Source: a candidate division WOR-3 bacterium (GTDB taxonomy: Bacteria > Hydrothermota > Tepidihabitantia > Tepidihabitantales > CAIPLT01). Taken from it: a stretch of 44,273 bases of DNA. Positions 1-44,273 of the stretch are shown one piece after another. Numbering within the stretch: position 1 is the first letter of the stretch; each line of letters begins with the position of its first letter. Under the pieces are notes generated by a model. That model was given only the letters and a program-made list of their open reading frames with translations. It searched no databases and had not been told where the DNA came from. The DNA lies in NCBI GenBank assembly GCA_965649215.1, contig CBFGJZ010000003.1, positions 1-44,273 on the forward strand, given 5' to 3'. The position numbers and the translations under genes were made by a program.

Positions 1-5
1 GTAAA

Positions 6-1997
6 TTGCCCATTCGGCCGCTTAAGAGAAAGTTTAAAGGTCAAATTATTGATGACTTACTATCCTTGCATAAAGGGGATTTTGTCGTTCATATTGATTA
101 TGGTATCGGTATTTTTGAAGATGTGGTAACTCTTAAAGTTGATGATCATCTCAAAGATTTTCTTTTGATTAAGTATGCACAAAGTCAGAAGCTATATGTT
201 CCTCTTGAAAATATTGGTTTGATTGAACGCTATATTGGAGAAGACACCCACCCACCGTCCTTAAGTATCATTGGTTCTCGGCGTTGGATTTTAACTAAAT
301 TGAAAGTTGCTCGTCAAATTGAAGCTTATGCTCAAGAATTAATCACTCTTTATGCACGTCGCCAACTTGCCAAAAAAGAAAATTATTTTAACGATTCGGA
401 GTGGCAAGCGCAATTTGAAACCGATTTTGAATATGCCGAAACGCCCGATCAACTTCGAGCTTGGCTCGACGTTAAAAAAGATTTAGAAAGTCCAAAACCA
501 ATGGACCGCTTGATTTCGGGTGATGCGGGTTTTGGTAAGACCGAAATCGCTTTACGAGCGGCTTTTAAAGTCGCAAGTAATTTTAAACAAGTAGCAATTT
601 TAGTGCCAACCACGATTTTGGCTTACCAGCACTATCAGACTTTTTGCCGTCGTTTTGCTCGTTTTCCGTTTCGAATAGAAATGTTATCTCGCTTCGTTAC
701 GCCATCAAACAAAGCAAAAATTATCTCAGATCTAAGAAATGGCCAGATTGATATCATCATCGGTACCCAGGCTTTATTAAACTCTAAAATTAAGTTTAAA
801 GATTTAGGACTCTTGATTATCGACGAAGAGCATAAATTTGGGGTCAAACAAAAAGAACAAATTAAAAAATTGAAAGCCAATTTAGATGTTTTAACAATCA
901 CCGCAACACCAATACCTCGTACTTTGTACCGTACTTTAATTGGGATCGCTGATATTTCGTTAATCAACACCCCACCGGCTGGTCGTCAAGACATAATTAC
1001 CACAGTAATTAATTGGAATGACGACTATATTAGGGAGCGTATTGATTATGAATTAAACCGTGGTGGGCAAGTGCTTTTTATTCACAATCGCATTCAAACC
1101 ATTCAACAGACCAAACAAAAACTCCACCGGCTTAAGCATGACTGGCGAATTGCCCTCGCGCATAGCAAGATGTCCGAACGGTTACTTGCTAAAATCTATC
1201 TTGAATTTCTTGCTAAGAAGTATGATATTTTAGTTTCTACCGCAATTATTGAATCGGGCATTGATATGCCTAATGTTAATACTATAATCATTGACCGCGC
1301 TGAATTATTTGGACTGGCTGATTTACATCAATTACGAGGTCGAGTCGGTCGTTCTAATCAACAGGCTTATTGTATTTTTATTGTTCCTAAAGAAAAAACG
1401 CCTGAGTCTGAGTTTTGTTGTCAGTCAAGATCTAAAGCAACCTATCAGACTCGATTAGACACAATTCTGGCTTATGCCCAATTGGGTTTAAGTTTTCGTT
1501 TAGCGATGCGTGATTTAGAAATGCGAGGGGTTGGTAATATTTTAGGTACGCAACAACATGGTAATATCGCTTTGATTGGTTTTAATCTATATCAACAAAT
1601 GCTTAACAATGCCATTGCCCAATTAAAGGGTGAAGAAATTGATGCCGAACCGATTTTATCATTAGACACAACTGCTTATATCCCCCCTGAATATATTTCG
1701 GATTCTTTTCTGCGCGTCGCTATTTATAAACGCTTGCTTTCTATTAAAAACAAACAAGAACTTAATGAGCTAATTGCGGAAATTCAAGACCGCTTTGGTC
1801 AATATCCTAAAGTGCTCAAAAATCTTTTTACGATTGCTGAAATCAGGTTGATGGCAAAACAACTGAAAATTTCTAAGGTTGTCTTAAAGCATAATCAAAT
1901 TACGATTTACCACGCTAATCAAACTGTTTCTGCTCACGGAGATCTAAACACCTTGCACAAGACTTTAACCGCATACTTGGCACAATCTTATCGGTGA
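6..1997 (+). CDS. mfd: Transcription-repair coupling factor Mfd, 5'-truncated by the window edge
   Basis: CarD/RID-like GDFVVHIDYGIG, then ETPDQ, Walker A GDAGFGKTE, DEEH, LHQLRGRVGRS and TRG motif DLEMRGVGNILG, then C-terminal TRCF domain. The N-terminal half is missing, so the true start lies upstream. Confidence 0.97.
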   Translation: MPIRPLKRKFKGQIIDDLLSLHKGDFVVHIDYGIGIFEDVVTLKVDDHLKDFLLIKYAQSQKLYVPLENIGLIERYIGEDTHPPSLSIIGSRRWILTKLKVARQIEAYAQELITLYARRQLAKKENYFNDSEWQAQFETDFEYAETPDQLRAWLDVKKDLESPKPMDRLISGDAGFGKTEIALRAAFKVASNFKQVAILVPTTILAYQHYQTFCRRFARFPFRIEMLSRFVTPSNKAKIISDLRNGQIDIIIGTQALLNSKIKFKDLGLLIIDEEHKFGVKQKEQIKKLKANLDVLTITATPIPRTLYRTLIGIADISLINTPPAGRQDIITTVINWNDDYIRERIDYELNRGGQVLFIHNRIQTIQQTKQKLHRLKHDWRIALAHSKMSERLLAKIYLEFLAKKYDILVSTAIIESGIDMPNVNTIIIDRAELFGLADLHQLRGRVGRSNQQAYCIFIVPKEKTPESEFCCQSRSKATYQTRLDTILAYAQLGLSFRLAMRDLEMRGVGNILGTQQHGNIALIGFNLYQQMLNNAIAQLKGEEIDAEPILSLDTTAYIPPEYISDSFLRVAIYKRLLSIKNKQELNELIAEIQDRFGQYPKVLKNLFTIAEIRLMAKQLKISKVVLKHNQITIYHANQTVSAHGDLNTLHKTLTAYLAQSYR

Positions 1998-2049
1998 TGT
2001 TTTTGCTTATTGACATTTATTAATTTTTTCTATTAAATATAGCCACTTT

Positions 2050-2739
2050 ATGCTCATTATCTTAATATGGGTAGTAACTCTTATTTTTGCTAGTCTCTCA
2101 ATTCCTTATTACATACGAAAATATCGGCGTCCGGATTTAGCCATAGCCTTTTATGTACTCTACCTCACTTTGTCTCAGCTTATGGCCAGTAAAATTGCCA
2201 GTTTCAATTTGATTTTCACAACTTTTAATGCGCCAGCGGCAGTTTTAATCTTTCCTTTTACTTTTCAAATTACTGATATTGTAAATGAAGCATTTGGTCG
2301 TTTCGAAGTTCACCGGATGATTTTTATTTGTTTTATAAGCCAAGTTTTAATGACCTTTTTTTTATTATTAGCGACCAATCTTACACCTGCACCATTTTGG
2401 CCTCATCAAGTATCTTGGCAAAATATCATCTCTTTAGTGCCCCGCATTACCTTGGCTAGCTGGATTGCTTATTTAGTTAGTGAAAATTTAGATGCTTATT
2501 TATATGCGACCTTAAAAACCCTAACTCGCAACCGCTATCTCTGGTTAAGAAATATCTTTTCAGACATTCCCAGTTTAGGTGTTGACTCATTCATCTTTGT
2601 AACCCTTGCTTTTTGGAAAGTCATGCCGATTTGGCCATTAATCTGGGGTCAATTAGTTTTAAAGTGGATTATTGGTGTTGTTGATACTCCATTGATGTAT
2701 CTCAGTCGCAGAGTCCTCTACCCCAAAATTATAAAATAA
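2050..2739 (+). CDS. yhhQ: Queuosine precursor transporter (VUT/YhhQ family)
   Basis: Multi-TM protein with FPFTFQITDIVNEAFG, PRITLASWIAYLVSENLD, LWLRNIFS and DSFIFVTLAF motifs typical of VUT/YhhQ. Confidence 0.85.
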   Translation: MLIILIWVVTLIFASLSIPYYIRKYRRPDLAIAFYVLYLTLSQLMASKIASFNLIFTTFNAPAAVLIFPFTFQITDIVNEAFGRFEVHRMIFICFISQVLMTFFLLLATNLTPAPFWPHQVSWQNIISLVPRITLASWIAYLVSENLDAYLYATLKTLTRNRYLWLRNIFSDIPSLGVDSFIFVTLAFWKVMPIWPLIWGQLVLKWIIGVVDTPLMYLSRRVLYPKIIK

Positions 2740-2761
2740 ATTTTCTATCTGCTAATTTATT

Positions 2762-4825
2762 TCAAATAGTGAGATAGGGGAAAAGTTTTGATTTTAATTC
2801 CTCGGGTATTTTCTCATATTTTGCAAATTGCATTGAATGAGAAACTCGACCTTGAGTTAATGAGCGGAGAGTTGTAGCATAACCAAAAGTTTCGGCTAAC
2901 GGTACTAACCCGTGGATAATTTTATGTCCTTTCACAGTTTCCATATTTATCACTCTCCCTCGTCTTGATACTAAATCTGCAATAACGCTACCAACATACA
3001 TATCCGGTGCAACAATTTCAATATCCATAATCGGTTCTAAGAAAGTTGGTTCACTCTTCAAAAATGCTTCTCGGAAAGCAATCGATGCCGCAATCCGAAA
3101 TGACAACTCCGATGAATCAACTTCATGATAAGCGCCATCAATCACTTCCACAGTGATGTTCGTAATCGGATAACCGGCTAATTGACCCGATTCAATACTT
3201 TCTCTAATGCCTTGTTCAATCGCAGGATAAAAATCTTTTGGAATTCTTCCTTCTTTAATATTATTTACAACATAAACACCGCTTTCAACAGGTTGAATCT
3301 TTAAAACGACAACTCCAAACTGTCCATGTCCGCCGGTCTGGCGAATAAATCTGCCTTCAGCGGTTGCTTCAATTGTCGCAGTTTCCCGATATGAAACTTG
3401 TGGTTTGCCAACATTAGCACTAACTCCAAATTCCCTTTGCAAACGGTCAATAATAATATCCAGATGCAATTCACCCATTCCAGCAATAATCATCTCGCCC
3501 GTTTCCGGATTAGTCCGAACTTTAAAAGTTGGATCTTCAACTTGCAGAGCATTCAAAGCCGCAGTTAGTTTGGGTTCATCGGCTTTGGTCTTAGGTTCAA
3601 CCGACATAAAAACAACCGGTTCCGGGAATTCCATCGGTTCAAATGCAATCGGATGTAAAAAATTACATAAAGTATAACCAGTTTTAATATTTTTAAGACC
3701 CACGACCACGCCAATCTCGCCTGCGGATAACTTTTCTACCTCTTCTTTCTGATTAGCATGCATGAGTAAGATTTTCATCACGCGAACTTTTTCCATAGTA
3801 GGAACCACTAAAACCATATTTCCCTTTTCTATTTTACCAGAATAGACACGAATATACGATAAAAATCCCTGATGGGGATCATTGGCAATCTTAAAAATCA
3901 AAGCCGAAAATGGTGATTTAATATCAGTTGAGCGGGTCTCAACTTGATTAGTTTTTGGATTAATCCCTTTAATTGGTGGTATCTCTGCTGGGGAGGGCAA
4001 AAAATCAACTATTGCATCCAATAACTTTTGCACCCCTTTATTACGAAACGAACTACCGCATAAAACCGGCACGACTTTAAAACTCAAAGTTGCGTTGCGA
4101 ATGGCTTGAATAATATCTTGTTGGGTTAATTCGATATTATGATAATATTTCTCCAAAATCTGTTCGTTAAAATGAGACAAAATATCAATCATCTTTTCCC
4201 GATACTCTTTAGCGGTTTTTTGTAACGCAGCAGGAATATCAATAATATTATACTCAGCCCCTAAAGTCTCATCTTTCCATACTATCCCTTGCATTGCGAT
4301 CAAATCAACTACTCCAATAAACTCATCTTCAACTCCGATGGGAATCTGAATTGGTAAGGGAATCAAAGAAAATTTCTCTTGCATCATTTTTACGACACGG
4401 AAAAAATCTGCACCGATACGGTCTAATTTATTAATATAAGCAATTCTTGGTACATGATACTTGTCTGCCTGATGCCACACTGTTTCTGACTGCGGTTCCA
4501 CACCACCAACCCCACAAAAAATCACAACTGCTCCATCTAAAACCTTTAATGACCGCTCAACTTCCATCGTAAAATCAACATGTCCAGGCGTATCAATTAT
4601 ATTAATTCGGTGATTACGCCAAAAACAGGTGGTGGCCGCAGCTGTTATTGTGATACCACGTTCCCGTTCTTGCTGCATCCAGTCCATCTGGGTTGAACCT
4701 TCATCAACTTCGCCAATCCGATGAATCCGACCAGTATAATATAAAATGCGCTCAGTCGTAGTTGTTTTACCCGCATCAATGTGCGCGGCAATCCCGATAT
4801 TTCTAATCTTCGCCAAGTATTCCAT
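2762..4825 (-). CDS. fusA: Elongation factor G
   Basis: [64 protein letters not shown]; 687 aa. Confidence 0.98.
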
Positions 4826-4833
4826 TAGTATCT

Positions 4834-4868
4834 ATATTACTTGACTTCTCAGTCTTGGTCAATATACT
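4834..4868. promoter_or_regulatory. Overlapping divergent sigma70-type promoters
   Basis: Minus strand: TTGACC (4862-4857), 17 bp, TAATAT (4839-4834), 8 nt, fusA ATG. Plus strand: TTGACT (4841-4846), 16 bp, TATACT (4863-4868), 8 nt, ATG at 4877. Confidence 0.6.
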
Positions 4869-4876
4869 TTTATAAG

Positions 4877-5083
4877 ATGAACAGAGAATTATCAATTTTA
4901 GTCGCTACCGCAGCGTCGCTTGGTTTTTTTCATACTTTGTTTGGAGGGGATCACTACCTGCCTTTTATTGTAATGTCTAAATCAGGCCAATGGTCTATAC
5001 AAAAGACAGCCCTTATTACATTTCTATGTGGTATCAGCCACATATTTGCGTGTGGACCGGCAATTCAGTTACTCGGTTTATAA
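4877..5083 (+). pseudogene. N-terminal stub of a UreH/HoxN-like (nickel/cobalt transporter-type) membrane protein
   Basis: TAASLGFFHTLFGGDHYLPFIVMSK...ITFLCGISH resembles the first two TM helices (GxxHxxxxDH, GxxH) of this family. The frame ends after 68 codons. Confidence 0.6.
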
Positions 5084-5099
5084 TTATTTCATCAAAAAT

Positions 5100-6461
5100 A
5101 TGTTTAATCGAAAACCCCTCAATTACTTCCTATTTTATTTAATAATTTCACCAGCTTTATTATATTGCCAAGTTTATTTTTATTTAGAAAACACAGTCCC
5201 GGTCGGTTTATATCCATCCGCATTAGTAGAAAATCCGCTCAACCGAAAAATATATTGTGCGAACAGCGGTAGTAACTCGATAACGGTAATAGATCAAGTT
5301 ACCACCCAAATCATCACAACGATACGGGTTGGCTCTTATCCATCAAATTTAGTTTATAATCCGATTAGTAATAAAATCTATTGTGCTAACCAAACAAGTA
5401 ATGACATTTCAATAATTGACGGTGTTACCAATGAGGTGCTGAATACAGTTGGAGTTGGCATTCAACCACGTGCTTTAGCTTTTGATTCAGTTCATAATAA
5501 AATCTACTGTGCCAATGCTGGCAGTAATAATGTCAGCGTAATTGATGGCACAAACAATAATCTTGTTGCCACCATCAATGTTGGTAATTATCCCAACGGA
5601 CTGATTTATAACCCTATAAACCAAAAAATCTACTGTGCTAATATGGATAATCACAATATCTCAGTAATTGACGCAACTAATTACAATGTTATCGCAACCA
5701 TTCCGGTCGGTGCATTTCCTCTCTCTCTTGCGTATAATCCAATTAGCAATAAAGTTTATTGCGCAAGTTGGGCAAACGGAAGAATCCATATCATTGATGG
5801 CGCAACTGACCAATTGCTTGACAGTTTAATTTATAACAATTCAGGTCCTCAATCTTTAATTTATTGCCCATATAACAAAATTGCCTATGTCAATTTCACA
5901 GGCGACAATTTCAAAATTATTGATGGCAGCACCAATGCAATTATTGGTAATCTCCAATTTGCTGTAGGGACTCGTCCTTTTCTATTGCATCACTCATTAG
6001 GTAATTTTACCTATTGTGCTAATATTGGTTCCAATAAGGTATATGTTTTATCTTCAACAAATGTATTTGATAGTCTTCCTATCGTTTACCCTTATGCCAT
6101 ACTTGGCAGTTGGATAAGTGGCGGAACCAGAGTTTTTATAACCGGTCTAAACTCATCTTACTTAAAAGTCTTTCGTTGTAATTTGCCTGGTCTAGAAGAG
6201 GACCAACAATTATCTTTTGATAATAATCACCCTTTCAGTATCCATCCTAATCCTGCATCATCTGTTTTTCGTATCTGTTGTCCTTGGTTAGTAAAGAATA
6301 TTAAGATTTATGATATAACAGGAAAACTCGTAAAAAAACAAGAATTTACTAATCCCAGAACTGGGGAGATGCGAGTTTTAACTGATCAATTGAATTCGGG
6401 TGTGTATTTTATCCAGATTAACAGCCTTCCTCAAATAAATAAAATCAATATTGTAAAATAA
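5100..6461 (+). CDS. Secreted YncE/YVTN-repeat beta-propeller with T9SS-type C-terminal sorting domain
   Basis: Repeats of PxxLxYNPxxNKIYCANxxSNxISVIDG. Tail IHPNPA...IKIYDITGKLVK...GVYFIQI...KINIVK. Signal-peptide-like start at ATG 5100 (ORF track starts at 5028). Confidence 0.85.
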   Translation: MFNRKPLNYFLFYLIISPALLYCQVYFYLENTVPVGLYPSALVENPLNRKIYCANSGSNSITVIDQVTTQIITTIRVGSYPSNLVYNPISNKIYCANQTSNDISIIDGVTNEVLNTVGVGIQPRALAFDSVHNKIYCANAGSNNVSVIDGTNNNLVATINVGNYPNGLIYNPINQKIYCANMDNHNISVIDATNYNVIATIPVGAFPLSLAYNPISNKVYCASWANGRIHIIDGATDQLLDSLIYNNSGPQSLIYCPYNKIAYVNFTGDNFKIIDGSTNAIIGNLQFAVGTRPFLLHHSLGNFTYCANIGSNKVYVLSSTNVFDSLPIVYPYAILGSWISGGTRVFITGLNSSYLKVFRCNLPGLEEDQQLSFDNNHPFSIHPNPASSVFRICCPWLVKNIKIYDITGKLVKKQEFTNPRTGEMRVLTDQLNSGVYFIQINSLPQINKINIVK

Positions 6462-6822
6462 ATCATTTCTTCTATCGTTTCTCAAAAGACAGTTGTCATA
6501 TCTTCACATTTATTTAATTATTATTTATCACAATCTATTGTTTTTATGCTAAGCTTCTCTTAAACAAATGAAATCACAAAACAAATAATATCAATAAATA
6601 GACGGGTTTGTATAAATATAAAAAATTTGTAATAAGCATAAAAATTAATATTCTCTTAACTACTTAATTTAGGTTTGCCAATAAGCGACTATCGAGTCCG
6701 ACTATGATAAAGCAATAGGTGAAGATTTTGCTCGCAAATGGCGTGCCCCTCGACAGTATCCCAGTACTATCAATAAATATTAATTTTCAATGTCGATATC
6801 TAGGAGGGTCATTACAAACAAA

Positions 6823-8112
6823 TTAACTGGCTTTGTTTTTAAAATAAGTAAGTGCTTCACCTGCAATATAGAATGAACCCGTAATAATAATAGGAATTCT
6901 ATTTTTACTTAAGTGTTTAGCAACTTTAATTGCATCTTTCACCGTCTCTGAAGTTTGATAAGATAAAGATTTTTGCCTGCACATTTTAGCAAGTTTTTCA
7001 ATCGGAATGCGGCGGGGATTTTGGGATTGAGTAAGAATGAACCTCTTAGTAATAGGTGATAAGATATCTAATATTCTACTTACTAATTTTCCTTCACTTG
7101 AGCCATAAACGATTATCACTTTTTGTTTAATAATATCGTGTATTATATGATAAAGACTTTGGGCTGATTCAGGGTTATGAGCGCTATCAATTATTATTAG
7201 TGGTTGTTGAGTTATTATTTGACAACGGCCAAGAGGGTTCGCTTTGGCTAACCCCTTTTTTATGCCTTGTTCTGTGAGCCGTACTTCGTGCTTTTTGAAA
7301 TAATTTAAAACCGCCCAAGCGGTTAGGGCATTTTCAATCTGATGTTTACCAATTACTCTTATTTGATAAGTTTTTGTAGTTTGGTTTTGTTCTTGAAAAG
7401 TAAATTTACAACCGTCCAAATTGCTCTTCATCTCTTTGATTGTTATCTTTTCAGGGATGTAATAGTATGGGTTCTTATTCTCTTTGATTTTATTGATTAT
7501 TGATTTCAGAGCTGAATTTTTCTGTGGTGAGATAACAACAAAACTCTGGGGATGGATAATACCTGCCTTTTCTTGGGCAATTTTTTTAAGCGTCCTGCCT
7601 AACAGGTTAAGATGATCAAAACCAATACGGGTAATCACCGCAACTTTGGGATTTACTACATTTGTCGCATCCAAACTACCACCCAGCCCAACTTCTAAGA
7701 TCGTATAATCAACTGACTTTTCTACAAAATATAAGAAAGCGATTGCGGTCATTGCTTCAAAAAATGTAATATTATATTTTTCGGCTTGGCGTTTGATTTT
7801 ATTGACAACTCGGTCTAGGTCTTGTTGTGAAATTGGTTTGTTGTTGACTTTGATTCTTTCTCGAATTGATAAAAGATGGGGTGAGGTGAATAATGCAGTC
7901 TTTAAACCACATGCCCGCAAGCACGATTCAATAAATGTTGCAGTGGAACCTTTACCTTTTGTGCCGGCAATTAAAATGACATTTTTTAAGTTTTGCTCGG
8001 GATTGCCAATGCTTCTAAGAAAATGCTTAAAATTAGCCAGTTTAAAATTATAATCGTATTTGACAAGTTTTTCGTAATTTATTAACGAATTTAGGAATTT
8101 GTTTGTAACCAA
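6823..8112 (-). CDS. folC: Bifunctional folylpolyglutamate/dihydrofolate synthase
   Basis: IAGTKGKGST, FTSPHL..RERI, EVGLGGSLDATNV, DHLNLLG, DSAHNP, ITGSFY. Confidence 0.95.
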   Translation of the reverse strand: MVTNKFLNSLINYEKLVKYDYNFKLANFKHFLRSIGNPEQNLKNVILIAGTKGKGSTATFIESCLRACGLKTALFTSPHLLSIRERIKVNNKPISQQDLDRVVNKIKRQAEKYNITFFEAMTAIAFLYFVEKSVDYTILEVGLGGSLDATNVVNPKVAVITRIGFDHLNLLGRTLKKIAQEKAGIIHPQSFVVISPQKNSALKSIINKIKENKNPYYYIPEKITIKEMKSNLDGCKFTFQEQNQTTKTYQIRVIGKHQIENALTAWAVLNYFKKHEVRLTEQGIKKGLAKANPLGRCQIITQQPLIIIDSAHNPESAQSLYHIIHDIIKQKVIIVYGSSEGKLVSRILDILSPITKRFILTQSQNPRRIPIEKLAKMCRQKSLSYQTSETVKDAIKVAKHLSKNRIPIIITGSFYIAGEALTYFKNKAS

Positions 8113-8118
8113 AAGATT

Positions 8119-8559
8119 TTACTGATAATCGTTATTAAACCCAATCATCAAATCAGCCGAACAAACAAGTTTATCATCAACATAAGCATTGCCCCCAATA
8201 CGTGCGATCTTACTGCGCAAATGTAATAAGTCACAGACAATCTTTAGCTGGTCAGCTGGTCTCACCATATCCTTAAACCGTGCCCGCTCAATTCCTAAAA
8301 ACAAAGATAGTTTAGTGGGGTCGTAATTATCACCCAGGGCTTTCGCAATAAGAATACCTGATGCTTGTGCCATCGCTTCAATAATTAACACGCCGGGCAT
8401 AATCGGATAATTGGGAAAATGTCCGACAAAATAGGGTTCGTTAATCGTAACATTTTTAATCGCAATAACCTGTTTTTCGGTAACCGCCACAATGCGGTCA
8501 ATCAGTAAAAAAGGGTAACGATGGGGTAAAATCTTTTTGATTTGTTCGATATTCATCAT
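8119..8559 (-). CDS. fabZ: 3-hydroxyacyl-ACP dehydratase
   Basis: LPHRYPFLLIDR, KNVTINEPYFVGHFP..PIMPGVLIIEAMAQ. Confidence 0.97.
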   Translation of the reverse strand: MMNIEQIKKILPHRYPFLLIDRIVAVTEKQVIAIKNVTINEPYFVGHFPNYPIMPGVLIIEAMAQASGILIAKALGDNYDPTKLSLFLGIERARFKDMVRPADQLKIVCDLLHLRSKIARIGGNAYVDDKLVCSADLMIGFNNDYQ

Positions 8560-9563
8560 TTAATCTCTCCTTTTTTATCAGGTGTTTTTTCAGTTGGTCG
8601 CATCATCCGCAGCGCTTGTTGAATTAATTTGCCTAATTCTTGTTTTAGTTCCTCAATCCGCGCCACATCACCTTCGCCCTGATAGGCAATTTGGGTTTTC
8701 AGGGGATCTAATACCCGTACTGTAAAATTAATTCGATTACCAGTTTTGGCTGCGCTTCCTAAAATTACATAATCTGCTTGTAACATTAATCCAATCGAAA
8801 ACGCATCTGCATCGGTAACTTGGCTGCTCAACGGAATATTACGACTCAACAGTGCATTATTAATATCACTACTCGTAACCATTCGCACTTTGGGCACACT
8901 TCGCAACAAATCAAAGAGCGACGACCGTATCGCTTCGCCGATATGTTCTTCTTGCGCTGTCTGATTCTCGTTAAAAAACGGAAAGATTGCAACATTTAAA
9001 TCTTTCTCAATTTTAGTCGTAGTCGGTGTAACCATTGTTGCTGTGTATTCCTTATTAAGCTCATTTAGCACTTTATCAGTGATATCTAATGTAACATCCG
9101 CATAGACAATCTTAGTCTCTGAAGCATCAAAAATCATTGTGAAATTCTCTTTATTGGCAATCTGGGTAACCACGGTTTTAATGCGTTGCACAATGGGTGA
9201 CATTAATTCTCGGTTCTTCTGTTCGTATTTACCACCCTTACCCCAGACTTCGACTAAATAATCATCATATCTTTTCTTGTACTGGTTAATCTCTAATTCT
9301 TTAGCACGGATTGCAGCATCTGATAACATCAATTTTTGCTCTTCTAATTCCCGACGAGCATTATCATAGACAGTTTTCAGCGAATCGGCAATCCGATTAA
9401 ACCGATTTACTTCTGCTTCAAAAGCTGATTTCGCATCTTGGGCAGTTCGGTAGTTTTCAATCACATATTTCACATCAACATAGCCAATTTTCTGCTCTTT
9501 GGCTGCATTTAAAAAAGTTATTAAGCCAAACAATAAACTAAAACTGACCCACAAGTATCTCAT
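8556..9563 (-). CDS. ompH: OmpH/Skp periplasmic chaperone with an extra C-terminal alpha/beta (CsgG/FlgO/TolB-N-like) domain
   Basis: Signal peptide, KIGYVD, coiled coil, IFDA...IVYAD..LDITDKVL (Skp). Followed by VAIFPF...IGLMLQADYVILGS...FTVRVLD. Confidence 0.8.
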   Translation of the reverse strand: MRYLWVSFSLLFGLITFLNAAKEQKIGYVDVKYVIENYRTAQDAKSAFEAEVNRFNRIADSLKTVYDNARRELEEQKLMLSDAAIRAKELEINQYKKRYDDYLVEVWGKGGKYEQKNRELMSPIVQRIKTVVTQIANKENFTMIFDASETKIVYADVTLDITDKVLNELNKEYTATMVTPTTTKIEKDLNVAIFPFFNENQTAQEEHIGEAIRSSLFDLLRSVPKVRMVTSSDINNALLSRNIPLSSQVTDADAFSIGLMLQADYVILGSAAKTGNRINFTVRVLDPLKTQIAYQGEGDVARIEELKQELGKLIQQALRMMRPTEKTPDKKGEIK

Positions 9564-10704
9564 AAATTTTTCCTTTCTGATAGCGCTTATCTTTTGCTAA
9601 CGGTAAGCGCAGATAATTATCCGATAAACCACGATTTTGCTCTTCGGCTAATATCTTTAAATACTTTTGATTAAACTTACTTTGATAGGCAATTGCTTTT
9701 TTTCGGCTTAATAAGCGTAATTGAAAAACCCGTTCTTTCTTTTCTTGTCGGCTGACATTGTCGGGTAAAGTTGCTGCCGCGGTACCGTGGCGAACTGAAT
9801 AGGGGAAAATATGCAAATAACCAAATGGCAATTGGTTGACAATTTGTACAGTCTTTTCAAACGACTGTTGGTCTTCTGTTGGAAACCCAACAATAATATC
9901 CGTACCAATATTTATTTCTGGGATCTTTGTGATGATTTTATTTATTAAATGGCAATAATCTTTTATTGTATAATGGCGATTCATCAACTGTAAAATCCGT
10001 TCATCGCCACTCTGTAATGGTATATGTAAATGCCGACACAACCGACCTTGGTGCATTAATCTTTGTAAGGTTTCGATCAATTCATCAGTAATAGTTTCGG
10101 GTTGCAGTGAACTCAAACGAAGTCGATAATTACCATTAGGTAAACTCTTTAATAATTCATTCAATGAATAATTCTGATCTTGACCATAGCAACCTAAATT
10201 AAGTCCTGTTAGAACGATTTCTTGATAACCATAATTTATAAGTTGTGATATTTGCTGTAAGACAATTCTAATTGGGGTTGATTTAACTGGCCCCCGAATC
10301 AAGCAAGCAATACAAAAACTACAATGATTATTACAACCATCTTGTACTTTTAGAAGTGGACGCGACCGAGTTATTTGAGCATAAGGATAATCCCCTAATT
10401 GAAATAACTTAGTTAAAAACGCGCTCTTTTCGTTTTGACTTAACACTAAATCAATACCTTCACACTCCATTAACTTATCTCTTTCCACAGACGCCAAACA
10501 ACCGGTGACAATAAGCCAAGCCTTTTTGGGTTTATCTCTCATTGTTCGACGAATAATTTTCCAGGAAGTTCTCACTGCTTCTTGAGTCACCGCACAAGTA
10601 TTTACAATAAAGATTGGTTTCTTTAAGGTTTCAAACGGATAATTAATTAATAAATCACCTTCGGCTTGGTTTAGACGACAACCAACTGTTTTTACAATGT
10701 TCAT
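9538..10704 (-). CDS. mtaB: Radical SAM tRNA methylthiotransferase, MtaB type
   Basis: TVGCRLNQAE, VNTCAVT, VTGC, LKVQDGCNNHCSFC (CxxxCxxC), HLHIPLQSG, TDIIVGFP, LHIFPYS. Confidence 0.85.
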   Translation of the reverse strand: MNIVKTVGCRLNQAEGDLLINYPFETLKKPIFIVNTCAVTQEAVRTSWKIIRRTMRDKPKKAWLIVTGCLASVERDKLMECEGIDLVLSQNEKSAFLTKLFQLGDYPYAQITRSRPLLKVQDGCNNHCSFCIACLIRGPVKSTPIRIVLQQISQLINYGYQEIVLTGLNLGCYGQDQNYSLNELLKSLPNGNYRLRLSSLQPETITDELIETLQRLMHQGRLCRHLHIPLQSGDERILQLMNRHYTIKDYCHLINKIITKIPEINIGTDIIVGFPTEDQQSFEKTVQIVNQLPFGYLHIFPYSVRHGTAAATLPDNVSRQEKKERVFQLRLLSRKKAIAYQSKFNQKYLKILAEEQNRGLSDNYLRLPLAKDKRYQKGKIYEILVGQF

Positions 10705-10728
10705 ATCAATTTTTTACTACCATTCAAA

Positions 10729-10810
10729 AGATTGTTCTGTCTTCAATTCGCAATGATATTAATGAGTTTCCGACTTTACAAGACAGTCGCAATAACAACG
10801 AAGCAATCTT
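10729..10810. repeat. Degenerate REP/RPE-like palindromic element
   Basis: Contains AGATTGTTCTGTC...TCGCAATGA and ACGAAGCAATCT, resembling the two halves of the widespread GTCATTGCGAG...GAAGCAATCT / AGATTGCTTCG...CTCGCAATGAC intergenic repeat. A related start occurs at the window end. Confidence 0.4.
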
Positions 10811-10888
10811 GCCAAATTTATAATTTCGTCCACCTAGTAACACTTGGGGCTTAGCCATTATTACCACTTAACTAAATTGCTTGAAAAA

Positions 10889-12745
10889 TTATTTATTTTT
10901 CCCCTTACGTTTTGATTTCTTATCTTCTGTGGGAGTATTTAAAAATGCTTCCAGATCGCTCAGATGATCTTCAAAAGTAAATTTTGCGACATTCTCCTCA
11001 AATTCTTCTTCCTGGAGTTCTTGACTAACAACTTTTTTCCGTCCTTTTCGTTTCATGCTCTTTTTCTCTTCAACTACTTCATCTTTTGCTTCGGTTTCGG
11101 TTTCTGAATAAGTCGGTTGCACTGTATACAAAGCTTTTTCTGAAAGTCCCACTTTTCGCTGGTCATAATCAATAAATGCAATCTTTAAAGCAATCTCTTC
11201 GCCCACTTGATATTTACCAGAGTCTGCGTCGGCTCCTTCATCTTTCTTATCAAGTTTATAAAATAATTGTGATTTCGGCACAAACCCTTCAATTTGATGT
11301 GGTAATATCACAACCAAACCTGCTTTATTAACTTCTACAATTCGAGCATTAATCGTATCTCCAACTTTATATTCGGTACTTAAAGCATAGAATGGATCTT
11401 CTTGAGTCTGTTTTAGTCCTAACGCCAATTGTCGATTCTCCTTATCAATGTCTAAGATAATTGCTTCAATTTTTTGGTTCTTCTTCACAACTTCGCGGGG
11501 GTGTCGCACCCGTTTTATCCAAGATAAATCTTGATTTCTAATTAAACCTTCAATACCAGGCTCAATTTCTACAAAAGCACCAAAATTCTTAAGCGAAGTA
11601 ATCCGTCCGCTGACTTTCTGGCCAATCTGATAATGTTCATCGATCACTGACCAAGGATCTGGTAAAGTCTGTTTTAATCCCAGCGAAATTCGGCGATTAT
11701 CTCGATCAATATTTAAAACGACTGCCTCAATGACATCCCCAACTTTAAGAATCTGTGATGGATGCTGAATTGAGCGATTCCAGGACATTTCGCTGATATG
11801 GATTAAACCTTCGACATTCTTTTCCAATTCTACAAAAGCACCATATTCAGCTAATGCGGTTACTTGACCTCGGATACGAGAACCAATTGGATATTTATTT
11901 TCAACATCTTCCCAGGGATGTCGTTCTAATTGTTTTTTGCCAACAGTAATACGATAATTATCATAATCAATATTTAATACTTTAACTTTAATTTTATCGC
12001 CAATGTTAACAACTTCTTTTGGATGAAGTACTTTATCCCAAGACAAATCAGAAATATGCAACAACGCATCAACACCATCAATATCAATAAAAGCGCCAAA
12101 ATCTGCCAAACTATTCACTGTTCCTTCGACAATATCACCAACTTTGAGGGTTGAAAATACCCGTTGTCGTGCTTCATTTAATTTTTCTTCTAAAATTACC
12201 CGTCGCGAGACAATCACATTTTGTTTGGAGGCATTCATGGATAAGATTCGCACCTCAAATGACTGACCAATCAGAGCATCAAAATTATAAACGGGTTTGA
12301 TATCAATCTGGCTGCCTGGCAAAAATGCTTCTTGGGATAAAATTTGGACAATTAAACCGCCTTTTACTTTTTTAATAACTTTAGCAGTAATATTTTCATT
12401 GGCTTTTGACTTTTCTTCAAATACATTCCAAGCTATTTGATGTTCTGCTTTTCTTTTGGAAATAACTGGTACACCTTCTTTGTTTTCCAATGCTTCGAGC
12501 AAAACATAAATCTCTTTGCCTTCGTAAATTTCTTCATTCGCATCAAACTCTTCTAATGGCAAGAATGCTTCGGATTTTAATCCCAAATCTACAATCACAC
12601 CATTTGCTAAATTGCGAACAATTTTGCCTTTAACAATTTCTCCCGCATTTAATTGCGGAAACGCCTGTTCGTAAATTTTTTCTAAGTTAGCTCCTTTCTC
12701 CGATTTATTTCGGTTTGTTAGATTTGACGATTTATCATTCATCAT
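10889..12745 (-). CDS. rpsA: 30S ribosomal protein S1
   Basis: Six S1 domains (FGAFIDI, YGAFVEL..VEGLIHISEMSW, RRISLGLKQ) and a charged C-terminal tail. GGAGG upstream. Confidence 0.96.
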   Translation of the reverse strand: MMNDKSSNLTNRNKSEKGANLEKIYEQAFPQLNAGEIVKGKIVRNLANGVIVDLGLKSEAFLPLEEFDANEEIYEGKEIYVLLEALENKEGVPVISKRKAEHQIAWNVFEEKSKANENITAKVIKKVKGGLIVQILSQEAFLPGSQIDIKPVYNFDALIGQSFEVRILSMNASKQNVIVSRRVILEEKLNEARQRVFSTLKVGDIVEGTVNSLADFGAFIDIDGVDALLHISDLSWDKVLHPKEVVNIGDKIKVKVLNIDYDNYRITVGKKQLERHPWEDVENKYPIGSRIRGQVTALAEYGAFVELEKNVEGLIHISEMSWNRSIQHPSQILKVGDVIEAVVLNIDRDNRRISLGLKQTLPDPWSVIDEHYQIGQKVSGRITSLKNFGAFVEIEPGIEGLIRNQDLSWIKRVRHPREVVKKNQKIEAIILDIDKENRQLALGLKQTQEDPFYALSTEYKVGDTINARIVEVNKAGLVVILPHQIEGFVPKSQLFYKLDKKDEGADADSGKYQVGEEIALKIAFIDYDQRKVGLSEKALYTVQPTYSETETEAKDEVVEEKKSMKRKGRKKVVSQELQEEEFEENVAKFTFEDHLSDLEAFLNTPTEDKKSKRKGKNK

Positions 12746-13688
12746 GATTGTGATATCCTCCTCTGATATAAGATTTTTTTACTCGACCAAGAGTTTCTAA
12801 CTCTTGGATAATTTCATCAACAATGTGCTGTGGGGTTGAAGCTCCCGCAACTACACCAATCTTATTAATATTGGCTTTTTCAAAAATTGGCCAATATTTC
12901 TGTAACTCATTTTTATTTTCTACTTGAAACACTTTTGCACAACTCTTTTTAGCAATTTCTGCTAAACTTGTGGTATTGGCACTTTTATGCGAACCAACCA
13001 CTATCATTAAGTTTACACGATTTGCGATGTTTTGGCAAGTCTTTTGTCGGCTTTGTGACTCCTGACATAAAGTATTAAAAATCCGCACTTCTTTAAAATT
13101 GTTAACACCGATTGACCTAACTGCACAGTTAAAGTCATCTTGGCTAATTGTTGTTTGGGCAATAATCCCAATTTTTTGAAATGGTAATCTGTTTATGACA
13201 ATTTTTTTATCATTAATAATATCGTATACTTTAGCATTCGGAAGGGCATAACCTAAAATACCCTTTACTTCTGGATGTTTTTTGTCTCCGACTACGATTG
13301 TAAAATAACCATCTTTTTTTAATTTCGCGGCATAGTTTTGGACTCGTTTCACATACGGACAGGTTGCATCAATCACTTTGGTATCGGTTTCTTTTATCTG
13401 CTTAACAACCGCGGGCGAACAACCATGAGAGCGAATAATCACATTAAGCTGATTTTTTGATTTTCTATTTAACTCTCTCAATGCATTTAAATTATTAACG
13501 GTCGCCACATTTAGACTTTGCAGTTCTCTAAGCACTTCTTGATTATGAATTATCGATCCCCAAGTAGCAACTCTCATTGTATCCTTGGCCTGCTTCGCTT
13601 TTTCTGTAACAATTGCAATCGCTCGCTTCACACCAAAACAGAAACCCGATGGACGTGCAATTAATAATGTTAATGTCTTAGTTTTCAT
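12735..13688 (-). CDS. ispH: 4-hydroxy-3-methylbut-2-enyl diphosphate reductase
   Basis: GFCFGVKRA, IIHN, RSHG, DATCPYV, HPEV, QTT, NTLC, SANT, AGASTP. Confidence 0.96.
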   Translation of the reverse strand: MKTKTLTLLIARPSGFCFGVKRAIAIVTEKAKQAKDTMRVATWGSIIHNQEVLRELQSLNVATVNNLNALRELNRKSKNQLNVIIRSHGCSPAVVKQIKETDTKVIDATCPYVKRVQNYAAKLKKDGYFTIVVGDKKHPEVKGILGYALPNAKVYDIINDKKIVINRLPFQKIGIIAQTTISQDDFNCAVRSIGVNNFKEVRIFNTLCQESQSRQKTCQNIANRVNLMIVVGSHKSANTTSLAEIAKKSCAKVFQVENKNELQKYWPIFEKANINKIGVVAGASTPQHIVDEIIQELETLGRVKKSYIRGGYHNHDE

Positions 13689-14322
13689 CTAATAAAGTAT
13701 AAATCTTAGATTTCACGATATCTGTTAATCTCTGATAGTCCTCTTTCGCATCGGAAAAGCCGTACGGATAAATTGGTTCGCCGAATTTAACCGTTATCCG
13801 ATAAATCTTTTTACGATTGGACAAAGGCGGGAATCGATCTATAATTTTAGAAAATCTGCCACCCCACAATTCTCGTAAACCAACAATAGCAACAGGCACA
13901 ATCGGTACCTGATTCGTTATCGCTAAAAAACCAACTCCTGCTTTAAACGGTAATAATCCTTGCTTCGAATTACGAGTTCCTTCTGGAAAGATTACCACTG
14001 CCTTCTTTTGTCTTAAAACAGCGCAACAAATATCAATCGCTGACTTCGCTCTTTCTTGACGATCTAATGGAATTGCATTCCAAAACCGAATTAAACGAGT
14101 AAAAAGTGGTGTGATTTCAAAAAGTTCTTTTTTAGCCATAAAATAAGTTTCTTGATTGCTCGCCAGTCCAACTAAAAAAGGGTCTAAATAAGAACGATGA
14201 TTTGATGCCAGGATCTGTCCTTTGGGTGGTAAAACATATTTTTGGCCAATTACCTTTAATCCAAAAACAACTTTTGCTAAAGCATAACCAACGATCCTGC
14301 CAATTCGCCAGCGCAAACGCAT
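13678..14322 (-). CDS. plsC: 1-acyl-sn-glycerol-3-phosphate acyltransferase
   Basis: NHRSYLD, FMAKKELF, IFPEGTR, VPIVPV. Confidence 0.92.
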   Translation of the reverse strand: MRLRWRIGRIVGYALAKVVFGLKVIGQKYVLPPKGQILASNHRSYLDPFLVGLASNQETYFMAKKELFEITPLFTRLIRFWNAIPLDRQERAKSAIDICCAVLRQKKAVVIFPEGTRNSKQGLLPFKAGVGFLAITNQVPIVPVAIVGLRELWGGRFSKIIDRFPPLSNRKKIYRITVKFGEPIYPYGFSDAKEDYQRLTDIVKSKIYTLLDEN

Positions 14323-14324
14323 GG

Positions 14325-15056
14325 TTACGAGTTCTTTGCTCCTTTATTATTTTTTCTTAAATTATTATTTGCTTGTTCTTTTTTGTCTAACAGGCGTAAT
14401 TTTATCATATCAACTACAAACTGAATTTCTTCTTCAATGGTCAGATTTGTCGTATCTAAATAAATCGCATCACTTGTGCGTACTAATGGACTAACTTCCC
14501 GATTAGAATCAATATAATCCCGTTCAATCAGATTATTTCTAATTTCCTGAATTGAGACTTTATCTTGATTATCTTTTTTACGCCTTCGAGCTCTTTCTTC
14601 TAAACTACAATCTAAATAAAACTTCAAATCAGCATTAGGAAAAACCACGCTGGCAATATCTCGTCCTTCACAGATTGTATTTTTGCCAGTGGCTACTTTT
14701 TGTTGTTCTTTAACCATTTTTGCTCGCACTGTGGGGATTGCTGCAATGTGTGATACTAATCGGTCAATTTCAGGCGTGCGAATCTTGTGGGTTACATCTT
14801 CACCATCTAAAAAAATATGATACCGTTGTGTTTTCGGATTATAATTAAAATCAATTTGGGTAGTTGCTAACATTTTTTCTAATTGATCAACATCTTGCCA
14901 ATCTATTTTATCTTTTATCACTTTATAAGTTATCGCACGATACATTGCACCCGTATCTAAATAAAACCAACCCAACTTTTGTGCGGCACCAAATGCCGTG
15001 GTGCTTTTACCCGACCCTGCGGTACCATCGATTGCGACAATAAAAAATTTATCCAT
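14325..15056 (-). CDS. cmk: Cytidylate kinase
   Basis: AIDGTAGSGKST, LDTGAMYRA, EGRDIASVVFPNA, RDYIDSNREVSPL. Confidence 0.96.
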   Translation of the reverse strand: MDKFFIVAIDGTAGSGKSTTAFGAAQKLGWFYLDTGAMYRAITYKVIKDKIDWQDVDQLEKMLATTQIDFNYNPKTQRYHIFLDGEDVTHKIRTPEIDRLVSHIAAIPTVRAKMVKEQQKVATGKNTICEGRDIASVVFPNADLKFYLDCSLEERARRRKKDNQDKVSIQEIRNNLIERDYIDSNREVSPLVRTSDAIYLDTTNLTIEEEIQFVVDMIKLRLLDKKEQANNNLRKNNKGAKNS

Positions 15057-15198
15057 CCTTTTAATTTCTCTTTTTAAACGTTGTGTTATCTTCCTTTGAT
15101 AAAATTTGACTTAAACTGATATTTTATTATATCTAAAACTTATAAAAATTCAAGTCTTTACTTGCTATCAAATAAACCAAATTACAAAAATCTTCTTG

Positions 15199-18100
15199 TC
15201 AGTTGTTTTGCTCAATTAAAATTATGTAAACGCCTTTTGGTAAACTGATTAGCTCATCTTGCCATAAATTATCTTTTACTTGACAAACAATCGATTTAAT
15301 CAGTTGACCACTTTGATTATAAATTTTATAAGATAATAATTGACCAAAGTTATATTTTTCTCCAGCATGAACGATGGTAAAATTATTGTTCAGTACCACA
15401 ATTTTTAGCGCGTTCGAAATGTTATTCGCATGTTTTATCGTTTCATATTCAATAAGATCTAACTTATTTGAATTACTATTATTTTCTATTTGATAACTCC
15501 AAAACTCATTAGTCTTATTACCTTTCATTAAAAATACCTTATTATCAAGGTAGGCAAGGGCCGCACCTCCTTTGACAACGCTCCGCTTATTCAGTCGAGG
15601 AATCGTGTCTAATGCACACCATCGGTCATTACTTATTTGATATTGCCAAAATTCATTACTCCCTCCGCCTTTAACTGCGTAAATTACATTATTATCACCG
15701 GCACACATTGCACCTCCACTTTTTACACCATTTTTCTTTCTTGTTATGGGATGAAAATAGGGTAGACTATTTTTTATCTGCCAACTGTCATTCAAAATAT
15801 CATATTCATAAAACTCATTTATCCGAGCACTTCCTTTTAAGGCAAACAATTTATCATTACTAACTGCTGCCAAACAAGAACCGTCTCTATATCTCATATT
15901 ATACTGCCCTTTAGGCATCGGCGATAAACACACCCAACTATCTTGAACAATAATATATTTATAAAACTCAAACTTACTACTATTACCAATTAAACAATAA
16001 ATCGCACCATTGATATATGCTAAACTTGAACCACAAGACAATCCTCGAATTGAAGGTACTGGCTGTTTCTTGATCCAACTATCTTCAAGAATATTATAGG
16101 CCCATAACTCTTTGGTACGATTACCCTTAATAGCATAGATATAATTAACTCCATCATAAACCAATGCACCGCCAGCTTTGACTTTGCGACATTTTACTAT
16201 TGTATCGGACTTCCGAAACGGTATTGGCGACAGATAAATCCAAGTGTTTGCGTCACTATTATAAGCATAAAAATCTTGCGTATTATTTCCTTTGAGCGCA
16301 AAGATATTATCATTTCCTACCGCAGTTAGCGAACCACCCGCGCCAACAGGTTTATTGCTATGTAATTCTGGGATACCGCATCTTTGTAACCAAGTTGGAT
16401 ATTGTAAAAAAAATTGCCTCGGTGGAGAATAATTTGACCAATTACCTGCTAAATCACAACTCCGCACTTTCCAAAAATACATCCCATTTAGCAATGGCTG
16501 CTGCGGTGTAAAGTTTGTATCTGATATTATCTGATTAATAACTGTATCATAAGATGTATAAATTAAAATATTATATTGCGCAGCATCCGTAACTCGAAAC
16601 CATAAGAAATTCGGCTTGGATAAAAATAGAGTACAATTAGGCATCGGTAAGATAAGATTTGGTGCCATAGGTCGACTTGTGTCAATTATAAAAGTGTATG
16701 TCTCACTCCACAATCCCCAGCTATTAAAATTACCAGCACGAACTCGCCAATTATAAATGCCTTCATAAAAATTCCTCGGTCCATACTGAGAAAGATTCAC
16801 AATCGTATCCACGCTACCATCAACCACCAAGTTATATCGGCTTGCTTGAAAAACATCAGTCCAGTCAAAAAGTACATTGCAATTGTTAGTAATTACATTG
16901 TTTGCTGGATTTAGAAGATATGGCGATGCTAAAGTGACTACGATGGTTTTATGACACGTATCATTCAGCAAATTATCATCTTCACTTAATGCAGTCCAAG
17001 TTTGTGCTGGATATTCACCAAATTGATTAGCAATCCAGTCTCTAAACAATACTGTACAGCGTTGGCTGGGTGCTAAACCATTTATTGCACAAGTATCTGT
17101 ATAAATCAATTGTTGATTACTATTTCTAAGATAAAAAACACTATTAAAACTCTCAATAAAAGTGCCAATATTTTTTACAACTATTTTCGGCTTTACGCTA
17201 TCTCCCAACCCAACATAACCCGTAATAATGGTCTCTACCATAACATCATGGCAAGAACGATAAAACCGAATTGCCCGATTCGCACTCAGTCGATTACCCA
17301 CTACATTATCATTATAAAGATATTGTAAGCCACTATTACCTAAAGTGTTTTCAATTCCGACTGTCGCCGATTGTCCTAACCCTAGATTATGGTAATTAGT
17401 GCAATAATGATATTGAAAGACAATATTGCCATTCTCATAAAGAATAATTTGGAAAATAACGGTATCTCGCAGGACTGCTTGGTTATAGACAATTGATTTC
17501 CATTGCACAACTTTATAACGATTCGGCGCTGTGCCAAAAGTCTGATGTCGGGCTTGGTAAGTATACAAATCGTCCCAAAAAGGTGCCACAACATTATTAG
17601 GTAAATTATTGCTCGGTATCGGATAATTAGTATTATAAGAAAGACTGATCTCATCAAAAGTAATAAATCCATTGGTTGAATAATAAAAATACTCTTTAGC
17701 ATCGCCATAATAATTAAATGAAAAACCGATCGGAATTGGACCTTGTACCCAAGCATCACCACTTATCAACGGGCTACCGCTTAAAGAAATATCAATCCAA
17801 TTATAAACCGGTCCATTAGTTGTATCGCTATCAATCCAATAATAAAAACCATTATCTGGTCCGCCACAATAGGCAGGTTGAACAATTTCACTTATCATTG
17901 TTTTACGGTCATTACTTGGATTAGTATCGTTAGTTAAAGCAATCTTTACTTTAATTGAACATAACTGAGCAATCTCAGGTGTGAATAAATCAAAACTAAT
18001 AATCCGTTGACTGTTAATAACAAGACTATCCACCCATTTAACACTTTGATAAACAAGACCGCTCATTTGTCCAACAATGGAACAAATCACTGCAATGTTA

Positions 18101-18735
18101 TGCTGAGTCGTATTGCCATAATTCGCAATAATTGCTTGCGGATAAAAACCGCTACCCACTGGTCTTTTTACAAAACTCACGGGCGCAATAACTGAATCAA
18201 CGCCGACATCACAAATTTCAACCATTTCAGGACCACTGATATCATCCAGCATTAATCGAAAACCATATAATCCTTTATTTACAAAAGCAATATAAATTTC
18301 CTGTCCGTCAAACGTATCAAGCGCAATAACTTTCTCGAGATAGTTAGTATGGGTAAAGCGACTGCGCCACAACAAAGTATTAAATGCATTGATATTATTG
18401 GTACTGTTTGACAACCACACTTCTAAACTTTCAGGATTACCACCACCATTTTTACAATACCAAAACTTAAGCGTATCTGGCCTTTGTGCACTACAAATCA
18501 ATCGTGGTGTAATTAGCCAATCATCATTGCGTAAGACATTACTTTCATAACGCGAAGAAACTGCCGCAGGTTGGGTTCTTGGATTATTTGTATCTCGTTG
18601 CCAGTTCTGATTCCCACCATCATTATTAATAACTTGCCAACCCACTGGTGGAAAAACATTTCTTGTAAAACTCTCATTAAGTGGAGCTGAAAATAAAACA
18701 AACGGGATCAAGAAAGTAGAGCGCAGAAATTTCAT
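15199..18735 (-). CDS. Large secreted multidomain protein (choice-of-anchor-J-like, CARDB/Ig-like, FN3-like and Kelch-like repeats, T9SS-like tail)
   Basis: ESF...FPPVGW..DDWLITP..LDDI N-terminal domain; NPSND and NLLND Ig-like ends; APFWDDL; YNWRVRA and YFWKVRS; six GGxL...YALKGNxTxEFYxY repeats; KIYNQSGQLIK...LPKGVYI tail. Confidence 0.75.
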   Translation of the reverse strand: MKFLRSTFLIPFVLFSAPLNESFTRNVFPPVGWQVINNDGGNQNWQRDTNNPRTQPAAVSSRYESNVLRNDDWLITPRLICSAQRPDTLKFWYCKNGGGNPESLEVWLSNSTNNINAFNTLLWRSRFTHTNYLEKVIALDTFDGQEIYIAFVNKGLYGFRLMLDDISGPEMVEICDVGVDSVIAPVSFVKRPVGSGFYPQAIIANYGNTTQHNIAVICSIVGQMSGLVYQSVKWVDSLVINSQRIISFDLFTPEIAQLCSIKVKIALTNDTNPSNDRKTMISEIVQPAYCGGPDNGFYYWIDSDTTNGPVYNWIDISLSGSPLISGDAWVQGPIPIGFSFNYYGDAKEYFYYSTNGFITFDEISLSYNTNYPIPSNNLPNNVVAPFWDDLYTYQARHQTFGTAPNRYKVVQWKSIVYNQAVLRDTVIFQIILYENGNIVFQYHYCTNYHNLGLGQSATVGIENTLGNSGLQYLYNDNVVGNRLSANRAIRFYRSCHDVMVETIITGYVGLGDSVKPKIVVKNIGTFIESFNSVFYLRNSNQQLIYTDTCAINGLAPSQRCTVLFRDWIANQFGEYPAQTWTALSEDDNLLNDTCHKTIVVTLASPYLLNPANNVITNNCNVLFDWTDVFQASRYNLVVDGSVDTIVNLSQYGPRNFYEGIYNWRVRAGNFNSWGLWSETYTFIIDTSRPMAPNLILPMPNCTLFLSKPNFLWFRVTDAAQYNILIYTSYDTVINQIISDTNFTPQQPLLNGMYFWKVRSCDLAGNWSNYSPPRQFFLQYPTWLQRCGIPELHSNKPVGAGGSLTAVGNDNIFALKGNNTQDFYAYNSDANTWIYLSPIPFRKSDTIVKCRKVKAGGALVYDGVNYIYAIKGNRTKELWAYNILEDSWIKKQPVPSIRGLSCGSSLAYINGAIYCLIGNSSKFEFYKYIIVQDSWVCLSPMPKGQYNMRYRDGSCLAAVSNDKLFALKGSARINEFYEYDILNDSWQIKNSLPYFHPITRKKNGVKSGGAMCAGDNNVIYAVKGGGSNEFWQYQISNDRWCALDTIPRLNKRSVVKGGAALAYLDNKVFLMKGNKTNEFWSYQIENNSNSNKLDLIEYETIKHANNISNALKIVVLNNNFTIVHAGEKYNFGQLLSYKIYNQSGQLIKSIVCQVKDNLWQDELISLPKGVYIILIEQNN

Positions 18736-18741
18736 TCACTA

Positions 18742-18770
18742 ACTATAGGATTGAATCAACCAAATGTCAA
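18742..18770 (-). promoter_or_regulatory. Sigma70 promoter, leaderless configuration
   Basis: TTGACA (18770-18765), 17 bp, TATAGT (18747-18742), 6 nt, ATG at 18735. No SD. Confidence 0.65.
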
Positions 18771-18791
18771 CAATGTATTGTGAAATATTCC

Positions 18792-21668
18792 CTACCGTAA
18801 TATTTTGCTTAATGAGTTAGACCAGATTTTTTCCATTATCTTTAGTTTGAGATTAACTATTAGATTATCTTTGACTCCATATATCTTCATCGTATCTGAT
18901 GAATTAGTTTTACCGATCAATACATGCGGCAAGTTTTTCATGATTGATTCAAATTTTTTCTGATTTTCTTTTGGTATTGAAACTACAAAGCGGCTATTTG
19001 ATTCAGAAAAAAGAAGCATAAGATTTAACGAGGTATCATTCGCAGAATTCATGTTAAATCTTCTTAAAAAGATCTCTGCTCCAATGCGACCCGCAAAACA
19101 CATCTCTGCTAATGCAATTGCTAATCCGCCTTCTGATAAATCATGGCAGGCAGAAACTAAACCTAATTTAATTGCTTTATGTAACGCACGGAAAATCTTA
19201 ATGCTGAGTTTGGGGTCAAAGCCGAGCATCGTATCTTCTGTTGTCATCGAATTCGTTTTACCAAGTAAGTAAATCAATTCATCTGCCTCTTTAAAATCCA
19301 TTGTGATGGTCTTATTTATATCTGAAATGATACTAACTGCTGAGATAAGTAATGTTGACGGAATCGAAATGGTCTCGCCGTTGATTGACTTGTATTCATT
19401 ATATAAACTATCCTTACCTGATATAAATGGTGTCTCGTAAACTTTAGCAATATCATAACACGCTTGGCACGCCCGAACTAACTCTGCTAAAATCTCGGGT
19501 TTTTCTGGATTACCCCAACAAAAATTATCAAGTAAAGCAGTCTTGTCAGGATCGCCGCCAACCGCAACAATATTTCTCAATGCTTCATCAATGGCAGATG
19601 CAGCCATCCAATACGCATCATCTTGATATTGAGGACAGACACCACATGCTACAACTACTGCTTTGTTAGAATCAGTAAGTGGTTTAATCACACAAGCATC
19701 AGACGGACCATTATTTTCTTTGCCGACAAATGGTTTGATACTGGTTTTACCTTGAACTTCAAAATCATATTGTCGGATGATCCATTCTTTGCTAGCAATA
19801 TTATAGTTGCCAAGTAAATCTAAAATATGTTTATTAAAATCACTTTTCTTAAATTGCACCCGCTCTTTTTTTTCTCTCCTCTTGCATTTCACAGATAAGA
19901 CACAACGTGCAGACATCTTTCTTTTAGGTAGGCCACGATGTAAAAATTTCAAATCAATATCGCCAACTTTTTTATCAAAGTATTTTAAAACCAAACGCCC
20001 GCTATTATTTATTTTGCCAATAATACTTGCTTCCACATTATATAATTGGCTTAATTTCAGAAACGCTTTAATTTTGTGTGGCGCGATGAAAAGAATCATT
20101 CTCTCCTGAGCCTCGGATATCCAGATTTCAGTATATGAAAGTCCTGCATACTTTAACGGCACTTTTTCTAAATTAACCACCGCACCATATTTTGCTAGTT
20201 CGCCAATTGCTGACGAAAGTCCACCACCGCCACAATCGGTTGTGGCATGAAAGAGATTTTTATCTCGAGCATCAAGCATTAAATCCGTTACTTTCTTTTC
20301 TTCAATTGGGTTTCCAATTTGGACCGCGCCCGACGACACTTGTTTAGATTCTCCATCTAACTCTAACGAGGCAAAAGTTACGCCGTGAATACCGTCTCGG
20401 CCCGTTCGACCACCAATCAAAACAATCAAATCGCCATTAACAATCTTTTTATGTATTTTATCCTTGGGAATAATTCCTAAAGTGCCACAATAAACCAAAG
20501 GATTTGCAACAAACCTTTCATCAAAAACAACTGCGCCCGATGCGGTTGGAATTCCCATTCGATTACCATAATCACGCACACCTGCGACCACACCTCTAAT
20601 AATCCGCTTGGGTGATAAAACGCCAACGGGGATTTTACTTTTCGCCATATCTGGTGGCGCAAAACAAAAGACATCTGTATTTAAAATTGGTTTGGCGCCA
20701 AGTCCGGTACCTAAACAATCACGAATCACACCACCAATACCAGTTGCAGCACCACCATATGGTTCTAAAGCAGAAGGATGATTATGGGTCTCGACTTTAA
20801 AGGAAATACCATATTGGTCATCAAACTCAATTACCCCCGAGTTATCTTCAAATACTGATAAGCACCATTTCTTATTAAGTTCTTGCGTGACTTTTTTGAT
20901 ATAGGTTTTTAATAACCCTTTGATCACTTGTTTCTTTTCCCCATCATCATAAATAATATCCGCAGAAAATGTTTTGTGTTTGCAATGTTCAGACCAAGTT
21001 TGGGCAAAAGTTTCAAGCTCAATGTCCGTTGGGTTACGACCTAACTTTTTATAATAATTTTGAATTACCAGCATCTCGCTTTCATTTAGAGCCAAAAGCC
21101 GTGCTTGAGAAATTTCTCTTAATTCGGTAGGTGTTTTATCTAAAATCTCAATCTTTTGAATCGGAAACTCACTTCTTTTATGCCAAGCTGGTTCTTGTTG
21201 TAGAATCTTCGGGTCAGTTAAAATTTGCTCTACTAATGGATTATAAAGTAAATTCTCACCAATCTTTTGAATCTCTTGTTTACTTAACTTACCCTGAAAA
21301 ATATACTGCTTGGCAGTTCTCACCCAACAGTCCTTATAACCTAAATCAGCCAAAAGCTGCATCACATTTTCCGCCGCGGGATCCATTACTCCTTGCCGAT
21401 AGATTATTTCAATAGATTGAGGCTTTTGGATTTTATCCCAATCTTTAATATTTACGATACGATAATTTTCAGAGACAGGATCATAGATATAATTTCGAGC
21501 AATCTTTATGATCTCTTTTTCGTTAAGGTCGGTCTTAAGATAATAGATAACATAGATTATCACACCATCGCATTTTTTTATCCCTAAATCTTGAATGCCA
21601 TGGATAATTGTTACCTCTTCGGGATTTAAACCTTTTTTTCTAATCTCAATTCGCCAAATGTTGTTCAT
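18792..21668 (-). CDS. purL: Phosphoribosylformylglycinamidine synthase PurL with N-terminal PurS-like domains
   Basis: QTWSEHCKHK, FKVETHNHPSALEPYGGAATGIGGVIRD, DCGGGGLS, SEAQERM, HDLSEGGL. N-terminus carries YDPVSE, GVMDP and LYNPLVE PurS-like motifs. No glutaminase (PurQ) domain. Confidence 0.95.
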   Translation of the reverse strand: MNNIWRIEIRKKGLNPEEVTIIHGIQDLGIKKCDGVIIYVIYYLKTDLNEKEIIKIARNYIYDPVSENYRIVNIKDWDKIQKPQSIEIIYRQGVMDPAAENVMQLLADLGYKDCWVRTAKQYIFQGKLSKQEIQKIGENLLYNPLVEQILTDPKILQQEPAWHKRSEFPIQKIEILDKTPTELREISQARLLALNESEMLVIQNYYKKLGRNPTDIELETFAQTWSEHCKHKTFSADIIYDDGEKKQVIKGLLKTYIKKVTQELNKKWCLSVFEDNSGVIEFDDQYGISFKVETHNHPSALEPYGGAATGIGGVIRDCLGTGLGAKPILNTDVFCFAPPDMAKSKIPVGVLSPKRIIRGVVAGVRDYGNRMGIPTASGAVVFDERFVANPLVYCGTLGIIPKDKIHKKIVNGDLIVLIGGRTGRDGIHGVTFASLELDGESKQVSSGAVQIGNPIEEKKVTDLMLDARDKNLFHATTDCGGGGLSSAIGELAKYGAVVNLEKVPLKYAGLSYTEIWISEAQERMILFIAPHKIKAFLKLSQLYNVEASIIGKINNSGRLVLKYFDKKVGDIDLKFLHRGLPKRKMSARCVLSVKCKRREKKERVQFKKSDFNKHILDLLGNYNIASKEWIIRQYDFEVQGKTSIKPFVGKENNGPSDACVIKPLTDSNKAVVVACGVCPQYQDDAYWMAASAIDEALRNIVAVGGDPDKTALLDNFCWGNPEKPEILAELVRACQACYDIAKVYETPFISGKDSLYNEYKSINGETISIPSTLLISAVSIISDINKTITMDFKEADELIYLLGKTNSMTTEDTMLGFDPKLSIKIFRALHKAIKLGLVSACHDLSEGGLAIALAEMCFAGRIGAEIFLRRFNMNSANDTSLNLMLLFSESNSRFVVSIPKENQKKFESIMKNLPHVLIGKTNSSDTMKIYGVKDNLIVNLKLKIMEKIWSNSLSKILR

Positions 21669-21758
21669 TTAATTAATAATCTTTGAAACTACCGCTTAAC
21701 TCAATAAGGTTCATCTTCTCTAGCTAATTTCGTAGTGATATATTTTGTATGATCAGTC

Positions 21759-23066
21759 TTATTTCAGTCCTAAAGTGTAAACTTTTTTCACACCACGCTT
21801 TTTAATTAAGTTGCGGGTATCTAAAATTAACCGACTGTGCTTTAGGATAAAATCCGCATCATATGAATCATGATTAGTCAAGATTAGAACACAATCTGCT
21901 TTATTGAGCACACTAGCACTTAATGGCACTGATCGATAAATTTTACCATTTATTTTAAGCATCGGCACATACGGATCATTATAGGCAATCTTTTTAACTT
22001 TATTAGCTAAAAGTTCCATAACCTTAATGGCTGGCGAGTGACGGGTATCGCCAACATTCTTTTTAAATGCGGCACCAATAATAAAAAGGGATGCGGTTTT
22101 CGACCCAACGCCATTTTCACCAAAGATTTCAAACAATCGGTCAACCACCTTAAATGGCATATTTTCATTAACCTGCGCGGCAAGTTCAATAAAGTTAGAA
22201 TGGAAATCATATTCACGGGCTTTCCAGGCTAAATAATAAGGGTCAATTAAGATACAATGTCCACCAATACCTGGTCCTGGATAAAATGGCATGAAACCAA
22301 ATGGTTTTGATTTGGCGGCTTCAATCACCTCCCAGACATCTAAATTACCCATCCGTTCGCACATCAATGCTAACTCATTAACCAACGCAATATTAACACT
22401 GCGAAAGATATTTTCTAATAGTTTTGACATTTCCGCAACTCTCGGATTTGAAACCGGCACAACCTTATCCACAAATTGACTGTAGAAAAGTTCAGTTAAT
22501 TTAGTGCATGTTTTTGTCACCCCACCAACCACAACCGGTGTGGTCTTTGTGGTAAACACTTTATTACCAGGGTCAATCCGCTCTGGCGCAAACGAAAGAT
22601 AAAAATCCTTACCAACCTTTAAACCACTTTTTTCTAAAATTGGCAAGAGCACTTTTTCAGTCGTTTCCGGATAGGTAGTTGAACGCAAAACAATTAACTG
22701 TCCTTTCTTTAAATATTTACTAATTTCCTCACCAGAATTGATAATATAAGAAACATCTGGGTCTTTTGATTTCGTAAACGGAGTTGGGACACAGATGTTA
22801 ATAATATCACAATCTTTACAAATCTGATAAGTTTGATAACAGACTATCTTTTTATCTTTAACTAACGGTGCTAATTCTTCAGAACTCACATCTTCAATAA
22901 AACTTTTCCCCTGATTAATCCATTTTACTTTCATCTCATCAGTATCAACGCCAAAAACCAAATAACCAGCTTTAGCAATCTCAACGCCTAATGGTAAACC
23001 AACATAACCCATACCAATAATACCAACTTTTGCCGTATGTTTAATTATCTTCTCATGCAATTCCAT
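21759..23066 (-). CDS. UDP-N-acetyl-hexosamine 6-dehydrogenase (WecC/WbpA-type nucleotide-sugar dehydrogenase)
   Basis: GMGYVGLP, ICVPTP, RSTTYP, PERIDPG, AEMSKLLENIFRSVNIALVNEL, GPGIGGHC. AGGAGG upstream. Confidence 0.92.
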   Translation of the reverse strand: MELHEKIIKHTAKVGIIGMGYVGLPLGVEIAKAGYLVFGVDTDEMKVKWINQGKSFIEDVSSEELAPLVKDKKIVCYQTYQICKDCDIINICVPTPFTKSKDPDVSYIINSGEEISKYLKKGQLIVLRSTTYPETTEKVLLPILEKSGLKVGKDFYLSFAPERIDPGNKVFTTKTTPVVVGGVTKTCTKLTELFYSQFVDKVVPVSNPRVAEMSKLLENIFRSVNIALVNELALMCERMGNLDVWEVIEAAKSKPFGFMPFYPGPGIGGHCILIDPYYLAWKAREYDFHSNFIELAAQVNENMPFKVVDRLFEIFGENGVGSKTASLFIIGAAFKKNVGDTRHSPAIKVMELLANKVKKIAYNDPYVPMLKINGKIYRSVPLSASVLNKADCVLILTNHDSYDADFILKHSRLILDTRNLIKKRGVKKVYTLGLK

Positions 23067-23208
23067 TAATTCCTCCTGGTAATATAAAACTTATTAATAA
23101 TATAATTATCCCGTTAATCAATTATTCATTGTATTAGAGTAATCTGATTTGTCAAGCATTTACAAAACTACTCTCCTTGTTTTTTATTAACAAAAGAAAA
23201 TTTGATAA

Positions 23209-23341
23209 AAATGTTACAACCTTGTAACATAAAATAAGAGTCAAAATTAGCTTACTTTTTCACTTAACTCGTTGATAACCAGATAATAATCACTATCTAA
23301 TATTGAGAAAATTGCTGACAAGGGGAGGTATCCTCTCCATC
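23209..23341 (+). repeat. Non-coding element, copy 1 (inverted relative to 36612-36745)
   Basis: Manual alignment to the reverse complement of 36612-36745 gives 14 differences over 134 columns (~90%). Contains the palindrome ATGTTACAA-CC-TTGTAACAT and an IHF consensus at 23265-23277 (minus strand). Confidence 0.92.
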
Positions 23342-23568
23342 ACATAATTATTGAAGATGGAAAGGCATAAACTTTTTAGTTTATTCTTAACGACAATGAA
23401 TAGGATAATTTTAGTTAATTCTATAAGTAAAATTGATTAAGGCAAGAGAACTTGCAATATTAACAAGAAATCAATCACAAAATCAAAAACAATCTTATTT
23501 TAGAATCTTCATCGGTACTCATTTAGTAAGTGAAATCAGAACAATAGAACAGACGATAACTCTATAAT

Positions 23569-25110
23569 TTATACCAAACTACGATCAAAAGTACGATAGT
23601 GGATAGCTTCTGAAATATGATTTGGTTTGATATTGACACTGCCTTCAAGGTCAGCAATGGTCCTTGCTACTTTTAAGATTCGATCATAAGCCCGAGCCGA
23701 AAAACCGACCCGATCAATGGCATTTTTTAAGATGCCTTCACTAATTGAATCAATCTCACAAAACTTCTTTATCTCTTTTGCTTCCATTTGGCTATTATTA
23801 TAAATTGGTTTTCTTCGCTTCAAATCTTTAAATCGCGCAAGTTGAATTGCTCGTGCCTTATTAACTCGAGCTCGAATCTGCTCAGATAGTTCACCCGCTT
23901 CTTTTTTGGCTAACGATTCATATTTTATCGAAGGCACTTCAATGTGCACATCAATTCGGTCCATGAGTGGTCCTGAAATTTTAGCTCGATACTTCTTAAT
24001 CATATGAATTGTGCAACTACATTGTTTATTCGGATCAGAAAAATAACCACACGGACAAGGATTCATCGACGCAACCAGCATAAATCGAGAAGGATAGGTG
24101 ATTGTTGATTTTGCTCGACCAATCGAGACAAAACCATCTTCTAATGGTTGGCGTAAACTTTCTAACACATCCCGATGAAATTCCGGCAATTCATCTAAAA
24201 ACAATACTCCATTATGGGCAAGCGAAACTTCACCGGGTTTCGGATATGCCCCACCGCCAACCAGTCCTGCTTCGGAAATCGAATGGTGGGGTGAACGAAA
24301 GGGACGAGTTGCCACAATTGGTTGATTGTTAAGTAAGGTGCCGGCCACACTGTGAATTTTCGTTGTCTCAAGTGACTCTTCTAATTCCATCTTTGGTAAA
24401 ATTGTTGGTAATCTTCTGGCTAACATTGTTTTCCCGGTCCCAGGTGGACCAAGCATTAAAATATTATGGCCACCAGCTGCAGCCACTTCCAAAGCCCGTT
24501 TTGCTTGTTCTTGACCCTTTACTTCACTAAAATCAACATTATAATCCGAAACCTGTTCAAAGACATTTTCAAAATCAGATTGAATTGGCTCAATCGGTTT
24601 ATTTCCCGATAGAAATTGAATTACTTCCACTAAATTCTCAACCGGATAAACCGTTGCACCTTTAACTAACGCTGCTTCTTGAGCATTCTCTTTGGGTAAA
24701 ATGATGCCGCTAAAATTTCCCTGCCGTGCTGCCATTGCCATTGAGATTGCTCCTTTAATTGGCCGTAACGTACCATCTAAAGACAACTCGCCAAGCATCA
24801 AGAAATTACCAAGAATATTACAGCGAAAAGCACCTAAAGCAGAAAGCATCCCGACTGCGATGGGCAGATCAAAAATTGCTCCTTCTTTTTTAATATCAGC
24901 GGGTGCTAAATTCACCGTGATTCGCCGAATTGGGAATTTATAACCCGAATTTTTAATGGCTGCCGACACTCGATGTTGTGATTCCTTCACTGCATTATCC
25001 GGTAGTCCCACAATGACAAAGGAGTGCAGCCCAAATCCTAAATCAACTTCAACATCAACAACATAGGCGTCGATGCCATATGTGCTAGCAGAAAAAACTT
25101 TGGCAAGCAT
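23569..25110 (-). CDS. comM: YifB/ComM Mg-chelatase-like AAA+ ATPase
   Basis: IVGLPDNAVKES, ITVNLAPAD, GPPGTGKT, RPFRSPHH, GEVSLAHNGVLFLDE, MNPCPCG, SARAYDRILKVARTIADL. Confidence 0.93.
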   Translation of the reverse strand: MLAKVFSASTYGIDAYVVDVEVDLGFGLHSFVIVGLPDNAVKESQHRVSAAIKNSGYKFPIRRITVNLAPADIKKEGAIFDLPIAVGMLSALGAFRCNILGNFLMLGELSLDGTLRPIKGAISMAMAARQGNFSGIILPKENAQEAALVKGATVYPVENLVEVIQFLSGNKPIEPIQSDFENVFEQVSDYNVDFSEVKGQEQAKRALEVAAAGGHNILMLGPPGTGKTMLARRLPTILPKMELEESLETTKIHSVAGTLLNNQPIVATRPFRSPHHSISEAGLVGGGAYPKPGEVSLAHNGVLFLDELPEFHRDVLESLRQPLEDGFVSIGRAKSTITYPSRFMLVASMNPCPCGYFSDPNKQCSCTIHMIKKYRAKISGPLMDRIDVHIEVPSIKYESLAKKEAGELSEQIRARVNKARAIQLARFKDLKRRKPIYNNSQMEAKEIKKFCEIDSISEGILKNAIDRVGFSARAYDRILKVARTIADLEGSVNIKPNHISEAIHYRTFDRSLV

Positions 25111-25190
25111 TAAGTATTTACTATAAAAGAAATTTTAGATAAGTCAACAATAATTATTGACACATCAAAACTATTTTCTAAAATCATGGT

Positions 25191-25367
25191 ATGTTAAAGA
25201 CGGTCTCACCGAAACGACTGAGTAAAACTGCTCGTTCGCTCCTTTTTATTTTGATTATTGTTGTGGTAATTTTAGTTCTCTTATATGCAGTATTTATTCT
25301 CCCTAAATCGCCGCCCCAACCACCGAATCCATTAGCGCTCAGCAAAAGTTTTAAAATGCATCTTTAA
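25191..25367 (+). CDS. Small single-pass membrane protein (58 aa), not in the ORF track
   Basis: MLKTVSPKRLSKTARS-LLFILIIVVVILVLLYAVFIL-PKSPPQPPNPLALSKSFKMHL. Basic N-terminus, one TM helix, Pro-rich tail. TTGACA-16-TAAAAT promoter ends 6 nt before the ATG. Confidence 0.6.
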   Translation: MLKTVSPKRLSKTARSLLFILIIVVVILVLLYAVFILPKSPPQPPNPLALSKSFKMHL

Positions 25368-25695
25368 GGTGTTCAATTTGCTGACCTTGATTATTATAAA
25401 TAATACTTAAGATATCAAATCTAACTTCCTTATCAAGATAATCTTTTTCCTGTAAGTAGTATTCTGCTAAACTTCTTAATTTTTCTTGCTTTTTGAACCC
25501 AACACTTTCAAACGGTTGGATAAGATTTGACCGCCGAGTTTTCACCTCGATGAAAACAATGGTAGACTTATCTTGAGCAATAATGTCAATCTCACCAATG
25601 GAACATCGAAAGTTCTTTTCTAAAATCTTATAACCCTGTTTTTTAAGATAATTTCGGGCTACTTTTTCGCCGGTTTGTCCTAATTGATTAGCCAT
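25351..25695 (-). CDS. yraN: YraN family (UPF0102) putative endonuclease
   Basis: GQTGEKVA..YL...GY.IL..NFR...GEIDIIA, VFIEVKTR, RFDI. Start reassigned to ATG 25695, overlapping the rnhB stop. Confidence 0.92.
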   Translation of the reverse strand: MANQLGQTGEKVARNYLKKQGYKILEKNFRCSIGEIDIIAQDKSTIVFIEVKTRRSNLIQPFESVGFKKQEKLRSLAEYYLQEKDYLDKEVRFDILSIIYNNQGQQIEHLKDAF

Positions 25696-26299
25696 TAAAA
25701 TTAAATTGGGTTTGACGAACAGGTTGAAAACTCTTGCGATGAATCGGTGATGGACCAATTTGACTGATGATTTTTTTATGTTCGACCGTCGGATAACCCT
25801 TATTCTTGAAAAAATTATACTGGGGATATTTTTTATGCAATCTTGTCATTAACCGATCTCGATAGACTTTGGCAATAATCGAAGCACAAGCAATTGAGAT
25901 ACTGCGTTCGTCCCCTTTAATAAGACCCTTGGTTTTAATTACACAATCGGGAATTGCAAAACCATCAACTAATGCTAAATCACATTGCTGATTAAGTTTT
26001 CTCATTGCTCGTTTCATTGCCATAAAAGTAGCATTACGGATATTATAACGGTCAATCTCGTGATGCGTGGCTAAACCAATCCCAATTGCCAATGCTTTCT
26101 TTCTAATAAGCTTATTAAAATATTCTCTCTGCTTAGCTGGTAACTGCTTAGAATCCTTAAGTCCCTTTAATTTTATAAAAGGTGGTAAGATGACCGCAGC
26201 AGCGACGACCGGTCCTGCTAACGCACCGCGTCCAACTTCATCAACCCCACAAAAAACAACTTTCTTTTGCCAGAACAGTAAATCAGGTTTCGCTCTCAA
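25688..26299 (-). CDS. rnhB: Ribonuclease HII
   Basis: GVDEVGRGALAGPVVAAAV, DSKQL, IKGD..SISIACASIIAKVYRD, KGYPT, HRKSF. Confidence 0.97.
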   Translation of the reverse strand: MRAKPDLLFWQKKVVFCGVDEVGRGALAGPVVAAAVILPPFIKLKGLKDSKQLPAKQREYFNKLIRKKALAIGIGLATHHEIDRYNIRNATFMAMKRAMRKLNQQCDLALVDGFAIPDCVIKTKGLIKGDERSISIACASIIAKVYRDRLMTRLHKKYPQYNFFKNKGYPTVEHKKIISQIGPSPIHRKSFQPVRQTQFNFNG

Positions 26300-26651
26300 C
26301 TTTTTCTTCTTTAAGTTTTGCGTCCTGTCCTTTTTTAGTGCGCAGATAATAGAGTTTAGCCCGTCTCACTTTGGCTAACTTTTTAATTTCAATCTTTGTG
26401 ACCACGGGTGAATTTAACGGAAAGATTCTTTCAACTCCAATACCGCGAGACAATTTGCGCACCGTAATCATCTTATTATTCTTATCACCCCGTACTTTAA
26501 TCACGGTTCCTTGAAAGATTTGAATTCGCTCTTTGTCGCCTTCTACTATTTTATGATAAACCTTAACATTGGCACCAACCGGAATGTTTTCCGGAATAAT
26601 TCTTGCTTCTTCCTTAATCTTTTTTTCCTTTACTTTTTTCTCTTTTGCCAT
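26283..26651 (-). CDS. rplS: 50S ribosomal protein L19
   Basis: EGDKERIQIFQG, TVRKLSRGIGVERIFP, KVRRAKLYYLR. Confidence 0.97.
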   Translation of the reverse strand: MAKEKKVKEKKIKEEARIIPENIPVGANVKVYHKIVEGDKERIQIFQGTVIKVRGDKNNKMITVRKLSRGIGVERIFPLNSPVVTKIEIKKLAKVRRAKLYYLRTKKGQDAKLKEEKVESET

Positions 26652-26675
26652 TATTGCCTCCCGATCTTATAAAAT

Positions 26676-27380
26676 TTATACTTTTTGTTTTGTCTTTTGA
26701 TTATCTTCTTGAATCTTTAATAAGTCAGGTCTTCGCTCTTTTGTTAATTTTAACGCCATCTCTTCCCGCCATTCCTTAACTTTTTGGTGATGGCCGGAAA
26801 TTAACACATCGGGCACTTTATAACCCCGAAAATCTGCCGGTCGCGTATAATAGGGAGCATCCAAAAGCCCATTTACAAACGAATCACTCATAACTGATTC
26901 TTTATCAGAGACTACTCCGTTGAGCAATCGAATGGTGGCTTCTAAAATAACTAAAGCAGCTGCTTCACCACCAGCTAAAACATAATCACCAATGGAAATC
27001 TCATCATTAACCAAATGCTCACTCACTCGAAAATCAACTCCTTTATAGCGTCCGCAAATTAAAATCAAATGCTCTTTGGTCGCTAACTCTTGCGCAATTT
27101 TTTGGCTAAAAGGTCGACCTTGAGGAGATAAAAGAATCACATAGGAATTATCTCTCTTTACACTTTCTACTGCTTTAAAGATTGGTTCTGGTTTTAAAAT
27201 CATTCCCGCACCACCACCGAATGGATAATCATCAACAGTTCGATATGAATCATCAGCAAAATCGCGTAAGTTTATTAAATTAACTTCAGTTATTTTTTTC
27301 TCTTGGGCAATCCGAATAACACCACAATTTAAGGGGCTTGAAAAAAATTCCGGAAAGATGGTCACGATGTGGATTTGCAT
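26676..27380 (-). CDS. trmD: tRNA (guanine37-N1)-methyltransferase
   Basis: TIFPE, VDDYPFGGGAGM, LSPQG, CGRYKGVD, SIGDYVLAGGE, YTRP. Confidence 0.97.
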   Translation of the reverse strand: MQIHIVTIFPEFFSSPLNCGVIRIAQEKKITEVNLINLRDFADDSYRTVDDYPFGGGAGMILKPEPIFKAVESVKRDNSYVILLSPQGRPFSQKIAQELATKEHLILICGRYKGVDFRVSEHLVNDEISIGDYVLAGGEAAALVILEATIRLLNGVVSDKESVMSDSFVNGLLDAPYYTRPADFRGYKVPDVLISGHHQKVKEWREEMALKLTKERRPDLLKIQEDNQKTKQKV

Positions 27381-27461
27381 ATCTTCAGATTACCCGACTC
27401 TTTTTAATTATGCTAATAAATATAAAAATGCGCACGAAGGATAGCAAATATCTTGGGTCAA

Positions 27462-27487
27462 ACCCACTTCTTTGAAAAGAGGTGGGT
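27462..27487 (-). terminator. Hairpin downstream of khpA (possible terminator or processing site)
   Basis: ACCCACTTCTTT-GA-AAAGAGGTGGGT inverted repeat 10 bp after the khpA stop. Only a short U-run follows on the minus strand. Confidence 0.5.
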
Positions 27488-27497
27488 AGGATAGTTT

Positions 27498-27728
27498 TTA
27501 TTCTAAGATTTCGAGTTGTGCGCGTTTTCCTTGTTTCATCGCTGCGGCAGAGATAATAGCTCTCATTGCCTTTGCGGTTCGGCCTTCTTTGCCGATAATT
27601 TTGCCGAGGTCGCCTTCGCCAACGCGCAGCTCATATATCAAAGTTTTTTCCCCGGCGATTTCCTTAATGGAAACCTTTTCTGGATGATCTACGAGAGCTT
27701 TTGCCATATATTCGATTAGTTCTTTCAT
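27498..27728 (-). CDS. khpA: KH-domain RNA-binding protein
   Basis: [34 protein letters not shown]. Follows rpsP. GGAGG SD. Confidence 0.93.
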
Positions 27729-27737
27729 GTTCTCCTC

Positions 27738-28028
27738 CTAAGCTTCAGATTCCGCTCGAATCTCGCCCGATTCAGCTTGGGCTGTCAGCGGTTTCGTTTG
27801 TTTAGTGTATCTTGTAATGAGTCGTTTCGTGGTATCGGTCGGCTGTGCGCCTTTCGACATCCAGTACTCGACTCGTTCTTTATTTAGTGTTAGGTGTTTC
27901 GTTTTTGGATTATAGTATCCTACTGCCTCAAGATATTTGCCATCCCTCGCACGCCTTGAATCTGCTACTACAATCCGATACAAAGGTACATGTCGTCTAC
28001 CTACACGTTTTAGTCTTATTTTTACCAT
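27738..28028 (-). CDS. rpsP: 30S ribosomal protein S16
   Basis: [32 protein letters not shown]. Confidence 0.97.
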
Positions 28029-28108
28029 AATTTCGCTCTTGTCAATGTAAATAATATAATAACAAAATAAAGTATCTTGTCAATACTATTTGTTAAAACT
28101 GTGTATCC

Positions 28109-29167
28109 TTAAGATAATCTTTTCATTTCTTCGGATGGTGACATCGACTCGACGCTAGAAAGTTTATTGTCAAACTTATCAAGTTTGTTTTGGGCATCTT
28201 CATATTTGGATTGCGCATTTCGTAAATGTTTACCTAAGGTTTCAAATTCATCCTTAAAACTATTAAAATCATTGGTCAATTTTTGCAAAGTCTGTAAAAT
28301 CTGGGCTGCTTTTTGTTCTATTTTAAGACCGCGCAGACCCAACACAACCGCTTGTAAATAAGCATACAAACTATTCGGTGAAACTGGAATCACTTTCTTT
28401 TCAATTGCATATTGGCTAATACTCTTCTCATCTGGATCCTCTTTGATAATCACTTCATAATAAACATTTTCTGCCGGAATATACATCATCGCAAAATCAT
28501 AAGTTCCTTCATCAGGCAGAATATATTTATTTGCGATATCATCAATGTGTTTTCTGACATCTTTTAAGAACTCTTTACGGGCTCTTTTTCTCTCATCATC
28601 AGTTGTGCTTGAGCCGATACGATTAAAATTCTCTAACGGAAATTTAGCATCAATCGGCACTAATTTTTGACCGACTTTAACAACTGCATCAACTTTGCCC
28701 GATTTAAAAGAATACTGCAAGTCATAATACTCTTGAGGTAAAATTTGTCCCAGTAAATCGCCTAAAAAGAATTCACCTAAAAGACCACGGGTTTTAGGTG
28801 CTTTTAAGATTTCCTGTAATTTAGAAATATCTTTGCTGATATCTATCATCTGTTTTGTTGCTTCACTAAGACCACCGATACCCTCCTTAACATTTAACAT
28901 CACATTTGCTGCTTTATCTAATCGCTCGCTAATCTGACCGGTTTGGTTTGAAAGTTGTTGAGTGACAAGTTGCAATTGTTGATTCACTTCGTTACGGATA
29001 TTAGACAACTGCTGAGATAAAGTATCATTGGTCTGCTGTCGTAAACTCTCAATTTGATTCTGAAGCATCACTAAACTCTGGTCAGATTGTTGCTTCTGTG
29101 GGCGTAAAAGTAAATAAATTATAAGCCCAATTAAAATAATTAATAAAACAAAGATAGCAATGGTCAT
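28109..29167 (-). CDS. rmuC: DNA recombination protein RmuC
   Basis: N-terminal TM, coiled coil, PKTRGLLGE, PIDAKFP, KYI, DFAMMYIPAE, VSPNSL. Confidence 0.93.
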   Translation of the reverse strand: MTIAIFVLLIILIGLIIYLLLRPQKQQSDQSLVMLQNQIESLRQQTNDTLSQQLSNIRNEVNQQLQLVTQQLSNQTGQISERLDKAANVMLNVKEGIGGLSEATKQMIDISKDISKLQEILKAPKTRGLLGEFFLGDLLGQILPQEYYDLQYSFKSGKVDAVVKVGQKLVPIDAKFPLENFNRIGSSTTDDERKRARKEFLKDVRKHIDDIANKYILPDEGTYDFAMMYIPAENVYYEVIIKEDPDEKSISQYAIEKKVIPVSPNSLYAYLQAVVLGLRGLKIEQKAAQILQTLQKLTNDFNSFKDEFETLGKHLRNAQSKYEDAQNKLDKFDNKLSSVESMSPSEEMKRLS

Positions 29168-29173
29168 AAGAGA

Positions 29174-29202
29174 AAAATACTGATAAATTTAGATAAAGTC
29201 AA
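29174..29202 (-). promoter_or_regulatory. Sigma70 promoter, leaderless configuration (rmuC)
   Basis: TTGACT (29202-29197), 17 bp, TATTTT (29179-29174), 6 nt, ATG at 29167. Confidence 0.5.
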
Positions 29203-29285
29203 GATTAATCCATCTCAAACAAAATTATTGACAAAATAATTGGGGGGTATAATCGAAATAATAATTCAAAATAAACGGAGGAAAT

Positions 29286-30134
29286 ATGGCATCAATTGCA
29301 GAATGTATTAAAGAGCCTCTTCAAAAAATGAATCTTGAAGAAAAAGGACTATTAAATATCATTTTGACTTATGGTAAAAACGCAAATGACGTATTTAAAG
29401 ATAGACTAAAAGATCCCACTGTATTAACAGAATGGGCAAACAAAACTACGGGGGATGAAAAAGAAATTGCAAGAAAATTAAATGGTTATTTTACCGGTGG
29501 GCTTGGAATCGGTGATTGGTGGCATGGAAGATCGGAAAATTACGGTATTCAGCTTGAGTACATAATAGACAAAGTTTTAATTAAAGCTCTAAAAGTTAGC
29601 AAACCAATTTTCGACAGCGACGTTAACACAACTCAAGGTGCGATAGATAGAGAACAATGGATTACTGTAAAAATATTAGATTCAATATGGAATAAAATGC
29701 CGGAAGAGATAAAAAAAGAAATTATTCAGATTACAGAAAAATTGCTTAAAGAGAAAGGTGTCGATAAAGCAAAAATCTCACAAGTTTCCGGCGCAATGCT
29801 TTTCGGTACATTTACAGCTACCAAAGCAATTCTAGGGTTTCAATTTCATATAATACTTGCTAAAGTATCAAATCTGATTGTAAAAGCACTTATAGGAAGA
29901 GGTCTTAGTGTAGTTGGTAATGCGTTGTTACAAAGAATAGCAGCTGTTATTTTTGGACCGGCTGGGTGGATTATTACAGGCATACTTCTAATACCAACTT
30001 TATTTCCTCGGGAACTTGATAAATATATACCTGCTGTTTTTCTTATTGGTATGGTTCGTTTAAGAAAAGATGAGAAACAAAAAGAAAAAAGAAATGGTGG
30101 CAATTCTGGAAACGGAGTTAAATTTTTGAGCTGA
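29286..30134 (+). CDS. YaaW/UPF0174 (DUF3944)-like protein
   Basis: KILDSIWNKM, VKALIGRGLSVVGNA..RIAAVIFGPAGWIITG and IPAV...R match the conserved C-terminal half of this family as I recall it. GGAGG SD. Confidence 0.65.
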   Translation: MASIAECIKEPLQKMNLEEKGLLNIILTYGKNANDVFKDRLKDPTVLTEWANKTTGDEKEIARKLNGYFTGGLGIGDWWHGRSENYGIQLEYIIDKVLIKALKVSKPIFDSDVNTTQGAIDREQWITVKILDSIWNKMPEEIKKEIIQITEKLLKEKGVDKAKISQVSGAMLFGTFTATKAILGFQFHIILAKVSNLIVKALIGRGLSVVGNALLQRIAAVIFGPAGWIITGILLIPTLFPRELDKYIPAVFLIGMVRLRKDEKQKEKRNGGNSGNGVKFLS

Positions 30135-30236
30135 TATTTATATAGAAATTAAAATTTATCAAATATTATGGATTATACATTGACAAACAAAAAGTTCACT
30201 ATATAGTAATTTACAATTACTATCCTCGTAACTAAA

Positions 30237-30385
30237 ATGAATAGCATAAATCTACCCCCAGACCTTAATCTTGTTTTACAGGATTTGGTCCAAAGTCAGG
30301 AAAAGATACTAAAAGATAATTTTGTCGGTTTCTATCTGCAATATTCTTTTGATAATTAAAATTAATAATTTCGACGCTTACGTCC
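30237..30385 (+). pseudogene. N-terminal remnant of an AadA/ANT-like (DUF4111) nucleotidyltransferase
   Basis: MNSINLPPDLNLVLQDLVQSQEKILKDNFVGFYLQYSFDN* (30237-30359), then INNFDAY in another frame. Resembles ...ILGDNFVGxYLQGSFAxGDFD with the GS motif degraded. Confidence 0.55.
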
Positions 30386-30511
30386 TTCCAGTTTTATAGT
30401 TATATTTTTCTTACATCATTTTCACTCTTTCCCCCAACATTATATCTATATCCTATAGTAAAAATTATTATTATATTGACAACCTTATATTAAAGGTTTA
30501 CCATTTTAGAT

Positions 30512-31930
30512 ATGCGTTTTATTTTCTTGTTAGCGATTTTATGTTCGCTAGGATTTAGTTGGATTGTAATTAGCAACGCTCCTTATGACCAACGCCAGTC
30601 GAGCAGTGCATTTCTAAATAATCAATATCTGGTTGTTTGGTCTGATGCACGAGCGTGGCAGACTTATCAAGCCAATGTAATTTATGGCGCTCGCGTTTCT
30701 GCTTCTGGTCTGGTACTTAATCCCAATGGCTTTTTGATAAATGGTGGTTATCCAGATCGATTATTACCAAAGGTCTGTGCAAGTAGTTCTGATTGGCTAG
30801 TGATTTGGCAAGAAGGTTGCTGATTTACTCGGGATATTAAAGGTGCTCGGGTAGCGCCGAATGGTAATATCATTAATACTTTTATTATTAATAATCAAAT
30901 TGACGACCAGCTTTTTGCCGATATTGCTTTTAATAATCAAAATTATCTCGTCGCCTGGGAAGATCGTCGCGAAGACCCGACTCAAATCTATTACACTCTA
31001 ATTACTCCAACTGGTCAAGTAATAAGTCCAAATGGCAATAAAATCAGTGGTAAAGATCCGTCTGAATACTATCGCACACCTGCGGTGGCTTCTAACCATC
31101 GCGATTATTTAGTAGTCTGGTTTGGCGTTCGGCTCAGTGGCGATGTCGTTTTAGCATCACGAGTTGATAATGATGGTGTAATTATTGATAGCGTTCCTTT
31201 TGAAATATCAACTGACACAGTATTGCTGAATCAACTTGCGGTAAGCTCGGATGGAGAAAATTATTTAGTAGTTTGGACTACGCAAACTCCTGACACAATT
31301 GGCTTAGATTTAGTTTTCAAACGAATTGCCATCGATGGCTCAATCCTTGATACAATACCACATTTAATTGCTCGTAATCATAATGGAATCTATAAACCTG
31401 CAATAAGTTTTAGCGGTGGCTGTTATTTAGTAGTTTGGAATCAAGAAGATAATATTTTTGGTTGTCGTATCTTACCAGATGGCACAGTCCTTGATTCCAA
31501 TGGTTTTAGTATTTGTGTTGATACATTTCAGCAACTTGAACCCGCCATATCAAGTGATGGCCATCGTTTCTTTGTAACTTGGACCGACAACCGTAACGAT
31601 AATTATGACATTTATGGTGTATTTGTTGATAGTTTAGCCAATGTTAGCATTATTGAAAATATCTCATCGCTTACAAATAATCATTTCAATGTTAATATTT
31701 CCCCAAATCCATTTACCAGTAAAATAAATATTAAAAACAATTCAGAAATTAACTTTCTCAAAATATATGATATTTCTGGGAAATTAGTTAAATCATTTAC
31801 TAACGCATCTACACAAATAATCTGGGATGGGGAAAACAATCAAGGACAGATTGTACCTAATGGCGTATATTTATTAGAATTACAAAGCAATAATAACAAA
31901 ATCACTCGTCGAGTAATAAAATTAAAATAA
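30512..31930 (+). CDS. Secreted 7-repeat beta-propeller-like protein with T9SS/FlgD-like tail and an in-frame TGA at codon 104 (candidate selenoprotein, or nonsense pseudogene)
   Basis: ORFs 30512-30823 and 31085-31930 are in one frame, separated only by TGA 30821-30823. The intervening 87 codons continue the YLVxW...IYGARV..xG repeats. Signal peptide at the start; PNPF...IYDISGKLVK..WDG..GVY..KLK at the end. Confidence 0.85.
30842..30858 (+). promoter_or_regulatory. Candidate bacterial SECIS hairpin
   Basis: GGTGCT-CGGGT-AGCGCC stem-loop (one G-U pair). The loop starts 25 nt after the TGA and has G in its second position. Confidence 0.4.
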
Positions 31931-31931
31931 A

Positions 31932-31962
31932 AAGGCGAAGCAATTATGAGTCGCTTCGCCTT
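31932..31962. terminator. Intrinsic terminator between convergent genes
   Basis: AAGGCGAAGC...GCTTCGCCTT perfect 10-bp inverted repeat. The preceding A-run forms a U-tract for the minus-strand gene. Confidence 0.75.
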
Positions 31963-31981
31963 ACAATAAATTTATTAATAA

Positions 31982-32701
31982 CTATTTCGCAATATAGAGC
32001 GTTTCCGCAATAGAAAATGTGGTGTTATTCCAATTGCCAGCTACGGTTACAATATAGTCACCTGAAGGAAGTGGCGCGCCACTGGTGTAAGCCCAACCAT
32101 TAGAATAATATTGGGTATTGGCAGTTTTGGGACCATTTTGCGATGGATCAGTTGCTGATTGACCACCGGGAATAGTTAACATCCACGAAGTAACTGTGCA
32201 ATTATCATTAAAACTATATGTAAAATTAATCCAGCCATTAATATCTCGAGCCGCGCTGATGGTCATAATCAGCTCTTTATAAATCAACATTACAATATCA
32301 CCCACATCCGTCATCTTTCCTTCTTTAACCGTTACTTGCGTACCGCCGTAACCAGGTGTATAAGTGCCGCCGTGCACACCTACAATGTCATTATTGTCAA
32401 CAACCCCACTGCCGTTTAAATCTTTCCAAGCTAAAATATAATAATAACCTTCGACCACATCCGTAAACTCAAATTCGGATTTGGTTTGGTCAACGCCCGT
32501 CGCATCAGAGGCAACTTCTTTCACTGGTGTACCCGTTAAATCCGAACTAACATATAAACGCACCCTTGAATTACGCACATCACCCGATTGACCAGTTTGA
32601 AGAATCAGTCGCCCACGGATACCCGTTTCTTTTTCAGGACAAGAAATGGTCATAGCAATCACAAACATCAATGCTATCGTTAACAACTTTTTATGGATCA
32701 T
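31982..32701 (-). CDS. Hypothetical lipoprotein (beta-rich, carboxypeptidase-regulatory/Ig-like)
   Basis: GGAGG then MIHKKLLTIALMFVIAMTIS-C lipobox. GYYYILAWKDLNGSGVVD Ca-binding-like loop. Start reassigned to 32701. Confidence 0.7.
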   Translation of the reverse strand: MIHKKLLTIALMFVIAMTISCPEKETGIRGRLILQTGQSGDVRNSRVRLYVSSDLTGTPVKEVASDATGVDQTKSEFEFTDVVEGYYYILAWKDLNGSGVVDNNDIVGVHGGTYTPGYGGTQVTVKEGKMTDVGDIVMLIYKELIMTISAARDINGWINFTYSFNDNCTVTSWMLTIPGGQSATDPSQNGPKTANTQYYSNGWAYTSGAPLPSGDYIVTVAGNWNNTTFSIAETLYIAK

Positions 32702-32879
32702 TTGATCCTCCTTTGTTTTAGTTTTGTTGTTTAACAACAACTCAAAGATTATAAACTTACTACGGGACTTGTCAATAGTAATATTTTATTTATTACTTTA
32801 TTGCCACAAGCACAATCACAAAATTTTATCCTGCTCATTAGAACAATAATTTATATGCTGAAATGATTAGCCAATCTTT

Positions 32880-34079
32880 TTATATTTTCTCTGATAAACC
32901 AGCAATATAACCACTACTCCAAGCAAATTGCAGATTATAACCACCTGAGACACCGTCGATATCTAATATTTCGCCCGCAAAATACAATCCTTTGTGTAAT
33001 TTTGATTCCATGGTTTTAGTTTTAATTTCATCTATAGCCACCCCGCCCGCAGTTACCATTGACTCGTGAAAAGACCGTAAACCTTTAATAGCTACTAACT
33101 GATTATGTAAATGCTCATGGATTTTTATGATTTCTTTTTTCGTTAGTTGACTAACCTGTTTGTCTGTCGCAATTTGTGATTCTTGCAATGTTTTTATACA
33201 AACCTGTTTTGGTATCAATAAACTTAAGGTATTTATTAAGGTTCTTTTGGGATGGCTTTTTAGAAATACGCGCAAGTCTTCCAGCTGGTTATAGTGGGGT
33301 AAAAAATCAATCACTAATCTTTTCTTATTATCAATCAGTCGGCTTAAATCAAGTACGAGCGGACCTGAGATACCATAATGGGTAAAAATCATTTCGCCTT
33401 CTTGTTGCGCAATTACTTTTTTATCTTCAAATATCTTAAGTTTCACATTCATATTGATACCCTGTAAAGTTTGATACCAATCGTCTTTTAGTTCGATTGG
33501 CACTAATGCTGGTTTGAGTTCAATAATTGTATGACCTAACTTTTGAGCCATTTTATAGCCATCGCCATTACTGCCAAGTTGTGGATAACTCTTGCCGCCA
33601 GTCGTGAGAATCACTGCCTTAGCTTGATAAACATTCTTATCAGTTTTCACCTGCCAGTTGTTTTGGAAAGAACTAATTTTTAATACTCGCTCATTAAGTT
33701 TTACTTTAATACCAAGACGTGCAATCTCTTTAATTAAAGCATTTAGGACCGTTTCCGCTTTATTTGTATTTGGGAAAACCCGCCCATCTTTTTCAACTTT
33801 TAATTTGACGCCTAATCCTTCAAAAAACTTAATCGTATCATAAGCCCCAAATCGAGCAAAGATGCTATATAAACATTTAGTATTTTCTCCATAGTATTTA
33901 TCAATCGATAAATTAATGTTAGTTAAGTTACATCTGCCATTACCAGTAAATAAAATTTTTCTACCGAGCTGGTTATTCTTCTCAATAAGTAAAACTTGCT
34001 TATCTCTTCGTGCCGCACTAATTGCTGCCATAAGTCCTGACGCCCCGCCACCAATAATGATAATTTGAGACTTTGTCAT
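32880..34079 (-). CDS. HI0933/BaiN-family FAD-dependent oxidoreductase
   Basis: IIGGGASG, GRKILFTGNGRCNLTN, TGGKSYP..GSNGDG, FTHYGISGP, VTAGGV, GGYNLQFAWSSG. Confidence 0.93.
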   Translation of the reverse strand: MTKSQIIIIGGGASGLMAAISAARRDKQVLLIEKNNQLGRKILFTGNGRCNLTNINLSIDKYYGENTKCLYSIFARFGAYDTIKFFEGLGVKLKVEKDGRVFPNTNKAETVLNALIKEIARLGIKVKLNERVLKISSFQNNWQVKTDKNVYQAKAVILTTGGKSYPQLGSNGDGYKMAQKLGHTIIELKPALVPIELKDDWYQTLQGINMNVKLKIFEDKKVIAQQEGEMIFTHYGISGPLVLDLSRLIDNKKRLVIDFLPHYNQLEDLRVFLKSHPKRTLINTLSLLIPKQVCIKTLQESQIATDKQVSQLTKKEIIKIHEHLHNQLVAIKGLRSFHESMVTAGGVAIDEIKTKTMESKLHKGLYFAGEILDIDGVSGGYNLQFAWSSGYIAGLSEKI

Positions 34080-34084
34080 TAAGA

Positions 34085-35062
34085 TTAGAGCCTGATGTAT
34101 GCTCTTTTTGTATCAAGGAAGTAAGTTAATGAAATACAAATTAGCACAATTATTAAACCAACTGACAATAACAATAATATTTTTGTATTATCCGGCAGGA
34201 GTTTGCTAACTAAAAAAATCAAAAGTTGGCTTAAAATATAACAGACCAATGGATTTTTACCAAGGCTCCTGAGAACCGTTAATGGTTTTGACCATTTATC
34301 AGCAATCTCTAAAAAAATTAGATACCCTAAACAAGCAACCGCACTCCCAAAAACCAAATAAGACAATGAAACCAGATGCTTATTAAAAGGAATCCATAAA
34401 TTAAGTAAACAACTTATGATTAATAAAAGCAGAATTATTAAAATCAAACTCTTCATTTGTTGTTGTTTTCGTTGTTTATTCAAATAATGCATTAAAACCG
34501 AACCCAAAATAACAATAAATCCCCAAGACAAAGTTGCATAGGGACCGCCTAAACCCGATTTTTCAAATGCATAGACCCACTGATAAGCGCCGTCAAGAAT
34601 CGTCAATTGATAAACAATTGCTAAAACCATAGCCCATAATAATCTTACAATTGGCCTATAAAACATAAAAAATAAAGTATAAATACCGACGGCACCGATA
34701 ACTTGTAAAATTTCCCATTGCCAATGTCCTAAGGCTAAAATCGTTCCGAGTAGCCCAAAGATAAAAAGTATCAAATACCTCTTTAGAAAATGAACAATCA
34801 GGGCAATTTTGGAATGTTGCTGGATTCGTTTTTGAAATGACAACTCATAAGACATACCCATTGCCAATAAGAAAATCGGTACCCCTAAATCAGCCAGACC
34901 CAACCCATTCCATTGGGCATGCCATAACCAGCTTAGCAATAACTGATAATTAACTAAAAAGGTTTCAATAATCAACACCAACATTGCCAGACCCCTTAGC
35001 AAATCTATTGCCGCGTTTCGATTCTCAATCGAAGTGGTCTCAAATAGACGAAATCGCATCAT
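34085..35062 (-). CDS. Membrane acyltransferase, heparan-alpha-glucosaminide N-acetyltransferase (NagX/DUF5009)-like
   Basis: R..AIDLLRGL, HAQWNG..LADL..P.FL..MG, ILQVIG, PFNKHL.SLSY, LGKNPL. Confidence 0.75.
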   Translation of the reverse strand: MMRFRLFETTSIENRNAAIDLLRGLAMLVLIIETFLVNYQLLLSWLWHAQWNGLGLADLGVPIFLLAMGMSYELSFQKRIQQHSKIALIVHFLKRYLILFIFGLLGTILALGHWQWEILQVIGAVGIYTLFFMFYRPIVRLLWAMVLAIVYQLTILDGAYQWVYAFEKSGLGGPYATLSWGFIVILGSVLMHYLNKQRKQQQMKSLILIILLLLIISCLLNLWIPFNKHLVSLSYLVFGSAVACLGYLIFLEIADKWSKPLTVLRSLGKNPLVCYILSQLLIFLVSKLLPDNTKILLLLSVGLIIVLICISLTYFLDTKRAYIRL

Positions 35063-35121
35063 TTGATTTTAACTTCATTTTCAGTCTTGTCAATCCTCTA
35101 AGATACCGATAAAATATAATT

Positions 35122-36369
35122 ATGAAGAGATGTCTATGGTTAGCTTTACTGGGTCTCCTAGTTATTACCAACTGTTCTCAAAAAACATCTCAAATAGAAA
35201 TTACCTTTTGGCACGCTATGGGTGGAAATGTTGAAAAGGTCTTACAAGCAATGGTTGCGGATTTTGAATCAACCCACAAACATATCAAAGTCAAACTTAT
35301 TGGTATGGCTGATTACAACACTTTAGCCCAAAAACTGATGAGCGCAGCAGCCATCAATCAAACCCCGACTATTGCGCAGATGTATGAAAACTGGACTACT
35401 CAACTTTTAAGCCATCACTATTTAGAACCACTCGAGCACTATCTAAAGGGTCCTAATGGTCTCTCGCAAGCTGAACTTGATGACATCTGGCCAGTTTTAC
35501 TTCGAAACAACACCTGGCACAATCAAATTATTACTTTACCATTTAATAAAAGCGTGCCCGTATATTACTACAATGTGGATTTATTCAAACAAGCAGGCAT
35601 TACTGAATTTCCTAAAACTTGGCCTGAGTTTCGTGAAGTCTGTCTCAAACTCAAAGAAAAATTCGGAGGCAAAATCTTACCTACCGCAGGCGGACCGGAT
35701 ATCTGGGTCTTTGCTTCAATGCTCTATCAACAAGGCGGTAAACTTTATGACGAAGATGCCAATATTCCCTTATTTAACAGTCCCCAAGCTGTCAAAGGAT
35801 TACAATTTCAGATTGACTTGATTTATCAAGATAAAGTCCAAAGTACGGGTTTAAGTGCAGAGCTGATTGATGATTTCTTAGCTGCTCGGCTGGCGATGAC
35901 ACCATTTAGTTGTGCTCGCCGAGCGGTAATGATGGGAGTTGAAAGTTTTGAAATCGGCATGGCACCATTACCAATTTGGGATAGGCCTGCTTCGATAATC
36001 TATGGCACAAATATCGGCATGTTTAAATCTGCAACTAAAGCTCAAAAAGAAGCCGCCTGGCAGTTTATCAAATGGTTTATCAACAGAGACAATCAAATCC
36101 GGTGGTCATTAGGAACTTACTATGTACCGATTCAGAAAAGTGCCCTTGATGACGCTCGTATGCAAGAACATTTTGCTAAAACAGCTGGTTTAAAACAGGC
36201 TTATTTACAGATGCAAAATGCGGTCTTTGAACCAAGAAGCGAAGCCTGGTTTGAAGGCCGTAAGATCTTAATTGAAGATGGTATTGAAGTCGCAACCCTT
36301 GGTAAAAAAACTCCTCAACAAGCACTGGACTTTGCCGCTCAAAAACTTTTAGCCAGAACTAAAAAATAA
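35122..36369 (+). CDS. ABC transporter substrate-binding lipoprotein (family 1, UgpB-like)
   Basis: Lipobox ITNC, ITFWHAMGG, LPFNKSVPVYYYNVDLF, PKTW.EF, AAWQFIKW. Confidence 0.9.
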   Translation: MKRCLWLALLGLLVITNCSQKTSQIEITFWHAMGGNVEKVLQAMVADFESTHKHIKVKLIGMADYNTLAQKLMSAAAINQTPTIAQMYENWTTQLLSHHYLEPLEHYLKGPNGLSQAELDDIWPVLLRNNTWHNQIITLPFNKSVPVYYYNVDLFKQAGITEFPKTWPEFREVCLKLKEKFGGKILPTAGGPDIWVFASMLYQQGGKLYDEDANIPLFNSPQAVKGLQFQIDLIYQDKVQSTGLSAELIDDFLAARLAMTPFSCARRAVMMGVESFEIGMAPLPIWDRPASIIYGTNIGMFKSATKAQKEAAWQFIKWFINRDNQIRWSLGTYYVPIQKSALDDARMQEHFAKTAGLKQAYLQMQNAVFEPRSEAWFEGRKILIEDGIEVATLGKKTPQQALDFAAQKLLARTKK

Positions 36370-36611
36370 CAGATACCGTTTATAATAATTTGATAATACC
36401 CAATCCTCATATCCAACCCAATCGTTATCATATAATCTTATATGAAAACTACTCTCCTTTGCTGCCAATTTTAGCACCAACTTGAGCCTCTCTTTTGTCT
36501 TAAATCGTTTGACCACTCTCATTACCTTAACTTCAACAATCCATAATCCGACACTTTTATATAAAAGTTTATCTTTAAATCTTTGAATTCTTAAACCCTC
36601 TGCACTTACTA

Positions 36612-36745
36612 GATGGAGGGGATACTTCCCCTTGTCAGCAATTTTTCTAACACCGGATATTGGTTATTATCTGGTTATCAACGAGTTAAGTTAAAAAAGT
36701 AAGCTAATTTTAACTCTTATTTTATGTTACAAGGTTGTAACATTT
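36612..36745 (-). repeat. Non-coding element, copy 2 (inverted relative to 23209-23341)
   Basis: Reverse complement is ~90% identical to copy 1. IHF consensus TATCAACGAGTTA at 36676-36688. Starts 4 nt after the stop of the upstream minus-strand gene. Confidence 0.92.
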
Positions 36746-36748
36746 CTA

Positions 36749-38035
36749 CTATTTTATGACGAATATTTTTAAAAATATCGGATTCACAATATTACTATAA
36801 CTTGAACCCAAAGAATAAGTTATGCTAAATGTTGTCCAATAATTATAACCTGTTGCCAGTTCTCTTAACCGAAGCAACCGTTCTTGCTCATTAGCACCTG
36901 CTTTTCGCAAGGAAAGTTGGTCGTGAATAAACGAATAACCCCCTGCAATTGACATTGAAAGTCCAGCGAAAACCCGCATATTAATACTGCCTTCGATCGT
37001 GAGTCGATTTTTAGAAAAATCGTGCCAGTAATGCGAGCCATTAATAATAAAACCGACACTACTCCATTGACGAGTCAGTTCAGTTGTCAATACCAATTGG
37101 TTTTGCAATCTATTTTCGCTAAGCAGATTATAAAGTGTTGTATCATAGTATGAGCGATGCAATACCATAGGTTGAAACTGCACGCATATTTTATGGTGCA
37201 CATATTCAGAATAAGGCACAAAATTATATTCAAACTTTGGGGCTATTGAAAAGCCATAGCGAATATTACTATATTTACTAGTCAGATAAAACACTTGTCC
37301 GCCAACACTAAAATGATTGCTCGTTTTTTGTGCCCAGAATGCTTCTGCTGAATACGAATGGGACTTAGCAATATAAGTTGTCGTATCCTCAATAAATTTG
37401 CGCTGCGTATTTGTTATCGTAGCTTCTAACTTAAACTTTTCATTCTCGGCAATTCGCTGAATGGTTGGATACAGATTATAATAAATATAGGAATAAGCTT
37501 GTTCACCTGTTCCATAACCAACCAGACTTAATGAAAAAATCCAATTATGCCACTTATCAATGATTTGCGTCTGTCCCGATGGTGGTGAAAAATCAATCGT
37601 ACACATCTCACTTAAATTGGTACGCGCAAGGTATGGCATCAATCCTCGCTTTATCGTTTCGGTTATCGTCTTACGGATTTCATCTTCGGTTGCATTGGCT
37701 GAGACAGTCTGTTTCAAAGTATAATTTAAATCCGCATACTTACCCTGCCCAATAAACTGCAAAACATACTCTTTGCCACCACTCGCTGTTATCTGTTGAG
37801 TAATAATCAAATGAATATCTGCTTCTCTTTGCTCGCGCACATAATTAACAAAGATAATTTCAGATTTAATATAATTCAAATCAAGAGAAGTTTCGTCTTG
37901 AATGAAAAGTTTTAGGGCCGAATCCCGTCAAATTGAATCTGACTCTATCTCTTGACTATAAACACTTGAGCTGATAATTGAGAATCCTATAAGAAATAAT
38001 ATTATTTGGTTATTTGTATCACGAAATCTTTTCAT
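36749..38035 (-). CDS. Putative outer-membrane beta-barrel protein with an in-frame TGA at codon 36 (recoded or pseudogene)
   Basis: GAGGTG, 5 nt, ATG 38035, then MKRFRDTNNQIILFLIGFSIISSSVYS-QEIESDSI*RDSALKLFIQDETSLD, which joins ORF 36749-37879 in frame. The TGA is at 37930-37928. The C-terminal two thirds has amphipathic beta-strands. Confidence 0.75.
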
Positions 38036-38116
38036 AAATTCACCTCGCTAAATACTACCCCTCAAACAAGATAAGTCAAGTCTACGATAATTATATAATA
38101 TTAGGATAAATTTATC

Positions 38117-39634
38117 TTATCGCTGAATTATTATCTTTATTATTTGTTGCGGGGACTTTAGTTTAATAAAATACACTCCCGCTGATAAATGACTAAGACA
38201 ATTATTGCCAGCATATAACTGAGCAACTTTTTTACCCATCATATCATATAATGTAAAAGATTTATTTTCCGGTAAGAACAAATTATTTCGAACGATTGTT
38301 GGTAAAAAGTATCGTAGCTTGCTATCCGTAAGTGGTCTCTCGGATATCATATTTAAGCTAATTGGTTTTGCCATCATCGCCACACAAGCAATACCCAGTT
38401 TGGCAGCTCTCAAAACCTGATTTAATGTTAAATTACCAACCGTATCATGGGTTGTATGATAATGCGGATTTGAACCATTCCAAATACCCCATTCCGAGTC
38501 CTCTAACGCAAACACTGCTTTATAACCCCGTTCCCAAAATGGGGTATTGTCGCCATAACAATCTTCATCCCAATACTTGATTAAATTAAGCCCAATATTA
38601 TATTGAGTGTTTGCCGACTCTGCCAAAACCGCAAGCGATGTTGATGCTAAATTATGATTCACATATAAACGGGTGCTGTCATACGCTGTATATGCGATCA
38701 TATCAAAATTAAAAACCCCGCCGATTTTTAATTGTTGCGGTACAACCACAGAATCGACATAATGATATGAGCCGAGCATCCACTGCTCCTCACCCGAAAA
38801 TCCGATAAACTTAATCGTCCAACGAAACCGATATTGGGATAAAATCCGCGCTGCTTCTAAAACCACAGCAGTTCCAGTCGCATTATCATCGGCACCTGGG
38901 GCTGAAATATAAGGCACATTAGAATACGAATCAAAGTGGCCACAGATAATCACAATGCTTTCAGGCCGCACCTGCCCTGTGATGGTCGCGATCACATTAT
39001 ACGAGGTATCACGCTGCGTTCCTGCTAAATAAATATCATATTCCACAGGTATATTATATGTCTGAAAGCGTTGATACAACCAATTGGCTACACTATCACA
39101 TTTTGGTGAATATGTATAGCGCGTTCCATAATTTTGTAAATGATAAAGGGTTGTAACTAAACTATCCAAAGTAACTCTGTTAAGCATCTGGGCAATCAAA
39201 GTATCATATCTAACAACAAAAACATCATCATCCCCTCGAGTTCGCATTAAGAGATACTCCCGTAATTTTCTTAAAATAAAACCTTGCTCCTGTAACGCTT
39301 GGGCTTGGCCTTCCGAAAGTTTTACTAACAAGAACTGATTATTTGCCCACAGATAAGCACCTTGATAATGCTTATCCTTTTGTTTAACAATTAGAAAATA
39401 GTAATCTGCACTAAAACAAGAATCGAGCACCTCATATTCAAGACCATGATTATGAAGTAATTGGTCAGTCTTTTCATCTATTCTTATTAATAATGCATCC
39501 TGAAAATCATAACAGATAGGAATCGCTAATAAAGTAAGCATTTCGCGGTCTCTTGTATTCACTTTCACTAATCCCAATTTATCAGCATTAAGAGTCGCCA
39601 ATAAGATACAAAATAAAAAAATCATTCGTTTCAT
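38117..39634 (-). CDS. M28 family metallopeptidase with T9SS-like C-terminal domain
   Basis: ICGHFDS, APGADDNATG, FSGEEQWMLGS, NFDMIAY, YHTTHD. Tail LYDMMGKKV...GVYFIKL...KIIIQR. Confidence 0.9.
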   Translation of the reverse strand: MKRMIFLFCILLATLNADKLGLVKVNTRDREMLTLLAIPICYDFQDALLIRIDEKTDQLLHNHGLEYEVLDSCFSADYYFLIVKQKDKHYQGAYLWANNQFLLVKLSEGQAQALQEQGFILRKLREYLLMRTRGDDDVFVVRYDTLIAQMLNRVTLDSLVTTLYHLQNYGTRYTYSPKCDSVANWLYQRFQTYNIPVEYDIYLAGTQRDTSYNVIATITGQVRPESIVIICGHFDSYSNVPYISAPGADDNATGTAVVLEAARILSQYRFRWTIKFIGFSGEEQWMLGSYHYVDSVVVPQQLKIGGVFNFDMIAYTAYDSTRLYVNHNLASTSLAVLAESANTQYNIGLNLIKYWDEDCYGDNTPFWERGYKAVFALEDSEWGIWNGSNPHYHTTHDTVGNLTLNQVLRAAKLGIACVAMMAKPISLNMISERPLTDSKLRYFLPTIVRNNLFLPENKSFTLYDMMGKKVAQLYAGNNCLSHLSAGVYFIKLKSPQQIIKIIIQR

Positions 39635-39726
39635 ATTCTTTACAATATAGCATCAGCAATCATCAAAAGTCAAGGGAAGTTCCCCTTGACAAAAATATTT
39701 TTTAATCACTATCATAATAGGCCAAT

Positions 39727-40863
39727 ATGTTAAACCAATATCTCGTTGGAATTGATTTAGGGGGCACTCAATTTCGAATTACTTTAGCTCACCCCAAAAC
39801 TGGTCAAATCATCATTAAGAAAAGCTATTCCAGTCCCTTCGCGGTTAATATCGATTTATCTCAATTTTCTCATCTGGCACGGAAAGAGCAAGCCAATGCT
39901 TATATTGTTACTAAAATCAAAGAATTTCTTAAAGAAGCAAAAATCAAGTCTCAGCAAATTTCAGGCATTGGTATTTCTGTGGCCGGCAAAGTCTTTTCTG
40001 ATAAAACCTTTATCGGTGCCAATATGCCTAAGGAATTCGCTAAAAAGATTGGTAATAGATATGCAATTGATTTAGTCTCGGTGCTCAAGAAAATATTTAA
40101 AGTTAACATTGAAATTGAAAACGATGCTATTTGTGCGGGTATTGCCCAAAGCATCTATTATGCTCATCATGGCATTGACCCGCGCAAGACTTTTTATATT
40201 ACTTTAAGTACTGGTATTGGCGGTGGTGGACCAAAAAGAGATTTAGACGAGATTGGTCATATGTTGATTGGTGATTACTTTCCAAAACTTAAACCCCGCT
40301 GTGGTTGTGGTGCACTTGGTTGTCTTGAGGCTTTTGCATCTGGTCAGGGTATCAAAAATCGGGCTTTAGAAATATTGAAGCTAAATGAAAATAAACCAAC
40401 TATTTTTAAGCAATTTAGTGCTTACGAACAGATGCGTACTCGTCATAGATATGTTTTAACTCAAATAATTCCAAAATCAAGATTAGAAAAGTTATATCAG
40501 AATAAACAAACCGTTGATACGAAAATTATCTTTGCTTTAGCGATGAATAAAAACCCTGACCCATTTGCTTATTACTTAATTGATAATGCAGCCGAGTATT
40601 TGGCAAAAGCAATTATAAACATCTCGTTAATTCACGATCTTAAGTACTTTGGTATCGGTGGTTCGATTATTATTAATAACCCCCAATATCTTAAACTCAT
40701 TCAAAAGAAAATCGATTGTTACAATCGCAATTGTATTTTAAGCGAGAAAATAAAAGTTGAACTCACACCATTAAAAAACTATAGTGGCGATTATGGGGCA
40801 TTATTTTTAGTTGCCAATTCAAAATATTATCAACAATGGCTAAAAACTATATCCCAAATGTAA
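39727..40863 (+). CDS. ROK family sugar kinase-like protein
   Basis: GIDLGGT, GIGISVAG, ENDA, STGIGGG, EIGH, CGCGALGCLEAFASG. No N-terminal HTH. Confidence 0.88.
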   Translation: MLNQYLVGIDLGGTQFRITLAHPKTGQIIIKKSYSSPFAVNIDLSQFSHLARKEQANAYIVTKIKEFLKEAKIKSQQISGIGISVAGKVFSDKTFIGANMPKEFAKKIGNRYAIDLVSVLKKIFKVNIEIENDAICAGIAQSIYYAHHGIDPRKTFYITLSTGIGGGGPKRDLDEIGHMLIGDYFPKLKPRCGCGALGCLEAFASGQGIKNRALEILKLNENKPTIFKQFSAYEQMRTRHRYVLTQIIPKSRLEKLYQNKQTVDTKIIFALAMNKNPDPFAYYLIDNAAEYLAKAIINISLIHDLKYFGIGGSIIINNPQYLKLIQKKIDCYNRNCILSEKIKVELTPLKNYSGDYGALFLVANSKYYQQWLKTISQM

Positions 40864-40869
40864 CTCGGA

Positions 40870-40898
40870 TTGACTTTTAACGGCTAAAACTTTATAAT
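40870..40898 (+). promoter_or_regulatory. Sigma70 promoter, leaderless configuration (rtcB)
   Basis: TTGACT (40870-40875), 17 bp, TATAAT (40893-40898), 5 nt, ATG at 40904. Confidence 0.7.
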
Positions 40899-40903
40899 AA
40901 ATT

Positions 40904-42364
40904 ATGGCACAGAATTGGAATGGCCCATTAGAAAAAATTGATGATTTTAGGTTAAGAATTCCCAAAAGTTATAAGTCCACAATGCGTGTTGACGGCATTA
41001 TTTATATTGACGCTCGCCTATTAGATAAAGTTAAAGAAGATCAAGCACCCGAACAAGTTGCTAATGTCGCAACCATGCCTGGTATCCTAAAAGCCTCTTT
41101 GGCAATGCCTGATATACATTGGGGTTATGGATTTCCAATTGGTGGAGTTGCTGGTTTTGACACTAAAACCGGTGTCATTTCCCCAGGTGGTGTTGGTTAT
41201 GACATTAATTGTGGGGTGAGATTGTTAAGGACCAATCTCTATCGCAAAGATATTAATAATAATATTTTAGAAAAACTCGTGCGGTCAATATTTGAGAATG
41301 TACCATCGGGTGTTGGCTCGACAGGTAAAATTCGCATTTCAGAAAGTGAAGTCAAAGTTGTTTTACAAAAAGGTGCCCGTTGGGCATATGAAAAAGGATA
41401 TGGCACAGAACAAGATTTAGAATTCACTGAAGAACATGGTCAGATGAACGGCGCTGACCCCTCAAAAATCTCCCGACGCGCTTTAGAACGAGGTGCGCCG
41501 CAACTCGGTACTTTAGGTGCTGGTAATCATTTCTTAGAAATTCAGGTAATTGAAGAAATTTACGATGAAAACGCTGCTAAAATCTTCCGTTTAGAAAAAG
41601 ACCAAATTACCGTGATGATTCATACTGGCTCACGCGGTTTAGGTTATCAAATCTGTGATGATAATGTCAAAGATTTAGGCCGCGCAGTTCAAAAATATAA
41701 TATTTCATTGCCTGATCGCCAGTTGGCTTGCGCACCAATTGAATCACCAGAGGGCAAAGCCTATTTTGCAGCAATGGTCTGCGCGGCTAATTATGCTTGG
41801 GCAAATCGTCAGTGTATTACCCATTGGGTCCGCGAAGCGTTTGGTCAGGTTTTTAATAAAAACCCTGATCAATTAGGTATGGATTTAATTTATGATGTTG
41901 CCCATAACATTGCTAAATTTGAAGAACACATTGTCAATGGTAATAAAATAATGGTCTGTGTGCATCGTAAAGGGGCAACCCGAGCTTTTCCACCACATCA
42001 TCCGGCTTTACCTGAAAAATATAAACCGATTGGCCAACCTGTTATCATTCCTGGGGATATGGGTACTAACTCGTATTTATTGTTGGGCACCCAAAAAGCA
42101 TTTGAAGAAACTTTTGGTTCAACTTGTCATGGTGCGGGTCGGGTTTGGTCACGCAATCGAGCCTTAGAAGAAACCAGAAACCGAGATATTGCCCGTGAAT
42201 TAAAATCCAAAGGCATTTTGGTTATGGCGGCTTCTAAAGAAGTCCTCCGTGAAGAAGTCCCTGATGCTTACAAAGATGTTGATATTGTGGTTGATGTCTG
42301 CCATAAGGCTGGCATTTCCAAAAAAGTTGCTAAAATGCGTCCGTTAGGAGTTGTCAAAGGATAG
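40904..42364 (+). CDS. rtcB: RNA-splicing ligase RtcB (long form)
   Basis: MPDIHWGYGFPIGGV, GVGYDINCG, GTLGAGNHF, HTGSRG, HN, HRKGAT, PGDMG, HGAGR, YKD. Confidence 0.97.
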   Translation: MAQNWNGPLEKIDDFRLRIPKSYKSTMRVDGIIYIDARLLDKVKEDQAPEQVANVATMPGILKASLAMPDIHWGYGFPIGGVAGFDTKTGVISPGGVGYDINCGVRLLRTNLYRKDINNNILEKLVRSIFENVPSGVGSTGKIRISESEVKVVLQKGARWAYEKGYGTEQDLEFTEEHGQMNGADPSKISRRALERGAPQLGTLGAGNHFLEIQVIEEIYDENAAKIFRLEKDQITVMIHTGSRGLGYQICDDNVKDLGRAVQKYNISLPDRQLACAPIESPEGKAYFAAMVCAANYAWANRQCITHWVREAFGQVFNKNPDQLGMDLIYDVAHNIAKFEEHIVNGNKIMVCVHRKGATRAFPPHHPALPEKYKPIGQPVIIPGDMGTNSYLLLGTQKAFEETFGSTCHGAGRVWSRNRALEETRNRDIARELKSKGILVMAASKEVLREEVPDAYKDVDIVVDVCHKAGISKKVAKMRPLGVVKG

Positions 42365-42399
42365 TCCTTTTGAAAAATTAATATCCGCTCTGTCATTCA

Positions 42400-44223
42400 A
42401 TGTTAACTCCAAAACAAATTAAACTTGTCCCCGACAGTCCGGGTGTTTATTTGCTCAAAGATAAAAAAGGTAAAATAATTTATGTTGGTAAGTCCCGAAA
42501 TCTAAAAGAACGCCTTCGCGCCTATACCCAAGAACAAACAAGTTTTCCGCGCGATCAACTCATTCGCAATATTTATGATTTTGAATTTATTGAGACGAAA
42601 TCCGAAGTTGAAGCATTAGTTCTTGAAGATAATCTCATTAAACTTAATAAACCTCGTTTCAATGTACGGCTTAAAGATGATAAAAAATTTCCTTACCTTA
42701 AGATTACCACTCAGGAAAAATTTCCTCGTATCTTTGCTACGCGTAATTTACGAAAAGATGGTTCAGTCTTATTTGGTCCTTATACCAATGCCAAAAATCT
42801 CCGTCGGGCAGTTAAAACCGTCCGCACTATTTTTAAGATCCGCACCTGTAAAAAGAAATTGCCTTTATCAAAAGCAGAACGTCCCTGTCTTAATTATGCT
42901 ATGAACCGTTGTTTAGCACCGTGTCAGAATAACATTAGTGAAAGCGATTATCGCACGCGAATTAATAATGTTATAACCTTTCTTACAGGCAAATCAAGTG
43001 AACTAATTGACAAACTCCAAGCTCAAATGCACCAAGCTGCCTTAAAAGAAGAGTTTGAAACTGCGGCGACCATCCGAGATCAACTCTTAGCATTAAAAGA
43101 TATTGCCACCAAACAAGAAGCAACCTTTACTGATGTAATCAGTCGTGATGTCATTGGCTTAGTAGTAGCAAATTCATTTATCAAATCAATGAAAGGTACC
43201 CCTAAGTCATATGCTAATGTAACCTTAATGAAAATTCGCGACGGGAAAATTATTGGCAAAGAAAACTATCCTTTTGTCTTAAATAAAAAAAGCACTGTTC
43301 AAGAAATTATGGAAACTTTATTAAGAACGGTCTATTTTCACACCTATGATATTCCTGATGAAATCATCTTACCTGTTAAATTAGAAAATAAAAAAGTCTT
43401 TATTGATTGGTTTAAAGAAAAGCGCCAACGAAAAGTTAAAATATATGCTCCCCGAGCAGGATTAAAAAGACGCTTGATGAAACTCGCTAACACTGATGCT
43501 CAGATTGGGTTATCGGAGATTATGCCGGTTCCTAAAATTGCCCCGGCTTTAGTTGATTTACAACGTATCTTAAACCTGCCGAATCCTCCTAAACAAATTG
43601 AAGGAGTTGATATTTCCAATATTGCTGGCAGTTTAGCCACGGGTTCAATTGTTGTTTTCACTGACGGGTTACCTAATAAAAAAGAATATCGGATGTTTCG
43701 GATTAGAACCGTGCATGGACCCAATGATTATGCTATGATGCAAGAAGTCTTAACGCGTCGACTCACTAGTTTACTAAATAAAAATAAACCACTGCCTGAT
43801 TTAGTTTTGATTGATGGTGGTAAAGGACAACTCTCGGCTGCTCAAAAAGCTTATGCTAACGCACCCAAACCAATTCCATTACTTGCTTTTGCCAAAAGGA
43901 CAGATATGTTATATTATAATGATGGGAGAGAAATTTCTATTCCCCCATATTCAACAGCCTTAAAATTACTCAAGCGTATCCGCGACGAAGCACATCGTTT
44001 TGCGATTAAATATCATAAAAAATTACGCGGTAAAAAACTGCTCGCATCAGAACTTGACTACATTCAAGGTATTGGACCTAAACGAAAGCAGCTATTAATA
44101 AAACATTTTGGCAGTCTTGATAAAATCAGACAAGCAAGTACTGATGAACTTGCCAAACTCAAAGGATTTAATCAGAAGATTGCCGAGAAAATAAAACAAG
44201 CACTTTATGGAACCATGGATTAA
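42400..44223 (+). CDS. uvrC: Excinuclease ABC subunit C
   Basis: PGVY..IIYVGKS (GIY-YIG), DDKKFPY, Cys cluster, FETAATIRD, DISN, DGGKGQ, RDEAHRFA, HhH GIG. Confidence 0.97.
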   Translation: MLTPKQIKLVPDSPGVYLLKDKKGKIIYVGKSRNLKERLRAYTQEQTSFPRDQLIRNIYDFEFIETKSEVEALVLEDNLIKLNKPRFNVRLKDDKKFPYLKITTQEKFPRIFATRNLRKDGSVLFGPYTNAKNLRRAVKTVRTIFKIRTCKKKLPLSKAERPCLNYAMNRCLAPCQNNISESDYRTRINNVITFLTGKSSELIDKLQAQMHQAALKEEFETAATIRDQLLALKDIATKQEATFTDVISRDVIGLVVANSFIKSMKGTPKSYANVTLMKIRDGKIIGKENYPFVLNKKSTVQEIMETLLRTVYFHTYDIPDEIILPVKLENKKVFIDWFKEKRQRKVKIYAPRAGLKRRLMKLANTDAQIGLSEIMPVPKIAPALVDLQRILNLPNPPKQIEGVDISNIAGSLATGSIVVFTDGLPNKKEYRMFRIRTVHGPNDYAMMQEVLTRRLTSLLNKNKPLPDLVLIDGGKGQLSAAQKAYANAPKPIPLLAFAKRTDMLYYNDGREISIPPYSTALKLLKRIRDEAHRFAIKYHKKLRGKKLLASELDYIQGIGPKRKQLLIKHFGSLDKIRQASTDELAKLKGFNQKIAEKIKQALYGTMD

Positions 44224-44249
44224 ACGGATTAGCTGGATTGAGACACAAT

Positions 44250-44273
44250 GTCTTTGCGAGCCGAAGGCGCGTA
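44250..44273 (+). repeat. Start of a REP/RPE-like palindromic element, cut by the window edge
   Basis: TGTCTTTGCGAGCCGAAGGCG resembles the GTCATTGCGAG-CCGAAGG start of this repeat type. GCC-GAA-GGC forms an internal hairpin. Confidence 0.35.

Follow-up and report, generated by a model that had tools for sequence, protein, structure and literature searches.

The DNA between positions 30512 and 31930 of the window (the whole stretch of 44,273 nucleotides that was analysed) very probably constitutes a single gene for a secreted selenoprotein, in which the TGA at 30821-30823 most likely encodes selenocysteine (Sec). Under translation table 11 the locus is listed as two ORFs, 30512-30823 and 31085-31930. 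As the sequence-only reading had proposed, the two belong to one 472-codon frame interrupted by that TGA, codon 104 (context W-Q-E-G-C-TGA-F-T-R-D), which is the sole stop inside it; the frame shows no further lesion, as that reading had also held, and the stretch of 262 nt from the TGA to the listed GTG start remains open in frame and is conserved as protein. The promoter announced upstream is present as a consensus match, although such matches occur in the region at close to their chance number (15, against 10.5 +/- 3.2 expected from shuffles). The hairpin that follows the stop codon is likely a terminator common to the gene and the convergent gene. Across the 14 orthologous loci no common neighbour gene was found beyond close relatives, and the one RNA run compared with the locus gave 0 contigs. 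The coordinates of all these features are collected in Table 1.

Table 1. Features of the candidate selenoprotein locus, in coordinates of the window
Feature	Position	Strand	Description
Promoter-like site	30476..30504	+	TTGACA-17 nt-TACCAT, ends 8 nt before the ATG; 10/12 consensus positions
Whole CDS	30512..31930	+	472 codons plus TAA stop, single in-frame TGA; orthologues align full length across the TGA
Putative N-terminal signal peptide	30512..30580	+	approximately residues 1-23, cleavage site guessed; hydrophobic N-terminus in the sequence
Predicted seven-bladed beta-propeller	30584..31636	+	approximately residues 25-375; AlphaFold2 and Foldseek
TGA, codon 104, read as selenocysteine	30821..30823	+	preceded by Gly-Cys; in blade 2, loop from its 2nd to its 3rd strand; same column in 14/14 orthologues
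SECIS-like hairpin	30842..30858	+	6-bp stem, 5-nt loop CGGGU; distance from the UGA to the loop start 24 nt
Type IX secretion C-terminal sorting domain (type A)	31697..31921	+	residues 396-470; PF18962, TIGR04183
12-bp hairpin	31932..31962		directly 3' of the stop codon; minus-strand listing shows a T-rich tail

That the TGA is a coding position is supported by its conservation. A search of the 66 genomes of the order returned 34 matches at E<=1e-45. Exactly one TGA was present in every one of the 13 matches with E<=4.4e-79, and the 21 weaker matches are paralogues, none of which carries it (0/21). When the search was extended to 272 genomes of the phylum, 14 matches were obtained at E<=1e-60, again each with one TGA (14/14). 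It had been suggested that homologues be inspected for TGA or Cys at codon 104, and the answer was TGA throughout: the column is identical in all 14 orthologues, being preceded by Gly-Cys in 13 of them and by Gly-Ser in one, and followed by Phe, Gly or Asp. These proteins are 33-58% identical and their host genomes range from AT-rich to GC-rich, and the residues flanking the TGA form the best conserved stretch of the protein. The early description of the TGA as lying in a variable loop of repeat 2 was therefore right about the blade 2 loop and wrong about its being variable. An in-frame TGA was also found in 16 metagenome contigs, chosen by a pattern that itself included the TGA. Because the same TGA recurs in independent assemblies, we accepted the codon as real in place of raw-read evidence.

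Downstream of the TGA lies the hairpin that the sequence-only reading had pointed out, composed of the arms GGTGCT (30842-30847) and AGCGCC (30853-30858) and the loop CGGGT (30848-30852); its distance from the UGA, given there as 25 nt, is one nucleotide shorter. The RNAalifold consensus of the orthologues is this same hairpin, with a 6-bp stem and a CGKGU loop. In the alignment 77 of 78 cells are paired, and three of the six pairs (pairs 3, 5 and 6) covary among CG, UA and UG, some of this covariation falling at wobble positions that track the G+C content of the genome. When the partners were slid by 1-3 columns, pairing was seen in 32-81% of the cells. Only 1 of 500 shuffles reached the observed hairpin score, a test which overstates the support because the sequences are related. 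The peptide motif G[AV]R[VI][ASTD]P provided another control: all six pairs were present in 10 of 11 distinct Sec-linked copies and in none of the 84 copies without a TGA (control blades). Finally, a metagenome scan using a pattern that left the hairpin out gave 23 matches, of which 16 were true orthologues and 7 chance matches. The hairpin was present in all 16 orthologues (6/6 pairs in 14, 5/6 in two), and the chance matches had 0-4 of its pairs.

Bacterial SECIS elements (bSECIS) are expected to have a loop of 3-9 nt, a stem of 4-16 bp, a G in the first two loop positions, a distance of 16-37 nt from the UGA and an MFE (minimum free energy) no higher than -7.5 kcal/mol (PMC13188914, Fig. 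2 legend). The hairpin agrees with this description in its 5-nt loop, its 6-bp stem, its spacing of 24 nt and the G that forms the second loop base, which is followed by G or U. Across the 14 orthologues the MFE of the 45-nt region runs from -9.8 to -24.3 kcal/mol; that of the hairpin alone runs from -6.8 to -10.9 kcal/mol, with three of the 14 copies (-7.0, -6.8 and -7.3) weaker than -7.5. In 6 of the 14, folding of the single sequence favours another, longer stem (nt 5-13 paired with 26-34), which is built on a CCCGGG palindrome. This alternative was rejected, being lost in the G+C-rich orthologues and not chosen by RNAalifold. Four other candidate Sec codons in the genome are likewise followed by hairpins whose small loops contain G. 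The comparison that had been proposed, with the SECIS model and with the SECIS elements of the known selenoprotein genes of the genome, thus came out in favour of the hairpin, which fits the bacterial model and resembles the hairpins behind the other Sec codons, including that of selD. The hairpin filter used to look for further selenoprotein genes was crude; it kept 22 of 356 candidates, which do not amount to a complete selenoproteome.

The genome encodes the machinery that decoding of this kind would require. The sequence-only reading had asked for selA, selB, selC and selD, and all four were found: selA, selB and selD, the last of which carries a TGA (Sec) of its own, and a tRNA-Sec scoring 77.5 bits, which ARAGORN reports as SeC with anticodon tca. 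More widely within the order, 61 of 66 genomes have selA. Among the 14 TGA carriers, 11 have selA, which was looked for in all but G088, and two more have tRNA-Sec and selB; in the carrier G008 neither selA nor tRNA-Sec nor a selB passing the cut-off was found. TGA terminates 140 of the 840 ORFs of at least 250 aa in the genome, indicating that it is still an ordinary stop, and it is the orthologues' own stop codon in 4 of the 13 aligned. Both counts led us to reject a genome-wide reassignment of TGA.

An alternative is that the UGA is passed without Sec, either by near-cognate readthrough (inserting Trp, Cys or Arg) or by regulated termination that would yield both a 103-residue and a full-length product, the hairpin acting as a readthrough stimulator or pause site. 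We consider this unlikely. In its favour, a conserved TGA with a hairpin behind it is also what a programmed readthrough signal would look like, the searches for Cys-form relatives gave none, and G008 carries the TGA with no detectable Sec machinery. However, the assembly of G008 is only 76% complete, and the machinery is otherwise full in the lineage and in the genome itself. Moreover, the hairpin has the features of a SelB-type bSECIS and looks like those of selD and the other Sec codons, the Cys that precedes the TGA in 13 of 14 orthologues is a typical selenoprotein context, and a product of 103 residues would break off halfway through blade 2, unable to fold as a propeller.

The search for a Cys form was made in several ways. 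None was recovered among orthologues in the full-length protein search; the region spanning the Sec site gave 19 candidates, none at E<=0.001; and a scan of the genome collection with a Cys-Cys pattern found none among the 79 retained loci. A weak case is P0078, a distant protein whose enlarged loop contains Cys-Cys. That no Cys-form orthologue was found is unusual, because nearly all selenoproteins are stated to have one (PMC13188914). In the paralogous propellers, which were present in all 41 relatives searched, the Sec column, part of a D-x-R-x-G loop, is occupied by Gly, Ser or Asn; Cys occurs there in only 5 of 261 aligned blades, one of the five being the query's own row. A profile search of 1.84 billion representatives gave 174,033 proteins at E<=0.001, dominated by long multi-propeller paralogues from which the orthologues were not separable.

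The predicted structure of the protein runs straight across the TGA. The AlphaFold2 model (mean pLDDT 85.2, pTM 0.76) has 7 x 4 strands, so that the seven repeats which the sequence-only reading had seen spanning the TGA are borne out as seven four-stranded blades. Foldseek matched the model to solved propellers, with CylK (7ron) at E 7e-10 and TMq 0.58, and with TolB, prolyl oligopeptidase and RACK1-type propellers at E<=1e-7. In the model, codon 104 falls between two strands of blade 2 (95-101 and 108-114), that is, in the B-C loop. By convention the B-C loops of propellers are on the 'top' face, the site of ligand binding, and the strand order suggests that the Sec-bearing loop would lie on this face. 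At the N-terminus, residues 2-13 are modelled as a helix with low pLDDT, and a similar hydrophobic stretch begins all 13 aligned orthologues. The secretion tail that had been recognised downstream was confirmed by Pfam PF18962 (Por_Secre_tail; 37.3 bits, cut-off 27) and TIGR04183 (43.3 bits, cut-off 23), and the modelled C-terminal domain is an Ig-like sandwich with a structural match to PorZ. As for the corresponding export system, the genome encodes the SprA translocon (summed 427 bits, cut-off 200) and a full-length PorU-like sortase (409 bits, just below the cut-off of 420).

These data also bear on the possibility that the locus consists of two separate genes, one for a small secreted protein of 103 residues and one for a protein of 281-368 residues that starts downstream. 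This matches the gene-caller annotation here and in relatives. Indeed, the best 11 non-self database matches are 348-375 aa long and cover 72-77% of the query, nine of them starting at the hairpin-encoded residues or immediately behind them and two further downstream, and all four non-self N-terminal fragments (103-107 aa) end in ..GC. The suspicion that homologues would be annotated as split at 'EGC' was accordingly well founded. Nevertheless, we regard two genes as very improbable, since a signal peptide is lacking from the downstream piece, whose predicted starts vary among relatives, the TGA halves a blade in a seven-bladed propeller that is modelled with confidence, and the stretch between the TGA and the GTG start is in frame and protein-conserved.

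Least probable is a pseudogene, with the TGA a nonsense mutation or an assembly error: although a single genome could not dispose of this and the public short contigs from hot springs metagenome runs, with no differing letter at 30821-30823 in 40 of 78 rows, include no listed piece that visibly bridges the site, the TGG>TGA change once entertained is refuted by the same TGA in 14/14 divergent orthologues from separate assemblies and in the metagenome contigs, with frame and conservation carrying on undamaged on both sides.

We therefore return to the single selenoprotein gene, for which the following scheme can be proposed. The ribosome would decode the UGA as selenocysteine, the hairpin in the mRNA being bound by SelB carrying Sec-tRNA(Sec), which would thereby be positioned at the UGA. 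The 472-residue product would consist of the signal peptide, the seven-bladed propeller and the type IX secretion C-terminal domain; after crossing the inner membrane in an unfolded state, it would be passed on to the translocon of the type IX secretion system (T9SS), to be released or attached to the cell surface. In the B-C loop of blade 2 its selenol would have a Cys as direct neighbour (Gly-Cys-Sec). The Cys-Sec pair would most likely act as a reversible selenenylsulfide or as a binding site for soft metals or metalloids, and if its chemistry is read in this way the propeller would be an extracellular redox module or one that handles chalcogens or metals. The Ser-Sec of one orthologue indicates that the adjacent Cys is not obligatory, which weakens the idea of a Cys-Sec couple.

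A second, unrelated T9SS family also shows the G-C-U context, with an in-frame TGA in 79 of 79 matches (one TGA in 78, two in the other). It occurs in 49 of the 66 genomes of the order, a far wider spread than that of the propeller, and suggests a common function for surface selenols. It is possible, if doubtful, that this uncultured and apparently hot-spring lineage has an extracellular selenoproteome delivered by type IX secretion, in which the propeller would be a Sec-only member lacking any Cys counterpart. Its Gly-Cys-Sec, exposed on a propeller face at the cell surface, could do chemistry for which sulfur is poorly suited, such as the capture or transformation of soft metals, metalloids or polysulfide.

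The majority of the known bacterial selenoproteins are enzymes of the cytoplasm that either have a thioredoxin fold or contain a metal cofactor, and in most cases Cys relatives are plentiful. The protein proposed here would be a secreted beta-propeller in which Cys apparently never replaces Sec; it would extend the catalogue of selenoproteins by a fold and by a cellular location, and would offer a clean case for asking why Sec is retained over Cys. In this lineage, which has been little studied, gene callers systematically split such genes and thereby leave its surface proteome misannotated. Taken with the neighbouring finds, the gene is a pointer to selenium chemistry on the surface of anaerobic cells.

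With respect to described families, the NCBIfam scan (E<=0.01) gave only secretion-domain matches and a sub-threshold match to the propeller repeat TIGR04275 (25 bits, cut-off 85), and the target protein has no match to PF12396. None of the 119 families listed in Table 1 of a 2026 review (PMC13188914) matches it. The literature comparison, which also covered the parts of PMC13326102 and PMC12013277 that bear on the subject, found no description in full texts on selenoproteins with type IX secretion, WOR-3, secreted or beta-propeller selenoproteins, or groundwater; Deng et al. 2026 (Cell Rep), cited by PMC13188914 for novel candidates from groundwater genomes, BSepDB and supplementary tables were outside this scope and could list the family. 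The claim that a secreted Cys-Sec propeller is an unfamiliar class holds insofar as no family matches, and needs to be tempered, as extracytoplasmic selenoproteins are already known (PMC13188914, Table 1). The target is apparently a selenoprotein family so far undescribed.

The GU of the target loop lies about 8 nt farther from the UGA than in fdhF. The two are otherwise alike in their decoding signal, since genes of the E. coli fdhF type (SelB with a SECIS in the coding region; PMC13188914) also have an in-frame UGA followed, 16-37 nt on, by a small hairpin with an early G in its loop. The target shares with SelB-decoded bacterial selenoproteins in general the presence of selA-D in the genome and a Cys near the Sec, but differs from them in being a beta-propeller and not a thioredoxin-fold or metal-cofactor enzyme, and in having no Cys orthologue among those found. 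Its predicted action outside the cytoplasm is shared with the Omp28-related protein (NF045500), the TonB-dependent receptor of the FCYXU type (NF049945) and the DUF1573 protein (PMC13188914, Table 1). It matches none of their models, however, and has another fold and a G-C-U motif in place of UxxC or CxxU. As a separate observation, Omp28_seleno weakly matches two neighbours of selAB in the genome; a T9SS C-terminal domain is present in one of the two.

In thioredoxin reductase the GCUG motif stands at the C-terminal tail of a flavoenzyme, whereas the target motif is internal (codon 104 of 472) in a loop of a secreted propeller, and no flavoenzyme or cofactor domain was found in it. The sequence-only reading had taken the Cys-Sec pair as the redox motif of the mammalian enzyme; it is that, but is not confined to it, occurring also in the bacterial 'CU' selenoproteins SaoC, SaoL, HgcA, MbdU and KCU-star (PMC13188914, Table 1), and many such sites are linked to metals by the same review. 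In all of them a Cys adjoins the Sec and could form a selenenylsulfide or bind soft metals, as in the target, but they have no sequence or domain relationship to it. Related in sequence are the propellers with 'YLVVW...DIYGxRV' repeats of WOR-3, Stahlbacteria, myxobacteria and other groups, often 800-1300 aa long and with DUF3659/PF12396 and FlgD_ig matches. They have the same blade repeat and are often T9SS cargo; unlike them, with no TGA, the target is a single propeller of about 470 aa in which the blade 2 loop has been remodelled.

Translation through the TGA gave a single frame of 472 codons with no other interruption, in agreement with the claim of the sequence-only reading that two listed ORFs are one gene. 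Since the gene is one frame with an in-frame TGA, the table 11 ORF list splits it into two ORFs (30512-30823 and 31085-31930). The TAA stop of the gene is followed by a 12-bp hairpin, and promoter-like hexamers occur right upstream of the ATG at the level expected by chance in an AT-rich region.

Genome searches were translated through stops, which were counted, so that relatives were retrieved regardless of the codon at the putative selenocysteine (Sec) site. Among 41 relatives, the top six matches, self included, carried one TGA each. A search covering the order's 66 genomes returned 34 matches at E<=1e-45: all 13 at E<=4.4e-79, which are orthologues of about 470 residues from three families, had one TGA, and the remaining 21 weaker matches were longer paralogues, none of which had it. 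Phylum-wide (272 genomes, five candidates per genome scored), one TGA was present in 14/14 matches at E<=1e-60, the fourteenth orthologue belonging to a different order of the phylum. Homologues do keep the TGA, in the same column of all 14 extracted genes, preceded by Gly-Cys in 13 and by Gly-Ser in one. The 13 aligned orthologues are 32-58% identical to the window protein, come from AT-rich to GC-rich genomes and are best conserved in the stretch flanking the TGA. An unselected codon would have been lost at such divergence, and the idea that the TGA is a lesion was therefore rejected. TGA is also an ordinary stop codon in these organisms: it ends 4 of the 13 aligned orthologues and 140 of the 840 ORFs of at least 250 aa in G000, the window's own genome, where ORFs of that length take up 74% of the DNA (table 11). 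G015, a relative with an orthologue, has in addition a partial second propeller match with one TGA (G015:C265:389-1108), which may be a second copy or simply a cut contig.

The prediction that relatives would be annotated as split at the TGA was borne out in a 5.8-billion-protein collection. The 11 best non-self matches were 348-375 aa long and covered only 72-77% of the query; nine of these C-terminal fragments begin at or just after the hairpin-encoded residues and two start further downstream. A search for shorter proteins recovered N-terminal fragments from four non-self entries, 103-107 aa long and each ending in Gly-Cys, and for three of them the longest source contig had the same size as that of one C-terminal fragment. 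No uninterrupted orthologue appeared in the full-length search of this collection, nor with residues 70-135 as query (19 candidates, 0 at E<=0.001). Two patterns, one requiring Cys-Cys at the Sec site, were run against 185,579 species genomes, and the 79 loci kept included no Cys-Cys form. Since no route led to an uninterrupted orthologue, the family looks Sec-only so far, judging from these sequences. A distant protein, P0078, has Cys-Cys-Phe within an enlarged loop and is a weak candidate for a Cys counterpart. Propeller paralogues were present in all 41 relatives searched, and a blade-repeat profile matched 174,033 library proteins at E<=0.001, mostly long multi-propeller proteins. Across 261 aligned blades the Sec column, within a D-x-R-x-G loop, holds Gly (69), Ser (43) or Asn (32), with Cys in five, the query's own row among them.

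The sequence-only reading had also pointed to a SECIS-like hairpin after the UGA, and this hairpin was the sole consensus structure that RNAalifold returned for 72 nt around the TGA of 13 orthologues. It has a 6-bp stem (nt 22-27 and 33-38, numbered from the T of TGA as nt 1) and a 5-nt CGKGU loop. Of the paired cells, 77/78 are complementary, three of the six pairs vary on both sides, the covariation score was reached by 1 of 500 shuffles, and sliding the partners by 1-3 columns lowered pairing to 32-81%. Because the encoded peptide (Gly-Ala/Val-Arg-Val-Ala/Thr-Pro) and the G+C content might account for part of this signal, two controls were run. In the extracted loci and the G000 genome, none of 84 distinct copies of the peptide pattern from TGA-less blades formed all six pairs (0/7 for strictly identical peptides), against 10 of 11 distinct Sec-linked copies. 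The second control searched metagenomes with a hairpin-free pattern of the codons that precede the TGA and the four that follow: 16 of the 23 matches were true orthologues, with six pairs in 14 and five in 2, and the seven chance matches had 0-4 pairs; some of these contigs may share organisms with the genome set, so not all are independent.

The hairpin agrees with the bacterial SECIS constraints in the Fig. 2 legend of a review (PMC13188914): a loop of 3-9 nt (here 5), an upper stem of 4-16 bp (here 6), a G in the first two loop positions (here the second, then G/U), a UGA-to-loop spacing of 16-37 nt (here 24) and an MFE of at most -7.5 kcal/mol (here -9.8 to -24.3 for 45 nt). It is short, with -6.8 to -10.9 kcal/mol by itself, and single-sequence MFE favours another, non-conserved stem in 6 of 14 orthologues. 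This longer stem, at window positions 30825-30854, arises around CCCGGG-type palindromes that let post-UGA nucleotides base-pair with the hairpin's 5' half, and it may compete with the hairpin or be due to chance. Similar hairpins, with small G-holding loops and starting at a comparable distance past the UGA, follow, in G000, the UGA of selD and three other candidate Sec codons.

The Sec genes looked for were all found in G000 (1.64 Mb, 95% complete): tRNA-Sec (selC; 77.5 bits, called SeC with anticodon tca by ARAGORN), the adjoining selA and selB, and selD, itself with an in-frame TGA. As selA is present in 61/66 genomes of the order, Sec use is the rule in the lineage. It occurs in 11 of the 14 propeller-gene carriers; G065 and G088 have tRNA-Sec and selB above cut-off, and selA, selB and tRNA-Sec were looked for and not found in G008 (76% complete).

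Features of the propeller gene and of other candidate Sec genes (G000, the window's genome; C3, the window's contig; C37, another G000 contig; G032 and G046, relatives)
Feature	Location	Strand	Basis or remarks
Coding frame with in-frame TGA	30512-31930	+	translation
In-frame TGA, codon 104	30821-30823	+	translation and orthologue alignment
SECIS-like hairpin	nt 22-38 from TGA	+	RNAalifold consensus, 13 orthologues
selD selenoprotein gene	G000:C3:101165-102073 (outside window)		in-frame TGA in usual N-terminal loop, then small hairpin, AGUU loop
Selenium-island gene 1	G000:C37		349-aa UxxC protein, T9SS tail
Selenium-island gene 2	G000:C37:2040-3965	-	642-aa protein, G-C-U-S-G-H-C, T9SS tail
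Selenium-island gene 3	G000:C37		236-aa lipoprotein-like UxxC protein
Propeller/642-aa-family gene pair	G032:C19:14442-15434 and 18130-19479
Propeller/642-aa-family gene pair	G046:C1:2857607-2858743 and 2870431-2871375

Outside the window, a small 'selenium island' (L077, G000:C37:630-8638) holds selA and selB, the adjoining tRNA-Sec and three further genes. All three begin with a signal-peptide-like sequence and contain a single in-frame TGA with a hairpin behind it. Model NF045500, for the Omp28-related selenoprotein, was matched below threshold by the 349-aa and 236-aa proteins. The 642-aa T9SS (type IX secretion) family (loci L181-L186), with the same Gly-Cys-Sec context as the propeller, is far more widespread: 79/79 matches at E<=1e-40, in 49/66 genomes of the order, have an in-frame TGA (two in one of them), and two TGA and two TAA interrupt one fragmentary copy. 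It has no NCBIfam or Pfam match except the secretion tail. Members lie 3 kb (G032) and 12 kb (G046) from a propeller selenoprotein gene, which may be loose linkage or chance. Public sequencing runs labelled hot springs metagenome, six in all and from three studies, contain parts of window positions 30450-31950, and a diverged strain in one of them has many differences, mostly at third-codon positions.

In the propeller protein, Pfam recognised nothing beyond the C-terminal T9SS sorting domain (residues 396-469; NCBIfam TIGR04183, 43.3 bits vs a cut-off of 23), which dozens of G000 ORFs share. G000 also encodes the SprA translocon (summed score 427 bits, cut-off 200) and a PorU-like sortase of full length (409 bits, cut-off 420). 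An AlphaFold2 model from the 13-sequence alignment, with Sec entered as Cys (mean pLDDT 85.2, pTM 0.76), has seven four-stranded blades, joined by a linker of low confidence to an Ig-like sandwich at the C-terminus. Foldseek matched it to the solved propellers CylK (7ron, E 7e-10, TMq 0.58), TolB, prolyl oligopeptidase and RACK1, and to the T9SS protein PorZ. Codon 104 falls between strands 95-101 and 108-114, the second and third of blade 2 in the model, so a stop there would halve a blade. By convention the B-C loops of propellers lie on the 'top' face, where strand order would place the Sec loop.

The likely decoding mechanism is the known bacterial one, and the propeller selenoprotein family seems undescribed: no NCBIfam selenoprotein model matched the protein, nor does any of the 119 families that PMC13188914 lists in Table 1, and the family was not found in the searched passages of PMC13326102 or PMC12013277. 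It was absent from full-text literature searches; Deng et al. 2026, BSepDB or supplements may list it.

Only one feature is specific to the family, a remodelled loop in blade 2 that carries Gly-Cys-Sec. Side by side, Cys and Sec are able to bind soft metals or to form a selenenylsulfide. The existence of a Ser-Sec orthologue suggests that Sec matters more than Cys, and no neighbouring gene is conserved across the 14 orthologue loci. With modest confidence, we infer that the propeller is a scaffold for a putative extracellular site of redox chemistry or of metal/chalcogen binding. Cys and Sec are likewise adjacent in the bacterial 'CU' selenoproteins of Table 1 in PMC13188914, where several such families are linked to mercury/metal chemistry.
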